A stretch of 64,000 nt of DNA, taken from a virus. The DNA lies in IMG/VR virus record IMGVR_UViG_3300023238_000005, positions 52,041 to 116,040 of that record. One strand, 5' to 3'. The notes beneath the pieces are model-generated. The model ran no database searches. It saw only the letters and a list, made by a program, of their open reading frames with translations, and had not been told where the DNA came from. Each line of letters begins with the position of its first letter. Within the stretch, counting starts at the first letter, position 1. The translations under genes and the position numbers were made by a program. This document shows positions 1 through 64,000 of the stretch, in pieces.

Positions 1-1116
1 CATCCAATCAAATAAATTAGCTAGGTTTGCTTGTAGTGTTGCAAATACTTCTGGATTGTTTCCTCTAAAGATGAATATGTAATCACTGCCCTGTCCACTT
101 ACATTCATACCTGGTACAGTCATCTTTGCTTGCGACTGATTGTAGTAAGGACAACTAGGATCATATGACTGATCTATATCACATTGCTGTGCTGTATTTG
201 CTGCTTCGTATCCTGGACAACCGCTGTCGTATAACGCATCTGCTGTACATTGTTGATCGTAGTAGGCAGTTGCATAACCGTCACAGCTAGGGTCGTATAG
301 TGAATCTGCTGAACATTGTTGCTGTGTGTATGCTGCTGTATAACCTGGACACTGATCAGAACTCATTGGATCTGCTGCACATTGATTCTCAAATGCTGTT
401 AATCCGTAATCGTATGTATCGCTAAAGTCATCTTCGTGTCCTACTACAGGAGCATAAGAAATAGTATATTTTATATTTCTAACACCACTACCTTGGCCGT
501 TGCCTGACATTGTAGATTTAACTGTCCAATCGTCAGCAGTTTGAAATGCAGCACCCGGTGGTTCATCTGCATTAAAAGCAGTCCAGTCTACAAACTGCTG
601 TCCATCATAGTTATAAACTGCTTGGTAAAGAGTTTGTCCATTTCCTAAAAGTATATTAACTTTTAATTCTAAAGCACTACTAGCGTCTGGTTTCTTTACT
701 TCCCATTCGTATCTAAGTCCTCTTATCTCAATACCAATGCCTGCAGCCTGGAGTGCTGTATTAATTGCAAACGTAGTCGATACAACTTTGTTAGTAATTG
801 TATTATTAGAAAATACCATTCCGCCTGAAGCATCTTCGTATGCAACAGGATTGCCGTTATCGTCTAGTGGAATATTTAAGTCTACAGCATTATCAACAAA
901 ATTGTCGTTGTTCATGTCAAGAGTTTCACAGCGTAGTTGATCTTGATTATAACCAGCAGGGTTTGCATCTCCTGCATTAAAGGCAGTGGCTGCGGAGCCA
1001 GTATACGTTGTTGCACTACACTCAGCACTTGGTGGTGTTGTTTGAGCTACTACGTTAGAGCAATAAAAGAAGAAGCAGAGCGCCGCCAGCACCCTTGAGC
1101 ATATTGTTAGTTGCAC
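1..1116 (-). CDS. Secreted/virion protein with Cys-rich repeats (partial, runs off window start; not in ORF track)
   Basis: Open frame from GTG at 1116 (GAGGAGG upstream) to position 1; signal-like N-terminus (VLAALCFFFYCSNVVA); four QCxxDxxYDPxCxGY-type repeats near 130-385. Confidence 0.75.
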   Translation of the reverse strand, partial: MQLTICSRVLAALCFFFYCSNVVAQTTPPSAECSATTYTGSAATAFNAGDANPAGYNQDQLRCETLDMNNDNFVDNAVDLNIPLDDNGNPVAYEDASGGMVFSNNTITNKVVSTTFAINTALQAAGIGIEIRGLRYEWEVKKPDASSALELKVNILLGNGQTLYQAVYNYDGQQFVDWTAFNADEPPGAAFQTADDWTVKSTMSGNGQGSGVRNIKYTISYAPVVGHEDDFSDTYDYGLTAFENQCAADPMSSDQCPGYTAAYTQQQCSADSLYDPSCDGYATAYYDQQCTADALYDSGCPGYEAANTAQQCDIDQSYDPSCPYYNQSQAKMTVPGMNVSGQGSDYIFIFRGNNPEVFATLQANLANLFDWM

Positions 1117-2266
1117 GTTCTTTTTCCTCCTCAGCCTGTACTACCTTAGGTTGCAGTTCCGGATTTGCATTCCACTTTTCTTTTGCTTCTGTGCCTATGC
1201 TTCCATCAAACGGACAAGGTGTGCCTGCCATTTCCATAGAGCGATATACTCTTTCATCTTGGCAGAGCAAACTAACAGCCGCTACCTTCATGCCCATGTT
1301 ATACAATGTCTTGCTAAGTTTTAACGCTTCGCAATTCATATCTCTCACATGAGTACCGCCTGCAATACCAATAATCTGTGTTTGGACTGCACCACTTATA
1401 CTAGTTGTACAAGTATCATTGCCGCCGGCATTTACAGTAGGAGCAATTGCACTTGGAGGAGGTGCAATAATCTTTTGTGTGATAGTGCTGTTATTGTTAT
1501 TATTGTTAGTGTTCTCGTTTTGACTAGTGCTGTCAACAGTAGTATCGTTCTTATTGGTGTTAGTATTTGAGTTAGTATTTGAATTCGTATTGTTGTTAGT
1601 ATTTGAATTCGTATTATTACTAGTACTGTTTACAGTTTGATCTACTGTGCTGTTGTTTGTGCTGTTTACGGTTTGATCTACTGTGCTGTTGCTAGTATTG
1701 TTATTTGTGTTGGTGTTTGTATTGTTTGTTCCGCCACTCATTACGTTGTTATTGGTGTTGGTTGCTGTGCTGTTACTAGTGTTATTATTTGTATTTGTGT
1801 TGGCACTAGTGCTGTTTACTGTGCTGTTGTTGGTGTTAGTATTGTTGTTTGTATTCGTGTTAGTAGTTCCGCCACTAAGTACGTTGTTATTCGTGTTAGT
1901 AGTTCCGCCACTTATATTATTGTTATTTGTATTCGAGTTGGTATTTGTGTTAGTACTTGTATTAATATTTGTATTAGCATTGGTATTTGTGTTATTGTTT
2001 GTGCCACTGTACGTTGTGTTATTTGTGTTAGCATTAGTATTTGTGTTATTGTTTGTATTTGTGTTGGTGCTAGTGCTAGTATTATTATTCGTGTTGGTGT
2101 TGGCATTAGTACTGTTTACTGTACTATTGCTGTTAGTTGTGCTATTTGTTTCTACATAGCTAGTTTCGTCAAAATTTCCATCTGCATCATCTACTACCTG
2201 CGCGAAAGCTGCTGTGCTTGCCGAAATTAACGCCGCAATGATTGCAATTTTTAACCCAAATTTCAT
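1055..2266 (-). CDS. Signal-peptide protein with long Asn/Thr low-complexity tract and Cys-containing C-terminal domain plus hydrophobic tail
   Basis: Start MKFGLK at 2266 after AAGGGT; NTNTNNN repeats; C-terminal PPPSAIAP...CEALKLSKTLYNMGMKVAAVSLLCQD...GTPCP. Confidence 0.8.
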   Translation of the reverse strand: MKFGLKIAIIAALISASTAAFAQVVDDADGNFDETSYVETNSTTNSNSTVNSTNANTNTNNNTSTSTNTNTNNNTNTNANTNNTTYSGTNNNTNTNANTNINTSTNTNTNSNTNNNNISGGTTNTNNNVLSGGTTNTNTNNNTNTNNSTVNSTSANTNTNNNTSNSTATNTNNNVMSGGTNNTNTNTNNNTSNSTVDQTVNSTNNSTVDQTVNSTSNNTNSNTNNNTNSNTNSNTNTNKNDTTVDSTSQNENTNNNNNNSTITQKIIAPPPSAIAPTVNAGGNDTCTTSISGAVQTQIIGIAGGTHVRDMNCEALKLSKTLYNMGMKVAAVSLLCQDERVYRSMEMAGTPCPFDGSIGTEAKEKWNANPELQPKVVQAEEEKERATNNMLKGAGGALLLLLLL

Positions 2267-2366
2267 ATAATTACCCTTGTTGAATAGACGTGTGTCTATA
2301 CCCTCAGTAATATTTATCATTCGATGTTAAAAATTTAACACCTAGTTAATTGTTATAAATAACTTT

Positions 2367-2624
2367 ATGCCAAATAACGACACAGGTCCTACAGAGCAAG
2401 ATGCAATGTTCCAAATTTTCAGAGAAATATTCGATGAATCGCGTAGTATTGAACCTATTGTAATTCCTAATGATTTGAAGGACGTTATTGAAAAATACGA
2501 ACGTCAGCATATAATGGATGCATTAGAACACTACGAGTTCAATCAAACGAAAGCTAGTAAGTGCTTAGGTATAAAACGTACTACACTTATTGCTAAAATG
2601 AAAAAGTTTGATATTGTATATTAA
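2367..2624 (+). CDS. Fis-type helix-turn-helix DNA-binding protein
   Basis: ERQHIMDALEHYEFNQTKASKCLGIKRTTLIAKMKK matches Fis/NtrC C-terminal HTH; preceded by TATAAATA. Confidence 0.85.
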   Translation: MPNNDTGPTEQDAMFQIFREIFDESRSIEPIVIPNDLKDVIEKYERQHIMDALEHYEFNQTKASKCLGIKRTTLIAKMKKFDIVY

Positions 2625-2827
2625 TCTGTCGTAACTGGCGGATTAGCAATGTATAAACAGTCAATGGTTTCTCCAGTTTTAGTAACTAAGATATGTGCTT
2701 TTCCTAATTCTTCTCCACATTCTTCTACAGTTGCATAAGTTCCTAAGTGATAGTATCTCATATCACCGCCACTGTTAATTGCTAACCAAATTAGTATCCA
2801 CATATTACCATTTCCCTGTTCCTGCAC
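2621..2827 (-). CDS. Hypothetical protein
   Basis: ORF coupled to neighbours; likely start MWILIW. Confidence 0.6.
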   Translation of the reverse strand: MQEQGNGNMWILIWLAINSGGDMRYYHLGTYATVEECGEELGKAHILVTKTGETIDCLYIANPPVTTD

Positions 2828-3287
2828 CTATTACATAAACGATACCACCTAATACACTAGCTAATGCTACTGCCATTACAATACCTACTATCCATTCAAT
2901 AATTAGTTGTTTGCGTTCTTCAATAGCATACACTTCTGCGGCACGTTTCTTTCGCATTTGACCTTCGATCCGTACAATTTCTTCCCAAGCTGATGGACCA
3001 TAGTACAATGATATGTGACTACGTAATTCTTCACGCATCTCTTTTGCTTTTGTTTTATGTCCCCACACTTCTAGTGCATTGGCTTCTACATTACTAGCGC
3101 CAAACATTTTTTTGAATAAAGGTGGATTTTCAGCTTGCTTGTGAGAAAAGTCTAAGTCTGACATTGCGCCAGCCCACTGCGAAAGTGTACCTGCCATATC
3201 TGACAGTTCTTTTCCTGTACTTATTGCTGATTTAATGCCGCGATATGCAGCGGATGCCAGGCCAATGGCAGTTACTGGATCTATCAA
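2805..3287 (-). CDS. Hypothetical membrane protein
   Basis: MIDPVTAIG N-terminus, C-terminal transmembrane helix. Confidence 0.7.
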   Translation of the reverse strand: MIDPVTAIGLASAAYRGIKSAISTGKELSDMAGTLSQWAGAMSDLDFSHKQAENPPLFKKMFGASNVEANALEVWGHKTKAKEMREELRSHISLYYGPSAWEEIVRIEGQMRKKRAAEVYAIEERKQLIIEWIVGIVMAVALASVLGGIVYVIGAGTGKW

Positions 3288-3351
3288 ACCAATGCCCTTT
3301 CATTTGATAGGAGCGCCCTCACGCTCTACAAATGTATTTATCAGATAGTTG

Positions 3352-5016
3352 TTAGACTGTGGCGTTTGGATCGTTAACTTGCTTGGTTTGATCTGCTGGT
3401 GCATCGTCAGGCTCAGCTGGGTTTGTAGGCGCTGTTTTGTTCTTTTCTACTTGAGCTGCATCTAGTTTTTCAACATTAGCAAGCTCTTTTAACAGAGGAC
3501 CCATTTCAACTAGGTTACGAATCGCATCAGCACTGGTTCTTGAACTCAATTGTACTAATACTGCTTTGCCGTCTAATTTTTCAGCGCCGTCTTTGCCAAG
3601 AGTTCTAACTGCTTCTTCACCTTTTAGTTCGCCAATAATACTAATTCTGTGAGTTGAAAGACCTTGATCATTTGTTACTCTTAGGTCATAAAGTTCTAAT
3701 GCTGATAATAGTCTAGCATCAAACGCTAGTTCTTTGTATGCTACTTTTGCACTAGGCGAAAGAATAACCATTGTTACACCTTCTTCGCCTCTTGTTGCAT
3801 GAAAGTTAATAGCATCATACACATGTTGTACAAGTTTGAATTCTTTGCTTGTGTCGTCACCAGCAGTGTATGCTTGTACCTGCTTGGCCATTTCTGAATA
3901 CAGTTTAGCAAACGGACCGTTGCTATAGTTGTGATCTTTGTAGTCTTCTTCGTTGCTGCTTTTAAATCCAAAATCTTGTTTCATAGAATCTGGAAGTCTA
4001 AACTTAAATATGCTTTCAAAGAAATCACTTACAGTTTCCCACTCTCCGCCGCTTATTTGTCCAAACTGTTTTACAGTTCCAGCTTTTAAACTTAGTAGTC
4101 TTTGTGGCTTACCATCATACTCGAGTTTCAAGTCAACTTTAGTTGAGCTCTGTTGTGTAGCATCGCCGCCGTCGGAGATAATACTAATTTGATTGTTGCC
4201 TTTTAGTTCTAGTTTGGCTTTATCAACTGCTGTGGATGCTCTTTTATTTTTGTTTGCATATTCAACAGCATCTGTCACTTGCTTTTGCATGCTGTCCAAT
4301 GTTTCCTTTTTAACTTCAAACTCTGTGAAAAGTCGAAGATCTCCGACAGCACCCATTGGATCTTCTTCGTCTATCCATAGTTTTAATGGTTTCATCGATG
4401 CACTATTAAGTGTTAGAGTAAATTTATAGTTGTCATCGACAACTCCAACAGTTTGATAATCAGTTGTGCCTTCAGCAATGCCTGATGCTACTACATCTTT
4501 TAGAACTCGTATAACATCGTTTTTAGAAATGTTCCTGCCGCCTACTGCAAATTTTGCAGAAAGTGCAGAACCCAACACTGCTTCGGCAATATCGCCGAGA
4601 TTAGGGACCAATGAGCCTTTTACTGCTTCATTCTTTTTCAGTTTATTAAGTGGAACTTCATCGCCGTCAATAAAGAATTTAGTATTTTTTATAAAGTCTG
4701 GATAATTTGATAACGCATATGTTTCCCAATCATCAGTGGACATTTCCTTACCGTTAACAGTAATCTTGTCTACCTTGCCAGCTTTTTCAGGAGCTTTGCC
4801 TGCCGAGCCTTTTGCACCAATCTCGGCGTAGACAAAATCTTTGGCATTTCTAATACTCTTTGCTGTAGCAATTACATATTTGGTAGGCTTGCCTGTGCCG
4901 CCAGCTTTTTTATCACCAGACGCTAACCAATTTTTTCCACTCATCATTGAGGCTTCTGCCAAGTCAGTCTTTGCTTTAACTTTTGATTCTACAATTTTAA
5001 TATCTGAAAAACGCAT
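3352..5016 (-). CDS. Large hypothetical, probably virion-packaged protein; possible PD-(D/E)xK-like nuclease fold
   Basis: 554 aa; N-terminal MRFSDIKIVE motif; GDIAE...TKVDL...LSLK pattern; late promoter TATAAATA at ~5042. Confidence 0.6.
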   Translation of the reverse strand: MRFSDIKIVESKVKAKTDLAEASMMSGKNWLASGDKKAGGTGKPTKYVIATAKSIRNAKDFVYAEIGAKGSAGKAPEKAGKVDKITVNGKEMSTDDWETYALSNYPDFIKNTKFFIDGDEVPLNKLKKNEAVKGSLVPNLGDIAEAVLGSALSAKFAVGGRNISKNDVIRVLKDVVASGIAEGTTDYQTVGVVDDNYKFTLTLNSASMKPLKLWIDEEDPMGAVGDLRLFTEFEVKKETLDSMQKQVTDAVEYANKNKRASTAVDKAKLELKGNNQISIISDGGDATQQSSTKVDLKLEYDGKPQRLLSLKAGTVKQFGQISGGEWETVSDFFESIFKFRLPDSMKQDFGFKSSNEEDYKDHNYSNGPFAKLYSEMAKQVQAYTAGDDTSKEFKLVQHVYDAINFHATRGEEGVTMVILSPSAKVAYKELAFDARLLSALELYDLRVTNDQGLSTHRISIIGELKGEEAVRTLGKDGAEKLDGKAVLVQLSSRTSADAIRNLVEMGPLLKELANVEKLDAAQVEKNKTAPTNPAEPDDAPADQTKQVNDPNATV

Positions 5017-5043
5017 GTAATTGTTCCTATTTCTTTTTAATAT

Positions 5044-5730
5044 TTATACGATTTTAGGAAACAACATGTCTGTGCAGAACTTGTCTACGTCTGCTTCATC
5101 TAAACCTAATGATTTCATTGTGCGAGGAGTGTGTGGATTCTTTTGCTGGTTTTCACAGTAGTAATTCTGTGCGCCGATAACCATATCGCTATTCCCACTG
5201 CCAGTAAATTCGCCTATCTCATCAAAGTATGCACGTAGGTTATCTTGTGCTAGTTCTATAATAGCAACTGCTTCGTCAATGTCACTTACATTGCCTGCGG
5301 CAAGCATCTTATCTGTAAAGATGTTAGTTGCCCACTCAGGTAGTACACGTTGCTTGCTTGGAATAAATTCTGCTACTGCTTCCTTATAGCCTGCAATCAT
5401 AGGATTGTCGTGATCACTACTAGGACTAAAGTCGTGAAATGCACCTGTCATTTTGTTCTTGCCTGCAATAACATCAAAGCCGTATATTGGCCCATCGTTT
5501 TGTATTACAGGAAAAACGCATACGTGCATCATCCACAAGCCTTTGCTATCGCGAGCATCTACAACATCAATGTGTGCTCTGCGTACATTGTCGTTAGCCC
5601 ATACACGGTTAACCCAAGTATCGCTGTTAAAGTGTGCTAGTCCTGGCTCGTCATATTCTGTTGCCTTCTCGTCAAAGATGCTAATTATTTCTTCTTGGCA
5701 TTCAATTAGCCTATCCCAAATAGTACTCAC
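5044..5730 (-). CDS. pcyX: Ferredoxin-dependent bilin reductase, PcyX type
   Basis: WVNRVW, RRAHIDVVD, GLWMMHVCVFP, GPIYGFDVIAG, GAFHDFSP, QQKNPHTPRTMKSLG motifs; coupled to heme oxygenase. Confidence 0.88.
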   Translation of the reverse strand: MSTIWDRLIECQEEIISIFDEKATEYDEPGLAHFNSDTWVNRVWANDNVRRAHIDVVDARDSKGLWMMHVCVFPVIQNDGPIYGFDVIAGKNKMTGAFHDFSPSSDHDNPMIAGYKEAVAEFIPSKQRVLPEWATNIFTDKMLAAGNVSDIDEAVAIIELAQDNLRAYFDEIGEFTGSGNSDMVIGAQNYYCENQQKNPHTPRTMKSLGLDEADVDKFCTDMLFPKIV

Positions 5731-6284
5731 GATTCTTTTGCCTCACTTAATTCTACAAACATTTTAGTTGCAAAGTCAAAACATAGTTTAGCTTCGTCTG
5801 CCATGCTATCGTCTAGTCTAGCACGTACCATTTCTTTAAGTTCATCGTGTCCTTTGTCAAACTTGTACATACGTCCTTCACCTGGAACACGCTTGGCAAT
5901 CATCTGTCCGCCACTTAGGTCACCCATGTGTCTTACATAAACATGTGCCATAAGTTTGTCAGCATCATCTTTAATACTCATTAAGTGATCCATATACTCT
6001 TTTACTACTGGCATTAGTGGAGGTTGATTAGCATTTGCTTTGCCCCAAAGTTCTTGATAATCTTCGTGTATACTTGGAGCTCTGCGCAATTCTGGCATGC
6101 CATCAAACAATCCGTGCATCATAGCAAGCATTTCTAGCATGTTATATTGCGGATGCTGATTAAACAAGTAACAAGCATAACGATCGTCAGTTATCTGCGT
6201 TGTCTTATTGAACATCTCTTTCACAAACGTTTGACGTTCTGCGTTCTTATGATGCTCCATTGTTAGTTCTTTTAAGTTGCTCAT
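5727..6284 (-). CDS. hemO: Heme oxygenase
   Basis: LKELTMEHHKNAE proximal His motif; AHVYVRHMGDLSGGQMI distal helix. Confidence 0.92.
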   Translation of the reverse strand: MSNLKELTMEHHKNAERQTFVKEMFNKTTQITDDRYACYLFNQHPQYNMLEMLAMMHGLFDGMPELRRAPSIHEDYQELWGKANANQPPLMPVVKEYMDHLMSIKDDADKLMAHVYVRHMGDLSGGQMIAKRVPGEGRMYKFDKGHDELKEMVRARLDDSMADEAKLCFDFATKMFVELSEAKES

Positions 6285-6583
6285 AGACTCTCTTCTACTG
6301 TTACTTGCAGAGGGAATCCGTGATTGCGACTTGCATTTATCGCTTCGACACTCTTTTGCTCTGCTATCTCGTACTTATACGTGCCTACTACAGCAGAATC
6401 TTCATTATGGATTTTCATTGTAATTGCCTCAGCGGCAATATCGCTATGCTTAAATATTTCTTTAAGAACACCCAATACCCATTCTATAGGAGTAGCATCA
6501 TCATTGAGCATGATCACATCGTAATCACTAGGCTCTTTAATATCTAGTTTAATTTTTTCGTCAATCTGTACGTCAGTTGTCAT
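6281..6583 (-). CDS. clpS: ATP-dependent Clp protease adaptor ClpS
   Basis: YDVIMLNDDATPIEWV, KIHNEDSAVVGTY.YEIAEQK, FPLQVTVE. Confidence 0.92.
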   Translation of the reverse strand: MTTDVQIDEKIKLDIKEPSDYDVIMLNDDATPIEWVLGVLKEIFKHSDIAAEAITMKIHNEDSAVVGTYKYEIAEQKSVEAINASRNHGFPLQVTVEESL

Positions 6584-6604
6584 GTTATATCCTAAGTGTA
6601 AGTT

Positions 6605-6626
6605 GGGGGAGATATTTCACTCCCCC
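6605..6626 (-). terminator. GC-rich hairpin between hsp20 and clpS
   Basis: GGGGGAG...CTCCCCC inverted repeat; weak U tail. Confidence 0.55.
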
Positions 6627-6633
6627 GGTTTAG

Positions 6634-7107
6634 TTACTTGCTGTCTGTGTCAACTGCTTCGTGTACTGCGCCTGAGTAATCTTTAATAGCGATTTTCTTA
6701 GGTTTTAGTGCATCTGGCAGATTTCTTTGTAAGTGTATATTGAGCATGCCTAGTTCAAGACCGGCCCCTTCAACTTCAACGTGATCAGCTAATGTAAACT
6801 CTCTTCTGAAGTTGCGTCCGCCAATACCTTTGTGCAGGTAGTTAACTGATTCATCTCCTTTTGGAGCCGTACCTTCAATCTTTAATTGATTACCATCTGT
6901 AGTAATATCAAGATTGTCCATACCAAAGCCAGCAACAGCTAATGAGATCATATACTCATCATCGTTTATTTGTGCAATGTTGTATGGGGGATATCCGTTT
7001 CCGTTTGGACTATTTGCAAAGCCTCTTTCGAGTTCATTAAATAGTCTGTCAAAGCCAATAGTAGCTTTGTGGAAGTGTGGTAGATTTATTGTGTCAATTC
7101 TTGTCAT
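6634..7107 (-). CDS. ibpA: Small heat shock protein (Hsp20/IbpA family)
   Basis: IGFDRLF, YPPYNI, LAVAGF, YLHKGIGGRNFRREFTLA, GMLNIHL. Confidence 0.93.
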   Translation of the reverse strand: MTRIDTINLPHFHKATIGFDRLFNELERGFANSPNGNGYPPYNIAQINDDEYMISLAVAGFGMDNLDITTDGNQLKIEGTAPKGDESVNYLHKGIGGRNFRREFTLADHVEVEGAGLELGMLNIHLQRNLPDALKPKKIAIKDYSGAVHEAVDTDSK

Positions 7108-7112
7108 TTTGT

Positions 7113-7175
7113 TTTCTCCTTTAAAAAAGCAAGATATAATTGTGTGACCCTCACGGCATCACACAATTATTTATC
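7113..7175 (-). promoter_or_regulatory. ROSE-like RNA thermometer leader of hsp20 with late promoter
   Basis: Minus strand GATAAATA, upstream hairpin, then ATCTTGCTTTTTTAAAGGAGA (UUGCU pairs over SD). Confidence 0.7.
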
Positions 7176-7184
7176 ATCAAACAG

Positions 7185-9111
<1,927 letters not shown>

Positions 9112-9116
9112 CTTTA

Positions 9117-9170
9117 TTTCTCCTTTAAAGCAAGATTTAGTTTGAGCTCTTTCGACGCTCGATTTATTTA
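9117..9170 (-). promoter_or_regulatory. ROSE-like RNA thermometer leader of groES
   Basis: TAAATA, short hairpin, then ATCTTGCTTTAAAGGAGAAA. Confidence 0.65.
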
Positions 9171-10291
9171 TTATTGTTAGCATACACAGCATTGAATTGC
9201 TGAGTACAACGAACAAAAGTTGTGCATTTGCTAAGTTGCTTGAGCTTCATAGCGCCTGCATAAGTGCAGGTAGATCTAATACCACCGAGTAAATCTTGTA
9301 TGGTTACACCAACAGAGCCCCTGTATGGTATTAGAACTTCCCTGCCTTCAGAAGATCGATAATCTTTCAATCCTCCAAAGTGTTTCGTGTTTGCTGCATC
9401 ACTACTCATACCGTAGAACTGTATAAAATCTTTTGTTTCTACGTACTGCTCGCCAGTTTGATTATTAAGTTCGTTTGACAGATAACTTCTAGTAATAATT
9501 TCGCCGCCACCTTCATCGTGTCCGGCAAGCATACCGCCAAGCATTACAAAGTCGGCACCGCCAGCAAAGGCTTTAGCCACGTCACCAGGGCAAGTACAGC
9601 CGCCATCAGCAATAATATGTCCACCCAAACCATGAGCGGCGTCAGCGCACTCGATGACCGCACTAAGCTGCGGATATCCCACACCAGTTTGTATACGAGT
9701 AGTACACACGCTGCCAGGCCCAATCCCAACTTTAATAATATCAGCTCCATTTAAGATTAACTCCTCTGTCATCTCTCCAGTAACTACATTACCAGCAATG
9801 ATTACAATGTGTGGAAATGCATCGCGCACCTTCTTAACGTGTTGTGCAAAGTGTTCTGAATAACCATTTGCAATGTCCATACATACGTATTTTAAGTTAC
9901 CATCTGCTAATGCAATTACACTTTGTAATTTGCACCAATCGTCATCACTAGTGCCAATGCTCATTGCAACATGATTAGTACGTAGATAGTCGTCAGTATT
10001 AAAGAACTCTATAAGTTCATCTGCTGAATATGTTTTAACTAGACAAGTAAAGATGCTTTTTTTAGCAAGTGTATCTGCCATTTCAAACGTACCAACACCA
10101 TCCATATTACTTGCCATAATAGGAATGCCAGTACAGTGTACATCATCTATATTTTCAGGAAAGTCTGGAACGTAGTTCCTAAATGTAAAACTTCTATTTA
10201 AAACTACTTGCATACGTGATTTAAGTGTTGATCTCTTTGGACGTATAAGAACATCTTTGTAGTCTAACTTAATATCTTCTTCGAGGCGCAT
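9164..10291 (-). CDS. guaC: GMP reductase
   Basis: [54 protein letters not shown]. Confidence 0.95.
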
Positions 10292-10305
10292 TTTGTATTA
10301 CCTTT

Positions 10306-10563
10306 TTAATATAGACGGTTTTTAGAACTTGTTGGTGTAGCTTCGTTCATTGTTGCAAGTTTCTTGAGCCAACGTGCTCTGCCTGCTTTTTTGGCTTTAG
10401 CTCGTTTAGTAGTTGGCTTTTCATAAAACTCACGATTACGTAGTTCCTGTAAAATGCCGTCTTCTGCGATCTTCTTTTTAAACTTGCGTAGTGCAAAGTT
10501 AATGTCATTGTTTCGTACTTCAACGCTTAAACCGCGTTTTTCAAATTTATCATTGTGTCTCAA
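10306..10563 (-). CDS. rpsU: Ribosomal protein bS21
   Basis: ALRKFKKK...GILQELRNREFYEKPT; sigma70 promoter inside upstream gene (~10623-10652). Confidence 0.9.
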   Translation of the reverse strand: MRHNDKFEKRGLSVEVRNNDINFALRKFKKKIAEDGILQELRNREFYEKPTTKRAKAKKAGRARWLKKLATMNEATPTSSKNRLY

Positions 10564-10948
10564 AGTTGTCTCCTATTTTAGACAAAAAATCTAAGTTGTA
10601 TATTTTATTACTACTTAAACTATTATACACTGAATCCTGGCTGTTTGTCAACCAGTAAGTTTTGTTTTTTGCAATCATATAGCTTGCAAGGTCTCTGCAC
10701 CAAGGCGATGTATTATCTATATCAATTATAGCTACATCGCATTGTTTGAACACACTTAACAGCCATGTTACTTCATCTTTGTCATGGACAGGTTTGTCGT
10801 ATACATAGACATTAACATCGTCATCAGACTGTGCCAAGAATTTATCTTGGAGTTCATCTTGTAGGGGTTTACTGGGATATACTAACAACAGTTGAAGACT
10901 GTCATTGAATAACACATCCGGGGATGTAACAATGTTAATTTTTTTCAA
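10550..10948 (-). CDS. Hypothetical protein
   Basis: 132 aa ORF in operon context. Confidence 0.7.
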   Translation of the reverse strand: MKKINIVTSPDVLFNDSLQLLLVYPSKPLQDELQDKFLAQSDDDVNVYVYDKPVHDKDEVTWLLSVFKQCDVAIIDIDNTSPWCRDLASYMIAKNKTYWLTNSQDSVYNSLSSNKIYNLDFLSKIGDNFETQ

Positions 10949-10956
10949 TTAAGAAC

Positions 10957-12966
10957 CTATTTTTTAGATAGTTTGTTAAAAAGTGTACTTTCGCTTTGCT
11001 CTGCATTTTGTTGATAACCTTCGCTATTGCTATTATAGTTATCAGGTTGTACTAGTGTTTCCCACGGAAGTGAATCTATTTCACCTTTTGAAAATGCATC
11101 CTTCCACGCTTCTCTTTCTTCCTTTGGATTACTTGCTTCCCAGTCTGCACGAGCAGTTACCCATTCGTCATCTTGTTCTCTATCTTCATAGTATCTACTG
11201 TTTGGGTTTGATTCTTCCGGTAACTCTGAAGCTAGTTTTTTTTTGGTCTCTTCAAGTTCTTCTGGATAAAACATTCTGTTTGCAGTATCAGGGATGTCCT
11301 TAGGAGGTAGCATGTCAGCATTTAAATTTATTACGGGTGTCGCTAAGACTTGTTTCTCTAGCGTTGCAATGTCTCCGAAATCATCAGCAAACACTTCTGG
11401 ATTGGCCTCAGCTTCTGCGTTTGCTTTTTCGACCCACTCGTTCCAGTTCTCTAAGTTATCTATTCCGTAGTCTTGTTCTGTTGATTCCACTCTTCCGGCA
11501 TCGTCTCTTCCGATAGTGTAGGCTCTAGCGGCATCGTTCCCATTAGGCTCTTCAACTTCTCCTCGATCAAACCAGGCTGCTTCGCCTTTATTATCTTCTC
11601 CGGTTCCTTCGGTAGTATCACCGGTGCCGGGGAGTTGCCCATCATCAATTGTATCAGACTGTTCATTTACTTGTTCTTTCTCTTCTTCCGCAGGCGGCGT
11701 AGGAGTAGCAATATCAGGAGGAACGTTGTCAACTATTGCTTGTGCTCTTGCTCTTTCGAATTCAGCTTGTTCGAGCCGAAGACGCTCACCGGTTTCATCT
11801 TCGAGTTCTTTTCTGCGGAACTCAAAGGTATATTGTGCGGCTAATAATAGTAGTACTGCTAGTGGATCAAACACAAAGATGATAACAATAATGACCCACT
11901 TCACTGCTTCTTCAAGCATATTTTTATCGGCTGCTTCGCCATACACAAATTCAGCAATATATTTAATTGGACCTACTTCAGCTTCAAGCTTACGATACTC
12001 TGCTTCTAGCTGTATCTTTTCTTCAGTCAGTCCATCTATAACTGTTGCTGCCGTTGCAATACGTGCTTGCTGTGCGTCAATGTCGCCCTGTACGGTGTCT
12101 GCTGTTGTAGTGTTACCTAGTTGTGTGCGTAAGCGGTTTATTAGTGTGTTACTGTTAGCAATCTGCTGTTCTACTCCACTGCGTAAACGTGTGATCTCTG
12201 CGCGAGCTGCTATTACTGTTGGAGACTGTGCTGCATCTTGTAGCTTTTGTATCCATTCGCCTCGCTCTACTTTCTTAGCATCTTGAAAGTCAGTAAACGC
12301 TTGTGCTGTCTTTGGTCCGTATGCGCCATCTGCTTTAGCACCAATCATACCTTGTGCTTTAGGAATATCTCCTGCATCAATATACGATTGTAGCTTGTCC
12401 AACTCTGCGTCGATCTTATCTAATTCACTTTGGAACAATGCTGTAACGTTTGCAATAATTACATTCTGTTCTGCAATGGCAGGTTGGATACGTGTGTATG
12501 CACTATCAATACGTGTTTGTTCTGTGTCAATTTGTTGCTGTATGCCTGCATCAACTCCACTGTCAGTATCTTCCAACTGCTCAATACGATCTTCTGCTCG
12601 AGCAACAAGTACGTCTTGCCTGTCAAGTTCCTTTTGTATTGTTTCTACGCGAGCAATACTTTCTTCACTTGCACTTGTTTGTTCAATGTGTGCTTTACTT
12701 AGGAAGCCAAAGATGCCCATACTTGTAATAAACATAAGCACAACAACTGATATGCTTAGATAAGTTTTAAGCCACCAAGCTGCTCTGTCCCAGTACTTGT
12801 GTAACCAAACTGCTGTAACTAGTTTAGCTATCTCAAGTGTGGTGCCCATAATTAAAATAGGTATTGCTGCCGCTGCAAAGATTGCAACCAATCCCGCGAC
12901 AGAATAGTATATTGCTACTGCACTGATTGCTAATGCAGTAATTAATGTTAGTATTCCGAATATCAT
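10957..12966 (-). CDS. Membrane-anchored coiled-coil protein with acidic C-terminal region
   Basis: Three N-terminal TM helices, long coiled coil, ADGAYGPKT peptidoglycan-binding-like motif, further TM at FDPLAVLLL. Confidence 0.75.
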   Translation of the reverse strand: MIFGILTLITALAISAVAIYYSVAGLVAIFAAAAIPILIMGTTLEIAKLVTAVWLHKYWDRAAWWLKTYLSISVVVLMFITSMGIFGFLSKAHIEQTSASEESIARVETIQKELDRQDVLVARAEDRIEQLEDTDSGVDAGIQQQIDTEQTRIDSAYTRIQPAIAEQNVIIANVTALFQSELDKIDAELDKLQSYIDAGDIPKAQGMIGAKADGAYGPKTAQAFTDFQDAKKVERGEWIQKLQDAAQSPTVIAARAEITRLRSGVEQQIANSNTLINRLRTQLGNTTTADTVQGDIDAQQARIATAATVIDGLTEEKIQLEAEYRKLEAEVGPIKYIAEFVYGEAADKNMLEEAVKWVIIVIIFVFDPLAVLLLLAAQYTFEFRRKELEDETGERLRLEQAEFERARAQAIVDNVPPDIATPTPPAEEEKEQVNEQSDTIDDGQLPGTGDTTEGTGEDNKGEAAWFDRGEVEEPNGNDAARAYTIGRDDAGRVESTEQDYGIDNLENWNEWVEKANAEAEANPEVFADDFGDIATLEKQVLATPVINLNADMLPPKDIPDTANRMFYPEELEETKKKLASELPEESNPNSRYYEDREQDDEWVTARADWEASNPKEEREAWKDAFSKGEIDSLPWETLVQPDNYNSNSEGYQQNAEQSESTLFNKLSKK

Positions 12967-12973
12967 CTTATAT

Positions 12974-13510
12974 TTAACCTGTTTTACCTAGTAAATTAAG
13001 TGCTAACCTTACTCCCAGCGATAAAAAAATATGCTCTCCAATGCGTCCAACTAGTGCAAAGTCTCTTGCCCATTCAGGTTCCACGTATGTTGCATGATAA
13101 TGGGTAGCACCTTCTGTAATGCCGCGAGCATCATAGTGTATCATCATATTGTAGGCAATCTGCTGTGCTTCTACCCATGCATCCATGTTAGTAGGCCAAT
13201 CTGACTTTCCATCACAGTACCAGCTGAACTGACACATGTTGCGTATCATTGCGCCACTTGCATGCTTCTTGCCTTGTTGTACTACTCCGCAAATTGTGTC
13301 TGGGTAGTAAGTGTGCTTGACTCGATTCATTACAACATCAGCAACAGCCATACGATCTGCTCGATTGCTTGAGCGCGATTCGTAATAAATGTTTAGTGCT
13401 AGACACCACATCTCAGGTTTGTCTTCTGCTGTAAACAACCCTTTAGCTTGTGATGCGTTTGCTGAGCCCATTACTGCAATTAGAGAAATAGCTAGTATTA
13501 ATAGTTTCAT
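12974..13510 (-). CDS. Cell wall hydrolase (SleB/Hydrolase_2 family); probable +1 homopolymer frameshift near the C-terminus
   Basis: CLALNIYYES, VADVVMNRV, CQFSWYCDGK, GATHYHATYV.P.W, IGEHIF. Confidence 0.9.
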   Translation of the reverse strand: MKLLILAISLIAVMGSANASQAKGLFTAEDKPEMWCLALNIYYESRSSNRADRMAVADVVMNRVKHTYYPDTICGVVQQGKKHASGAMIRNMCQFSWYCDGKSDWPTNMDAWVEAQQIAYNMMIHYDARGITEGATHYHATYVEPEWARDFALVGRIGEHIFLSLGVRLALNLLGKTG

Positions 13511-13513
13511 TAT

Positions 13514-13714
13514 TCAGTCTCCTAAAAATATTTTTAATGTTTTACCGTCGTCTTGGAAGCTAATGTCAATACCGTTGACACCATGCTTTACAAACTCTCT
13601 GCCGTTACCAATAACTTCTACTCTGCTTATTAGTGGATGAGATTCAATAAAGTCTATGTCGTCTTGCACGTTGTTTCGTTTGTTAAATGCATCAATGTCA
13701 TCTTGTGTTTTCAT
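13514..13714 (-). CDS. Hypothetical protein
   Basis: ATGA-coupled to upstream ORF. Confidence 0.65.
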   Translation of the reverse strand: MKTQDDIDAFNKRNNVQDDIDFIESHPLISRVEVIGNGREFVKHGVNGIDISFQDDGKTLKIFLGD

Positions 13715-14142
13715 CGTCTCATCCTCGCAATCTCAATTGCTTCGTGCTTATTATCTTCAAAAATAGGTACCATATTACTTTTGTGCATCGTGGCGATCCC
13801 AAGCAATTTACGTTCGCCTGAATAAGTTGGCGATTCTTTCTTAGTACAATTACCAATACCGTTACCTGCGCTAGGATATTGCTTACCCTGCGGACGCTGG
13901 AATACATTTGATGGTACTAGTTCTTTAAATTTCTTTGCTGTGGGCTTGTAAAGACCGCGTACATACAAGTCATAATCTACCAAAGACATCATTTGATCAT
14001 GTGCGTGTATACGCTTCATGCTTTTATTGTATTCACGATGTTGTTGTTCAAATGTTGCTTGTTGATTCTTAGTACGCTTAGTTTGCTTACGCTTCTTATA
14101 TGATGTTGTTGTTAGACCTGGACCGCACATCGACATAGTCAT
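13711..14142 (-). CDS. Hypothetical phage protein (GIATMHKSNMVP motif)
   Basis: AGGAG RBS and own sigma70 promoter. Confidence 0.75.
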   Translation of the reverse strand: MTMSMCGPGLTTTSYKKRKQTKRTKNQQATFEQQHREYNKSMKRIHAHDQMMSLVDYDLYVRGLYKPTAKKFKELVPSNVFQRPQGKQYPSAGNGIGNCTKKESPTYSGERKLLGIATMHKSNMVPIFEDNKHEAIEIARMRR

Positions 14143-14146
14143 AAAA

Positions 14147-14205
14147 AACTCCTGCTCTAATTGTTATTACTTAACTAGTATAGCAGGAGTTCAGTGGATT
14201 GTCAA
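14147..14205 (-). promoter_or_regulatory. Sigma70 promoter whose spacer is complementary to the downstream RBS
   Basis: TTGACA-17-TATACT; AACTCCTGCT...AGCAGGAGTT inverted repeat followed by T run. Confidence 0.75.
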
Positions 14206-14214
14206 CCTTTTATT

Positions 14215-15399
14215 TTACCAGAATTTTAACTTCTTAGCTGCTTTTTTAGCTGCATTAGCGGCTGCATTTGCTGCATCTGCTGTTGCTTTAGCGGCTGCAT
14301 TTGCTGCATCTTGTGCTGCTCTGGCCGCAGCTTCTGCTTGACGTTGTGTTTCTGCTGCAACTTGAGCTGCTGCTTCGGCTGCCGCTCGAGCTGCTTCTTC
14401 TGCATGACGCTGTGTTTCTGCTGCTATTCTAGCGGCTTCTGCTGCGGCTGCATCTGCTTGACGTTGTACTTCACGAGCTGCTGCATCTGCTGCATCTTGT
14501 GCTGCTTTGGCTGCTGCTTCAGCTTGACGTTGTGTCTCTGCTGCAACTTGAGCTGCTGCTTCGGCTGCGGCATGTTCTGCTTCTGCGGCTGCTTTGGCTG
14601 CGGCATTAGCTGCTGCTTCTGCTGCTTCTTGTGCTGGCTTTGTATCAACACTAACACTAAGGTCAACATCAACGCCGGCTAGTAATTCAACTTCGCCACT
14701 TATACCAACAGTAGCAACACCGTCATCCATAGTTGCTCCGCCGCCGATATCTGCGCCTGCTTGTAAACCAATACTTACACCTGCTGTTGCTGCTCCGCCA
14801 TTGCCGGAACTATCATATGCACTTGTAGTAGTATCTGCTCCAACACTTGCTCCGGCGTGTGCGCCTGCATGTCCTGCAACGCCGTCTTTGCCAATTTGTG
14901 CATCTGCGCCTATATCAGCACCTGCTTCTGCGTGTACTCCACTTTCGTTCTTGATTTCAACATCACCTACTTGCTGGCTTACGCCTGCGTGTGCTTCTGT
15001 ACTTGCACCAACTTCTGCGCCTGCTTGTACATATGCATTGCCACCACTTACTCCTGCTTGTGCGCCAGCTTCTGCATGTGCTTCTGCACTTGCGCCTGCT
15101 TCTACAGTTGTATCTCCGTAGGTAGCACTTGCGCCTGCTTCTGCACTCACTCCTGCTTCTGCCATAGCTGCGGCGGTTGTGTCAGTTACTTCTGTGCCCG
15201 CACTTGCATGTGCTTCTGCGCCGGCATGTGCTTCTAAGTCAACGCCGCCTACATTTGTTTCTGCACTTGCACCTACTTCTACACCTACACTTGCTTGTGG
15301 GTCGTTAATATCTGACCCAGCAGTAAATCCATTGCTTACGCCAACTTCAGGACCTTTGTCCTCTTCAGTAGCATCTGTGTTATTTTGATCTTCGTTCAT
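14215..15399 (-). CDS. Gly/Ala-rich repeat protein with Ala-rich helical repeat tail
   Basis: AEAGA/GVSA repeats then duplicated AAAEAAAQVAAETQRQAEAAA; ends KKLKFW. Confidence 0.75.
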   Translation of the reverse strand: MNEDQNNTDATEEDKGPEVGVSNGFTAGSDINDPQASVGVEVGASAETNVGGVDLEAHAGAEAHASAGTEVTDTTAAAMAEAGVSAEAGASATYGDTTVEAGASAEAHAEAGAQAGVSGGNAYVQAGAEVGASTEAHAGVSQQVGDVEIKNESGVHAEAGADIGADAQIGKDGVAGHAGAHAGASVGADTTTSAYDSSGNGGAATAGVSIGLQAGADIGGGATMDDGVATVGISGEVELLAGVDVDLSVSVDTKPAQEAAEAAANAAAKAAAEAEHAAAEAAAQVAAETQRQAEAAAKAAQDAADAAAREVQRQADAAAAEAARIAAETQRHAEEAARAAAEAAAQVAAETQRQAEAAARAAQDAANAAAKATADAANAAANAAKKAAKKLKFW

Positions 15400-15426
15400 A
15401 ATTAATCTCCTGTGGTTAGTGATATG

Positions 15427-15897
15427 TTACTTATTCATTTTAGCAACAGCAGCATCATAGTCCGACTGTGCTATTATTTCTTCACGCAAAAGTTTAGTTC
15501 TGTTTACTAAATGCTTTGCTTGAACTTCTTCTTTATTGCCGCCGAAATATGCAACTGCATGTCCTTCTTCAATAAGGATGTCTGTTACTTTACGTCCATC
15601 TCCAATTCGGAAGTCTCCTAGGATACGACCGAACTTGCCTTTCATATCTTCGCCCTTGCGATCTTCAGTAGTAATAAGTTTACCACCGTCCTTCATAAGC
15701 ACTTTCAATCGTGCTTTAGCTGCTTCGCCAAACAAGTCTTCTACTTTGTCTCTTGTGCGTGACTCTGGAGTATCAATGCCCATGATGCGCACTCGCTCAT
15801 CTCTAAGTGTTACTCCGAACCCTAAGTCAATGTCAACGTCTACAGTGTCTCCGTCAACTATTTTAACGACTACTACGTCATATTCATTTTGTTGCAT
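15427..15897 (-). CDS. Thermonuclease (SNase-like)
   Basis: VVKIVDGDTVD, RVRIMGIDTPE, GKFGRILG. Confidence 0.92.
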   Translation of the reverse strand: MQQNEYDVVVVKIVDGDTVDVDIDLGFGVTLRDERVRIMGIDTPESRTRDKVEDLFGEAAKARLKVLMKDGGKLITTEDRKGEDMKGKFGRILGDFRIGDGRKVTDILIEEGHAVAYFGGNKEEVQAKHLVNRTKLLREEIIAQSDYDAAVAKMNK

Positions 15898-16177
15898 TAC
15901 TTAACTCCATCTTAGTTTCTAATTCTTTTACTTTAAGTTCTAATATGCGAACTCTTTCTACTGCAATAGCAACTGCTGGTGGAAGTGTCCACTCCTTAGT
16001 CCAAGTATAGTTGTTTTCAATAGAGACTTCATGCATTGCTGATGTATACTCTATCATTGCTATTCTTTCAACAAGGCCAAAGTATACCCATACTGCAACT
16101 CCAACAGTTATTGCAAGACTAACAAGATTTTTTAACGGTATTGTAAACTCAGATTCTTCACTTAATTTATTTGCCAT
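15884..16177 (-). CDS. Hypothetical membrane protein
   Basis: One TM helix followed by coiled coil; AGGAG RBS. Confidence 0.7.
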   Translation of the reverse strand: MANKLSEESEFTIPLKNLVSLAITVGVAVWVYFGLVERIAMIEYTSAMHEVSIENNYTWTKEWTLPPAVAIAVERVRILELKVKELETKMELSNATK

Positions 16178-16185
16178 GTTTGCTC

Positions 16186-16341
16186 CTATTTTTCTTTGCC
16201 AGACAGCAAATCTTCAATTCGCTGACGCTGCTGTTCAATCAAATCACTTTGTGTTTCAATCTCTTCGAACTGTCGTTCTAGTTTGTCAGCTTGCTTTGCT
16301 TCTTCAGTTTTTTGCGGAAATTGTACTATGTTGTCACTCAT
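16186..16341 (-). CDS. Small coiled-coil protein (MSDNIVQFP..., 51 aa; below ORF track cutoff)
   Basis: AGGAG RBS, CTAAATA late promoter, open frame. Confidence 0.65.
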   Translation of the reverse strand: MSDNIVQFPQKTEEAKQADKLERQFEEIETQSDLIEQQRQRIEDLLSGKEK

Positions 16342-16386
16342 ATATGTTCTCCTATTAACTGCTAATATTTAGTTAATTTTAGTCAT

Positions 16387-16420
16387 AAAAAAAGAGTGCT
16401 ACATTGCTGTAACACTCTTC
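16387..16420 (-). terminator. Intrinsic terminator after tmRNA
   Basis: AAGAGTGTTACA...TGTAGCACTCTT followed by T run on minus strand. Confidence 0.75.
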
Positions 16421-16424
16421 CTGC

Positions 16425-16670
16425 TATTTTTGGTAACAAAGTATAACTACTTCGTAGAAGCCCTTAGGCTGCTAATGCGAAATTTTCATTTGCGTTTATA
16501 GTTTTCGTTCGCGATAACCGTGCTTACATCCGGGTAACTCCACTTCCTCTCTTACGTGTATCGATACCTGCTTCACCCCCATCAACTATACACTCAGTAA
16601 ATGTATACTTGGTGGAGGTGCCGGGTGCCGCCCCCGGGTCTACTCCGTCGTTGCTAAAGTTTCAACGTTA
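16425..16670 (-). ncRNA. ssrA: Circularly permuted two-piece tmRNA; tag ANENFALAA
   Basis: Acceptor piece GACCCGGGGGCGGCACCCGGCACCTCCACCA ends 16610; intervening hairpin; coding piece starts GGGGGTGAA at 16580; tag frame 16493-16464; outer ends approximate. Confidence 0.92.
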
Positions 16671-16689
16671 CATACTATTTATAACACGT

Positions 16690-16995
16690 TTAACTAAACA
16701 TGTCAAGTTCTTTTGATGCTTTTGTCTTTGTCTTCTTAGCTTCAGGACGAATTGGTTCTAGCCATGTATCAGCAATGTATGCTTTAGGTGATGGTCCCAA
16801 TTGTATATCTATGTCTTCGCCTTGTATCCACCAATAATGATCATGTATCATACAAGTGCAAGTCATGCTATGTGCTTCAAACTGTTCGCCAGCTTCAAAC
16901 TTACCAATGTACTCGACTACCTTTACAGCTCGTCCAATGTTACTCGGATTCACTGAATGTATGATGCGGGCAAAGTCGCCCTGCACACACTTCAT
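16690..16995 (-). CDS. Hypothetical protein
   Basis: 101 aa ORF, ATGA-coupled. Confidence 0.7.
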   Translation of the reverse strand: MKCVQGDFARIIHSVNPSNIGRAVKVVEYIGKFEAGEQFEAHSMTCTCMIHDHYWWIQGEDIDIQLGPSPKAYIADTWLEPIRPEAKKTKTKASKELDMFS

Positions 16996-17159
16996 TCTTC
17001 TTCTTTCTTCTTAGGCTTGCGACCGTAGAAGCCGCCTTTAACTTCGAGGTCTTCGGTCCTTGCAAAAGGCTTGCAAACTTCTATCTCGCCGCCTTTAGCT
17101 AAAAACTCTTTAATTAATCTTTCTGACTCTTTGTCAGTTTCTCTAGGTGTCGGGTTCAA
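16992..17159 (-). CDS. Small hypothetical protein (IKEFLAKGGEIEVC motif)
   Basis: TTG start after AAGGA; fills gap between coupled genes. Confidence 0.6.
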   Translation of the reverse strand: MNPTPRETDKESERLIKEFLAKGGEIEVCKPFARTEDLEVKGGFYGRKPKKKEEE

Positions 17160-17169
17160 TTGATCTTCC

Positions 17170-17328
17170 TTACCAAAAATTTAATAGTCTACCATTACCA
17201 ATGATAATCATTGAGCAAGTTACAACGTGCAGTAGCACCCAAACTGTTCGAATGAGTGCTACTGCATCTGCTCTGTTGTTATCATCGTATGCTTTTTGTC
17301 CAATGGCTTTACACCAATATTCCCACAT
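17170..17328 (-). CDS. Small membrane protein (MWEYWCKAIG...)
   Basis: Open frame, one TM helix. Confidence 0.6.
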   Translation of the reverse strand: MWEYWCKAIGQKAYDDNNRADAVALIRTVWVLLHVVTCSMIIIGNGRLLNFW

Positions 17329-17339
17329 ACGATTACTCA

Positions 17340-17525
17340 CTACAATGCGTTCTTGCGGTCTTGGATCTCTGCACGTCTTGACTTTGTTAACTTGCCTAAG
17401 TCACCTAGTGCGCCACGGGCGCGGGTTGCTGCTGCTTTAACATTCTTATCTTCCCAAGCCGCATGTTCGACTAAGTAATTTTCAAATGCTGCAACAATTT
17501 GTTCGTGTTGTGATTGTTCACTCAT
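17340..17525 (-). CDS. Small basic Hc1/histone H1-like protein
   Basis: NVKAAATRARGALGDLGKLTKSRRAEIQ resembles Hc1-like family. Confidence 0.6.
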   Translation of the reverse strand: MSEQSQHEQIVAAFENYLVEHAAWEDKNVKAAATRARGALGDLGKLTKSRRAEIQDRKNAL

Positions 17526-18127
17526 ATTGTTTCTCCTGTAATATGATTGTATATTTCTTTCCAGTTAACACATTTAGTCATGCCTTCTGGAAGTTCGTCG
17601 TGCATGTTAAATCCATGCTCTACCAGTATTGCATTTAAACCTAAGTCTAAACCAAGTACTGCATTAGATAGCTTGTCTTCGATCCAGTACAATCCGGAAT
17701 CACGATACAGTTCAAGCGCATCATCTTTATTTGCACCAGTATCTAAACAAACTAATTCTTCAAAAGCTGATTCGCCGAACAGCTTCTCCAAATTCATTTT
17801 ACGAAGCTTATATGCATTAGGGTCTAAAGACATAGACGTAATGCAACGGAATACATATCCGTGTTCTTCGTGTAATCGTTTAACGTAATACATAGCGTCA
17901 CGTAGTGCTGGGAGAAATCCCATTGCTGCACTTTCATTAAATACCTTTACGTGTTTAATTGCTTCGTTGCGTGAAATACCAAAGCGTTTAGCAATGTCGT
18001 ATTCCCAGTTGCCGTTCTCAATCTGTGTGTATCCACACTGTTCTAAATAACAGCAGAATGCATACTCCCAGTTAAGTAGGCAACCATCAGCGTCTGTAAG
18101 TATTACTTTATCGTTGTATTTTTTCAT
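17522..18127 (-). CDS. HAD-superfamily phosphatase/nucleotidase
   Basis: ILTDADGCLL motif I; WIED motif IV; own sigma70 promoter at ~18154-18182. Confidence 0.8.
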   Translation of the reverse strand: MKKYNDKVILTDADGCLLNWEYAFCCYLEQCGYTQIENGNWEYDIAKRFGISRNEAIKHVKVFNESAAMGFLPALRDAMYYVKRLHEEHGYVFRCITSMSLDPNAYKLRKMNLEKLFGESAFEELVCLDTGANKDDALELYRDSGLYWIEDKLSNAVLGLDLGLNAILVEHGFNMHDELPEGMTKCVNWKEIYNHITGETI

Positions 18128-18187
18128 GTGAGCCTCTTTTACATTATGTATATACTATAACATAGATAGAGTGTGTTGTCAAGTGAT

Positions 18188-18913
18188 TTATACAGTAAAC
18201 CCATTAGATGATAATATGGGCTTATATATAGCATATTGGCCCGTTCTGCTGCCACTAGGTCCCCATTGACGCTTAGGCCCAATATCAACATGGATAAAGT
18301 CCTCGTAGCACCCGATACCAGTAAATCCTGCATCAACTGCACGTTGTATCATATCTACACGACCTTGTTGACTAGATGTTCCCCATAGTACATCCATTGC
18401 TTTGCGCTCTGTATGCATGCTCTTTTTGGCGCCGCCAACTTTTACATTGTACTCTGGTGTACGATAAGCACTAGTAATTGTAATTGGTTTTCCCATGCTC
18501 TGTGCAAATATAACTGCTTTATCCCAAACTTCAGGGAGTACTCGGTTATTAACATGTTTTAGTGTATTAATCCATTCTGATTCATTGCGGGGAAATTCGT
18601 CACTATCTGATCCATCTGCGCCTGTGCCCTGATCACTGCCAGGGGCTGCTTCTGCACCTTCTCTTCCAGTAATTGGATTCGTGCCATTTGGAGATCCTCC
18701 TCCAAATTGTTCTAGTGCTTCCATTGTATCTGGGTCGTTTCCAGCATCCAATTCTACTGCTCTGCCACTAATAATTGCTCTTGCTTGATCATCATCTATT
18801 CCGATAGTGTCTTCAAGACCTAATGCATCAGCTATTGCTCCGCCTAGTGTCGGACCGCCATTTACAAATACATTTGCGGCAAAGGGTGTGTTACTGTGCG
18901 TTACTGCTGGCAT
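18188..18913 (-). CDS. Virion-associated peptidase M15A
   Basis: TSAYR...N..VGGAKKSMH...AMD...FIHVD zinc-binding motif. Confidence 0.85.
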   Translation of the reverse strand: MPAVTHSNTPFAANVFVNGGPTLGGAIADALGLEDTIGIDDDQARAIISGRAVELDAGNDPDTMEALEQFGGGSPNGTNPITGREGAEAAPGSDQGTGADGSDSDEFPRNESEWINTLKHVNNRVLPEVWDKAVIFAQSMGKPITITSAYRTPEYNVKVGGAKKSMHTERKAMDVLWGTSSQQGRVDMIQRAVDAGFTGIGCYEDFIHVDIGPKRQWGPSGSRTGQYAIYKPILSSNGFTV

Positions 18914-19665
18914 TAGCTTGCTCCTGCACTATAATCTGTTGCCGGCGGCGCTGTGCTGCCAGATGCATTATTTGTGTCTTGTGCTGTAGATGATTGCGCT
19001 ACTATTAATCCTGTCGCCGGATCAATTAAGTCTGCATTAGGATTAGCAAGTGTTGATGCTGTTTGTCCTTCAGGTCTTGCAAACGGCCATCTCTTCTTTG
19101 GCGCGGATGCGTTTGGTATGCCATCAGGTGGTCCTGGAGGTGCACCTGCAACAATAAGCCCAGTTGATTCGTTATCAAAGCCTAGTTGTTCGCCTAAGGC
19201 AAACGGAGTAACTATTGTATTAGAGCCTCGAATTCCATCGTCTGGACCTGCTGTTCCCTTTGCTTCCCAATAGTATTGTCCTGCTACTCGTATTAATACT
19301 TTTAAGTCTGCTGGATCTTCTGTAGCACCTAGTGCAGCAATTATTGTTGTTCTTTCTGCTGTAAGGTCTGCGTTGCTTTCACCACTTGCTGCTGCAACTG
19401 CTGCGCCATTTGGTAGTGTTCCGGCAATAACTGCTGCTGCAACTGCTGCCGCTGTATTACCTACAGCTGAACTCATACTAACTGCAAGGAGTGCCCTTTG
19501 AAAGTCGTTTAGTACATTACTTGTAGCAATACCACTCTCTGGATCAGATTGTAATTTTTGTAACAATCTTACGTCATCACGTATACCTGTTAGTGCTGTG
19601 ATAATCCGGTTGTATTCCGGAGTCATGTCTAAATGTGTATAATCTGTATCAGTAGATTCTGGCAT
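18913..19665 (-). CDS. Hypothetical virion protein
   Basis: Coupled to both neighbours; Ala/Pro rich. Confidence 0.7.
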   Translation of the reverse strand: MPESTDTDYTHLDMTPEYNRIITALTGIRDDVRLLQKLQSDPESGIATSNVLNDFQRALLAVSMSSAVGNTAAAVAAAVIAGTLPNGAAVAAASGESNADLTAERTTIIAALGATEDPADLKVLIRVAGQYYWEAKGTAGPDDGIRGSNTIVTPFALGEQLGFDNESTGLIVAGAPPGPPDGIPNASAPKKRWPFARPEGQTASTLANPNADLIDPATGLIVAQSSTAQDTNNASGSTAPPATDYSAGAS

Positions 19666-20729
19666 TATACGTTATCCTTTGGTGTCATAAGATCTTGTAA
19701 GTACTGTGGAGGAGTTTTTCCGTTTTTGCCGCCCCAATATCTAAGTGGTAATATGTTACTAATGTAATTAGATTTTTGTCCTGTCCATGCAATATCAATA
19801 TGTATGGCACCAGCACCTAGGTATCCATTACCCATACCAATTGCAGTTGCTCCGGCATCCCTGCATGCTTCAGCAAACTTTATCATAATTGCAAGTTGTG
19901 CAGGATCAGTTGTGTATAGTCTATTACTATCGCCGTCTGTTAGTCTAACTTCTGATGCAAACCCTTTGTCAAATCTATTAGAGCCAGTTCTGTTTTTGCC
20001 GTTGAGGCCGCCTTCACTAGTAGGAACTTGGCCTCCAGTGATTACTGTAACATTAACACCTGCTGCTCTTGCTGCTGTTTCAAGTATGTTCCATAGTTGT
20101 GATTGTATAGGAAGATTACGAATACCACTTATTCTATAGGTAACAATGCCGTCAGCAGATCCAGCTGTTGGTACTACTTGATCAAATGGGACACTGCTTT
20201 CAGAATAAGTCTCGCCATCTGCGCCAGTAATAGCTGTAGTGGTGCCGCCAGCGTAGCCTGCACGTTGAGCATTAACTTCAGTGCCGCCAGTGAATCCTCC
20301 TGGATTCGACGTGTTGTTCCTAATTGCATTATAGTTAGCTGCACTTGTGTTGCCTAAGTTCGTTGGATTACCAACTTCAGCATTAACTATGTCGAGTATA
20401 CCCGATTGCTGCAAGTTAATAAAATCACTTGCTGCTTTTGCAATATTAGCTGGATTGTTTGCTACGTTATCTGCTTCGCGTTGATAAATGCCTTTAGCTC
20501 TGTCATCGCCTCTATCTGTAATAATACGCAAGTCTACTTGTATATCTTCAAACAAACTTGCTATCTCAGCAAGACATGCTTGGTGAGCAATATCAAAATC
20601 AATGTGTACATGATCAGCTGGCGCTGGCGCTGAACCCGGATCAGTGTCAGTGTCACTATCCGTATGGTTGACCGTAGTTTTACCTAAACTTGCGGAATCT
20701 TCATATATATTTGCGCCTGCTATTGACAT
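19665..20729 (-). CDS. Virion protein with degenerate peptidase M15-like C-terminal domain
   Basis: ITGGQ...GSNRFDKGFASEV...IHID; late promoter GATAAATA. Confidence 0.6.
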   Translation of the reverse strand: MSIAGANIYEDSASLGKTTVNHTDSDTDTDPGSAPAPADHVHIDFDIAHQACLAEIASLFEDIQVDLRIITDRGDDRAKGIYQREADNVANNPANIAKAASDFINLQQSGILDIVNAEVGNPTNLGNTSAANYNAIRNNTSNPGGFTGGTEVNAQRAGYAGGTTTAITGADGETYSESSVPFDQVVPTAGSADGIVTYRISGIRNLPIQSQLWNILETAARAAGVNVTVITGGQVPTSEGGLNGKNRTGSNRFDKGFASEVRLTDGDSNRLYTTDPAQLAIMIKFAEACRDAGATAIGMGNGYLGAGAIHIDIAWTGQKSNYISNILPLRYWGGKNGKTPPQYLQDLMTPKDNV

Positions 20730-20762
20730 TTACATTCCTCTTTAGTATATTTATCCTAGAAT

Positions 20763-21053
20763 TTACGCGACTTGAATATTACTAGTACTTGCTGTATATT
20801 GTTTTGCAATTTCAGTTTCAGTTGCAGCCATACAACTTACTGCATGTGCTTGTAGTTCAAACTTTGCATCAGGCGATACGCCAAACATGAAAGGTGCTAG
20901 ACCTAAACCTTGCTGTTGCATAATTAGCACCATTGGCTTAAAAAGTGTATACTGTGATGGCGTCTCGCCATCCATGCGGGCAACTAATTCTTCGCCTGAG
21001 TTTAATTTGAATGAGACAATTTCGCCTACTTTAAGTGGCTTCTGAATGATCAT
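20763..21053 (-). CDS. Hypothetical protein (Sm-like beta fold suspected)
   Basis: IVSFKLNSGEELVAR pattern. Confidence 0.65.
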   Translation of the reverse strand: MIIQKPLKVGEIVSFKLNSGEELVARMDGETPSQYTLFKPMVLIMQQQGLGLAPFMFGVSPDAKFELQAHAVSCMAATETEIAKQYTASTSNIQVA

Positions 21054-21301
21054 AGTGAGTATCCTGTTCCGTTATAGTTAGTTTCTTCTAAGTATGCGCC
21101 TAGCTTATCGTAGCCACCAATTTTTGTTCCGTGTACTGTAATTTGTGGGAAGGTACGTGCTCCTGGAAACTTTTCAAGTACCTCGTCTCGGGTAAAGTCT
21201 GTGCCAAGTTGGAAGTACTTGTATGGCAACTTCCTTGCTTCGCACAAAGCCTTTGCTCTATCACAGAATGGACACTGAGGCTTGCCATAAATTTCTATCA
21301 T
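21050..21301 (-). CDS. grx: Glutaredoxin
   Basis: CPFC active site, TFPQI, IGGY; downstream of nrdB. Confidence 0.93.
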   Translation of the reverse strand: MIEIYGKPQCPFCDRAKALCEARKLPYKYFQLGTDFTRDEVLEKFPGARTFPQITVHGTKIGGYDKLGAYLEETNYNGTGYSL

Positions 21302-21393
21302 AAACTAAATCCTTTAAAAGTATCTTCGCCGACATCCTGCTTTGTGCCGCCGCTGACGTATGATGTAATTTCTGTTTCTTGAGTATTAATCAT
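21298..21393 (-). other. Displaced original nrdB 3' end, forming a 31-codon mini-ORF
   Basis: MINTQETEITSYVSGGTKQDVGEDTFKGFSL duplicates the NrdB C-terminus; GAGGT SD upstream. Confidence 0.85.
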
Positions 21394-22513
21394 TTTTCAT
21401 TACCTCTAATTTCCAACCTTTTGTTTTTCCCTTTTTTGGTATCGGCCAGTTTTTTTGTATTTGCATTTTTAACGTACTTTGACTTAAATTATGCTCCTTG
21501 CAATAGTCGCCTAATTCACTGCCGTATAATATGTGCTCTTCATTATCCGGTGATGATAGTTTGTAACAGTAACTTTTCTTATTTAACTTGCCAACTCGCA
21601 AGCTAGCTTTTTGTCCAATTAACGCTTTAGTATGTGCAGACTGCGTCTTTCCATACATAGGGTTTCCAGAACCAGCATTAAGTTTTTTAAACAATTCCTT
21701 TGTTTCTTCACTGTGTTGCTTTGGGCCATAGCCGCCCCTTTCTTTTTGTAATCTTGATCTTAACTCACGCTGCGCTTGTGCCTTTTCATTACCGTATATT
21801 TCTTCATACGATTTACCTTTATGATTAGGTGGTCGAGCATCTTTGCATATATTTGTTAAGGTGCCGTTCTTATTATATCCTTTGCGGCCGTACTTTTCTA
21901 TTAACACTTCTTCCATATCATATGCTAACTGTTCATCGATGATATTTTCTGCAATATATTCTATAACAGGTTCTAAACCTGCTTTACGAATACTAGCTAT
22001 TTTATTTTCTTTATACTTATTTCTAGTATTAGGCGTAGGGCGCAAATGCGTTGACGCTCTGCCTCCTGTTCCTTTACCAATATAAAACGGTTCATTTGTT
22101 CTTGGATCAACTAGCTGATATACATAAAACATATTATTAATCTCCTGTGTATTGTATTTAGCAAGAGACAGAGAATACCAGTTAGGTACACTATAATCTG
22201 TATTTTGTATTGCACTCCTTGCAAAGATAATAAAATCTCTATTATCCTTATAAGGTGTTACATCAACTAACATTTCGCCATTATTCCATACAGTATGTCG
22301 TATAGCTTGTAGCGTAACTCCTCCGTCAATTATATACCATCCTATAACTGGAGACCCGCCTTCTAACTGAGTATGTGTGTATACATTATTGTGACAGTTG
22401 TCATAATCGTACTCTGCTTCAGGCTCTACTAGTATTGCTCCTACCCAGCTACAGTCTAAGCTTTTACTAAAACTTAGAATGCTATCATCAATGTTAGTAG
22501 GAGTTGTCCACAT
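21386..22513 (-). mobile_element. GIY-YIG (LEM-3-like) homing endonuclease with NUMOD3-like repeats, fused to an N-terminal Cys-His-Asp domain
   Basis: FYVYQLVDPRTNEPFYIGKG from internal Met at 22132; HSEETK and GNPMYGK repeats. Confidence 0.85.
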
Positions 22514-23641
22514 TTAAAGACTAAATCCTTTAAATGTATCTTCACTTACATCTTGCTTCGTACCACCTGAAATATAGCTCGTTATTTGTGTTTGCTGAGG
22601 TGCCACTTGTACTTCGCTACCACTTATCCATTTCTGTGTCCAGGGTAAAGGATTAGTCTTTGTATTGTACGGACTTTTTAGATTTACATTAGTCATTCGA
22701 CGTGTGCAAATCCATTCAATGTATCCACTCAACAACTCTGTGTTAAGTCCAATCATTGATCCATCTTTAAACAAATATTCTGCCCAAGCCTTCTCCTGAT
22801 CAACTGCGTCAACAAACATTTGAATACATGCTTCTTCTGTTTCTTCTGCAATCTTTACATAGTCTGGATCGTCTTTCTTAAGAATCTTTAGCAACATTTG
22901 TGTGCTTGCTAGGTGCAAGTTCTCGTCACGGGCAATAAGTTTAATAATCTTAGCATTGCCTTCCATTTGCTTCATCTCTGCAAACGCCCAGCTACATGCA
23001 AAGCTTACATAGAACCGCACACCTTCAAGAATGTTAACACTCATTAGTGTAAGCCACAACAATTTCTTTAGTTCATACATGTCAACTTTAATCTTCTTGC
23101 CATTAACAGTATGAGTACCTTCGCCTAGCAACTTGTACCAGCGTGTAGTTTCGATAAGGTCATCGTAGTACTTGCTAATGTCTCCAGCACAGTCTGCAAT
23201 CTCTGCAATGTCTAGCATCTCATCAAAGATTTTACTGGGGTTGCTGTATACGTTACGAATAATATGTGTGTATGAGCGTGAGTGGATTGTTTCTGAGAAC
23301 GTCCACGTTGTGATCCAGTTCTCAATCTCTGGTAAACTTACAATAGGCGAAAATGCTTCTACTGGTGCACGACCTTGCACACTATCTAGTAGAATTTGAC
23401 GCTTTAGGTTACTTGTAAAGATGTGACGCTCATGGTCACTAAGAGCTTTAAAGTCTTTTGCATCTTGATAGATGTCTACTTCTTGAGGGACCCAAAAGAA
23501 TCCCAGTTGCTTTTCTGTCAATCCATCAAAGCTTTTGTACTTCAGCGTATCATAACGCTGGATTGTAGGACCGCCCGTTGGGTCCAAGAATGCTAATACT
23601 TTTGTGTGGTCTGCTTTATTTTCAGTGTTAAAAACGCTCAT
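22514..23641 (-). CDS. nrdB: Class Ia ribonucleotide reductase beta subunit
   Basis: FFWVPQE, QILLDSVQGR, ETIHSRSYTH, EGVRFYVSF, RDENLH. Confidence 0.97.
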   Translation of the reverse strand: MSVFNTENKADHTKVLAFLDPTGGPTIQRYDTLKYKSFDGLTEKQLGFFWVPQEVDIYQDAKDFKALSDHERHIFTSNLKRQILLDSVQGRAPVEAFSPIVSLPEIENWITTWTFSETIHSRSYTHIIRNVYSNPSKIFDEMLDIAEIADCAGDISKYYDDLIETTRWYKLLGEGTHTVNGKKIKVDMYELKKLLWLTLMSVNILEGVRFYVSFACSWAFAEMKQMEGNAKIIKLIARDENLHLASTQMLLKILKKDDPDYVKIAEETEEACIQMFVDAVDQEKAWAEYLFKDGSMIGLNTELLSGYIEWICTRRMTNVNLKSPYNTKTNPLPWTQKWISGSEVQVAPQQTQITSYISGGTKQDVSEDTFKGFSL

Positions 23642-23680
23642 CTAATCTCTTACCCTTGTGTGTGTATATCTATAGTATAA

Positions 23681-23708
23681 CTATAACATGTCCCAGAGGA
23701 CATGTCAA
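23681..23708 (-). promoter_or_regulatory. Sigma70 promoter for nrdB with palindromic spacer
   Basis: TTGACA-17-TATAGT; ACATGTCC...GGACATGT. Confidence 0.7.
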
Positions 23709-23711
23709 GTA

Positions 23712-24245
23712 TTAAATGTGACAAGATTCACAATTCTCTTCATCTACTTCAACAACTTCAAGTTCTCCCATCATCTTGTTAACATCTACTTCGCCTTGGC
23801 CATCGTTTGTTTGGAAATAATAAAGCTGTTTTCCGCCTAGCTTGTAGAACATTAAAAGATGCTGCAACATTGTGCTCATTGGTATCTTTTCATCTTCAAA
23901 GTAAATTGGATTGTAACTAGTGTTAACACTAATTCCTTGATCAATGTACTTTTGTAGTACAGCCATAATCTTCAAATAACCTTCTGGAGACTGTTGATCC
24001 CATAGCAAGTCATATTTATTCTTTAAACGCTTGTACTCAGGCACAACTTGCTTTAGTACACCATGCTTGCTCTGCTTGATACTAATTAAACTACGTGGAG
24101 GCTCAATGCCATTTGTAGCATTTGCAATTTGCGCACTAGTGTTATGACTAATGCATCCATTTGACAAGGTATAAGTTTCGTTGTCAGTTGAAACATCCCA
24201 AGTGTGTTCTGTTCCTGCGTCTCTTGTAATACGTTTAATTTTCAT
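23712..24245 (-). CDS. nrdA: Split-intein C part (35 aa) plus C-terminal fragment of RNR alpha subunit
   Basis: MKIKRI...WDVST...YTLSNGCISHN|TSAQIANATNGIEPPR; KQLYY; C-terminal CESCHI. Confidence 0.93.
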   Translation of the reverse strand: MKIKRITRDAGTEHTWDVSTDNETYTLSNGCISHNTSAQIANATNGIEPPRSLISIKQSKHGVLKQVVPEYKRLKNKYDLLWDQQSPEGYLKIMAVLQKYIDQGISVNTSYNPIYFEDEKIPMSTMLQHLLMFYKLGGKQLYYFQTNDGQGEVDVNKMMGELEVVEVDEENCESCHI

Positions 24246-25228
24246 TTTAATAATTCCTCTTTTGTAATTGAACATTTTCCTTGTTTTGATACGTTATCTT
24301 CCCAGGGAATAAATTCTAAATTTTGCAAGCTCCCTAATAACGCAGGATCAATTCTTTCAATAAATCCTCGAGATATTGAAAACTTATGATCTAGATGATA
24401 GGCGTGGTCGATTCCCGCTCGGCCCCTCTTTTCATAATTCGCTAATAGACTCAGGTCGTTTTGATTAGTATATTTCCAAACTTCTTTGTGATACTTTTTA
24501 TAATCAGATAAGTCACAATACGGGACCCAGATGCCATTTTCTTCTAATGTTTTTCTAATCTTTGATTGTCGTTCTCTAAAAACGGTTTCTCCTAGATTAT
24601 CTAGTGTGTTATGACCTCTAGTTTCTCTTATCTTAATATCAATTTCGTTTTTATTTAATGACGTTGTCTTTTCTAAATACTGTCTATAAGAATCAATGCC
24701 TATTTTTTGATCGTGTATTTCTCTAATTTTTCTTTTTGCATAATCAAAAGATTTTCCTCTATCTAAATAATACTGAATATGCAACGGACTATTAGCATAT
24801 TGAAATTCTTTTGCTTTAATTTCTGACTCTTCTTCGCTGTGACCTTTTCTTATATAGAACTCTTTACATCTAGGGCTTTGTGATTTTCCATTTTCTTTAG
24901 CAGTTTTCCATCCTTTTTGTAAGGATTTATTTCTCCATTCGTTGTATAGTTGAGTTCCTTTGTCTACACCGTGTTTTTTAATGAAATTTTCTTTTGATGT
25001 TGCTTTAGATTTTTTAAATTCGAGTATAGTTGTCTCAGCTTCTTCTCGAGTACAACTATCTCTCTTCATTACATAATCAGGGTCATATGGATTGGCCTTG
25101 TTTATTTTTTTGCCCCGGTTCCATGCATTCTTTTCCTTCACCAGAGAGATAGTTGTCTCAGCTTCTTCTCGAGTACAACTATCTCTCTTCATTACATAAT
25201 CAGGGTCATATGGATTGGCTTTTTTCAT
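24242..25228 (-). mobile_element. Free-standing HNH-type homing endonuclease between split-intein halves
   Basis: YHLDHKFSI...NLEFIPWEDNVSK C-terminal nuclease motif; N-terminal repeats; AT rich. Confidence 0.8.
25026..25219. repeat. Identical 71 bp direct repeat (period 123 bp) in endonuclease 5' end
   Basis: 25026-25096 equals 25149-25219; encodes ANPYDPDYVMKRDSCTREEAETTI. Confidence 0.9.
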
Positions 25229-25260
25229 TATAACTTCCTTAGCGTTAATGCTCTAGTTAT

Positions 25261-26217
25261 TTATCCATTAACGCTAACAATATCGTCATCTTCAGTTAAT
25301 TCACCTACTGTTATCCATACTTCTTTGTCATCTCGATTGACTAAAAGTTTATGATTTTCTGTAAATTTGTATGTCGATCCGTCTTCGAATTCAATTTCTG
25401 TAACAGACTGCGGACCGTTATAGTAGCATTCGTGTGCTATACTATTTTCTAGTTCAACAGGTTTTAAGAAAGGAAATCTCTGGCCTATCATGAATCTTTC
25501 GTGAACTGTGTCAATATCAATTTTTCCATAATCTTGAATAACTTCGGCAAGTGTTACAACTGTTCCATCTTTTAGTCTCATTTCATTTTCTAAACTCTGG
25601 CATTCAGCTGGCATAAGGGCCATTAGTGTTGAGTTACGAATGCCTGTGTCCTTTAGCTGTGCTCTAAGTGTATCCCAATCCATACGCTCTACATGTGGAA
25701 CCAACTCATCTAAGTCTTTCTTGTATGTTTGGTTAGGTGTAATACCGTGTCCGTACTTTGTTTCCATGTTGCCACTTGGCGCACCAAATTCTACTGCTAA
25801 GTCGGCACTTGCTTTAATTAAGTAGTACGACCATGCTTCTGCCCACTCGTCTACAAGTGCAAGCCCGTCTGCATCAATGTGCTGATACGTTAGATCATGT
25901 TTTGCTAACCAGTATGCGAAGTTAATAATGCCAACGCCTAAAGGACGGCGCTTCTCTGTAGATAATTGTGCTGCTAGAATTGGATAGTTTTGATAACTTA
26001 GCAGTGCATCCAATCCACGTACTGCCAAGCGACAAACACGCTCAAAGTCTGCCGGAGTACGAATGTTACCCCAGTTGATTGCACTTAGTGTACAAAGCGA
26101 GATAGCAGCGCCGTCATAGTCTTCTACCATTTCATCTACATATACATAATCGTCATCATTAACATCGTCTAAGTTATCGTCTACAATTTCGTACAGCCAT
26201 TTATTTTCCATTTTCAT
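25261..26217 (-). CDS. nrdA: Middle fragment of RNR alpha subunit plus split-intein N part (113 aa)
   Basis: Acidic leader, ISLCTLSAINWG, RRPLGVG, RNSTLMALMPAE|CQSLENE...FTENHKLL. Confidence 0.93.
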   Translation of the reverse strand: MKMENKWLYEIVDDNLDDVNDDDYVYVDEMVEDYDGAAISLCTLSAINWGNIRTPADFERVCRLAVRGLDALLSYQNYPILAAQLSTEKRRPLGVGIINFAYWLAKHDLTYQHIDADGLALVDEWAEAWSYYLIKASADLAVEFGAPSGNMETKYGHGITPNQTYKKDLDELVPHVERMDWDTLRAQLKDTGIRNSTLMALMPAECQSLENEMRLKDGTVVTLAEVIQDYGKIDIDTVHERFMIGQRFPFLKPVELENSIAHECYYNGPQSVTEIEFEDGSTYKFTENHKLLVNRDDKEVWITVGELTEDDDIVSVNG

Positions 26218-26968
26218 ATCCTTTTAATTTTCTTAATTTATACATAGACAATCCTGTTGCTAGCGATGCTTCAGACATTGATCCGTATTTAACGTCATCA
26301 ACAACTATTGATTTAGCAAAAGCATTATCACTTCCGAACATTGCTTTTCCAGGTTTGCCTTTACTTTTCCAATCGTTATATTCGTACTCTACATTACGAT
26401 TGTTTGTTAGTTTTTTACATTTATAATTTTTATAGTGCCTACGCTTACCTCTTGCAACTGCACTCATTGCAGAAGGTTTTAAATTATGTTCCTTACAAAA
26501 ATCTAACATATTTTCTCTAACAACAACATCACCGTTAGGCAAAGTGATTTCCCACGTGTCAATTTTTAATTTATGTCTGTTATGATCGCCCCATAACTGC
26601 TTTCCTTTGTGAGGACTAGGTTTTCCTTTTTTTGCTTTAGATATCCTATCATAATATATTTTAGCTAGCTCTGGATTATCGTGATGGCTCCAACCTCTTC
26701 CTGAATAATTATGAAGATTATAAAAATTAAAATTATTTGCAGCGTCAATATTGCATAGTATATCTTGTTCTTTAGACACTGCTTCTTCCCTAGTTAAATT
26801 ATAGTGTAATATCGTTCTAGTAAAATTTTTAGGATTATTTTCATATATTTCGTTAAAGTAATTGCTAGACGAAATATACCCATCGTCAAACGTTCCATAA
26901 TGAGAACCTATATATTTTTTATTATCTGTTGCTGATTCCCACATATAAATAAATCCTGTTTTACTCAT
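26201..26968 (-). mobile_element. GIY-YIG homing endonuclease (Seg-like) splitting nrdA
   Basis: GFIYMW...KKYIGSH...GYISSS, FYNL. Confidence 0.88.
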
Positions 26969-27002
26969 AATACTATACTCCTTTGTATAGTATTATTTAT
27001 CC

Positions 27003-28481
27003 TTATGTACTTTTTTTGCCATCAAATCTTTCTTTGTCAAGCCTTAAAATATTTCCTACTGATTTTTTATATTCTACGTATTCTTGATACTTTTCTTTAG
27101 GAATACGCACTCGTCTCCTGTGTGCCCCGTCGTTTAGATCTTTAAGTGGCTTAGTTGGCAATGTAATTTCTGCGCACAAGTTACTCATTCTAATAGGTGC
27201 AATTTCTGGTATAAAGCTGCCATGATCGTTTGCATTGTCTACGTTTTGTAAATAAATGCGTCCTGTATTCTTACGCTCTTCCATAAAATTACTGAACAGT
27301 TCACTTGCTTTAACTGACTTCTTACGTAGTCGTGTGTTACGTTCTGCTGTTTCGTATAGTTCTTTAAACTTGTCTTGATCTGCAAAGAAAGCTTCGTACA
27401 ATCCAGGAACGTCTGCAGGCGAGAACAAAGTTATGTCGCTACCAGTTACTAGTCTTTCATACATCAACTTGTTAAACTGTACACCGTAGTCCATGTGTCG
27501 TACACGGTTCTCTTCGGTCCCTTTGTTGTTCTTTAACACTAGCATGTCTTCTACTTCGAGGTGCCATACAGGGTAGTATATAGTTGCTGCTCCGCCACGT
27601 ACACCGCCTTGGCTGCATGACTTTACTGCTGATTGGAAATGCTTATAGAAAGGAATGATTCCTGTGTGATATGCATCGCCTTTACGTATGGGGGAGCCGA
27701 TAGCACGTATGCTTCCTCCGCCGATACCAATGCCTGCTTTTTGTGAGACGTACTTAACAACAGAGGCAGCAGTAGCATTAATGCTGTCAAGACTGTCATC
27801 AGTTTCAATGAGTACGCACGAACTGAACTGGCGCTGCGGGGTACGCACACCAGCCATAACAGGAGTAGGTAAACTAATGTCGTGTAAACTAATAGCATCG
27901 TAATATTCCTTGACCCATTGCAACCGAGTCTCTATTGGATAGTCTTGAAACAAACTTGCTGCAATAAGAATGTAGCAAACTTGTGGAGTTTCAAAGATTT
28001 CGCCGCTTACTCTATTTTGTACTAGGTATTTGCCGCGAAGCTGTTCCATTGCAACATAAGTTAAGTTCTCGTCGCGCTCGTGCTTAATAAATGTATTGAT
28101 TCTATTCCACTCGTCAGTTGTATACTTTGTAACGAGTTCAGAATCATAAAATCCAGCTTCTGTATTTCTGTCAACTAGTTCTTTAATATGACAAGGTTCA
28201 AACCCATCGTAAACTTCTTTGCGTAGTGCATAGTTTACAAGGCGTCCGCCTACATATTGATAGTTAGGAGTTTCTGCACTGATAAGATCTGCTGCTGCTT
28301 TGATTAGCGTTTCTTGGATTTCTTTACTAGTTACTCCATTGTAGAACTGTATTTGACTTTTAAGTTCTACTTCGCTAGGGCTAACTCCTGTAATATTTTC
28401 ACAAGCATAAAATACAACCTTGTGTAGTTTTTCAATGTCTAGAAGTTCTTTGTCGCCGTCACGTTTGGTAACTTGAATCAT
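27003..28481 (-). CDS. nrdA: N-terminal fragment of class Ia RNR alpha subunit with basic C-terminal extension
   Basis: ATP cone VTKRDG, PTPVMAGVR, QFSSCVL, SCSQGGVRGG, SNLCAEITLP. Confidence 0.96.
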   Translation of the reverse strand: MIQVTKRDGDKELLDIEKLHKVVFYACENITGVSPSEVELKSQIQFYNGVTSKEIQETLIKAAADLISAETPNYQYVGGRLVNYALRKEVYDGFEPCHIKELVDRNTEAGFYDSELVTKYTTDEWNRINTFIKHERDENLTYVAMEQLRGKYLVQNRVSGEIFETPQVCYILIAASLFQDYPIETRLQWVKEYYDAISLHDISLPTPVMAGVRTPQRQFSSCVLIETDDSLDSINATAASVVKYVSQKAGIGIGGGSIRAIGSPIRKGDAYHTGIIPFYKHFQSAVKSCSQGGVRGGAATIYYPVWHLEVEDMLVLKNNKGTEENRVRHMDYGVQFNKLMYERLVTGSDITLFSPADVPGLYEAFFADQDKFKELYETAERNTRLRKKSVKASELFSNFMEERKNTGRIYLQNVDNANDHGSFIPEIAPIRMSNLCAEITLPTKPLKDLNDGAHRRRVRIPKEKYQEYVEYKKSVGNILRLDKERFDGKKST

Positions 28482-28521
28482 GTGCTTTGTCCTTTAAATT
28501 GTTATAGTAGTTAGGTATTTA

Positions 28522-28944
28522 TTATTGTGCTGGCAGCACATGCGTTAGTTCAGAACGCAAAGTTTTAGGCAGTTTATTCCTTTGCACATACGTATCTGCA
28601 TCGAAACCTATCACCTTGTTGTCGACATAAAGCAAGTAGTATGTCTCCGAGTTTTTATAGTCTCGTGTTATATGTATCTCATAAGATGCTCGGGATAACA
28701 CATCAGTTAACTGCAAGGTGTAACAAATTGCAAGAATCTTAACAAAGGAACAATAATTATTTTCCTCTATTAATTCCCATGCTGTTGGCCAACTACTTGG
28801 AGTAAACGGATCAGCAGCAATCAAACATTCTGGTGCTCGATCGTAAAAATTAATTGTTTCTTGTATTGGATCATCTGCCGTTTCTAAAGAGTCTCTGAAC
28901 TCGCGCCAGATGAGTAGTCGTTGTTCATATTTTTTGTCAAACAT
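28522..28944 (-). CDS. Hypothetical protein
   Basis: 140 aa ORF; contains YCSF motif. Confidence 0.7.
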   Translation of the reverse strand: MFDKKYEQRLLIWREFRDSLETADDPIQETINFYDRAPECLIAADPFTPSSWPTAWELIEENNYCSFVKILAICYTLQLTDVLSRASYEIHITRDYKNSETYYLLYVDNKVIGFDADTYVQRNKLPKTLRSELTHVLPAQ

Positions 28945-28960
28945 TCATTTCACATGTTAG

Positions 28961-30571
28961 TTATGATTTGGCTTTTACGTTATAGTGTAGTACAGCATTG
29001 TCGCTACTTGTTAAGTTTAACATCATAATGGCTATTGTGTCAACCGAAGAATTGCCATCTTCATCATAATTTTGTGCTTTAAATTTTAAGTTCTCAGCAA
29101 AGGTATTATTACCTGTATAGTTGAAATCATCTGAAAAGTTAAATGTATTATTTACAGGATCAACTATTAATGTCATTGTTCCTGATCTTGAAGCAATAAC
29201 TGCACTACTCTTATAAACATAATCAATTTCGTAGCCTTTAGTAGTATCTGCCGGCAGTCTAAATAGTTTTGAATATTCACCTGACTGTCCGATTGTAAGT
29301 TTGTGTGTTGTGTTGAATGTTGTAATACTTGGTCCTTCAACTTCTGGAACATATACAGAGCCATTCTTATATTCTTCAGTATATCCTAGTTCTTCACTAC
29401 GTTGGAACCAATCACCGTGACTATTATTTTTTATACTTTCAAATTTTATGATTGAATGGGCAGCTAAACTTGCATTGCCTCCGTTGTTTCCAACAGTATA
29501 GAATCTATTATTTTTACTAATATTATCAGTACCGTTTTTAATATGTATAGCGTGTGTATAAATGTCATTAAACTTACTGTTAGACACTGTATTATCAATC
29601 GGTCCGGTTTTTACTGGACCGTCTGAACTAAGTGCTGAATTAAGTCCAAATGCGTGTCCTTGCCAAAGAGTATTGAACGTACAATTTGTCCATGTGTTGT
29701 TTTTAATATCGTCATCTGATTTAATAGCAGTAACAAATTTCTCTACAATAACATTGTCAAACATATTGTTGTTAGATCCAACAGCAGTGCTTAGTGAATC
29801 TAATCGTATGCCGTCACTTTCGCCGGCTATTGTGCCACCGAGTGAATATGCACCTTTTATTAATAAATCCTTAAACACACTGTCTTTACAACTAGTTAAC
29901 ACTAATGCAGGACCTGTTGTGGCATTAATTGTTAAGCCTGATATGCTAATGTTTCTTGCTTGATTTAACGTTGTGCTAGTTGAATCATTAGCGTATACGC
30001 CCGGAGTACTTGAATCGTTTATTGTTCTAAATACATACGAAATGCCATTAATAATAGTCTTATCTTTGCCTGCGCCTCTAATAGTAGTATATGGCGGTAA
30101 GTATATGCTATTAGTAAGATTATACTCACCAGCTTCAAATATAAGTTCTACTCTTGCTTGAGTTGTGCCTTTGTTTGATGCATTTAAATACAGTTGATCA
30201 ATTGCTCGTTGTATTGCTACTGTTTGATCTGTGCCATCGCCTGCTACGCCAAAAGAACGAACACTCACTCTGTCATCTAATCTAGATTGCAGTGTACGCA
30301 GAACAGGATTATTAGCCGTGCTACCTGTTTGAACATTTGTACCAGTTTTGTATTGGTATGTATTCGCAAATTCAAATAAGTTATCAGCTTCGCTGAGTAG
30401 TTTAGTGTTGCCTACAAACGGTGATCCTTCTGCAACACTGCCGTTACCAATATATAACTCTTGTGAATCCACTGCCCAACCAAATTCTCCGCTGGCTAGT
30501 TGTGGCAACCCACTACCTACGTTTTTTTGTCCTCTGCGAACTTGAATTCGACTGATGGATACTACGGCCAT
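28961..30571 (-). CDS. Virion structural protein with beta-helix (pectate lyase-like) domain
   Basis: RIQVRRG...LASGEFGWAVDSQELYIG head domain; VSVRSFGVAGDGTDQTVAIQRAID. Confidence 0.8.
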   Translation of the reverse strand: MAVVSISRIQVRRGQKNVGSGLPQLASGEFGWAVDSQELYIGNGSVAEGSPFVGNTKLLSEADNLFEFANTYQYKTGTNVQTGSTANNPVLRTLQSRLDDRVSVRSFGVAGDGTDQTVAIQRAIDQLYLNASNKGTTQARVELIFEAGEYNLTNSIYLPPYTTIRGAGKDKTIINGISYVFRTINDSSTPGVYANDSTSTTLNQARNISISGLTINATTGPALVLTSCKDSVFKDLLIKGAYSLGGTIAGESDGIRLDSLSTAVGSNNNMFDNVIVEKFVTAIKSDDDIKNNTWTNCTFNTLWQGHAFGLNSALSSDGPVKTGPIDNTVSNSKFNDIYTHAIHIKNGTDNISKNNRFYTVGNNGGNASLAAHSIIKFESIKNNSHGDWFQRSEELGYTEEYKNGSVYVPEVEGPSITTFNTTHKLTIGQSGEYSKLFRLPADTTKGYEIDYVYKSSAVIASRSGTMTLIVDPVNNTFNFSDDFNYTGNNTFAENLKFKAQNYDEDGNSSVDTIAIMMLNLTSSDNAVLHYNVKAKS

Positions 30572-30600
30572 ACTATAACTCCTATTTCATTATATAATAT

Positions 30601-31308
30601 TTAGCCAAATTTCTCGTAGTACTGCTCGCAGCGTTTCCACCACTCTTGTGCCCAGTCATCAAACTCATCTGGCCATAGATCAAACTGCTGATAAGTCTCA
30701 CCACCTAGTTCAATTGGATCGTCACCTCGGCTACACATAAAGATATGACCTTCACGTATGTTAGTGCCATGTATTTCATTATGTCCTAGTGCATATGCTG
30801 TCATTTGCAAATAGTAGTCTTCTACCCACTCGGGCTTCTTTGGCTTATTTGTTTGCTTATGATCCATAATACAAGCTTCACCTTTGTACTGTCCTACTAG
30901 GTCAGTTGTGCCTGCAAAGATACCAGGAACATAAAGCGGAACTTCGCTACCCCATATCTCATCTACGTGACACATTGCTTCGTCACGGATAACTTCTGCC
31001 ATGCGATATGCTTTTTTAGAATAAGGATTGCTGCCTGGACTCTCTGTCCACACACCATTGTCAACATAGTCTTCAAGATACTTGTGCATACGTGTACCTA
31101 CGCCAGCAGCTTCAGTTACAATCTCTTGTGCTTTCTTTTCGCCTACGCGCCTGCGCCATTCATGTAAGTGTGTCATATCCTTAGTACCACTAAGAATAGT
31201 TGTTACACTAGCTACAGGTGGACCACCGGGTGCTGCATATCGACGCTTGCCGTTTACTTCAACACGTTGTAGTTTTTCGTACTTGTATTTGTCTATAATT
31301 AAACTCAA
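30601..31308 (-). CDS. PD-(D/E)xK exonuclease
   Basis: SVTTIL, GTRMH, AGTTDL, DHKQT, YYLQMTAY. Confidence 0.85.
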   Translation of the reverse strand: MSLIIDKYKYEKLQRVEVNGKRRYAAPGGPPVASVTTILSGTKDMTHLHEWRRRVGEKKAQEIVTEAAGVGTRMHKYLEDYVDNGVWTESPGSNPYSKKAYRMAEVIRDEAMCHVDEIWGSEVPLYVPGIFAGTTDLVGQYKGEACIMDHKQTNKPKKPEWVEDYYLQMTAYALGHNEIHGTNIREGHIFMCSRGDDPIELGGETYQQFDLWPDEFDDWAQEWWKRCEQYYEKFG

Positions 31309-31646
31309 TCTTCTGACTCCTTTGGTAGGTCATAATCGGCATCCCATGCAGCATCGCCAAATGGATCCGAAGCGTAATAAGGATCGTTAAAGGATGGATC
31401 ATCAATTCCTTCTACAGACTGTACCTCTGGAATCATGTTTGTCATCATTTGTTCAATGCCATGCTTGAGTGTCATAGTGCTGCCTGCACATCCGCTACAT
31501 GCTCCGCTAAGTTGTACAGTTACACAACCTTGTTCAAAGCTAACAAAGTTAACTTCGCCGCCGTGTTGCGCCACCGAAGGCGTTACGTATTGTTCCATTA
31601 CTTCTGTAATGTGTTTAACTATATCTTCTTGTGTTCTTTCAGTCAT
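31305..31646 (-). CDS. NfuA/NifU C-terminal domain Fe-S cluster carrier
   Basis: PSVAQHGGEV...LSGACSGCAGSTMTLKHGIE; start MTERTQ after AGGAG. Confidence 0.9.
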   Translation of the reverse strand: MTERTQEDIVKHITEVMEQYVTPSVAQHGGEVNFVSFEQGCVTVQLSGACSGCAGSTMTLKHGIEQMMTNMIPEVQSVEGIDDPSFNDPYYASDPFGDAAWDADYDLPKESED

Positions 31647-31647
31647 T

Positions 31648-31697
31648 AAAAAGCTCCTATTAGTGTATATTATAACACCAAATAGGAGCCTTGTCAA
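31648..31697 (-). promoter_or_regulatory. Sigma70 promoter whose spacer is complementary to the downstream RBS
   Basis: TTGACA-17-TATAAT; GCTCCTATT...AATAGGAGC then T run. Confidence 0.75.
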
Positions 31698-31705
31698 CCG
31701 TTATA

Positions 31706-32040
31706 TTATAGTTTGTCGCCGATGTCAGCTGCTGCCTTGCTAGCCATCTTTTTCCCAAGATCAGCTTTGGGTCCATCATTACCTGGTACTGCGCCAGCAA
31801 TATCATCTACTTCACTTTGTTTGAACTCAATCTTATCTTGATCAAAGTTAGTTACTAGAGCTTGTATTTTAGGATCTGCATCATACATTGCTTTAAAGCC
31901 TTCGAAGTCAAAGTTGCCTTTGCCTTGGTTGCGCATGTATTTGTCTAGCTTACTCATGGATAAAGCAGCCACACCGGCTGCTTTTTGTTGACGTAATAAA
32001 GCGTAGATGACACCGCCATCTACTGCACCTTCATTTACTT
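31706..32040 (-). CDS. Hypothetical protein, probably expressed as -1 frameshift extension of upstream gene
   Basis: Frame is open back to the A9 run; no convincing SD at the GTG (31972). Confidence 0.6.
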
Positions 32041-32874
32041 TTTTTTTGAATTAACAGTCTCGTAAAACTTGGCTGCTTCTTTGCCATGCTTTTTAACAAA
32101 CTTTGCTTTAGTCATGTCTTGTGCTTCTGCAATGAGTCCTTCGCGCTGGATTGACTCACGCTTCTCACGTCCGCCTAGCTCTTCGCCGCCTGCTGCTGCA
32201 TCTGCTGCTCCAAATTCGTCATCTTGTGGAACATCATCCATATTCATGTCTGGTTCTATGTCGCCGTCTACTGGTTCCATATCCATATCTGGCTCTTCAG
32301 CACCCATAGTATCCATTGGCTCACCTTCGCCAGTTAGCATGCCTACGCCGCCTGTTAGTGCAATACGTGTTGTTTCCATTACGCCATACATTGCTTCTAG
32401 TGCTGGTTTAACTACTGCTGTAAATGCTTCAGCTGATTCGCTGCCCATTTCGTCCCGGATTGCATCAGCTAGTTCTAGCATGGATTCAGTTTGCATTTCT
32501 GCTGTGTCTTCCATCCAACCAGTAACACGATCAACCATGTCCTTAGCTGCCATTACTAGTTCTGCTTTGTCTTCTTCGCCTTCATTAACTTGCTCAATAG
32601 CTTCGTCAATTGCGATAGCAACATCGTCACGCTCATGGAGTGCAGCGTTAAGTACGTCTAGGAACAATTTGTTCTTAGTGTGTCCTTTTTGCTGGACAGC
32701 ATCAAAGCTTTCAGTTGTTTCTACATTAAATACTTGGGTACGTAGTTTGTTACGAGCGTCTTGAAGTTGCTCTGTAGTAAACTCGTCGATGTTGATTTTT
32801 GAACCAAAGCGTTTAGCTAGGCTTTCGTTTAGTTTTGCAGCCGTTACCGGCGCTGAAAATTCTCTAATTTGCAT
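32035..32874 (-). CDS. Acidic prohead core/scaffold-like protein
   Basis: Very acidic helical protein, multiple (L/V)xE sites, in head-gene cluster. Confidence 0.55.
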   Translation of the reverse strand: MQIREFSAPVTAAKLNESLAKRFGSKINIDEFTTEQLQDARNKLRTQVFNVETTESFDAVQQKGHTKNKLFLDVLNAALHERDDVAIAIDEAIEQVNEGEEDKAELVMAAKDMVDRVTGWMEDTAEMQTESMLELADAIRDEMGSESAEAFTAVVKPALEAMYGVMETTRIALTGGVGMLTGEGEPMDTMGAEEPDMDMEPVDGDIEPDMNMDDVPQDDEFGAADAAAGGEELGGREKRESIQREGLIAEAQDMTKAKFVKKHGKEAAKFYETVNSKKK

Positions 32875-32921
32875 TTTACTCTTCCTGTTGATAGGTGTTG
32901 TGTTCTATATTATATTTATCA

Positions 32922-33341
32922 CTAACAAAAAATATAACGGTCTAAAAGGCTGCGCACACGTCGTGATTCCTGTATAGCAACATCTAACCTAGTTTCTCTT
33001 ATCTCTTTCTTTGCATCATCTGTTGTATTACGTATTGCATGCTTATAAAAGATAGCATCATTGTAATGTTTTAACATTGTGCCGTCAAACTCCATTGCTT
33101 GTTCAGTAATGTCTTTACCTTGTGCAAGATTCTTAGCAATAGCAACTGCTGTAGTCTTAAAGTAGGTTCTTACTACTTGTTTATTCTCTTTAGCGTCATA
33201 TATCAAGTAGCCTTTAGGACTCTTACGTATAATGACATGCTTGATCCTAATACTATTTCCTCGTTGATGAGGGATAGCACTATCTTCAAGTCCTCTATTA
33301 ACAATTTCTTCAAGGTCATTTAAAAGCTTTTCAGTTATCAT
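32922..33341 (-). CDS. Hypothetical protein
   Basis: Coupled ORF in late operon. Confidence 0.7.
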   Translation of the reverse strand: MITEKLLNDLEEIVNRGLEDSAIPHQRGNSIRIKHVIIRKSPKGYLIYDAKENKQVVRTYFKTTAVAIAKNLAQGKDITEQAMEFDGTMLKHYNDAIFYKHAIRNTTDDAKKEIRETRLDVAIQESRRVRSLLDRYIFC

Positions 33342-33531
33342 TCCGTATCACCATTATCGTCCCATTGTGTTGTACTTTACTTATTATACTCTTACGAATT
33401 AGATTGTTGATAATGGTTTGTTCACGCTCTGGAAATGCTCCAAGCGGACGCGGCTCATCAATACTTGCCAAGAGTTGTTTTTCCTCATTGGTCTTATAAG
33501 TGTTTTTAATGATAAGCTCGTTAATTTTCAT
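33331..33531 (-). CDS. Hypothetical protein (MKINEL N-terminus)
   Basis: ATGA-coupled ORF. Confidence 0.7.
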   Translation of the reverse strand: MKINELIIKNTYKTNEEKQLLASIDEPRPLGAFPEREQTIINNLIRKSIISKVQHNGTIMVIRNDN

Positions 33532-33791
33532 TTAATTGACTGTAACTGCTGTTGTAATGTTTTCAGCTGATCTTGTGTAGCTTTAATTTGTACTTGAATT
33601 GCTTTCTTTTGCTCTTGCTTTGCTTTTTGTGCTTCAGGACTATTAGGATCAGGTTGTCCCATTTCTTCGCCAGGTTTTTGCGTAGGTTGTCCAGGTTTAG
33701 CAGCAGGTGTGCCAGCAACATTTACTGGAGCAACTCCAACTGCCGCTGTACCTTGAGCGTCTGCAGGTATTCCTAATTCAAAGATTTTCAT
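33528..33791 (-). CDS. Hypothetical Pro/Gln-rich protein (MKIFEL N-terminus)
   Basis: ATGA-coupled ORF. Confidence 0.7.
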   Translation of the reverse strand: MKIFELGIPADAQGTAAVGVAPVNVAGTPAAKPGQPTQKPGEEMGQPDPNSPEAQKAKQEQKKAIQVQIKATQDQLKTLQQQLQSIK

Positions 33792-34114
33792 ATTCTACTT
33801 CCTCTACGCTTAGTCTTGCTTATTGTCCTGCGCCCAGTATTTAATCGTTTTAATCTTTGACTTGCTGGATTTGTTCTTTTAGTTCTACTAGCCTTAATGC
33901 CTATAGTTGAACCTTTTTTGCGTCTAGTTTGTTTAAGTGTGTTAGACGCTTTCATATTCTTAGGAGCATTACAAGTTGCAGGCTTTGCAACAATACGTCC
34001 TTTACGAGTGCCAGTTGTGCAACGATACTTGCGAACAGTCTTGTTTCCGCTCTTGCCAAAGATAGTTGTGACACCTTCTTCAATAATGTCGTTATATAGA
34101 TCACGTAATAACAT
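33788..34114 (-). CDS. Highly basic head-core-like protein, paralog 2
   Basis: RKYRCTTGTRKGRIVAKPATCNAP...KRTNPAS. Confidence 0.75.
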   Translation of the reverse strand: MLLRDLYNDIIEEGVTTIFGKSGNKTVRKYRCTTGTRKGRIVAKPATCNAPKNMKASNTLKQTRRKKGSTIGIKASRTKRTNPASQRLKRLNTGRRTISKTKRRGSRI

Positions 34115-34411
34115 CTATCTTCTCTTACGGTTAAGAGCTTGTACTCTTTTACTTGCTGGATTAATGCGCTTAGTCTTTTTAGCTTTGCGTATCATCCTGC
34201 TGCCGAGTCTAGCTTTAGTCTTCTTAAAAGCCATACGCTTTTTAATGTCAGGCGCTGCAAAGCACTGTGCCATCTTAGCAACAACTCTATTTTTGCGGGG
34301 ACCACTTGAACAACGATACTTGCGAACAACCTTCTTTCCAGAACGTGCCCATGTTTGACCTTCTTCTAGGTCTGCTTCTGTTGGATCAATAAAAAACTCA
34401 CGTAATAACAT
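34115..34411 (-). CDS. Highly basic head-core-like protein, paralog 1
   Basis: RKYRCSSGPRKNRVVAKMAQCFAAP...KRINPAS. Confidence 0.75.
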   Translation of the reverse strand: MLLREFFIDPTEADLEEGQTWARSGKKVVRKYRCSSGPRKNRVVAKMAQCFAAPDIKKRMAFKKTKARLGSRMIRKAKKTKRINPASKRVQALNRKRR

Positions 34412-34436
34412 ATAGTTATTTATCGTGAGTGGAAGG

Positions 34437-34667
34437 TTACTGTAATAAAATTACAATGATGGTTGATAATAGTCCTGTTACTATTGTGCCTGCTGCTCCA
34501 ATAATAACTTTGGTCATTGATTGCTGACCTGTACTAATTACAGTATGTAATGTGTCTATCTTTGTTTCTACGTTAGAAAGGCGCTCGTCTAATTGTTCGT
34601 AGCGTATTGCACATAAGTCAACATGTGCTTCTAGATTATTTCTTTCTAATTCGGTAGTACTTGGCAT
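34437..34667 (-). CDS. Coiled-coil protein with C-terminal TM helix
   Basis: LEAHVDLCAIRYEQL heptads, hydrophobic tail. Confidence 0.7.
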   Translation of the reverse strand: MPSTTELERNNLEAHVDLCAIRYEQLDERLSNVETKIDTLHTVISTGQQSMTKVIIGAAGTIVTGLLSTIIVILLQ

Positions 34668-34774
34668 TATAAATCCTCAAAACCCGTCTTATCGTAGGTT
34701 GTATTCTGTAAGTAAACTCTAAGTTAGCCTTGATGTGTGATTTAAAATGCCTGGTAGTTTTTTAGGCTACAAAG

Positions 34775-35170
34775 TTATTTATCATCAATTTCAAAAAATA
34801 TGTTGCATTTAGCGGTATCTTTGGTAAGAAAATGTGCATTATCAAACTCTGCTGTTTCATCTAACTTTGTAATGATTGGTATTAAATCAAAGTCATTTAC
34901 TAGTGTTTCAACATCTAGTGCGTCTCTAAATTCCATATCAAAAGCGTATTTCCACACGCTTTGTTTAGTTTTAAATGATGTTCCTAACCCTAATTTACTA
35001 GGTACTTCGCTAATGATTGTAGGCGATCCAATGTATTCTGGATTAACTCTTAACCCAATTGTTTGCATCACAGTAAGGAAGTTTTGCTGCTGTCGATACT
35101 GTTTAGGATCTTCGCCGCGTCGACTACCGGTCTCGGTTATATCTACTAATGTATGTATTATAAATCTCAT
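34775..35170 (-). CDS. Hypothetical protein
   Basis: TLVDITETG...QQQNFLT..QTIGLR. Confidence 0.7.
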   Translation of the reverse strand: MRFIIHTLVDITETGSRRGEDPKQYRQQQNFLTVMQTIGLRVNPEYIGSPTIISEVPSKLGLGTSFKTKQSVWKYAFDMEFRDALDVETLVNDFDLIPIITKLDETAEFDNAHFLTKDTAKCNIFFEIDDK

Positions 35171-35190
35171 ATAGTATTTAAGTCATAAAA

Positions 35191-35218
35191 AAACAGTCAC
35201 TCGTTAAAGTGACTGTTT
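35191..35218 (-). terminator. Intrinsic terminator
   Basis: AAACAGTCAC...GTGACTGTTT followed by T run on minus strand. Confidence 0.75.
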
Positions 35219-35270
35219 AGTGTGACGCCTGCCTTGCGGCCGTATATCACGATTCTAAGGTAGTTAGAAT

Positions 35271-35600
35271 TTAGTCAATAAACTCAGCAATTAGCGTAGT
35301 TGTAATACCAGTGGTGCCGATACCAAAGTCAGCTGCTGCTGTTAGTACGCCTGTGCCTTGAATTGCAATTTGCACGTCATCAGTTGTTCCGCCTGTAAAC
35401 ACGCCTGATTCTGTTAATACACTAATACCTGTGATAGTATGTGCATCGTTAGTTCCTGCTACGTCACCTGCTGACACGTAAAGTACTAATGCGTCAAATT
35501 CTTCTTGAGTCATGTTAGTTTTTGCTGCGTTAATGATTCTAGTACGTGGACCTAAACCGTTACCTGCTTTTGCTGTTGCGTTTGTTGTTACTGATGCCAT
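35271..35600 (-). CDS. Small virion structural protein (decoration-like)
   Basis: Thr/Ala/Gly rich, strong RBS, late promoter, own terminator. Confidence 0.6.
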   Translation of the reverse strand: MASVTTNATAKAGNGLGPRTRIINAAKTNMTQEEFDALVLYVSAGDVAGTNDAHTITGISVLTESGVFTGGTTDDVQIAIQGTGVLTAAADFGIGTTGITTTLIAEFID

Positions 35601-35691
35601 TTTATATTCTCCTGGGTTCTAATGGTAAAGTAAGATTCTCTTCTTACTTGTATAATATTATTTATCATCTTACTAAAAAAAGCACCGGTTG

Positions 35692-36633
35692 TTAGGATCG
35701 TTTAGCTCTCTTATGCACTGCTCGTAGCTGTTGAACTGCTCCTGGACCCGCTTTTACAATATCATCTATCATTTTAATAGCTGGTAAGTAGGCTGCAACC
35801 ATGTTTGCACTTGCTGCTTTACCGTCCTTGGCTTGCTCTAGGAACTTCTTAGTAAGTGCTAAGTTCCTGTCTCCTACTAGATATCTATACAATGCTAGTT
35901 CGGCGCCTGTAGTACTTAGGTCAGGCGTTGATATAGTTGGTTCTGGATCTATTACACTTGCTTTTTCTAAGTTCTTAATTGCTGCAAACTTTTCAAAGTC
36001 CTCAATGATGTCTGAGCTGCGTAGTTTAGCACGAACAGCATAGATAAGGCGTGTGGATATTAAACGCTTCTCTGCTTTGGTCAAACGTGCAAAGTTCATT
36101 AAGTTTCTACGTATTGATTTGTAGTCACTGTTGCTAACTTTAAGTGCAGATTCAATTGCTTGAAACATATTGTTTAATTGCACTGGAGTTTTACCTTGTG
36201 CAACTGCGTTAATGTATCTATTAATAGCAGACGTTGGTAACTTTGTACTAGCTCGCATACGCTTTGCTGACTCAGGATCTTTAAGCTTATCCTGTGCGCC
36301 ACTGTCTCCTACAAGGAAATATGTAAAGTTGTAGAGATCAGTACCCATAATGCGATACATTTTGTATTGCTCAAAGCCAGCTGTCTTCTTTGCATAACGT
36401 TGCACGTAAGCTTTAAAGTCTGGATACTGTCGCATTGTTTCCAAAGCCAACAGTGTTAGATACATACGTTCACCACAGTCAGTGTAAGTCAACTTCTTAG
36501 CATTGCCATTATCTTTGGTCATGCGCGACTCTTGCAGATCTCTTAAGAAAGAATATGATTCCTCTTGTACTGGCGGCACTTCATGTCCGCCATCTATCTC
36601 TGCCCATTGTGCTGCCGTAAACTTGTCAGTCAT
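35692..36633 (-). CDS. Hypothetical virion protein
   Basis: 313 aa coupled ORF. Confidence 0.7.
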   Translation of the reverse strand: MTDKFTAAQWAEIDGGHEVPPVQEESYSFLRDLQESRMTKDNGNAKKLTYTDCGERMYLTLLALETMRQYPDFKAYVQRYAKKTAGFEQYKMYRIMGTDLYNFTYFLVGDSGAQDKLKDPESAKRMRASTKLPTSAINRYINAVAQGKTPVQLNNMFQAIESALKVSNSDYKSIRRNLMNFARLTKAEKRLISTRLIYAVRAKLRSSDIIEDFEKFAAIKNLEKASVIDPEPTISTPDLSTTGAELALYRYLVGDRNLALTKKFLEQAKDGKAASANMVAAYLPAIKMIDDIVKAGPGAVQQLRAVHKRAKRS

Positions 36634-37100
36634 TACTGTGTTGCTAATCTTGCTGCTTTATCTGCTGCGCTATCATCATCAGCAGGTGCTGCAAACTCGT
36701 CATCTTCTGGCTCGTCAGCTTTAGCTGGCTCTGCCATTTTAGGTTTAACGTCTTCTGCATCTTGTGTGAATTTAATAAGCTCTTTAACTTTAGAAACTTC
36801 AACTCCAGCCTTCTTAGCAACTTCTGCAAACATTTTTGCAAGAGAGTCTTTAGGCTGCATGCCTGGTAGCGGCTTGCCTGGATCGTGTGGACCAAATGAT
36901 GTTCCAACAGCAGCTAATATATCGCCAACTTTTAAAAGGTCATCTAAGCGTCTTAGTTCGTCGTCAGTCATACCTTTAAGACTACCGTGTTCGCCAGTGC
37001 CGTGACCTAGTCGATTCATCTTTTGTCCTAAAGGAGCAATAACTTTCCTTGCATAATCCGAACCATCATACTGGACTTCTGTTACTTCATTAATTTTCAT
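36633..37100 (-). CDS. Hypothetical protein (MKINEV N-terminus)
   Basis: 155 aa coupled ORF. Confidence 0.7.
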   Translation of the reverse strand: MKINEVTEVQYDGSDYARKVIAPLGQKMNRLGHGTGEHGSLKGMTDDELRRLDDLLKVGDILAAVGTSFGPHDPGKPLPGMQPKDSLAKMFAEVAKKAGVEVSKVKELIKFTQDAEDVKPKMAEPAKADEPEDDEFAAPADDDSAADKAARLATQ

Positions 37101-37110
37101 TGTCTATTCC

Positions 37111-38223
37111 TTAATTTGGTTGCCAACGCTGACGCGGCACTAGTTTAGTCTTTGATCCTAGAGCAACGTATCCTTCGCCACCCTTCTCACCTTTTGTTGT
37201 TGCTGTTACATCAGCAGGAGCATTATCTAACTGATCAATAATATGATCCTTTACAGTCATGATCTGTTTTACAAGACCAAACAATGCAGGCAATGCCTTA
37301 GGACTTGCTGTGTTCATATCTGCAATCTTTGCTTGCTTGTTAGTACTTACCTTTGATGCACCTAGCCAGTCAAAGAAACCATTTTCAATATTCTTTAATT
37401 GCTGTGTGCGTGTCATATGGTTAACGTATGTATAAATGATGTTCTTCATATCACTTAGTCCTTGAACAGGAGCAAGAAATGCATCAACTAACTGGGCAGT
37501 TTTTGCTGCTGTAGCTCTGATACTCTTAACTTCTGATGTGTCAACTTTAGGCTGATGTGTTACATATGTCTGCCCTAGTACTACTACATCATTGCTGTTA
37601 AGTTCTTTTACATCTTTAATAGGTGTTGCAGACTTTGAACCAAACTCTTCAAGTTTTGTGTGAACTACTACACCAACTTTTGAGTTCGCTATGCGCCCAC
37701 CTATTTGGCCATTCGTATCAACTGTGTACTTAACCAAGTTTGGTTCAAATTCTACTGCGCCTTTAGTTGCTGTAAAAGGCTTGCGTGGACTGTATAGCAA
37801 GTCGCCATAAACATATCCTCGGAAGCTTCCAGGAGTTGCTGATTTCATTAGTTCAAACACTTCTGCCATTTCTTCGCCGAAGTCCTTGCGCCAAGGTTGT
37901 TCTTCTACACCCTTGCCTGAATTTTGTATAAAGCGTGATAGATCATCTGCGCTTGTTGACTTGTTGCGTCCCCAACCATTTTTACCTACTAGAACAAACT
38001 CGCCGTCTGGCTCGCGTCCCCAATAGATAGTTGGATTGCCGTCCCACTTGATTGCAACATCACTGCTGTCAGTGCCTAGCTTGTCTAGAATGTCTGCTGC
38101 TTCTACTGCTCCTGCTGAGCCTTTAACAAACACAAGATCTTCTAGGTGATTATACTCGCGACCTTTAAACTCTTCAGTTAATACTGCTTCAGTTAATACT
38201 GTTCGGAACTCTTGGTATCTCAT
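37111..38223 (-). CDS. Ligase-like nucleotidyltransferase (KxDG), DUF6267-like
   Basis: HLEDL...IKWDGNP, YGDLLY, GEGYV, KLVPR. Confidence 0.65.
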   Translation of the reverse strand: MRYQEFRTVLTEAVLTEEFKGREYNHLEDLVFVKGSAGAVEAADILDKLGTDSSDVAIKWDGNPTIYWGREPDGEFVLVGKNGWGRNKSTSADDLSRFIQNSGKGVEEQPWRKDFGEEMAEVFELMKSATPGSFRGYVYGDLLYSPRKPFTATKGAVEFEPNLVKYTVDTNGQIGGRIANSKVGVVVHTKLEEFGSKSATPIKDVKELNSNDVVVLGQTYVTHQPKVDTSEVKSIRATAAKTAQLVDAFLAPVQGLSDMKNIIYTYVNHMTRTQQLKNIENGFFDWLGASKVSTNKQAKIADMNTASPKALPALFGLVKQIMTVKDHIIDQLDNAPADVTATTKGEKGGEGYVALGSKTKLVPRQRWQPN

Positions 38224-39125
38224 CTTATAAAGCTTCCTGATACCATTACTGAACTGTTTAGCATGTTGCCACTTAGCTCTTTAATACGTGCAAGTTGCTT
38301 GTCTTCTAGTGTTTTGTATCCAGTTGGTGTTTTAGACTCAGGTACTTCTTTGCCAGACTTTTCCATTGTTTCTTTCCACGGAGCAATTAGCTGTTCGTAG
38401 TTTGGATCGTTCTTTAACTTTGCAAGCATAGTTTCTACAGTATGCGTGTCGGCATTTGTAGCGCCTTTGCCTAACAATAATTCTGGAATACCTTTATTCC
38501 AATCGTTACTAATAATCTTGTCGCCATCATTAGGATCAACTACGCCAAACTTAGGACTAAACTTTACTCCACGTCCTCTTGCAATAGCTGATAGTAGGAT
38601 AGCTCTGTCTGTACCGCCAAACTGATCTGTACCGCCACGCTTTGCATTGCGTTGATGTACTGGATCGTCTGTAAACATAAAGTCTGTTTGAACAAATCCA
38701 TTCTTGTCGCTGCCTGCAATAGGTGTGCGGAAGTGTACTTGATCGCCTGCGTCTTTGATCCAGCCGTCATTTTTAGCAACAGCAACACCGTTTATTCTTT
38801 TGTTATCTACTTTACCTAGATTCATAATCTCAGCGTCATTAACGCCTTGACTCTTTAACCATACACTAAGTTTTTTAATTAGCTGCGCTTTGCTAATTTT
38901 GCTTGAGTCTGTGTTTAAGTCTAAATCACCTGATGAGTTATTTTCAAACTTGCCGTCTGCGTTCTCTTTCTTGCCAGTTGTGCCTAACCAATCTTCTTCG
39001 TCATATGTTAAGCCTGTGATCTTTTCAATAAAGTCAATCGAAGCCTGTACATCTTTAGTTGCAATGCGCTGAGTAATGGCACCTTGCTCAGTCTTAAATA
39101 TGTTGCCGCCTTCTTTAAGAATCAT
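38220..39125 (-). CDS. Pol-beta superfamily nucleotidyltransferase-like protein
   Basis: LGTTGKK...SSGDLDL...VQTDFM. Confidence 0.6.
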   Translation of the reverse strand: MILKEGGNIFKTEQGAITQRIATKDVQASIDFIEKITGLTYDEEDWLGTTGKKENADGKFENNSSGDLDLNTDSSKISKAQLIKKLSVWLKSQGVNDAEIMNLGKVDNKRINGVAVAKNDGWIKDAGDQVHFRTPIAGSDKNGFVQTDFMFTDDPVHQRNAKRGGTDQFGGTDRAILLSAIARGRGVKFSPKFGVVDPNDGDKIISNDWNKGIPELLLGKGATNADTHTVETMLAKLKNDPNYEQLIAPWKETMEKSGKEVPESKTPTGYKTLEDKQLARIKELSGNMLNSSVMVSGSFIR

Positions 39126-39375
39126 TTTTCTTACTCTCTATTATTCTATTCATGCTACGCTTAAATTTACGTGGGTCGTTTGATTTAATACTGTTAATAA
39201 GTCTGCGTTCTAGTTCGCCAGCAGTATCTACATCATATGTAGAATGTATCCTACTTAATAAGTTAATGGCACTTTCAATGATGTTGTTAGCTGTCGCGTC
39301 GATAAGATGGTCGTTATCTCTACGTCCGTAGACATTATTAAGTTCATCAAGTATACTTCTGGTACGTTTTTTCAT
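39115..39375 (-). CDS. Hypothetical protein
   Basis: MKKRTRSILDEL; late promoter CTAAATA. Confidence 0.7.
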   Translation of the reverse strand: MKKRTRSILDELNNVYGRRDNDHLIDATANNIIESAINLLSRIHSTYDVDTAGELERRLINSIKSNDPRKFKRSMNRIIESKKNDS

Positions 39376-39444
39376 GATTTAAAATTCCTATACAGTATTT
39401 AGTAGACTTTGTTTATAAATATTAGTATACCGGGAGGACACTAA

Positions 39445-40203
39445 ATGTCAATTAAAGATTTGAGTTTCAATGAACGATCCTTACTGTTTGCTAAGTTATC
39501 AAGCATAGCATATAGTAACATAAAAGAAGTAAAACGTCAAGCAAAACAACTTGGCTTTACAACTGTGGAATATTATGACAAGGAAGGGGCTCAGGCATAT
39601 CGCTTGATGAACAAGATAGACTTAGTAATTGCATGTCGAGGTACGCAACCTAGTGAATTTGCTGATATAGCGGCAGACCTAAAAGCAACTCCAGTTAAAG
39701 CAGAAACAATTAGCAGAGTACACAGAGGATTCAAACAACAAGTAGATGACTTATGGCCAATGATAGTTGAAGACATTGCTCGTCCTGTTAACATGAAGAA
39801 AACACTTTGGTTTTGTGGACATAGCTTAGGTGCTGGAATGGCAACTATTATGTCTTCAAGAGCAAAGTTTAACAAAGATCTTAACGATCCTATTGAGCTG
39901 TATACATACGGATGTCCGCGTGTAGGCTGGCATGCATATGCAAAAAGTTTAGGAGTTGTACATCATAGATGGAGAAACAATAATGACATCGTCACTACTG
40001 TTCCTCTTGCTATAATGGGATACAAACATTGTGGCACTCAGCATTACATTAATGCATACGGTAATAAACGCACACCCACAGGCTGGCAAATGTTTAAAGA
40101 CAGATGGCGTGGCATGTGGATGGGCATCAAGCAAGGCAAGATTGATAACTTTAGCGATCATTCAATAGTTGAGTACATCCATCACTTAAAAAACTTAGAT
40201 TAA
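39445..40203 (+). CDS. Class 3 lipase
   Basis: RGT, VHRGF, GHSLG nucleophile elbow, YTYGCPRVG, DIVTTVP, DH; TATAAATA promoter. Confidence 0.9.
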   Translation: MSIKDLSFNERSLLFAKLSSIAYSNIKEVKRQAKQLGFTTVEYYDKEGAQAYRLMNKIDLVIACRGTQPSEFADIAADLKATPVKAETISRVHRGFKQQVDDLWPMIVEDIARPVNMKKTLWFCGHSLGAGMATIMSSRAKFNKDLNDPIELYTYGCPRVGWHAYAKSLGVVHHRWRNNNDIVTTVPLAIMGYKHCGTQHYINAYGNKRTPTGWQMFKDRWRGMWMGIKQGKIDNFSDHSIVEYIHHLKNLD

Positions 40204-40727
40204 TCCCAAAGGTTTTCGTAGTACTTTCCAAACAGTTTGAAGCCGTTTGTCATGCGTTCTTGGTGTGCTTTTGCACCGTCACGATCTTCCCATACAAGTT
40301 TCAATCCAAATAGACTGGTAGGATCTTTAGATTCCTCTGGTCCCATTTCTCTATACTCGTAATAGTCACCTTGCCAATCATCTTTACACTTTTGTTCGAA
40401 CGCCCAAATCATTTCGCCCATGATCCAATCCCAACGTTCAAAGTGATGAGGATCAACATCGCCTGTTTTACCATATGCGGCTAGTTGTTTTTTAGTAGCA
40501 CGAAGTTCTTTTGGTACATCTAGCATCTCTACCATTGGAGCACCATGTTTAGTTTCTTGTAACTGTACAAGCATAGGTAGGATAATAGGAGCAAGGGTAT
40601 GATCCATACTCCAGGTATCAAAGTCATCTATATGAACAGACACTTTAGGCTCGTTTTTAATTCCCAACTTATACAGGAAGTTGTGATACCAACGATGTGT
40701 CGGGTATGGTCCTATTTTAACTTTCAT
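40200..40727 (-). CDS. Hypothetical phage protein
   Basis: DTWSMDHTLA, GFKLFGKYYENLWD. Confidence 0.75.
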   Translation of the reverse strand: MKVKIGPYPTHRWYHNFLYKLGIKNEPKVSVHIDDFDTWSMDHTLAPIILPMLVQLQETKHGAPMVEMLDVPKELRATKKQLAAYGKTGDVDPHHFERWDWIMGEMIWAFEQKCKDDWQGDYYEYREMGPEESKDPTSLFGLKLVWEDRDGAKAHQERMTNGFKLFGKYYENLWD

Positions 40728-41089
40728 TAGTTCTTCCACCACCTTATCTTTTTACCATAATCATTTTCAAATTGTTCTATGAGAGAGTCTTTTGATACAA
40801 GCTCTTTAGACTCAAAATCATCTAACCATTCACTTAATGCGTTCCAATCCTCACCGTGCATCACCGCTAGACCATATTCGAAACCATATGGTTCATCTGG
40901 AACGCCACGAATATCTATTCTACCACCAGCATAATGTGTGGTTATTTCATCATACTCTATTGTGTCACCAGGAGAGTATCCTTTGATGATGTCAGAGGTC
41001 ACTGTGTGAGTTGCTTTGTGAGTAAGTCCTCTTTCAGTATACCAACTCGTATGCCAAGGACCCATCATGTTTGTGCTATAACTAATCAT
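40727..41089 (-). CDS. Hypothetical protein
   Basis: Coupled ORF. Confidence 0.7.
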   Translation of the reverse strand: MISYSTNMMGPWHTSWYTERGLTHKATHTVTSDIIKGYSPGDTIEYDEITTHYAGGRIDIRGVPDEPYGFEYGLAVMHGEDWNALSEWLDDFESKELVSKDSLIEQFENDYGKKIRWWKN

Positions 41090-41285
41090 CCCATTCTCCA
41101 AATATTTTAGGTGCTTGCTTTTCAGCTTCTTCCATATGATATTCGCCTGGGTAATGCTTTAGGCAACGATATGCTTCTTTTCGTACAGCACTCGGTACTC
41201 GTGGTGTCTTCGTAGGATCCAGTAAGTCAACTAGAAATTGTCTAGTATAGTTAACAGCATTCCTTCTTTCATTCGGCATAGTCAT
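41082..41285 (-). CDS. Hypothetical phage protein (MTMPNER...CLKHYP)
   Basis: Coupled ORF. Confidence 0.7.
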   Translation of the reverse strand: MTMPNERRNAVNYTRQFLVDLLDPTKTPRVPSAVRKEAYRCLKHYPGEYHMEEAEKQAPKIFGEWDD

Positions 41286-41493
41286 AACTTACTACCTTTA
41301 CGTTGTGTTCCTTTCCAGGAATAGAAAATATATTAGCATAATCTAATGCTTTGTTAATATCATTAAATACTATTGGTTCTATATTAAACATATTACATTT
41401 ACCGTTGTCTTTTGTAATGAACAACCAGTCGTCTTGATCGGTAGTCAAACAAACCATAATAGCCCATTTACCATTTGTCATATCAGTTATCAT
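41269..41493 (-). CDS. Hypothetical protein
   Basis: Coupled ORF. Confidence 0.6.
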   Translation of the reverse strand: MITDMTNGKWAIMVCLTTDQDDWLFITKDNGKCNMFNIEPIVFNDINKALDYANIFSIPGKEHNVKVVSYDYAE

Positions 41494-41498
41494 TCCTG

Positions 41499-42437
41499 TT
41501 ATCCAAATAAACTGCTAACTGACTCTTCGTTAGTTATACGACGAATTGCTTCACCAAACAAAGGCGCGACACTAACCTGTCGTGTCTTTTTGCAGTTTTT
41601 AGGACAGCGGTCTTTTATTGTGTCTGCAATTACTAGTTCTGTAAGCTGGCTTTTTTCAACCTTCTCACATGCTTCGCCACTTAGTACACCATGTGTAATA
41701 TATGCACGAACTGACAATGCGCCTGCATCCATAATTGCTTTAGCTGCATTGCATAGTGTGCCTCCGCTATCAATAATATCATCAACCATAATAGCGTGTT
41801 TACCTTTAACATCGCCTATCAAGTTCATAACTTCGCTTTTGCCTGCTGATGGTCGCATCTTGTCTACTATAGCAATGTCTGCGTGGAACATGTCTGCAAA
41901 CTTTCTAGCACGAACAACACCACCAGCATCAGGGCTTACAAATACTGTACCTTCCTCAATAATGACATTACGTTTAATATCTTTAGCAAATACCAAACGG
42001 CTTGTTAAGTCATCAACTGGGATATCAAAAAAGCCTTGAATCTGTCCAGCGTGTAAGTCCATTGTAAGCACTCTATCTGCTCCTGCTGTTGTAAGCAAGT
42101 TAGCAACTAGTTTTGCTGTTATAGGGGTCCTACTGGCGCTCTTACGATCCTGTCTAGCATATCCAAAGTAAGGAATAACTGCTGTAATACGTTTGGCACT
42201 TGAGCGCCTTGCAGCATCAATCATAATTAACAGTTCCATTAAACTATCATTAACAGGAGTTGATGTACTTTGTATAATAAACACATCTTCTCCACGGATG
42301 TTGTCTAGAAACTCTACATTTATTTCACCATCGGCGAATGTCTTAATGGAACTCGGTACTAGCGGAGCAAACGAATGGTCCGCAATTTCTTGCGCTAATG
42401 CTGGATTAGCGTTACCGGCGATGATCTTCATTTTCAA
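41499..42437 (-). CDS. prs: Ribose-phosphate pyrophosphokinase
   Basis: [45 protein letters not shown]. Confidence 0.97.
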
Positions 42438-43183
42438 TCTATGTCCTCTCGAATGTTATTGTTATAGTTAATTGCTTCCTGGAGAATGCTAAGATCTACA
42501 TCGTGTAGTCCTGCACTGTAGGTAATAGCTTTGGCATCTTTAGGAAAGCAGTGTCCGCCATAGCCTCTGTTGGGTGTTACTCGTGTGTGACTGTTGCCTA
42601 TGCGAAGATCATCACTAATACTACGTCTAACATGTTCATAGTCAGTGCCAGTAGCTTCGCATAAGTCGTGTATTTGATTAAAGAAAGCAACTTTAGTTGC
42701 TAGGAATGCATTACGGAAATACTTTGTAAGTATTAGTTCTCTTGGCGGGCAGTGCCTAACAGTTATGTTACCCATTGCCTTAATGAATATCTCTGCCCAG
42801 TATGATAAACTGCTGCCGCCCATTAGTAGTTCTTTTGTGTTAGCGAAGTCTTTTAGAGCCGTCTCTGCACGTAGGAACTCTGGACTAAATGTAATGTTAC
42901 TGTTGGGATGCGATAGCATTAGTTCGTCCCATCCTTCTAAGCTGATTGTGCTTTTAATTAAAAACGGAACATCTAAGTTGCTATTAATAATATCATACAC
43001 ATTACTCATGTCACACTTGCCATTGTCGTCTGGAGTGCTTACGCATATAATGATTGCATCAGCGTGGCGCAAATCGTCAAAGTGTCCTAGTGCTGGATCA
43101 CTAATCAATATATCAAAATAGTCTTTTAGAGCATTGTGATGCGCTTGGCCAACAAACCCGTATCCTGCAATTCCTATTCTCAT
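42434..43183 (-). CDS. UDP-glucose/GDP-mannose dehydrogenase family protein lacking C-terminal domain
   Basis: [26 protein letters not shown]; only 249 aa. Confidence 0.85.
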
Positions 43184-43635
43184 ACTGTAATTATAACACC
43201 ATTGTAATATAAGTCAAGTTAAAAATTATAGCGTATGTCAGTTTTAATCACACTGTTATACGTCGAGTCATTAGTTATTTCTATCTTGATGTCTTTACCA
43301 CATCGCTCACGTTAAAGGTAGACTCGACGTTGTCTACTGATTATTTATACTACAACTATGTTTAGTATTTGTCAAGCGAATATTACGGTATGCAGCAAAC
43401 GCATAACGGGTATTTGCAAATGTATTGTAAAAACCTGCCTTTTTCAGCTCTAAACGGTGTTTTATGCACGTTAAAGTGTATAAATAACATTGTTACGTAA
43501 AGTAGTACCTGGTACTGAAGAAGTATTAGAAGCTGCAAACAAGTTTATTGAATTTGTTAACGGTAACAAGCCAAAATAATAATAAAGAGTAAAAAACGTC
43601 AGGACATAGTCCGGTGATACATTAGAGAAACAAGC

Positions 43636-43668
43636 AAGCCCTAGCATTGGAAACAGTGTTAGGGCTTA
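43636..43668. terminator. Hairpin terminator
   Basis: AAGCCCTAGCATTG GAAA CAGTGTTAGGGCTT. Confidence 0.7.
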
Positions 43669-43671
43669 ATC

Positions 43672-44133
43672 TTATGTCCAGGGACGACTTACTGCTAATG
43701 CACCTGTATTCTCATCATCGTCTGCATTATATGCATTTACTTCATAAGGGTTAGGAAGTCTGTTTTTATTGAATGTGTTTGCTGCTCTGTAATAAACTGC
43801 ATCAGTATCGGCTGCTGCTAATCCTTTACGCTTTGCACTAGCAATAGCACCCTTTTGCTCTTGACGTTCTTCTTTGTTGCCAGTCTTTAATGGTGTACAC
43901 AGGACTGCACTACCTTCTTCTAATCCTGCTGCTGTTAATGTCTTTGCACCATCATTAGTTTGATTAATACTCGGAGTATCATACAATGAAATTTCACCAT
44001 ACATTGCTGTTGTAATAGGTGCGCCTTCAACTGCTTGAGCAAGGGCTGTAAGTCCGTTCATTGTTGTTGTACCAAACGTAACCGTTAAGTCAAATACTAC
44101 GCCTGTTAGTCCTTTGCAAGTGATTGTCGCCAT
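43672..44133 (-). CDS. Hypothetical virion protein
   Basis: AGGAG RBS, CTAAATA promoter. Confidence 0.7.
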   Translation of the reverse strand: MATITCKGLTGVVFDLTVTFGTTTMNGLTALAQAVEGAPITTAMYGEISLYDTPSINQTNDGAKTLTAAGLEEGSAVLCTPLKTGNKEERQEQKGAIASAKRKGLAAADTDAVYYRAANTFNKNRLPNPYEVNAYNADDDENTGALAVSRPWT

Positions 44134-44172
44134 GTTTGTATTCTCCTATACAATATTTAGTTAAATATGCTT

Positions 44173-45363
44173 ATGATAGATATAAAACCATTCCAACAAA
44201 CACTTGAAAAGCTCAAACAGGAAGGCAAGTACCGTGTATTCAATGATATACTCAGAGAACGCGGAAAGTTTCCTAAAGCTATTTGGTACGGAAAGTATGC
44301 AATCAAAGAGATTGTAAACTGGTGCTCAAATGATTACCTCGGAATGGGCCAGAACAAAATAGTCATAGATGCAATGCACACTGCATTGGATCAAACTGGC
44401 GCTGGCAGTGGTGGCACCCGAAACATCGGTGGCACTTCACACTATCATGTAGCATTAGAGCACGAGCTTGCATTATTGCATAGCAAAGAAAGTGCGCTCC
44501 TCTTCTCTAGTGCATATGTTGCAAATGAATGGAGTTTGGTCGCTCTAAAACAAATCATTCCCGATATTGTGTTTGTTAGTGATTCGAATAATCACGCCTC
44601 TATAATCCAGGGGATAAGACACAGTGGTGCTGACAAGGTTATTTTTAAGCACAATGATATGATCGACCTAGAGGACAAGCTAAAGAATGTCTCAGGAACA
44701 CCGTGTATTGTGTTCGAGTCCGTGTATAGCATGGATGGAGATGTGTCGCCTGCCCTCGACATTTGCAACCTAGCGGACCAGTATGGGGCAATGACGTACA
44801 TCGACGAAGTTCATGCCGTAGGATTATACGGAGAACAAGGAGCAGGCTATCTCGAGAAACTAAACCTGCAAGAGCGTGTAGATATTGTAAATGGTACCCT
44901 AGGAAAAGCTTTTGGAGTGCAGGGCGGATACATCGCAGGATGCGCAGACGTCATAGACGCTATCCGTTCTGTTGCTTCAGGCTTTATTTTTACGACAAGT
45001 TCAAGTCCAGTGATGGCAGCCGGTGCGCTTGCTTCTATCAAATACTTGCGTGATAATAATCAACTCCGTGAAGCACATCAAGAACGTGCTCGCAAACTAA
45101 AACATCGTATGATCAAAGCAGGACTAGAACCGATGCCGTGTTCAACAACACACATTGTACCATTGCTTATCGGAGATGCTAAAAGGTGTAAAGCTATTAG
45201 CGATGCACTGTTAGATGACCATGGAATATATGCACAAGCAATAAACTTTCCAACGGTTCCAGAAGGGACTGAGAGATTACGCTTTGCTCCTACTCCCTTT
45301 CATACAGACGGTATGATAGAAGATTTAATTAAAGCATTAAAAGAGGTAATGAATGAACATTAA
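44173..45363 (+). CDS. hemA: 5-aminolevulinate synthase (Shemin/C4 pathway)
   Basis: WCSNDYLGM, GSGGTRNIGG, NHASIIQG, ESVYSMDG, DEVHAVGLYG, GTLGKAFG (PLP Lys), FIFTT. Confidence 0.95.
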   Translation: MIDIKPFQQTLEKLKQEGKYRVFNDILRERGKFPKAIWYGKYAIKEIVNWCSNDYLGMGQNKIVIDAMHTALDQTGAGSGGTRNIGGTSHYHVALEHELALLHSKESALLFSSAYVANEWSLVALKQIIPDIVFVSDSNNHASIIQGIRHSGADKVIFKHNDMIDLEDKLKNVSGTPCIVFESVYSMDGDVSPALDICNLADQYGAMTYIDEVHAVGLYGEQGAGYLEKLNLQERVDIVNGTLGKAFGVQGGYIAGCADVIDAIRSVASGFIFTTSSSPVMAAGALASIKYLRDNNQLREAHQERARKLKHRMIKAGLEPMPCSTTHIVPLLIGDAKRCKAISDALLDDHGIYAQAINFPTVPEGTERLRFAPTPFHTDGMIEDLIKALKEVMNEH

Positions 45364-45769
45364 AAAAGCATTTTGGTTCAGCTTAGGCTGTCTATTGTTA
45401 GTTGTCGCATTTATCGGCATCTATCTTCCAGGACTTCCATGGAGCACACCAGCAGTAGGTGCAGCATATTGTTTTGCTAAATCAAGCGATCGTATGCACA
45501 ACTACATAATGAATCATAAACTATTTGGCCCGTTCCTACGTGGCTGGTCTGAGAAGCGAGTCTTCCCAACTAAATTCAAATACTTTATGTTGATAACAAT
45601 GACGTCAAGTGTAGCAGTACTTTGGTTTACTACAGGTAATCCTAAAGCTGTACTATGGAGCGGATTGTTCATGATTCTTGTGGCCGGATGGGCTTGGCGC
45701 TTCCCCGGATCACATGAAGAACATGCCAAACGAGTTAAACTAGGCAAAAAGATTGCTTGGTTAAAGTAA
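45353..45769 (+). CDS. ybaN: YbaN/DUF454 family membrane protein
   Basis: IGIYLPGLP.STP...AAYCFAKSS.R.H..IMNHKLFGP. Confidence 0.85.
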   Translation: MNIKKAFWFSLGCLLLVVAFIGIYLPGLPWSTPAVGAAYCFAKSSDRMHNYIMNHKLFGPFLRGWSEKRVFPTKFKYFMLITMTSSVAVLWFTTGNPKAVLWSGLFMILVAGWAWRFPGSHEEHAKRVKLGKKIAWLK

Positions 45770-45788
45770 TACGCTTACTATAAAGTAA

Positions 45789-46436
45789 TTAGGGCAGCTG
45801 ACACTTATGTTTTAGTTGCCCTTTTTTATGACGAGACAAGTTACCTGGATCATACATCTTCCCACAACATTCTGTCTTAGGACGTATTACACCCTTCAGT
45901 CTTAAACTCTTAGCTAAATTATCTGCGGCACTACGCTTCTTACCTTTGTTGGCTGCACTTATCTTTGCCTTCCAGTCAGCTTTCTCTTCTTCAGTACGAT
46001 TGTTTAATGCTGCTGCTACATTGTCTACCCATTCTTTAGGCTTAGGTACACCTAGCTGTCTTTCTCGATGTATTTGACTAGCACTGTCAGGATACTTCCA
46101 GCCCTCTTGCTTACGCTTGGCATTAGACTGCTTCATACGCTTGCTCTGTGCTTGCTTAAATTCTTCAGTACGTATTGATCCGCTTGTACCATCGCCGCCA
46201 TCTGTTTGATTACGCAGGATGCCTGTGCCTAAGTCCTTGCGGCCATACTTTGCAATTAGCTCTATTTCTAAATCAAATGCTGCTTGCTCAGATAAATTCT
46301 CTGCAATCATAACTCTACGTTCTGTAATAGGTAACGGTAGTCTATGTCCTTCGTTAATGCGATTAGCTTTGCCCTTACCAATATAGTAAGGTGTCTGATC
46401 TTCACGTAGGTATTGATAGACGTAATAAATATTCAT
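45789..46436 (-). mobile_element. GIY-YIG homing endonuclease with NUMOD3-like repeats
   Basis: YYVYQYLREDQTPYYIGKG, LRNQTDGGDG. Confidence 0.85.
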
Positions 46437-46531
46437 GTTGTTGTCCTCCAAGACGATAAAGTAGTCAAGTGTTCTAGCACTGTGGACTACACTTTTATTT
46501 ATCTAATTGCTTGGAGTTATCCAGGTTATGA

Positions 46532-47041
46532 CTAAAGGTAAGCACTCCAACTAGGATGTGCCATTGACATATCTAATTGCTTGCGCCTGTTAACTAGATC
46601 GTAATAGTCTGGTGCGTATGGTTGCCTAATAGGTTTCATACGAGTCTCACTGCCTTTGCGATTATTACATGGCCCACAAGCTGCTACAATGTTTGTCCAG
46701 TTAGTTTTACCGCCTAGTTTGATTGGTATCACATGGTCAAGTGTTAGATTGCTTTTAGTGTAGGGTGTGTTACAATACTGACAAGTATACAAGTCACGCA
46801 CATACAAATTAGCTTTAGAAAAACGTGGCTTGTGTTTGCGCTTCTGCATAGTCTTGAGCATCATTACTGCTGGCACACGAGTCTCCCAACTCTCACTGCG
46901 CACCATCCAATCGTCATACCATTCTAGCACATGAACTTTGTCAAGCCATAGGTATGTAATCGCTTCTTTCCACGCGATTGCGCTGAGTGGCAAATAGCTT
47001 ACAGGTTGTGCATCTGCGTTCAGTAATAATACTTGACCCAA
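46532..47041 (-). CDS. HNH endonuclease
   Basis: VLLLNAD, RDLYTCQYC, TLDHVIP..GG..W.N.VAAC..CN..KG. Confidence 0.9.
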   Translation of the reverse strand: MGQVLLLNADAQPVSYLPLSAIAWKEAITYLWLDKVHVLEWYDDWMVRSESWETRVPAVMMLKTMQKRKHKPRFSKANLYVRDLYTCQYCNTPYTKSNLTLDHVIPIKLGGKTNWTNIVAACGPCNNRKGSETRMKPIRQPYAPDYYDLVNRRKQLDMSMAHPSWSAYL

Positions 47042-47053
47042 GGGATAATCCTA

Positions 47054-47371
47054 TTATTGTGAGTAAGGTGTAAACTTTGTTCCTGCTGCAATTACACATG
47101 CAACACTGTCTGGGTATAATGCTATCAAACTCCAAGTTCCGGTGTCTTGGTTAACAAAATACATCATGGCGCTTTCATATTTGGTTCCTTCAGGACCAAA
47201 CTGTACACCTTGTGCTCGTATTAGGGGTTTCTCGCCCCAGTTCACAACTGTATTTTGTGTTATTTGTTTAACGGGTCCACAATCTTGTACGCCGATGAAC
47301 TTCATTTGCTTTGCATTGGCTGGTAGGGCTATAAGGATAAGGGTTAAAACTGCTATAATTTTGTATATCAT
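47054..47371 (-). CDS. Secreted hypothetical protein
   Basis: Signal peptide MIYKIIAVL...ANA. Confidence 0.65.
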   Translation of the reverse strand: MIYKIIAVLTLILIALPANAKQMKFIGVQDCGPVKQITQNTVVNWGEKPLIRAQGVQFGPEGTKYESAMMYFVNQDTGTWSLIALYPDSVACVIAAGTKFTPYSQ

Positions 47372-47387
47372 ACAAATACTTATACGT

Positions 47388-47921
47388 TTAGAAATAAGTA
47401 TCGAATACGTCTTGGCTATACTCTGCGACAGCATTGTGCCACAAGCTCTTGTCAGCTAGTTCTATAAGTGCTTGGCTGGGTTTAGATAGCAGTAGCCATT
47501 CTGGCTTACGTGATCGAAGCTGATGCTCTAAATCAAGTGCGTCCCATCCTTCAAAGCCTAAAAATAATCTATACCATTCAGGTACATTTCCCATCTCTAG
47601 CTTTTCCATCATTAAGTCATCTGAACTCATACATAAATGATCGTTGATCTGTATAGTGTTTGAACTATACCATTCGTCAGTATGTAACATAATCATTGCT
47701 GATTCGTTATTGTCGCCGCCAATGAATAACCTGTTGTCGCCATACCAGTCAATGTTTTTATCTGCCATTATTTCTTTAAGATCATACCCACTGAGATTGT
47801 TGAGTATTAACCCAGTAGTACTGTTGGGATTGCTATCCGTGATGTATACAACTTGCTCTCCGCAATTAGGATGGGAATGAACAGGGTGTGCTATAAGTAA
47901 ACTACCTGGGCGTATTTGCAA
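47388..47921 (-). CDS. YqgE/AlgH (DUF179) family protein
   Basis: GSLLIAHP, GLILN, LFIGG, RLFLGF.GW...LE. Confidence 0.8.
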   Translation of the reverse strand: MQIRPGSLLIAHPVHSHPNCGEQVVYITDSNPNSTTGLILNNLSGYDLKEIMADKNIDWYGDNRLFIGGDNNESAMIMLHTDEWYSSNTIQINDHLCMSSDDLMMEKLEMGNVPEWYRLFLGFEGWDALDLEHQLRSRKPEWLLLSKPSQALIELADKSLWHNAVAEYSQDVFDTYF

Positions 47922-47923
47922 TG

Positions 47924-48214
47924 TTAATTCTTCTTGCTCTTGCTGCCGCTTTTAACAGGGCCGCTGCCATAGAAAGGCATTGGGCCACCGTACTTCTTGC
48001 CCCTAACTTTCTTTTGGTCTACACTCTGTCTTGGCTCACCGGCTTTGATTTTAAACTTGCGTTTGTGAGTGCGCTTGCGCAGCCCTTGACTCTTACAGCT
48101 TGCCAAGGCGCTTGCACCTATAGCACTGTCTGACTTTGAGCTCTTACATAGGCTGGCTGTTGCAGCCCAGTCCGCAAGTTCTTCTTCGCTTTCTAGTAGT
48201 TCGTTTATTCTCAT
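47924..48214 (-). CDS. Basic hypothetical protein (MRINEL N-terminus)
   Basis: Late promoter directly upstream. Confidence 0.7.
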   Translation of the reverse strand: MRINELLESEEELADWAATASLCKSSKSDSAIGASALASCKSQGLRKRTHKRKFKIKAGEPRQSVDQKKVRGKKYGGPMPFYGSGPVKSGSKSKKN

Positions 48215-48222
48215 AAAGTTAT

Positions 48223-48444
48223 TTATCTGTATTTGTCAGCTGGATTAACAGAACTGTCAAACGTATCATCAGCGCACAAGGCAAAGCTGAGAACCTTTCT
48301 AGGTCCTTTTGTCGTGTTGATATCTATCTCTCCACTTTTCTCGTGGAACTCTATTTTCGTGATCTGTGCTGGCTCACGATTAGCTCCTACTAGTATGGTC
48401 TGTCCTAACTCTAGATTAACGTTCAAGTTTCTTAAAGTACTCAT
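48223..48444 (-). CDS. Hypothetical protein
   Basis: Start MSTLRN after AGGAG. Confidence 0.65.
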   Translation of the reverse strand: MSTLRNLNVNLELGQTILVGANREPAQITKIEFHEKSGEIDINTTKGPRKVLSFALCADDTFDSSVNPADKYR

Positions 48445-48546
48445 GGGATATCTCCTGATGTGGAACACGTTTAATGTTCAGTAATATTTATCTGAGTTCG
48501 CAGGTTCGATAAGTAAATGTATAACACATAAACGGAGTAACTACAA

Positions 48547-48834
48547 ATGGATATCAAAGACATACCTGCTGGCGAGAGCTGGGGCTGTCGTTTTCGTACT
48601 ACTACTTTCTTAGACAAAGAAGGCACACCAGTACAAGCAAACTCTCTCAGCATGGGGCAAGCACATCCTGGCACACCTGGCGAGTATGAAGGTATAGGAG
48701 TTATACAAGTGCGCGACACAGAAGCAGAACGTGTTCAACTGCAAGACGTTGAAACGCTGCGTGTGTTCACAGTAGAGTTCAAAGACTGCTGGGACATCGA
48801 TACTATAGAATGGACTGAGGCTGAGGAAGCTTGA
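48547..48834 (+). CDS. Hypothetical protein
   Basis: GGAG RBS; first plus-strand gene after strand switch. Confidence 0.7.
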   Translation: MDIKDIPAGESWGCRFRTTTFLDKEGTPVQANSLSMGQAHPGTPGEYEGIGVIQVRDTEAERVQLQDVETLRVFTVEFKDCWDIDTIEWTEAEEA

Positions 48835-48835
48835 T

Positions 48836-49219
48836 ATGAACAACGACGAATGGGATGATGATGAAGAACTCTCCAATGAAGAAATACAAGCAGCTATTCA
48901 AATGGCAGTGGGTGAACTACTAAACATAGCAAGTATTGCTGCGGACCTACAAGCCACTGACGAAGCTGCTGAAGAGATATACAGCATGTGTGATCTTGTA
49001 GCAGAGTACCACGGCATTGAACGTGCTAGAATTGAAGTTACAGAAAACTCAGACGGTAGCGTTACTAGTAGACTCAAAGGCGAAGGCGTCACACACACAG
49101 AAGCACCTGCTCGTACTAGTAGTATTCCTGGAAGTATCCGTACTGGGAGCAAACTAAAGTTTAGAGTTATAGACAAAGATGATGCTAGAGACCTAGGTGA
49201 CGACGAAGGACCACAGTAA
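48836..49219 (+). CDS. Acidic hypothetical protein
   Basis: GAGG RBS, coupled. Confidence 0.7.
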   Translation: MNNDEWDDDEELSNEEIQAAIQMAVGELLNIASIAADLQATDEAAEEIYSMCDLVAEYHGIERARIEVTENSDGSVTSRLKGEGVTHTEAPARTSSIPGSIRTGSKLKFRVIDKDDARDLGDDEGPQ

Positions 49220-49449
49220 CTCAACCTCACTACTAGAAACAAATAAATACTAGTAGTTAAGGAGCACACAATGAATAAAACTCGTTACAGAATAATAGAC
49301 CTTGACACAGATAGTATAGTAGCAAATGGCATACACACCCTCCCACAAGCAAAACTAACACTAGAGCAATACGAACTCAACTATCCTACATGCAAGTTTG
49401 AAATAGACACATATATCAAACCTTAAAACAAGTATAATTAAAACCACAC

Positions 49450-49707
49450 ATGAATAAACAAGACATTATCAAACGTCTGACTAATACTCAGTTAGACATA
49501 CACGAACGTGAAAGCCTCTGTCAACTACTACACTACCTACATGCAGAAGGTGTAAACAACACTAGTAGTAACAACAACAACACACGCTCACACAAGCGTA
49601 GTAGTAACACTAGTAGTAACACTAGTAGTAAGAACTACAAAGGTAAGAACCCTGAAGGAAGAATCAAAGATTCATCCCATATACGCACTAGTAGTAACAC
49701 ACGCTAA
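49450..49707 (+). CDS. Possible low-complexity protein overlapping repeat region
   Basis: ORF; C-terminal half is translation of ACTAGTAGTAAC repeats. Confidence 0.35.
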   Translation: MNKQDIIKRLTNTQLDIHERESLCQLLHYLHAEGVNNTSSNNNNTRSHKRSSNTSSNTSSKNYKGKNPEGRIKDSSHIRTSSNTR

Positions 49708-50400
49708 GACTATAGTACGAGTGAAGGTAAAGGATCCTTTACCCATAGAGCTATTGACTGCGTGAAGGAAGAACCAAAGATTCATCCCACATACACAAAG
49801 GCCCCGCTGCTACACATGTGCATGAGAGAGCCTGGTTCGCATACTAGTAGTAAGATGTTGGATAGTACGCGAAGTACCTAAGAGTACCTAAAAGTATTTG
49901 AACTATGCCACTCGTCACCACTCACAAGAAATTTTTTCGTACTGTATATAATCACAGTAACTGTCTCCTAAAGTGTTACATTATAACATGACTTCACCTT
50001 AAATCCACCGTGAAAAGCCAGAATCAACCACATTCTTGTGGTTGACAAGCTCGTAGTAACCGTGTAAAGCACAAAGGCCCCGCTGCTAGTGGTTGTGATT
50101 ACCGTACGTGTATAGGTTCAACTCTAGTTATAGCTGTCTGACTACTAGTAGAGGTTCAACTACTAGCTTATGTGCGCACACTAGTACTAACACGTGGGTT
50201 ATGGAGTACAATAGTATATGGTAGACTACTAGTAGTATAGTGTAGTTTAGCAGCTTGTGCATATGCTCTTGCTACGTTAGCGTTACTACAGTATAGTACT
50301 ACTACGTCGTTGACTACTAGTGAGTACTTGTTGCCTGTTTGTATGACATCAATTGTGTGCATACTAGTACTTACCTGTAAAGGCCCCGCTGCTAGTGGTT
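49555..50400. repeat. Repeat-rich, gene-poor region (candidate origin/terminus)
   Basis: Many ACTAGT(AGT) copies; AAAGGCCCCGCTGCTA at 49797, 50073, 50379; 27 bp repeat at 49653 and 49763. Confidence 0.75.
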
Positions 50401-50473
50401 AGGTTTTGATGATATGGTTGACAAGCGGGCCAAGTGGTGTTATAATAGTTATATTGAATAAGGGGTAAAGGTG

Positions 50474-50662
50474 ATGCCAAACCATTGGGCTAGTGTTAAA
50501 CAAACAGCAGGAGATATTAGTGTGGACCAAGAGGCGCAACTGCTGCTTCATGAGGTTCTTCATGTGCTGTATTCGTCGGCGGTGGATGAACAAGATGGAC
50601 AAGTCAACAGAGATCAAGTGGCTCAACTACTAGTAGACAAGTTCCGCCAACACAGCCACTAA
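50474..50662 (+). CDS. Early hypothetical protein (HEVLH motif)
   Basis: ORF behind promoter 50418. Confidence 0.5.
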   Translation: MPNHWASVKQTAGDISVDQEAQLLLHEVLHVLYSSAVDEQDGQVNRDQVAQLLVDKFRQHSH

Positions 50663-50732
50663 TAGGTTGACAAACACTAGGTTCGGTGCTATACTAGTTA
50701 TAGTAATTAGGCAAACACACTAGGAGCATTAC

Positions 50733-51116
50733 ATGGGCAAAGAACTCAAGTCTAAATTAATGCAGCCCTACACCGAGATTGATCGTGTGACAGCTGATGT
50801 GAATCCGCTACTAAGTGCAGGAGTGTTGATGGCAAGTGCCCTGCGCATATACAAGACTGTGTTAACACCACAAGAGTTCGCTGCCATAACTGAATTCATT
50901 CGAGACCAAACAGATGAGATCGAACCAATTGAGCCTGTGCCCACGAGGGTTGGAGAGCGTTGGTTCGACTCTTCAGAAGGCGTGATGTACGAGTATGTCA
51001 ATGATGGTACAGACGGTGCATGGTTAGACATTGGTGCGGGCAGCAGCAGCAACATGTCTAGCGTGTATGAGTATAGTAGACCTGCAAGAAAATGCAATAG
51101 AAAAATTGTAAATTAG
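50733..51116 (+). CDS. Early protein, apparently chimeric with a tail-fibre-like fragment
   Basis: C-terminal VGERWFDSSEGVMYEYVNDGTDGAWLDI. Confidence 0.6.
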   Translation: MGKELKSKLMQPYTEIDRVTADVNPLLSAGVLMASALRIYKTVLTPQEFAAITEFIRDQTDEIEPIEPVPTRVGERWFDSSEGVMYEYVNDGTDGAWLDIGAGSSSNMSSVYEYSRPARKCNRKIVN

Positions 51117-51180
51117 GACTTGACAGTATAGCATTTAGGTGCTATACTGCATGTATAAACTAAAACAAAGGGCAAACAAA

Positions 51181-51435
51181 ATGGGCTTACTAGCTAATCA
51201 TCTTAAAATGGCATACTGCGACTTCATTGCTGACCGTGTGCGCAAAGCACTAGTCAATGACCAATGGACCATGCAGGATGGCGAAAACTTAATTGACGAC
51301 ATCGGCAACGTGCAAATGGACCTGCACCCAACTGAGGGTTACCTTCTAAGTACTGCCAAGTCAATCACTGTACATGACGTCAACGGCAAAGCTTACATTG
51401 TTAGCATACAGGAAGCGCCAATACTAGACAAATAA
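51181..51435 (+). CDS. Early hypothetical protein
   Basis: Start MGLLANH after AAAGGGCA. Confidence 0.75.
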   Translation: MGLLANHLKMAYCDFIADRVRKALVNDQWTMQDGENLIDDIGNVQMDLHPTEGYLLSTAKSITVHDVNGKAYIVSIQEAPILDK

Positions 51436-51500
51436 AAGGTTGACAACATAGCACTTCGGTGCTATACTATATGTATAGTAACAAACAAAGGGCAATCATT

Positions 51501-51863
51501 ATGTGGAACACTGTAAAGACTTTCAAAGTAGGTAACTTCGATGTATCAGTTGCGTGGGCTTATGAAGATATGCCAATCCGCGATTGCTTCGAAGAAACAG
51601 AAGAAGAGTTTGCTGCGATGCAGGCTCGCTGCGATGACTACACTGACACTCACTACCAGCTGCGGGTTTTAGCCGAGTATGATGATGTTGAGATGGGCAG
51701 CGCATATATAGGCTCGTGCTATGCTGCGGGAATGGATCCAGCACAAGACATCAATGATGGTGTTGGCGGATACTTAGAGGACTTTGTAAGCGAAGCAGTC
51801 AGCGAAGCACAAGACGAAGCGGTTGCAATGATTGATAGATTAAAGGCAGATTTCTTAAATTAG
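51501..51863 (+). CDS. Early acidic hypothetical protein
   Basis: Start MWNTVK after AAAGGGCA. Confidence 0.75.
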   Translation: MWNTVKTFKVGNFDVSVAWAYEDMPIRDCFEETEEEFAAMQARCDDYTDTHYQLRVLAEYDDVEMGSAYIGSCYAAGMDPAQDINDGVGGYLEDFVSEAVSEAQDEAVAMIDRLKADFLN

Positions 51864-51930
51864 GGGTTGACAAACCAGCACACTGGTGCTATACTATATG
51901 TATAAGTTAATAAAGCAAAGGGCAAATAAA

Positions 51931-52311
51931 ATGGGTACTAGAAGCGCAATAGGTTACAAACTTCCGAATGGTAAGATCCGTGCAAAGTATTGTCACTGGA
52001 ATGGCTATGTTGATGGCGGCGTTGGTCAAACTCTACAAGAGAGCTACCAAGCTGCGTTTAAAATTGGTCGTATGGTTGAGCTAGGTGACATGAGTACACT
52101 AGCTGCTGAGATTGACGACTGCGTGTTTTACGGTCGTGACAAAGGCGAAACTAACGTAGACGCACAAGACTACGATGACATTATTGTCTTCGCCTCCATC
52201 TTCGAAGGCTGCGAATACTTTTATGTATGGAACGGCAACGAGTGGTTGGTTAGTGAAGGCAACTTGGTGTTTAATCGTGTAGAGGACTTGCTGGAAGTAT
52301 TAGCTGCCTAA
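51931..52311 (+). CDS. Early phage protein (MGTRS...YCHWNGY motif)
   Basis: Start after AAAGGGCA; ends LAA. Confidence 0.8.
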   Translation: MGTRSAIGYKLPNGKIRAKYCHWNGYVDGGVGQTLQESYQAAFKIGRMVELGDMSTLAAEIDDCVFYGRDKGETNVDAQDYDDIIVFASIFEGCEYFYVWNGNEWLVSEGNLVFNRVEDLLEVLAA

Positions 52312-52384
52312 ACAAATAGGTTGACAGTATGGCATTTAGGTGCTATACTATATGTATAAGTTAATAAAGCAGAGGGCAAATTAT

Positions 52385-52594
52385 ATGACAGACTTTAGAG
52401 ATCAAGCAATCGAGCTAGTTGAAGACGGCAACTTAGATCCGATGATGGCGCTGACTATGTGTCTCAAGTGGATGAGCAATGACGAAGTTGGCGAGATGCT
52501 AGACGCTAACGAGTTGAGTGAACGCTTCCAGGAAGAGGATGACGGACAACCAGACGAAGCACAGGAGTGGGCCGACTTTGACCCAGACTGTTAA
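52385..52594 (+). CDS. Early acidic protein (QPDEAQEWADFDPDC tail)
   Basis: Start MTDFRD after GAGGGCA. Confidence 0.75.
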   Translation: MTDFRDQAIELVEDGNLDPMMALTMCLKWMSNDEVGEMLDANELSERFQEEDDGQPDEAQEWADFDPDC

Positions 52595-52744
52595 TGGCCG
52601 GCGCTGACAACACCAAGATAGTATACGTCATAGTGGCACTAGAAGTCCTACGTGACGCAGACATTCAAGACATCATGAGCGAATGTGATTACTCGTTTGA
52701 ACACTCAGACATCGTTGAAACAGAACTTATGGGAGAGACTGATC

Positions 52745-52843
52745 ATGCCTAATTGGTGCAACAACTCAATCACAATCACTGGTCCAGCAGAGAAGATCCT
52801 GGACATATGGTCTAAGGCACAAGATCCTGATTCAGGTTTGTAA
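52745..52843 (+). pseudogene. Truncated MPNWCxN (YubB/DUF1281-like) gene
   Basis: MPNWCNNSITITGP...GL stop after 32 aa. Confidence 0.6.
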
Positions 52844-52945
52844 GCTATTGATATCATTGGGAATCTTTTTTGCAGATAATGGTTGACAACCATGCAATAC
52901 CGTGTTATAATATATTATATTAACAATTAGAGCAAGGAGCATTGC

Positions 52946-53242
52946 ATGGGATACTACACTTACACTGAAGCACCAATAGGCAACTTCATTGAGAAGGAGC
53001 ATGGTCACAACTTTGAATACTCGCTGAACGAGGAGCAGGATGACTACTCCAAGAGCATTGTGGAGAACTATCCACACAAGGTATGGGTTGGCTCGCACCA
53101 GATAGGCGGTGACAGTGGATGGCGTTATGCGAACGTGAAGAAGACTGTGGCTTACATCATCGTAGCCGAAGATGATGGCGGCGGTCCTGTAGTTGAGCGT
53201 TGGTTCCTAAAGAAACATGATGAATATGTAATTAGGGGTTGA
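52946..53242 (+). CDS. Early hypothetical protein
   Basis: AAGGAG RBS; stop codon lies inside next -35 box. Confidence 0.75.
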   Translation: MGYYTYTEAPIGNFIEKEHGHNFEYSLNEEQDDYSKSIVENYPHKVWVGSHQIGGDSGWRYANVKKTVAYIIVAEDDGGGPVVERWFLKKHDEYVIRG

Positions 53243-53298
53243 CAAATCCGTATAGTGTGCTATACTGTATATAACAGTTAAACAAAAGGGCAAAGAAT

Positions 53299-53592
53299 AT
53301 GACACTAGCTATAACAAGCAACCACCAAGAACGTCCAGTAATAAGCTGGCACGACCTAACACCCAAGCAGCAGAGCGAGTTCAACTACGATAGTGCTGAG
53401 GAATCGGACTTCGTTATCTACAAGAACTGGCCGTACGACATAGCTGAATTCATGGCAGTACGGCACGACACTAACAGCGACCTAGCCTATCAAGCATGGG
53501 ACGGGTATAGTGGAGATTCCTTCTTCTCAGGCGTACTAATCAAGTTCGCTCCTGACTACGATACCGTAATCATGGGCAGGTACACAAGCTAA
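53299..53592 (+). CDS. Early hypothetical protein
   Basis: AAAGGGCA RBS. Confidence 0.75.
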   Translation: MTLAITSNHQERPVISWHDLTPKQQSEFNYDSAEESDFVIYKNWPYDIAEFMAVRHDTNSDLAYQAWDGYSGDSFFSGVLIKFAPDYDTVIMGRYTS

Positions 53593-53738
53593 ATCGTTAC
53601 CCGAGATCAACGAAGCACTCTACGACTATAGGAAGTAAGATTATCTATAAGTAACGGGCTAATCGTCCTCCCGATCTAGGACGATACTATCTGAGGGAAA
53701 ACCAGAGAGTTTGCAGATAATTAACTAAGGGGAAGACC

Positions 53739-53927
53739 ATGACATATCAAGAAATGATGCTTAGAGACTTAAAGAATGGCAAGACAGTATCACCACTAAT
53801 GGCGCTAAGGAATTACGGGTGTCTAAGGCTTGGTGATGTAGCCTTCCAGCTTAGAAAGAAGGGCTATAAGGTAGTTACTACAATGGTTGAGAGGAATGGC
53901 AAGAGATACGGGGTGTATTCGCTATGA
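53739..53927 (+). CDS. Small winged-HTH protein
   Basis: SPLMALRNYGCLRLGDVAFQLRKKGY. Confidence 0.7.
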   Translation: MTYQEMMLRDLKNGKTVSPLMALRNYGCLRLGDVAFQLRKKGYKVVTTMVERNGKRYGVYSL

Positions 53928-54340
53928 GCGAGAGTAAAGTGAAAATACAACACCGAGACAGAGTTGGGATGCAGGAAGCTACCTACATACTAACCCCTGA
54001 AACAAAAAATCCATGGCTGCTATTTGAAGGCGATGCAGACTATCTAGCAGTAAAACAACTCCAAGCCACCATAGCAGAAATGGGGAACGTAATAGGAAAC
54101 GATCAAGCCCAGATAAAGTTTTATAGGGATGCCGTAGCAGACAAAGACGCCGAGATAGCAGAGCTTCGAGAAGAGGCCGAGATATCTGCTGCAACTATTG
54201 AAATGCAGGCCGTCATACTAACTGATTCGGTCAATGCGATTAGAGGCGAACCGCCTGAGCTTACTTTGTGGAGCCATCACGATTTAGCTGACTTGATAAA
54301 GAACGTACTAGTCATTAACCCTATAGGTGATAACAAATGA
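53924..54340 (+). CDS. Coiled-coil hypothetical protein
   Basis: ATGA-coupled. Confidence 0.55.
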   Translation: MSESKVKIQHRDRVGMQEATYILTPETKNPWLLFEGDADYLAVKQLQATIAEMGNVIGNDQAQIKFYRDAVADKDAEIAELREEAEISAATIEMQAVILTDSVNAIRGEPPELTLWSHHDLADLIKNVLVINPIGDNK

Positions 54341-54645
54341 ATTATTTTGAAAGCTTGAGCTTAGTTATTATTTACATAAGCGGCACTTTTTGCGTGATGT
54401 GGGGAATTGCTTGGCTTATCGAGCGCACATATAAAAAGATTCAGATATTGGCCGGGCTGATTGAGTTTCTGATATATCGAAAAAAGATATGTGCGTGATC
54501 AGGTCCATGGCGCTGTTACAGACAACAGTTTTGATGTTCCATTTTATATCTAAATGAGAGGTTGACAAAGGCAAAAAAGGTGTTATACTGTATATAACAG
54601 TTAGGAAACATCCTGGCTGACACTTAAACTGAAAAGGTAATTTAA

Positions 54646-54894
54646 ATGAGCTTTACAACTATTAAGACTGACCAAAAGACTTTCCTAGAAACATACCTAC
54701 GTGGTACTGGCAAGACTCTAACTGCTGCTGATGCGAACGCTCGCTTTGGTATCAAGAACCTTCCTGCACGTATGTCCGAGCTTCGAGCTGCTGGCTTGAA
54801 CGTTAAGACTGATGTTGCTACAACTGGCAAGACTCGCTATGCTGTGACAGCACGTGATGTTGCTGGAAGTCGCGCTAAGATGTTCGTTTCATAA
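54646..54894 (+). CDS. Small winged-HTH DNA-binding protein
   Basis: LTAADANARFGIKNLPARMSELRAAG; own promoter and terminator. Confidence 0.75.
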   Translation: MSFTTIKTDQKTFLETYLRGTGKTLTAADANARFGIKNLPARMSELRAAGLNVKTDVATTGKTRYAVTARDVAGSRAKMFVS

Positions 54895-54913
54895 GAAGCT
54901 GAACTAGCGAAAG

Positions 54914-54941
54914 AAAAGTGTCGGAAACGGCACTTTTTTTT
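54914..54941 (+). terminator. Intrinsic terminator
   Basis: AAAAGTGTCG GAAA CGGCACTTTT plus T run. Confidence 0.85.
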
Positions 54942-55010
54942 GGATTAGGGGTTGACAACTGCGTTAAAGATGCTATACTATATGTATAGTTAAGCAAAAG
55001 GGCAAACACA

Positions 55011-55208
55011 ATGAATAAGACATTAACAACTGGACTAGTACTAGCAGGCACAATAGCAATAGCAATTGCAGCCAACAGTGCTTTATCAATGCCAGATGCG
55101 TACTTCAGCTACGCCACCAACGAATGTGTTAAGGTTGTGAACTACACAGATGAGATCTTCAGCTGTGATAACCTTCCTTCCAAGTTTAACCATGTATGGG
55201 TACAATAA
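55011..55208 (+). CDS. Early membrane/secreted small protein
   Basis: AAAGGGCA RBS; N-terminal hydrophobic helix. Confidence 0.7.
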   Translation: MNKTLTTGLVLAGTIAIAIAANSALSMPDAYFSYATNECVKVVNYTDEIFSCDNLPSKFNHVWVQ

Positions 55209-55286
55209 TATGGACTACCAAACACTGCAAACCGTTATCGAAGATTTAGATCGTGTGCTATCGCTGCGCGATGGAATTGCGGCACA

Positions 55287-55718
55287 GTGCCGTATATTCC
55301 GCCACCAGTTGTTCCAAAGCCAGAGCATAGAAAAACAAAAGTAGAATTTCCATACGAAAGTTCTGCAAAGCAGCCAAAAAAGCTACTGGCAATAGACTTT
55401 CATTTTTACGGCGACACAAATCCCTATATTGCTAGTACGCCAGAAAGCGCAAAAAAACAGATAGATTTTTATAAAAGTTTTAATTTCAGTACACAGATAA
55501 AATATATAAAACACTGTCTTGAAAATAAAGTTTGGCTCGCAAAAGATGGTGTAGTTCATCATGTAACTGCAATGAGTTCGGCACATTTGCATAACACGAT
55601 CAACTATATAGAAAGACGCATAGCGAACCGTGAAACTTGCGTTTTTGGACTAGGTCCAGATTGGCTACCAATTTTAATAAAGGAGACTGAAAGACGGTTA
55701 GAAAAAGAAGGTATTTAA
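55287..55718 (+). CDS. Hypothetical protein (5' end possibly truncated)
   Basis: AT-rich ORF; MSSAHLHNTINY motif. Confidence 0.5.
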   Translation: MPYIPPPVVPKPEHRKTKVEFPYESSAKQPKKLLAIDFHFYGDTNPYIASTPESAKKQIDFYKSFNFSTQIKYIKHCLENKVWLAKDGVVHHVTAMSSAHLHNTINYIERRIANRETCVFGLGPDWLPILIKETERRLEKEGI

Positions 55719-55749
55719 AATTAAATTAATAAACTCAGGAGTTTTAAAA

Positions 55750-56328
55750 ATGACAGAATTTAATCACGATTTGGAATTGGACCATATTGATATGGTAAAC
55801 CTTCTTGCAAAAGATGGCGGCGAAATAATCTTAGGATTAAATCAAGAAACCGCCCACTGTTTGCACATGGCAATCGGTATAGTCGGTGAAGTTGCAGAGC
55901 TTACAGAGGCTTTGCTAAACCATGATCGTATAAATACTGTTGAAGAGTTAGGCGACACTCTTTTTTATATGGCCGGTTTACAAGAAGCATATGGAATTGA
56001 AATTCCGCATTGCATTTTTGTTCTTCGGTTTAGTGGAAATACGCGAATGGACTGCATTCTTCAAATGTCTATAGCTGCTGGAGATTTGCTAGACGAAGTT
56101 AAAAAACAAGCGATTTATTGCAAAGAAGTTGATATGCAAATCGTCAAAGATAGAATGGCGATTTTAAAAGCTTGCATGGAAGTCGTTTTTAAAATGGAAG
56201 AAATAACCCGCGATGAATGTTTGTTACATGTTCGCGCAAAACTTTTAACTGGTAAAAATGCCAGATATAAATCTGGTTACACTGACGAGGCAGCAAGAGA
56301 ACGCGCCGATAAAAACGGCGAACAATAA
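55750..56328 (+). CDS. MazG-like nucleotide pyrophosphohydrolase (tandem domains)
   Basis: GIVGEVAEL...EELGDTLFY; second degenerate copy AGDLLDEVKK. Confidence 0.8.
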   Translation: MTEFNHDLELDHIDMVNLLAKDGGEIILGLNQETAHCLHMAIGIVGEVAELTEALLNHDRINTVEELGDTLFYMAGLQEAYGIEIPHCIFVLRFSGNTRMDCILQMSIAAGDLLDEVKKQAIYCKEVDMQIVKDRMAILKACMEVVFKMEEITRDECLLHVRAKLLTGKNARYKSGYTDEAARERADKNGEQ

Positions 56329-56373
56329 ACCGAAACATAAACAAAAACTTTATCAAAAACGGAATGTAAAAAA

Positions 56374-56466
56374 ATGGCTATATTAATTCAGACAGTGTTG
56401 GAAGCGGTTGAAGATCACGGCATAAAAATACTCGTACACGGACCAGCAGGAGCGCCGGACTCATAA
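56374..56466 (+). pseudogene. N-terminal fragment of an AAA (Sak4/AAA_24-like) ATPase cut inside Walker A
   Basis: MAILIQT...IKILVHGPAGA then runs into tRNA sequence and stops. Confidence 0.6.
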
Positions 56467-56504
56467 TCCGTAGGTTCCGAGTTCGAGTCTCGGAGGGCCC
56501 ACCA
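56450..56504 (+). pseudogene. 5'-truncated tRNA with CAT anticodon (Ile2/Met)
   Basis: CGGA-CTCATAA-TCCG anticodon arm, CCGAG-TTCGAGT-CTCGG T arm, AGGGCCCACCA; no matching 5' acceptor strand upstream. Confidence 0.8.
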
Positions 56505-56509
56505 AATAT

Positions 56510-56586
56510 GTCTCCTTAGCTCAGCTGGATAGAGCAACGGCCTTCTAAGCCGTAGGTCACAGGTTCGAATCCTGTAGGGGACACCA
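56510..56586 (+). tRNA. tRNA-Arg(TCT)
   Basis: Full cloverleaf, ACGGC-CTTCTAA-GCCGT, encoded CCA. Confidence 0.96.
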
Positions 56587-56661
56587 ACTTTTCGGTTGAC
56601 AAGATAGCATTGTGGTGCTATAGTATATGTATAAGTTAAACAAGTAGAGGAGCACTATACA

Positions 56662-56892
56662 ATGTCAACACAATTACGCAACGTACCAGACTGCACATTC
56701 CAAAACGAATTGACTCAGACAATAAATTGGGATACTGGTTATTTTGAAGCTAAAAGAGACCATAGTCAAATTGTTAAAGATTTCCATAATAATATTAAAA
56801 GTATGAAACTCGAAAGAGCTACTGAAATAATGAATAGAGATCACAATTCTATGACCAAGAAGTATTTTGGACCTAAGTATATTAAGTATTAG
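56662..56892 (+). CDS. Early hypothetical protein
   Basis: GAGGAG RBS; AT-rich 3' part. Confidence 0.55.
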   Translation: MSTQLRNVPDCTFQNELTQTINWDTGYFEAKRDHSQIVKDFHNNIKSMKLERATEIMNRDHNSMTKKYFGPKYIKY

Positions 56893-56934
56893 TAATTTTA
56901 GATATTCAAACTGGTATGATAGGAAAATTAAATT

Positions 56935-57180
56935 ATGAGTTTAGCAAAGAAATTGTTAAATAAAGTAGAAGAAAGTAATATACATGAAGCTGATATGACT
57001 AAATCATATGATGGATTTCACTTGCTTAATTTTAAGACTGGTAAAATTACCAATCATAAGTATATTAAAGGTATTAAAAGTACCGAAGTTGAAAACGAAG
57101 CTATAGATAAAATGAAGAAGGAGACTGGTGATAGTAATTTCGGAGTTCATGGTTTCATTAAGAAAGGTGAGTGGGTTTAA
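56935..57180 (+). CDS. Hypothetical protein
   Basis: AT-rich ORF with AGGA RBS. Confidence 0.55.
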   Translation: MSLAKKLLNKVEESNIHEADMTKSYDGFHLLNFKTGKITNHKYIKGIKSTEVENEAIDKMKKETGDSNFGVHGFIKKGEWV

Positions 57181-57507
57181 TCTACAAAAACTTAGATCCG
57201 AAGACAAAACCTATCATACGACTAAGTCGTATGATGGGTTAATAATTATTGGAATTTGGGTAAGCAAGGTGTAAGTAAAGATATGATTGAAGAAGGTAAA
57301 GTATCTAAAGGCGGAGTAAATAGAAATCCTCCTACATCAGAGAGGCCAGGTCCTCCTGCTAGACAACGTTCTAAAAATAATATTGATTGGAAAGAAGTTA
57401 TGGATATGATCTTTGAGGTCATACCAGAGAGACACTGTAATTAGGAGTTGACAACTAGCATTTAGATGTTATAATAGTATTATAAACAAACAAAAGGGCA
57501 AGCACAC

Positions 57508-57792
57508 ATGAAAAACTTATTTGAAACTCCCCAAGCACAGAAGCAACTTGCAGCCGTAGGGCGCCAGATGCAAGACTACTCCGAAGACTTTGGTAAGATA
57601 CATGGCCTCAAGCAATTGAAAGAAGGTGGTCTACGTATACTCAATGAGCTAAGCCATGTAGGCGGGATGCTTATCCGTTATGGTGTGACTTTTGGTACCC
57701 AGCTCAAAGACTTTACAGATGGTGATTACCAATTGATTGCAGAGTTTATGAGGGGAACTTACTCAAACGATTACTTGAAGGAGTTGAAGTAA
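57508..57792 (+). CDS. Early hypothetical protein
   Basis: AAAGGGCA RBS. Confidence 0.75.
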   Translation: MKNLFETPQAQKQLAAVGRQMQDYSEDFGKIHGLKQLKEGGLRILNELSHVGGMLIRYGVTFGTQLKDFTDGDYQLIAEFMRGTYSNDYLKELK

Positions 57793-57965
57793 TGGCGTTC
57801 TGTGTTAGCTGTCATACATTGGAGAAGCAGTTCTTTGCTCCTCGATGCAGTGAGTGTAATGAAGAGACCAGGTTCCTGATGCAGTGTCTTGGTAGTCTAG
57901 TATATACCACAGCCTATGTTGGCGGCATTATACTGTTTGGTTATTTTATATTATCTGTTAATTAG
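57792..57965 (+). CDS. Small Zn-ribbon membrane protein
   Basis: CVSC...CSEC plus C-terminal TM helix; TAATG coupling. Confidence 0.6.
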   Translation: MAFCVSCHTLEKQFFAPRCSECNEETRFLMQCLGSLVYTTAYVGGIILFGYFILSVN

Positions 57966-58029
57966 GGGTTGACAATCCTGTAATAGATGCTATACTATAT
58001 GTATAAGTTAATAAAGCAGAGGGCAAATT

Positions 58030-58299
58030 ATGTATACACTAGAACTTTATAAGACGGATGCAAGAACCAAGTCAGGCGAACGCCTAGTAGAGAAGCGTGA
58101 CGGTTGTGGCGCACTAGGATCACCTAAGCTTGCTTGTGAGCTGCACTATGCTAAGATGTATCCTGCACCCAAGTGGCGTACAGAGATTCACGAAACAATG
58201 GTTACATCTCGTAACATGATGAACGGCAAAGAGTTTAAGGAGCGTTACGACACTCCCTACTATTGTTCACCCAGTTCCGAAACCTACTGGAGTATGTAA
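58030..58299 (+). CDS. Early protein, SPSSETYWS family paralog 1
   Basis: GAGGGCA RBS; NMM.GKE...TP...SPSSETYWS. Confidence 0.78.
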   Translation: MYTLELYKTDARTKSGERLVEKRDGCGALGSPKLACELHYAKMYPAPKWRTEIHETMVTSRNMMNGKEFKERYDTPYYCSPSSETYWSM

Positions 58300-58545
58300 A
58301 TGAGCTATGACCCAACTCCTTTAGTTTCACCAGAGTTTGATTGCAGTCTAGTAGAAGAAGGCCGCAGGGAGAGTGTGGATGCAACGGACCTAATCCTAAA
58401 GGACGGTTGCATGGACCACCCGGGAGACATCATTGCTAACATCCTGCACTGGTGCGATCACTATAGCGAAGACTTTGAAGACATCCTGCGCCGTGGCAGG
58501 GACTATCATAAAGATGAACTAGATGGGTTGAAAATTAGGGGTTGA
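58300..58545 (+). CDS. Early hypothetical protein
   Basis: Coupled; stop inside next -35 box. Confidence 0.7.
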   Translation: MSYDPTPLVSPEFDCSLVEEGRRESVDATDLILKDGCMDHPGDIIANILHWCDHYSEDFEDILRRGRDYHKDELDGLKIRG

Positions 58546-58605
58546 CAGGTTAGCTGTTAGGTGTTATAATAGTATTACAAATTAAGTAAACACAAAGGGC
58601 ACGAC

Positions 58606-58920
58606 ATGGGCTACATCATTTACCGCAAAGACACCACAGCTATTCCTGCGCAATTGCGTGACAAGATATACAAGACTGTACCAGCAGCAAAGGCAGCACT
58701 GACTCGCTTCAACACTGCGTGGGCTCAGACACGGGGCAAGCTGGGCAACGAACCCGACGCACCTCAGTTCACAATGGCTATTGCCGAGTCAGAATACTAT
58801 GCTAAGAACATTGAGAAGACTGTGACACGAGTCAACATGATGAGCGGGAAAGAGTATACTGAGTCAGTGAACACGCCGCTGTTCATGTCTCCCAGCTCAG
58901 AAACCTACTGGAGCCAGTAA
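58606..58920 (+). CDS. Early protein, SPSSETYWS family paralog 2
   Basis: AAAGGGCA RBS; same C-terminal motif. Confidence 0.78.
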   Translation: MGYIIYRKDTTAIPAQLRDKIYKTVPAAKAALTRFNTAWAQTRGKLGNEPDAPQFTMAIAESEYYAKNIEKTVTRVNMMSGKEYTESVNTPLFMSPSSETYWSQ

Positions 58921-59002
58921 GAAAAAGGTTGACAAGTGCTAGTGTGTGTGCTATACTGTATATAACAGTTAGATAAACGTTAAACAAAGGACAGGGCAAA
59001 AC

Positions 59003-60004
59003 ATGCAGAACATTAAGATAGTAAATGGTACTTACAGACTACGTGGCAAAGAAACAGATATGAGCGGTATGATATTTCCAATGGCCAAAGAGTTTACTCT
59101 AGGCACTAGTGGTGGAGCTGTTACAGTTGACAGTACTACTGTTATTGGATTACCAAATCGTAACATTAAGATCAAATGTAATAACCCAGAGGATTACGAG
59201 CTGGTTGGAGATGATGTCAAAACAGAAGTCGTTGAAGAGTCAGACGCTGAAATTGTAGAGCGCATCAGAGAACGATTTGACATGCTCAAAGACATGACCA
59301 AAGCCGTCAAAAAGGGAAGCGTCAGAGCAATGATTGTTTCCGGTCCTCCGGGTGTAGGCAAGAGCCACGGTGTTGAGGAAGTGTTGGATCGTTATGCAAC
59401 TATGGAGATGATGGGAGCAGGCAAGACACACGAAGTCATCAAAGGTGCTATGTCGCCAATTGGTCTCTACTGCAAGTTGTACAAGATGGCAGACAAAGGT
59501 AAGGTAGTTGTGTTTGATGACTGTGACAGCATCTTCCAGGATGACCTAAGCTTGAACATATTGAAGGCAGCACTAGACAGCAAGAAGAATCGTTGGATCC
59601 ATTGGAACACTGATTCATTCAAGTTGCGCAACGAAGGTGTGCCAGACAAGTTTAAGTTTGAAGCTAGTGCAATCTTTATCACAAACATGAAGTTTGATAA
59701 AGTCAAAGGCAAGTTGCGTGAGCACTTGGAAGCATTAGAGTCACGCTGTCACTACATGGATCTAACTATCGATACCGACAAAGAGAAAGTATTACGTATA
59801 AAGCAAGTCATCTCAGATGGCATGTTGGATGATCGTAAGTTGTCAGAAGATGTTAAAGTTGACATCATGGACTTTGTTGAAATGAATATGAGTAAGCTAC
59901 GCGAACTGTCACTTCGTACAGTACTAAAGGTAGCAGACTTAGCTGAAGCTTTCCCAACTAAGTGGGAAGCGATGGCGGAAAATACCGTTATGCGTCGAGC
60001 ATAA
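59003..60004 (+). CDS. AAA+ ATPase
   Basis: Walker A GPPGVGKS, Walker B VVVFDDCD, sensor FITN, arginine finger ALESR. Confidence 0.9.
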   Translation: MQNIKIVNGTYRLRGKETDMSGMIFPMAKEFTLGTSGGAVTVDSTTVIGLPNRNIKIKCNNPEDYELVGDDVKTEVVEESDAEIVERIRERFDMLKDMTKAVKKGSVRAMIVSGPPGVGKSHGVEEVLDRYATMEMMGAGKTHEVIKGAMSPIGLYCKLYKMADKGKVVVFDDCDSIFQDDLSLNILKAALDSKKNRWIHWNTDSFKLRNEGVPDKFKFEASAIFITNMKFDKVKGKLREHLEALESRCHYMDLTIDTDKEKVLRIKQVISDGMLDDRKLSEDVKVDIMDFVEMNMSKLRELSLRTVLKVADLAEAFPTKWEAMAENTVMRRA

Positions 60005-60019
60005 CGCTCCGCTTCATGT

Positions 60020-60256
60020 GTAAGGGCAGCAGCGCACCCTGTGGTGTTGCCCAACAAGGACAGACTAGATTGTGCCCTCGATCGAAGCTGTCCGAACAGA
60101 GCTAGTAAGGATGTGCCCTCGTCCAAGCTAGTTCATAAGAAGCCGAAGTAGCCATTAAGAACTGTGCGGTAGTTGGTAGTAAAAGCTTGTGCCCTCACGC
60201 TTTGCTACCTTTTTAGAAGCCCTGCTCAGTATGCCCTTACTGAGTGGGGTTTTTTC
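60020..60256 (+). ncRNA. Candidate multi-hairpin sRNA with four UGCCCU loops, ending in intrinsic terminator
   Basis: TGTGCCCTC at 60071, 60112, 60188 and TGCCCT at 60232, each enclosed by an inverted repeat. Confidence 0.75.
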
Positions 60257-60343
60257 TTTTCTAAATACCAAATGAGTGGTTGACAACCCAGCAATACCAT
60301 GCTATAATATATACATATTAAACAATAAAGCAAAGGGCGAATA

Positions 60344-60538
60344 ATGATGATCTACGCAGAACTACTTGACATCCTAAAGAACATGACTCCTGATCAACTC
60401 GCGGACACTGTACAGGCATACAGTGGTGACATTGATGATACTATCAAGGTGATCGGAGTCTCAGAGAACACAGACCAAGAGATGGGCGAAAGTATCCCAA
60501 ACTTTAGTACTACACAAATATTCTTGATCTTAGAGTAA
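60344..60538 (+). CDS. Early hypothetical protein
   Basis: AAAGGGCG RBS. Confidence 0.7.
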   Translation: MMIYAELLDILKNMTPDQLADTVQAYSGDIDDTIKVIGVSENTDQEMGESIPNFSTTQIFLILE

Positions 60539-60607
60539 ATTAGGGGTTGACAAGATGACACTTCGGTGCTATAATGTATATACAAACTAGCAAAAAGGGC
60601 AAACAAT

Positions 60608-60916
60608 ATGAATTATCTAAGAGTTGACGTTTACCGTAACGCAGGCATTGATTGTAGCGCACGTGGTGTTACCAGCGACGAATCAAATATGATGGTTGTT
60701 CCTTGTGTGAGCGGACCTATCACTGCTGAACAAGCTGAGCTCAATGAGTATGTGATCCTAGTTCCAGGTAAGGCAGGCAACAGGATGCATGTTAAACCAG
60801 AAGGCGTTGGACGACATACTATGTTCGGTGGTAACTTTGTTTACTCAAGTGACAGCCGCTTTGGTGAAACCTACGGTAGCAACCCAGTTCATGTACATGA
60901 CAGAATTGAATATTAG
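60608..60916 (+). CDS. Early phage protein (MFGGNFVYSSDSRF...HDRIE)
   Basis: AAAGGGCA RBS. Confidence 0.78.
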   Translation: MNYLRVDVYRNAGIDCSARGVTSDESNMMVVPCVSGPITAEQAELNEYVILVPGKAGNRMHVKPEGVGRHTMFGGNFVYSSDSRFGETYGSNPVHVHDRIEY

Positions 60917-61146
60917 GGGTTGACAGAGTAGCATCCAGGTGTTATACTGTATGTACAAAATGAGAAAAGGAAGAGAAAATGAAAAATATTGAGCAATGGT
61001 TGTATGTGAGGGAGTTAACCCAGAAAGATAAGCGTGGTCGACCGATGCATCTCCAGCAAAATAACAAAACTGGTGAATACCGATCAGTATGCGCATAAGA
61101 GCGTATACTGTTAGTATAAGTTAAATAAACCATAAGGGCAAACGAC

Positions 61147-61581
61147 ATGGCATATGTAAGCAAGCAGGACAAAGCAGAACTAGCACCGGGCATCAAAGCT
61201 GTTCTTAAGAAGTATAACATGAAGGGCAGCATTTCAGTTAGACATTACTCAACTCTAGTAGTTAAGATCACACAAGGCGCAATTGACTTCAGTGATTACT
61301 TCACACATGGTGAAGGTTACATTCAAGTGAATGAGTACTGGATCGATCAACACTATTCACGCATTCATAAGGCGTTCTTAAACGAACTGTTGGCTGCTAT
61401 GAAAGGTACCAACTACTATAACAATGATGATTCGATGACTGACTACTTTGATCGTAGCCACTACACTAACATCTACATCGGTGCGTGGGATAAGCCATAT
61501 GCATTCGTCAAAGGCAGCATTAATGTTGATGCAAGCCTTAGAGCAGACCCAAACAAAGAAGCATACCTAGTAGCGCAATAA
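61147..61581 (+). CDS. Early phage protein (DSMTDYF motif)
   Basis: AAGGGCA RBS. Confidence 0.8.
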   Translation: MAYVSKQDKAELAPGIKAVLKKYNMKGSISVRHYSTLVVKITQGAIDFSDYFTHGEGYIQVNEYWIDQHYSRIHKAFLNELLAAMKGTNYYNNDDSMTDYFDRSHYTNIYIGAWDKPYAFVKGSINVDASLRADPNKEAYLVAQ

Positions 61582-61650
61582 GAGGTTGACAGTATGGCAC
61601 TTCGGTGTTATACTGTATACAGTTAAACAATAAAGCAAAGAGGGCAAACT

Positions 61651-61911
61651 ATGCAAGCATTAAACAAATACGTTGAAGAGAAGAATCGTTGGAACGCATT
61701 CTTCGGACAGACTAACCTACTCACACTAGACACAGCATCAGGACGCAAGGCAATAGCTGAGCAACTTGACTGTGATCTATCACCTGAGAACCTACACTGT
61801 GATGGAGAGATAAGCCAAGCACAGGCAATGAAGAAGTATAGAGCACTCAGCAAGGCAGCTGAACAACTACTTAAACTAGACCCAACTCAAACTGTAGAGG
61901 AGTTATACTAA
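61651..61911 (+). CDS. Early phage protein (LSPENLHCDGE motif)
   Basis: GAGGGCA RBS. Confidence 0.78.
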   Translation: MQALNKYVEEKNRWNAFFGQTNLLTLDTASGRKAIAEQLDCDLSPENLHCDGEISQAQAMKKYRALSKAAEQLLKLDPTQTVEELY

Positions 61912-62186
61912 TGACTATGATGAACACTGTAATAGACCAAGTAGCACGTATGGATAGCGCAGAGCTTAACCGTGTAGTGGATGCAGTCAAGTTACGCCGC
62001 ACGTTTATAGCCAAGGAGAGCGCCCGTGGCCTGTTCATAGGCGACTATGTTAGCTTTGCTAGCAAGCGTGGCACAACTGTACAAGGCACAGTTACTAAGG
62101 TCAACACCAAGACTGTAGTAGTAGACACAGTAAGGGAAGGACGCTGGAAGGTCACTGCTAGTATGCTAACACTGTTGGCTGCATAG
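61911..62186 (+). CDS. Early SH3-like small protein
   Basis: IGDYVSF...GTVTKVNTKTVVV...WKV; ends LAA. Confidence 0.72.
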   Translation: MTMMNTVIDQVARMDSAELNRVVDAVKLRRTFIAKESARGLFIGDYVSFASKRGTTVQGTVTKVNTKTVVVDTVREGRWKVTASMLTLLAA

Positions 62187-62222
62187 GATAGTCACAAAGT
62201 CAAGAGTCTTTTTCCCATCCCC

Positions 62223-62257
62223 GGGGGCGTAGTGTTTTTGCACTACGTCTTTTTTTG
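62223..62257 (+). terminator. Terminator closing the early region
   Basis: GGGGGCGTAGTG...CACTACGTCTT plus T run. Confidence 0.8.
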
Positions 62258-62691
62258 ACTTTAGTTAATGGAAAAAAAATTTATTTCTTTTTTTTATTTT
62301 GTCGGGCCCGGGGGCTATATAAAGATATTTGCTAATAACTACAGCTAACGCTTAATGGAAAGTTAAGGGGTAAAAATCACCTACCAACTTCTATAAGTAC
62401 TCCACCCCAAGATATCGCAGCGCATTTTTTCTACGCTACACAAACCTTTCCACTGTATATAATCACAGTCCTAATTTTTTTGCGCATATTTTTTTTAATC
62501 TCTGTAGAACCTTTTTCGAGCGTAGCACACACAGTGAGTGCAGAGGTCGCTTTACGAAGTAAAAGACTTCCCAACGAGCTGTAGAGCTTTAGCTCTTTCT
62601 CTGTGTACGTTAGTAGCTTACTGCGAGTGTTCGGTCCAGCTACAAGGTAAGAATAGGATTCTTACTGTGTGCAAGTACTGTTAAATACGGT

Positions 62692-62940
62692 ATGAACACA
62701 ATTGATACAATACACACGCATGCACACACCTTGCAATTCAACTTCAACACTGTTAAAGACACACAGGCTATAGACGCTCTTGTGTTTGCCTTGTCAATTG
62801 ACTTGTTTGTACACAATCGCATAGAGTGCACTCAGCCTAGTTATAACTGTCTAGAGTTTGTGTCAAGTGCGCACTGTGTGTTGGCACAGCTAGCACTTTC
62901 AAATGACCGTAGATTTAGTGTGGCTAGAGTGGATTTATAA
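62692..62940 (+). CDS. Hypothetical protein
   Basis: TTAAATA four nt before ATG. Confidence 0.5.
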   Translation: MNTIDTIHTHAHTLQFNFNTVKDTQAIDALVFALSIDLFVHNRIECTQPSYNCLEFVSSAHCVLAQLALSNDRRFSVARVDL

Positions 62941-63085
62941 TGGCGTCTAGGGCTGCACGTGCGCTTCGTACAGCGTGTTTAGATGTTGAGGTATAGTGCG
63001 GGCTATCAAAGTTATTTAAGTAGCTGTATGCGCAGAGTTAACGCTGTATTTAAAAAAGCGTTAACCGCTTCGCGGCTGTGCGGAT

Positions 63086-63703
63086 CTAGCGCTGGGCGCT
63101 TCGCGCTTGTTCTGAATCGCGAGCTGTGTAATTTACGTTAATTATAAATCGCTGAGATGAGTTAGTTGGACTATTTGAGCTATGGTATGTTAGGCCATCA
63201 AACCAGGCCATTTGATTTGCTCGTGGTGTAATAGTATAGTCCACTGTAGGTGTTTTTATATGTTGTTTATAATATTCCGTTTGATCTAATCCTCGTTGAG
63301 GGTCAAACCTTTCTTTGTACATAATAGTGTCGCCGTCGCAGTCATTGAGATAGAACAGTGCAGTGCGGTGTGCAAAATCGGTATCGACATGCGGGTCTGC
63401 TATATGATTTTCAGGAGTCATTCCTGTTACACTACATCGTATTCTAATAATGTCAATGTCAGTTTGGCCCGATCTACTCAGTGCATCTCCCACAGCCATT
63501 TCTAAGTACGGAGCAAGGTGTGTTTGGCTGAGATCTTTGTGATAGGCAATGTGCTGCCACTTGTGATTGCCCAGATGCACTGTTTCTCCATCTCCGTAGT
63601 AGTCTGTTATGCACACAAACCAAGGCATGTCTCCTCCTGTAATCAGTTGTTGTACCCGTTGTAGTTGCCAAGGGCTCCATATGTTTTGAAATAAATTGTT
63701 CAT
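63086..63703 (-). CDS. 2OG-Fe(II) oxygenase
   Basis: PHVD, TALFYLNDCDGDT, FDGLTYHSS, RFIINVN. Confidence 0.85.
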   Translation of the reverse strand: MNNLFQNIWSPWQLQRVQQLITGGDMPWFVCITDYYGDGETVHLGNHKWQHIAYHKDLSQTHLAPYLEMAVGDALSRSGQTDIDIIRIRCSVTGMTPENHIADPHVDTDFAHRTALFYLNDCDGDTIMYKERFDPQRGLDQTEYYKQHIKTPTVDYTITPRANQMAWFDGLTYHSSNSPTNSSQRFIINVNYTARDSEQARSAQR

Positions 63704-63999
63704 GTTGTTCCTTTCATCAAGTGTGTGTATTCAAAGGTTTGATCAGTGTCGTATACAGCTAGGTGCACAGCGCCGTTCTTGAGGTGGAAACGTTTGGCCA
63801 TGTCTGTGAGAGGACTTAGTGTTACCCAACGAGTGACCTCTGGTCTAGTGTTGCGTATGTGTTGTGCTAGTGCGTTGACTATGCGAGTACCGCAGCCTCG
63901 TTCGTAACTCCACACAGTGTAGAATACCGCAGTGTCAGTACTTACTGCTAGTTCACCGCTGGCACTGCTGAACCAATCTAGTTCTAGTTCGTTTTTGGG
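63700..63999 (-). CDS. GNAT/malonyl-CoA-decarboxylase-like fold protein (partial, starts outside window)
   Basis: Open frame from window end: AVFYTVWSY..G.G...VTLSP. Confidence 0.6.
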   Translation of the reverse strand, partial: PKNELELDWFSSASGELAVSTDTAVFYTVWSYERGCGTRIVNALAQHIRNTRPEVTRWVTLSPLTDMAKRFHLKNGAVHLAVYDTDQTFEYTHLMKGTT

Positions 64000-64000
64000 A

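Follow-up and report, generated by a model that had tools for sequence, protein, structure and literature searches.

An endonuclease cassette in the nrdB gene of a marine phage that replaces tail glutamates with glutamine and carries a putative Cys-His-Asp deamidase

The window, the whole 64,000-nucleotide stretch of viral DNA analysed here, carries on its minus strand nrdB (22514-23641), a 375-aa ORF (21386-22513), a 31-aa mini-ORF (21298-21393) and the glutaredoxin gene grx (21050-21301; Pfam Glutaredoxin, 49 bits). The nrdB gene encodes the beta subunit of a class Ia ribonucleotide reductase (RNR), 375 aa in length, which matches Pfam Ribonuc_red_sm (R2) with 164 bits and aligns with E. coli NrdB (E 6e-133) collinearly over residues 24-374 and with identical numbering. 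Of the features that mark class Ia beta subunits, it has Y356 in the C-terminal tail (codon 22574-22576) but not Glu350; Gln is found at 350 (22592-22594) and 352 (22586-22588). The 375-aa ORF begins immediately after the nrdB stop (TAAATG) and lies between two copies of the nrdB tail. It is composed of a Cys-His-Asp (CHD) domain (aa 1-126; 22136-22513) and a GIY-YIG homing endonuclease part with a NUMOD3 motif (aa 127-375; 21386-22135). A 10-bp inverted repeat (ACATTTAAAG / CTTTAAATGT; 22510-22537) covers the stop codon of nrdB together with this ORF's ATG, and the RNA fold of 22480-22560 (-15.4 kcal/mol, z = -2.0) pairs the start codon; the repeat is present in some invaded loci and missing in others. 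A promoter and terminator scan gave no signal above shuffled sequences. A split intein is present in the neighbouring nrdA. The carrier of this tail-replacing endonuclease cassette is a marine phage.

The initial annotation reported that the last 84 nt of nrdB are duplicated, and this is indeed the case. The in-frame copy (22514-22597; nrdB codons 349-375 plus stop) and the downstream copy (21298-21381; the last 27 codons plus stop of the mini-ORF) share 59 of 84 nt and 23 of 27 aa. Of the 27 codons, ten are the same in both copies, 13 show synonymous differences, two of them AGC/TCA serine switches, and four show non-synonymous ones (E350Q, E352Q, V/I and G/S). The further statement that the copies differ at most synonymous positions holds in the window but not in loci L002 and L019, where the middles of the copies are identical in nucleotides and only the ends differ. 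Compared with the native tails of the uninvaded loci L037, L035 and L038, the downstream copy matches at 75, 74 and 73 of 84 nt, respectively, and is identical to the L038 tail in amino acids, whereas the in-frame copy matches these nearest uninvaded relatives at only 56-63 of 84 nt and its best match anywhere at 68 of 84. In addition, the ATGA overlap between the nrdB stop and the grx start seen in most uninvaded loci is found likewise at the relic, where the mini-ORF stop overlaps grx as originally described. Because the relic, and not the in-frame tail, resembles the closest cassette-free relatives, the downstream copy is the original tail and the in-frame copy is foreign and element-borne, in agreement with the earlier proposal.

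A foreign tail 5' of an endonuclease with a relative-like native tail 3' of it is the arrangement of the fungal mitochondrial mORFs that form C-terminal gene hybrids, such as Allomyces atp6 and Glomus atp6, atp9, cox2 and nad3 (PMC3630166). In these cases, too, an endonuclease gene has invaded a host gene at its 3' end, provides an in-frame C-terminus and leaves the native one downstream; the native copy is 91-98% identical in nucleotides to close relatives, and the inserted copy 64-81%, with nearly the same protein (PMC3630166). The present cassette differs in that it resides in a phage rather than an organelle, its inserted tail alters functionally critical residues, and an extra CHD domain is always part of it. 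An endonuclease-borne replacement C-terminus with a relic is therefore already known, and the new part is the association of Gln with CHD.

As initially annotated, the mini-ORF has its own ATG (21391-21393) and a GAGGT motif (21402-21406); the ATG is located 8 nt after this motif and overlaps the stop of the 375-aa ORF as ATGATTAA. Of the 70 distinct invaded alleles among the loci listed, 7 carry the relic at full length, about 20 keep just a few of its codons and about 41 have none of it, and the full-length relic of L179 has gathered amino-acid changes. Since full-length copies persist in so few alleles, the relic is dispensable. All seven full-length relics begin at the E350 codon. Sequence comparison thereby places the insertion precisely at the boundary of codons 349 and 350, with the native tail evidently displaced downstream as a decaying relic. 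The mini-ORF itself appears to be a by-product of invasion, and duplication of the tail alone an ordinary outcome for such invasions. At most, the mini-ORF would couple the translation of grx to that of the cassette ORF; the relic still contains the ribosome-binding site of grx and the overlap with its start.

The nuclease part matches Pfam LEM-3_GIY-YIG (28.4 bits; cut-off 27), NUMOD3 (34.1 bits) and PHROG 314 'homing endonuclease', and thus joins a catalytic domain to a DNA-binding module, as is typical of free-standing GIY-YIG homing endonucleases. On the nrdB tree, invaded and uninvaded states change at least 5-6 times, and the window nrdB nests among uninvaded alleles at 93% nucleotide identity. 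Furthermore, the cassette ORF is far less diverged between loci than nrdB, with a far lower dS in five pairs. For example, dS is 0.20 for the cassette and saturated for nrdB between the window and L002; L003 and L005 have identical cassettes and an nrdB dS of 0.72; and L009 and L014 differ with a dS of 0.004 in the cassette and 0.16 in nrdB. The dN/dS ratio is 0.1-0.2 for the cassette and 0.04-0.07 for nrdB in invaded pairs. These comparisons firmly indicate horizontal transfer of the cassette among divergent nrdB alleles. A near-identity DNA search of GenBank phages returned only a 38-nt match, and a tblastn search of cultured phages with CHD one weak match to a fecal phage; no isolate covered by these searches therefore appears to carry the cassette. 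T4-like phages are known for the 'intronless homing' of free-standing endonucleases, the Seg and Mob proteins, including mobE adjoining nrdB (PMC2988022). The cassette resembles them in that a GIY-YIG gene adjoins a nucleotide-metabolism gene, carrier alleles differ at the target, and spread would likewise proceed by double-strand-break repair with co-conversion of flanks. However, known Seg and Mob examples are intergenic and do not duplicate host coding sequence, and neither a second enzyme-like domain nor fixed non-synonymous changes in a catalytic pathway have been reported for them.

What sets the inserted tail apart is its residues in the radical-transfer region. Where E. coli has QEVEVSSY, the window has QQTQITSY, so that the alignment bears out the claim that the replacement tail lacks the equivalents of E350 and E352, with Y356 kept. 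The loci compared, taken from public viral contigs, are metagenomic and redundant, and their counts refer to the matches listed. Among these, Gln350 and Gln352 (plus Gln354 in a second NrdB clade) occur solely in cassette-bearing alleles, and E350 is kept in all 170 cassette-free alleles sampled. The initial annotation would have been contradicted by QQTQ tails common in uninvaded homologues, which were found in 0 of 78 and 0 of 92 such alleles among the loci listed. When nine invaded and 68 uninvaded distinct sequences were compared, fixed coding differences were confined to the first base of codon 350 and that of codon 352, each a G-to-C change that turns the GAA of naive alleles into the CAA of carriers. 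In the second clade, uninvaded tails read QETEVESY (115 of the 120 among those listed) and invaded ones QQTQVQSY; the idea that QQTQ is fixed throughout that clade was rejected, as at least 120 Glu alleles are found there. The QQTQ tails, of which more than 50 are distinct, are invariant at Q350/Q352, at Y356 and in the C-terminus that binds alpha, while the remainder diverges to 58% identity. The alpha hairpin that contacts E350 shows no compensating change, its Ser-Lys-His being the same in invaded and uninvaded loci (K154 of alpha lies outside the compared loci). In E. coli, E350 is reported to be essential for turnover and for placing the tail correctly for radical transfer, which its substitution upsets (PMC8463856, PMC11482829), although Q349 and E350 are not conserved in every class I subclass (PMC8463856).

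Residues 1-126 of the 'endonuclease' ORF, overlooked in the initial annotation, are by sequence and model a separate Cys-His-Asp domain. Alignment of the family shows C40, H41, Y60, A70, H73, D84 and P87 to be invariant; C40, H73 and D84 are retained in a set of 53 and in a set of 70 sequences, and the triad is intact in all 70 distinct copies. The AF2 model (pLDDT 88.6) places Cys40 at the N-terminus of a helix (40-51) and His73 and Asp84 on neighbouring strands (67-77 and 82-84), the order and placement expected of transglutaminase-like or papain-like enzymes. Searches with the sequence against Pfam, PHROG, NCBIfam and PDB sequences gave no match; Foldseek with the model gave nothing in the PDB; and BFVD and Protein Atlas returned only unannotated relatives and unnamed clusters, respectively. 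VIA-align found structural neighbours at Z 2.4-3.7, which is weak, with the best (3.7) to TglA and PeiW, and the neighbours that cover the core are exclusively transglutaminase-like or papain-like Cys-His-Asp enzymes. CHD shares its Cys...His...Asp order and predicted helix/strand placement with PeiW, PeiP, TglA, staphopain and arylamine N-acetyltransferase, but differs from them in the low Z scores, the lack of a profile match and its much smaller size (~110 aa). Because the fold matches are weak, the label 'transglutaminase-like' owes most to how the triad residues are ordered and placed. The family extends far beyond nrdB (1648 cluster representatives), among them bacterial CHD+SEC-C proteins whose contexts are unrelated, and a generic function is therefore possible; the bacterial neighbourhoods of the CHD+SEC-C relatives have no conserved partner.

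Within nrdB, the constant part of the cassette is the CHD domain and not the GIY-YIG nuclease. Among the loci listed, CHD is present in 136 of 136 Gln alleles with enough downstream sequence, six apparent exceptions being contig ends, and in none of the Glu-tail loci (0 of 78 and 0 of 92; 0 of 170). Its arrangement varies: CHD is fused before the nuclease in 37 cases, a separate ORF after the nuclease in 28 and a separate ORF before it in 2. Four loci (L161, L165, L206 and L203) have CHD without the nuclease catalytic domain, and all of them encode QQTQ, an intact triad and an intact nrdB. Conversely, L346 has a nuclease at the same position without CHD, and its tail keeps three Glu (QETEQETY). 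Loci that separate CHD from the nuclease are few, only five being discordant among those listed, and the co-occurrence of CHD with Gln could be plain linkage, since the Gln codons lie only ~75 nt from the CHD start.

A mobile three-part cassette thus occupies the 3' end of nrdB, and taken as a whole we consider it about an even chance that its immunity is coded by Gln and compensated by CHD. The cassette brought its own codons 350-375 and stop, followed by CHD fused to the GIY-YIG nuclease. The nuclease is predicted to target the DNA that encodes the conserved Gln-Glu-Thr-Glu in naive alleles, and the replacement of GAA by CAA at codons 350 and 352, as well as 354 in the second clade, probably renders the carrier uncuttable. 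The two G-to-C changes, as the sole fixed coding differences, make the earlier proposal of cleavage resistance a reasonable one; together with the relic junction shared at codon 350, they suggest specific cutting of cassette-free alleles and resistance of the carrier. As the tail glutamates matter for radical transfer, the cassette may carry a compensating enzyme, and there is a reasonable, though not quite even, chance that CHD has this role and acts on the tail of NrdB, which is disordered; in the simplest case it would be a protein-glutamine deamidase that restores Glu. The substitutions at 350, 352 and 354 are all to Gln, the sole residue from which an amidohydrolase can produce Glu. Carrier DNA would in this way escape cutting while the protein regains its glutamates, and CHD and the Gln codons would persist beyond the nuclease because the host gene would now depend on CHD. 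We put forward only tentatively the full statement that a homing endonuclease recodes essential NrdB glutamates as Gln for immunity and carries a small putative Cys-His-Asp deamidase that reverts them post-translationally. A deamidase of this kind would have to spare Q349.

A less probable account, though one to be taken seriously, is that Gln is merely tolerated: the immunity mutations would have led to the closest isostere of Glu, and CHD, kept together with the Gln codons solely by a spacing of 75 nt, would have some other job as a nuclease accessory or an unrelated benefit to the phage. The isosterism, the tight linkage, the broad CHD family with its unrelated bacterial contexts, the unchanged alpha hairpin and the low dN/dS of nrdB in invaded pairs all suit this account, as does the incomplete conservation of Q349 and E350 among class I subclasses (PMC8463856). 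However, E350 is invariant in the 170 cassette-free alleles sampled among the loci listed and essential in E. coli; an accessory should not outlive its nuclease, yet CHD with an intact triad stays beside QQTQ in four nuclease-less loci; and the single nuclease-only locus, L346, has Glu. Alternatively, super-Mendelian homing could spread a costly E350Q allele, which would be bearable because phage RNR is auxiliary to the dNTP supply of the host. The strong signs of recent horizontal spread and the minority status of invaded alleles, interspersed among uninvaded ones, are in line with such a crippling cassette, but it is unlikely given that the more than 50 QQTQ tails hold Y356, the alpha-binding C-terminus and Q350/Q352 despite their divergence, and that nrdB is intact where the nuclease is gone and the drive has ended, whereas a dead gene would decay.

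Two further possibilities concern the native tail. Free C-terminal peptides of beta inhibit class I RNRs, and the 31-aa relic peptide could be a competitive inhibitor of alpha-beta binding or a Glu-bearing tail supplied in trans, all the more as the window copy is intact, has its ATG and GAGGT and is identical in amino acids to a real tail. Such a role, raised by the initial annotation, is nevertheless very improbable: only 7 of the 70 distinct invaded alleles retain the whole relic, which is degenerating in L179, its ATG and GAGGT fall within conserved codons of the nuclease C-terminus (KLEV...ND*), and its intactness in the window is accounted for by recent invasion, as it shows the same 9-11 mostly synonymous differences from relatives as the gene body. 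RNA or protein splicing or translational bypass that removes the insert and reconnects the body of nrdB with its native tail would have precedents in the group I introns of T-even nrdB genes (PMC2988022) and in the split intein of nrdA next door. It is scarcely credible here, and the earlier suggestion of an excision event is likewise unsupported: no Rfam intron model matches within 20500-27500 at E <= 1, the in-frame tail ends in a stop, intein motifs are absent, and a complete second tail is lacking from ~90% of invaded alleles, so that a group I intron would mostly be missing its exon 2.

Returning to the compensated cassette, its proposed maturation logic has parallels. CheD and CheB acting on chemoreceptors, and Dop acting on Pup, are cases in which Gln is encoded and a dedicated amidohydrolase makes the needed Glu; the logic would be the same for CHD, but no sequence or significant structural relation to CHD was found, and their Gln is unlinked to protection from a selfish nuclease. 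Like introns and inteins, the cassette would pair a nuclease with a device that spares the host gene product, unlike them, nothing is spliced out and the proposed repair touches two or three side chains. If the proposal is true, selfish nucleases would have, in addition to introns and inteins, a third means of doing no harm to the gene they invade, and the gene would be left dependent on the CHD enzyme once the nuclease decays. In any case, natural class Ia beta subunits with Gln350 number more than 50 distinct sequences, and they either work without the carboxylate or have it enzymatically restored, and both outcomes are informative for RNR biochemistry. The cassette joins target-site immunity at non-synonymous positions to an always-present second enzyme-like domain, and the survival of CHD after nuclease loss suggests a new route to dependence of a host on an element. 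A widespread uncharacterised family also gains a concrete, testable substrate hypothesis. Fusion of CHD to a different type of nuclease was seen in P0153, whose relatives match the nuclease part only.

In the window, nrdB (22514-23641) is followed by a 375-aa ORF starting one base past the nrdB stop (21386-22513), a 31-aa mini-ORF (21298-21393) and the glutaredoxin gene grx (21050-21301), whose ATG overlaps the mini-ORF stop; all lie on the minus strand, and the source, an IMG/VR virus record of 116 kb, has an estimated completeness of 32%. The final 84 nt of nrdB and of the mini-ORF are identical at 59/84 positions, and the two tail copies show synonymous differences at 13/27 codons and non-synonymous differences at 4/27. 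The encoded NrdB aligns collinearly, with the same numbering, to E. coli NrdB; E350 and E352 are Gln in the in-frame tail, where Tyr356 is retained, and the downstream copy has both Glu residues. The nucleotide match and this alignment confirm the initial annotation of a duplicated nrdB tail with Glu-to-Gln changes at two sites of the in-frame copy. At 22510-22537, a perfect 10-bp inverted repeat (-15.4 kcal/mol, z = -2.0) pairs the ATG of the 375-aa ORF with the nrdB codons for Thr-Phe-Lys-Gly; this predicted hairpin, found in some invaded loci (e.g. L017) and not in all, would allow translation of the ORF only by ribosomes coming straight from the end of nrdB.

Comparison with insertion-free nrdB alleles indicates which copy is native. 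In the nrdB tree, the window gene body falls in a well-supported clade with the uninvaded loci L035-L038 (93% nucleotide identity to L036). Their tails share 73-75/84 nt with the downstream copy but only 56-63/84 nt with the in-frame copy, whose best match among all sampled tails is 68/84. Because of these identities, and because the ATGA overlap of nrdB stop and grx start seen in about 70 related insert-free loci recurs at the downstream copy, the latter is the native tail, now displaced, and the in-frame copy is foreign, as previously proposed. The same 'gene hybrid' layout, with very similar identity figures, is known from mobile endonuclease ORFs of fungal mitochondria (PMC3630166).

In many viral contigs, nrdB is followed by a full-length homologue of the 375-aa ORF, and between pairs of loci this ORF has diverged far less than nrdB has: its dS is 0.20 between the window and L002, where nrdB is saturated, and 0.004 between L009 and L014 (nrdB 0.16), and it is identical in L003 and L005 (nrdB 0.72). 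Cassette dN/dS is 0.1-0.2, and the invaded state requires at least 5-6 changes on the nrdB tree. A mobile cassette has replaced the nrdB tail and left a relic behind. The in-frame tails of L002 and L019 are element-type only at their two ends and share every nucleotide of their middle part with the relic of the same genome, a pattern suggestive of gene conversion between one copy and the other; the heavy synonymous recoding noted initially thus holds for the window but does not characterise the element in general.

The fate of the relic was followed in 70 distinct invaded alleles whose sequence extends far enough downstream. It is full-length in 7, always with E350 as its first codon, and missing from about 41; about 20 retain its last 5-12 codons, and often an in-frame fusion to the end of the nuclease gene places the resulting stop over the grx start. 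What usually persists is the start overlap of grx together with its ribosome-binding site. Since the relic is mostly shortened or absent, has accumulated amino-acid changes where still full-length in L179, and draws its mini-ORF ATG and GAGGT from conserved C-terminal codons of the nuclease, it is a decaying by-product, and the suggestion of a meaningful peptide is not borne out. Nor is excision of the insert: an intron-model search of the region gave no match.

Matches to the 375-aa ORF in cultured phages (tblastn) are confined to aa 125-375, and residues 1-126 form a separate domain. Seven residues (C40, H41, Y60, A70, H73, D84 and P87) are invariant in 53 diverse homologues, and an AlphaFold model (pLDDT 88.6, pTM 0.82) places Cys40 at a helix N-terminus, with His73 and Asp84 on neighbouring strands. 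Sequence searches of Pfam, PHROG, NCBIfam and PDB, and Foldseek with the model, returned no match to the domain; in VIA-align, the core-spanning neighbours were all transglutaminase-like or papain-like Cys-His-Asp enzymes, at weak Z scores of 2.4-3.7. The family comprises 1648 cluster representatives, among them stand-alone, GIY-YIG-fused and bacterial SEC-C forms. In one relative (P0153, 538 aa), the domain forms the C-terminus of a nuclease-like protein of another kind, which carries repeated treble-clef zinc fingers (DUF723/DUF4379). Bacterial relatives (P0205, P0208, P0254; loci L383-L387) are about 180-275 aa long and end in a SEC-C zinc motif; no conserved partner was found in their varied, partly prophage-like neighbourhoods.

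Two coding positions, and no others, are fixed for different bases in 9 invaded and 68 uninvaded distinct sequences: codons 350 and 352 each carry a G-to-C change at their first base in the invaded set. Scanning for DNA that could encode QVAPQQTQ found at least 80 loci; 77 of the matches listed are NrdB tails. These comprise 54 distinct tails, all of which share Q350, Q352 and Y356, and identity elsewhere in the tail falls as low as 58%. In a second NrdB clade, 115/120 uninvaded tails among the matches listed read QETEVESY, and invaded ones QQTQVQSY, a third Glu-to-Gln change. In E. coli, E350 is described as essential for turnover; replacing it disrupts radical transfer, and in cryo-EM structures it positions the tail through alpha contacts (PMC8463856, PMC11482829); it is not universal over class I subclasses (PMC8463856). 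Position 352 seems less constrained than 350, because a cassette-free allele close to invaded L002 reads QETQ (L098:1466-1549) and the L143 relic likewise reads ETQ.

The initial annotation had named common and fully active QQTQ tails in uninvaded homologues, with the mini-ORF untranslated, as evidence against its reading; among the matches listed, Gln at 350 occurs only alongside the Cys-His-Asp domain. The domain is present in 136/136 Gln-tail alleles with enough downstream sequence (six apparent exceptions are contig ends), and in 0/78 Glu-tail alleles of the window's clade and 0/92 of the second. Its triad (Cys40, His73, Asp84) is intact in 70/70 distinct copies. The domain is fused before the nuclease in 37 loci and encoded by a separate ORF after it in 28 and before it in 2. 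The nuclease is absent from L161, L165 and L206 and reduced to a C-terminal remnant in L203, yet in all four nrdB still encodes QQTQ and is immediately followed by an intact domain; L346, conversely, has a GIY-YIG ORF at the usual site, 57 nt downstream of nrdB, no domain, and a QETEQETY tail that keeps Glu 350, 352 and 354. The Gln residues therefore track the domain, not the nuclease, in this redundant sample of metagenomic contigs, where the two are separated in only five loci. The Val353Gln and Ser355Thr changes of L346 may be an alternative immunity solution.

With fair confidence, we infer that the G-to-C changes at the tail codons shield carrier DNA from the nuclease. More tentatively, the domain may compensate for the Glu-to-Gln changes, most simply by deamidating Gln back to Glu on the disordered NrdB tail. 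Deamidation would account for all substitutions being to Gln, and for a domain that is constantly present, is translated directly after NrdB and outlasts the nuclease. The main rival explanation, that NrdB tolerates Gln and the domain is merely linked, draws on the physical closeness of the Gln codons to the domain, the breadth of the domain family and an unchanged alpha hairpin.

The window's nrdA (23712-26968, minus strand) is split around two more endonuclease-like ORFs, similar to the 'fractured genes' of PMC2677866: one piece (25261-26217) closes with an intein N-part (Pfam Intein_splicing), another (23712-24275) starts with an intein C-part whose last residues are His-Asn, with Thr next, and between them lies a 328-aa ORF (24242-25228; PHROG 5104, unknown function); an endonuclease-like ORF occupies 26201-26968 (PHROG 314, 'homing endonuclease'), all on the minus strand. 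In some related loci (L097:3628-4818, also L111, L112 and L104), a gene of ~396 aa replaces grx directly after a normal QETE nrdB and by eye resembles a pyridoxal-phosphate aminotransferase or 5-aminolevulinate synthase.

Follow-up and report, generated by a model that had tools for sequence, protein, structure and literature searches.

Behind one of the early genes of an uncultured giant phage lies a non-coding stretch that folds into consecutive hairpins and repeats one C-rich motif in their loops. What does this array do? The earlier note on this DNA had suggested a single multivalent RNA whose loops are complementary to a private ribosome-binding motif of early genes, and the question is whether loop and motif are indeed partners. 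The locus belongs to a 116,040-bp IMG/VR virus contig (G+C 40%, CheckV completeness estimate 32%), of which we analysed the final 64 kb (64,000 nucleotides, hereafter the window; coordinates refer to it unless another sequence is named). One related contig has a completeness rating of 100% at a length of 357,559 bp, so the phages of this group are giant phages. The plus strand between 50.6 and 62.2 kb of the window is a block of small genes with 18 near-perfect early promoters (TGnTTGACA-16/17-TATAAT/TATACT, plus strand, 50667-61614). This promoter-rich block is a typical early region.

The promoter scan places one of these early sigma-70-type promoters (TTGACA-17-TATACT, 58929-58957, plus strand) at the head of the transcript that carries the array. 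The gene on this transcript (59003-60004, plus strand) encodes a 333-aa AAA ATPase, which annotation searches assign to Pfam AAA families and to phrog_1250, a group of unknown function. Its start codon (ATG 59003) is conserved across the alignment of relatives. Cultured homologues of the ATPase are distant only (<45% identity), the homologue in PA5oct has no array downstream, and a blastn search of the array region against cultured phages gave no match. Behind the gene, the early ATPase transcript ends in a non-coding segment (60005-60262, plus strand), and the array is the 3' UTR of the ATPase gene in every relative examined.

The array region folds with -102.3 kcal/mol, compared with -74.3 +/- 4.6 for dinucleotide shuffles (z -6.1), and none of 200 shuffles equals it. 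The hairpins described in the earlier note at 60058-60093, 60099-60134 and 60175-60209, as well as the terminator hairpin, were all recovered by folding, with unrelated stems, and the UGCCCU copies that it had placed in the loops (60073, 60114, 60190 and 60232) are unpaired in the minimum-energy fold in four of four cases. The first hairpin (60058-60093) has its UGCCCU loop at 60073-60078. The second (60099-60134) has an inner stem GGAUG/CGUCC around the loop at 60114-60119, and this inner hairpin is also found in nine close relatives. The third (60175-60209, UGCCCU at 60190-60195) is of the sequence type GCCCUCACGCU(U/C)UGC, a type common to the relatives. The fourth (60215-60262, plus strand, found by folding and by the terminator scan) is an intrinsic terminator with a 17-bp stem and the loop UGCCCU at 60232-60237, which reads UGCCCUU, followed by a U run; the G+C-rich hairpin and U run expected of such terminators lie within 60215-60254. 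Two smaller plus-strand hairpins precede these four. One (59997-60009, GAGC/GCUC) holds the stop codon within its loop, and relatives L003 and L014 carry GCCCUC in the same loop. The other, at 60024-60052 and found in the window only, buries a tag-like sequence, as the GGGCA of AAGGGCA (60022-60028) is paired with UUGCCC.

The direction of transcription follows from the end of the array. A U-rich run after the last hairpin is retained in nearly all relatives. Transcription of the minus strand, on which the loops would read GAGGGCA and form a sponge that mimics Shine-Dalgarno (SD) sequences, was considered and rejected, as the conserved U run lies only on the plus-strand side. No minus-strand promoter-like sites of 10/12 or better were found flanking the array. 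The promoter scan also detected no strong promoter inside the end of the ATPase gene or proper to the array, so early transcripts would supply the RNA as their 3' portion. That the array is made from an early transcript which itself carries the ribosome-binding motif, as had been suggested, agrees with the AGGGCA of the ATPase gene at 58993-58998.

This AGGGCA is one of 17 copies on the plus strand of the window, 15 of which lie between 51169 and 61641. A pattern count agrees exactly with the list in the earlier note: AGGGCA stands 4-7 nt 5' of the ATG in 13 early genes, and AGGGCG precedes one more. Besides that of the ATPase gene (ATG 59003), these plus-strand ribosome-binding site (RBS) tags lie at 51169-51174 (ATG 51181), 51489-51494 (ATG 51501), 51919-51924 (ATG 51931), 52373-52378 (GAGGGCA, ATG 52385), 53287-53292 (ATG 53299), 54999-55004 (ATG 55011), 57495-57500 (ATG 57508), 58020-58025 (GAGGGCA, ATG 58030), 58596-58601 (ATG 58606), 60596-60601 (ATG 60608), 61135-61140 (ATG 61147) and 61641-61646 (GAGGGCA, ATG 61651), with the AGGGCG variant at 60334-60339 (ATG 60344). 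The AGGGCG gene and 12 of the 13 AGGGCA-tagged genes are located no more than about 50 nt downstream of a near-perfect early promoter; the gene at 61147 has no promoter directly upstream, the closest being at 60920.

The tag is largely confined to this class of genes. By rough gene calls on the whole 116-kb contig, GGGC-type sites precede 12 of 28 early-promoter-proximal genes versus 5 of the remaining 171. Genes inside early operons, as well as late and metabolic genes, mostly use GGAG, GAGG or AGGA sites, as previously noted for most of the late and metabolic genes. Three more tagged starts are present on the opposite strand elsewhere in the contig, two of them after an early-type promoter. 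The genome-wide count that had been suggested as a check gives the same picture in the complete 357,559-bp relative, where RAGGGCA-N2-9-ATG occurs 25 times versus twice for a reversed-pattern control. Fifteen of these 25 tagged starts are on the plus strand at 6.4-23.3 kb, and the sole UGCCCUC cluster of that genome (three within 80 nt) is found inside this tagged block, at 19.8 kb.

The occurrence of the same 7-mer in both orientations within one genome region could mean that a DNA-binding regulator recognizes GAGGGCA/TGCCCTC as double-stranded DNA, reading it either way at the early promoters and in the array. We give this reading hardly any credence. In the early leaders of the relatives, the spacing from tag to ATG has a standard deviation of 2.1 nt, versus 6.1 nt for the spacing from -10 box to tag; the distance is fixed to the start codon and not to the -10 box, so the tag is a feature of the RBS and not of the promoter. 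Moreover, each copy in the array is flanked by a different inverted repeat, an arrangement that is sensible only for a single strand.

A protein search with the ATPase identified 15 close relatives (68-83% ATPase identity). In all 15, the ATPase stop codon is followed by the array, which closes with a terminator ahead of the next early promoter; six more distant relatives (62-69% ATPase identity) carry the array as well. In one of the relatives (L006) an inserted reverse-strand ORF (2190-2810) separates the array from the ATPase gene; GTGATGCGGAGAG is duplicated at both ends of the insert, the array is intact, and the insert looks like a homing-endonuclease insertion. The window and these 21 loci, with ATPase identities of 62-83%, are referred to here as clade A. 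Each locus has a GGGC tag on 1-14 leaders and no GGAGCG, and 2-4 copies of GCCCUY and no UCGCUCC after the ATPase gene. The early leaders of clade A read GAGGGCA (consensus GAGGGCAA in 70 of 149 distinct leaders) and the array loops read (U/A/C)GCCCUC, on 3-6 hairpins per array with stems that differ among relatives.

The placement of the motif in loops is far from random. Minimum-energy folds of 13 distinct arrays have GCCCU in hairpin loops in 41 of 47 cases, versus a mean of 2.3 and a maximum of 7 in a control that keeps the motif positions and shuffles the flanks. Compensatory changes affect 19 of the 35 pairs in the alignment folds. A further hairpin alignment, named A4, covers the five-pair stem that closes the 6-nt loop: each of its three outer pairs takes three or four pair types, and roughly half of the hairpins differ on both sides at three of the five pairs. 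The hairpins of A4 were chosen for pairing, so its figure of 100% paired is circular, and the evidence lies in the diversity of pair types alone. The two bases on either side of the loop (UG...CG) are conserved. Finer matching within clade A (AAGGGCA with UGCCCUU, GAGGGCU with AGCCCUC) is inconsistent across phages, and the pairing of AAGGGCA with UGCCCUU at the terminator loop of the window is suggestive of co-variation at this finer level.

Fixed loops on variable stems are open to other interpretations. The last hairpin is a textbook intrinsic terminator, and stacked 3' hairpins are generally known to protect mRNAs. The region could consequently be a 3' stabilizer with a terminator and nothing else, in which the C-rich loops avoid spurious ribosome binding or are simply favorable loops. 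Neither role requires that one invariant 6-7 nt loop be repeated 3-5 times while the stems drift, and the other terminators of the window (57208 and 62223) are without the loop motif. The hairpins could also be bound by an RNA-binding protein of the phage or its host and serve as a sponge, a recruiter or an antiterminator, as in CsrB/RsmZ or nut/put; the complementarity to the RBS would then be incidental. Several hairpins with variable stems and a single loop motif are the architecture of protein-sponge RNAs, and the conserved bases around the loop fit a protein site. CsrB and RsmZ, which have many hairpins and one loop motif, copy the mRNA motif GGA in their loops and titrate a protein; the phage loops contain no GGA, and they complement the mRNA motif rather than copy it. 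Apart from the ATPase of unknown function, the array has no conserved RNA-binding gene linked to it. Base pairing between loop and tag, on the other hand, predicts that the two change together, and a second clade allows this prediction to be compared with the sequences.

A profile search with the ATPase listed 80 further, more distant loci out of roughly 580 ATPase-linked loci. Among the matches listed, about 38 loci (ATPase identity 48-65%) form clade B, which has a GGAGCG tag on 1-7 leaders and 1-2 copies of UCGCUCC after the ATPase gene, sometimes placed after one further gene. The exceptions are one locus with a GGGC tag on a single leader and a few loci with short flanks and no UCGCUCC. 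The clade B tag is GGAGCGAA, with the leader consensus AGGAGCGAA in 69 of 130 leaders. The motif behind the ATPase gene forms CCG-AUUCGCUCC-CGG hairpins inside variable outer stems, just before the terminator, and lies wholly in hairpin loops in 25 of 44 distinct copies versus 1.2 with shuffled flanks. Low-GC relatives that lack such promoter cassettes (ATPase identity 49-57%) have neither tag and neither motif.

The clade B loop, AUUCGCUCC, is the complement of the clade B tag, GGAGCGAA(U). There are accordingly two matched pairs, UGCCCUC with GAGGGCA in clade A and AUUCGCUCC with GGAGCGAA in clade B, and no locus clearly mixing both codes was found among the clade A and clade B loci listed. 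A third tag and loop code was not found among the listed loci with GGAGCA or GGAGUUU leaders, and L064, L080 and L059, whose early sites are of the GGAGCA type, have no array in their locus sequence. The arrays of both clades contain, near their start or middle, a hairpin without the tag complement, AAGCAGCC-NNNN-AGAGCUG(Y) (L002 ~7085-7110, L016 ~7055-7080, L055 ~4810-4835, also L057 and L070), which is degenerate in the window (60140-60172). This common hairpin indicates that the arrays of clades A and B are homologous.

Loop and tag have thus changed together, including three (clade A) or four (clade B) positions beyond the SD core. Such a joint change outside the SD core is a prediction of base pairing and not of a protein site, a stabilizer or a DNA site. 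A protein would have no reason to keep its site the exact complement of the RBS tag while both change between clades, and a protein sponge is quite unlikely because of this co-variation. Likewise, a stabilizer does not require the loop to switch to the complement of the new RBS tag in the sister clade, and we consider that a purely protective and terminating role is very improbable. Pairing of the array loops with the early RBS tags is therefore the supported reading, judging from the sequence comparisons, and the single multivalent RNA addressed to a private early RBS, as well as the variable stems and fixed loops changing with the tag that the earlier note had anticipated in related phages, are borne out at this level. 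As far as these sequences go, loop and tag co-varied essentially in a single evolutionary switch that separates the two clades, rather than in many independent events.

The element is not restricted to a few loci. Scanning IMG/VR for exact matches to the two inner hairpins gave 74 and at least 120 stretches; by our estimate of the collection size roughly 100 chance matches are expected for such patterns, and these raw counts were set aside. Matching promoters and tags are present at about 25 of 72 checked loci for pattern A and at 48 of 74 for pattern B. The element is found in dozens of uncultured aquatic giant-phage contigs and is a family trait, not a curiosity of a single genome.

The predicted energies distinguish the two pairs. 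The cognate loop-tag duplex has -14.2 kcal/mol in clade A and -13.9 kcal/mol in clade B, compared with about -6 kcal/mol for non-cognate duplexes, and a generic bacterial 16S tail, taken in place of that of the host, pairs with the tags at -4.4 to -8.3 kcal/mol. Most tags of the window are AAGGGCA, which form 6 bp with three of the loops (A-C mismatch, -10.6 kcal/mol); UGCCCUU, in the terminator, is the only loop with which they reach 7 bp. The 6-nt loop is closed by a G-C pair, which has to open for full-length pairing. Across the contig of the window, crude loop-to-start-region energies have a median of -11.4 for early-promoter-proximal genes versus -6.8 for the rest (p about 2e-6), with false positives, as 29 of 171 non-early genes score at -10 or below.

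We consider it probable that the array gives rise to a multivalent, 3' UTR-derived anti-RBS RNA that represses the tagged early mRNAs. Transcription from the strong early promoters would run through the ATPase gene and stop at the last hairpin. The 3' segment of ~250 nt, possibly released by processing, would display its four UGCCCU(C/U) loops, which would pair with the private tag (G/A)AGGGCA, the SD region of the promoter-proximal early genes. The loop-tag duplex of 6-7 bp is predicted to be stronger than the pairing of the tag with the 16S tail, so the RBS would be occluded. With growing amounts of the structured RNA, the tagged early mRNAs would most likely be repressed in their translation, and genes with ordinary GGAG or AGGA sites would be spared. 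A stable RNA species, its action in trans, and the outcome, repression serving as the negative-feedback timer of early shut-off that the earlier note proposed, are inferred.

The arrangement of the transcription units bears on the question of cis or trans action. No plus-strand terminator-like site is present between 57240 and 60215, so transcripts from 57448, 57969 and 58542, all upstream of the ATPase promoter, as well as those from 58929, are expected to terminate in the array. On them lie four tags (57495, 58020, 58596 and 58993), equal in number to the four loops, and the array has no promoter of its own. The 3' array might accordingly fold back on the tagged sites of its own multi-gene transcript, with no free RNA, and provide each transcript with a built-in translation window or with protection from decay. 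As the whole explanation, we regard strictly cis pairing as unlikely. Of the 14 tags in the window, nine belong to other transcription units, upstream of the terminator at 57208 or downstream of that at 60254, as do most of the 25 in the complete relative, and a role in cis only leaves unexplained why these tags are retained and why the loops co-vary with them. With most tags in other transcription units, action in trans is needed. An additional fold-back in cis, involving the four tags at 57495-58993 on transcripts that end in the four-loop array, is possible. The array and its targets share the same early promoters, and a delay between expression and repression by the anti-RBS RNA therefore requires differential stability, which we assume.

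Tags tend to lie within small hairpin loops of otherwise weakly folded leaders in 48 of 122 cases versus 11 with shuffled flanks, and 10 of 179 clade A early leaders have two tandem tags (TTAGGGCAAAGGGCA; for example L014 2824-2890 and L015 5528-5590). Both features fit contacts of the array loops with single strands or with other loops. Some clade A leaders retain an upstream TTAGGGCAA although the SD proper is an ordinary AGGA or GAGGA.

Several known RNAs share parts of this design. The cuckoo/CcsR (RSs0680) sRNAs of Alphaproteobacteria have 2-4 hairpins with CCUCCUCCC loops, share a transcript with an upstream ORF and end in a terminator (PMC4615179; PMC8034643). The earlier comparison with cuckoo RNAs is accurate as to architecture (PMC4615179): adjacent hairpins, variable stems and one anti-SD-like loop motif in each. 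However, the phage loops read UGCCCUC or AUUCGCUCC and not the CCUCCUCCC of cuckoo, and they have a private extension of 3-4 nt that matches, and co-varies with, the early tag of the phage itself. The phage array is located in a virus contig behind a gene for a 333-aa AAA ATPase, whereas cuckoo is chromosomal and lies behind a small DUF1127 gene. An Rfam family with another function, which would have spoken against the proposal, was not found: searches with the window, L002 and L055 arrays at gathering and permissive thresholds gave chance-level matches only, the top ones below threshold being NsiR1, with 20.8 of the 39 bits needed, and suhB/mmgR, with 21.7 of 41, and no covariance model of cuckoo/CcsR or of any other family matches the array.

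RNAIII of Staphylococcus and related sRNAs with C-rich loops pair through UCCC-type loops with the SD of several mRNAs and repress their translation (PMC4615179). They are likewise multivalent, with C-rich hairpin loops complementary to SD regions, but sequence and organism are unrelated, and the phage targets are set by a dedicated tag, those of RNAIII by the ordinary SD. The nearest phage precedent is the c4 antisense RNA of phages P1 and P7, in which complementary sequences, probably in loops, pair around the RBS and block translation, and matched RNA-target pairs in related phages lead to heteroimmunity (PMC12197685). The phage origin, the complementarity of loop and RBS, and the matched pairs in related phages are common to both. 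In contrast to the ~14-25 tagged early genes of a lytic-type giant phage, c4 controls one operon (antirepressor) in temperate phages; the genomic context also differs, and no Rfam family matches the array region at gathering or lower scores. In phage T4, the RegB endoribonuclease recognizes a special early RBS signature (GGAG with an A-rich tail) and selectively inactivates early mRNAs (PMC1702504). This is a functional analogy only, as RegB is a protein nuclease aided by ribosomal protein S1, and the reader here would be an RNA.

The array shares with anti-RBS sRNAs a seed that is single-stranded in the predicted fold and complementary to the target RBS, and seed and target co-vary in the relatives as two matched codes. 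By these sequence features it belongs with the anti-Shine-Dalgarno hairpin RNAs, as a variant carried by phages whose address is private and co-evolves. No published description of a phage anti-RBS hairpin array was found in our literature searches. If the proposal is true, a single phage RNA would address a whole temporal gene class via a private extension of the SD, an RNA-based counterpart of the protein-based early shut-off of T4 (RegB, RegA), and phages would be able to give ribosome-binding sites an orthogonal address. A further gain would be two natural, mutually non-cognate tag and anti-tag pairs, each with about -14 kcal/mol, that are possibly useful as translation switches. A further and speculative idea, which we hold to be doubtful, is that GAGGGCA/UGCCCUC and GGAGCGAA/AUUCGCUCC are orthogonal translation codes: one RNA would switch off the whole early regulon and, by analogy with c4 of P1/P7, would also silence a superinfecting phage with the same code, and the divergence of the codes would mark competing lineages.

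Some further features of these loci were observed. In relatives, the tRNA cluster is immediately followed by another structured non-coding RNA, which displays GCCCUC in hairpin loops and has AUCCAUUAUAACA, or a sequence close to it, at its end (L007 3790-3900, L008 ~230-400, L012 ~3900-4030, L015 4290-4440). The window lacks this RNA at the corresponding position, where a promoter follows tRNA-Arg at 56596. A plus-strand hairpin at 3290-3330 of the window (GAGCG-CCCUCA-CGCUC, with UGCCCUU nearby) is array-like, lies among minus-strand genes and reads GAGGGCG and AAGGGCA on the minus strand; it folds no better than shuffles and was rejected as an array-like element. Most early promoters have a palindrome over the -10 box and the transcription start, TATACTGTATATAACAGTTA or TATACTATATGTATAGTTA (window 51440-61640; relatives L002-L022), which could be a repressor operator or a hairpin at the mRNA 5' end.

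The window also encodes a permuted, two-piece tmRNA of the alpha type (16395-16710, minus strand, Rfam 85.7-107.5 bits), which hints at an alphaproteobacterial host. Immediately 5' of tRNA-Arg, the stretch at 56446-56505 resembles the 3' part of a tRNA, with the anticodon loop CUCAUAA, a T arm and a CCA end. ARAGORN, run on the window, does not call this stretch, which may be a truncated tRNA-Met/Ile.
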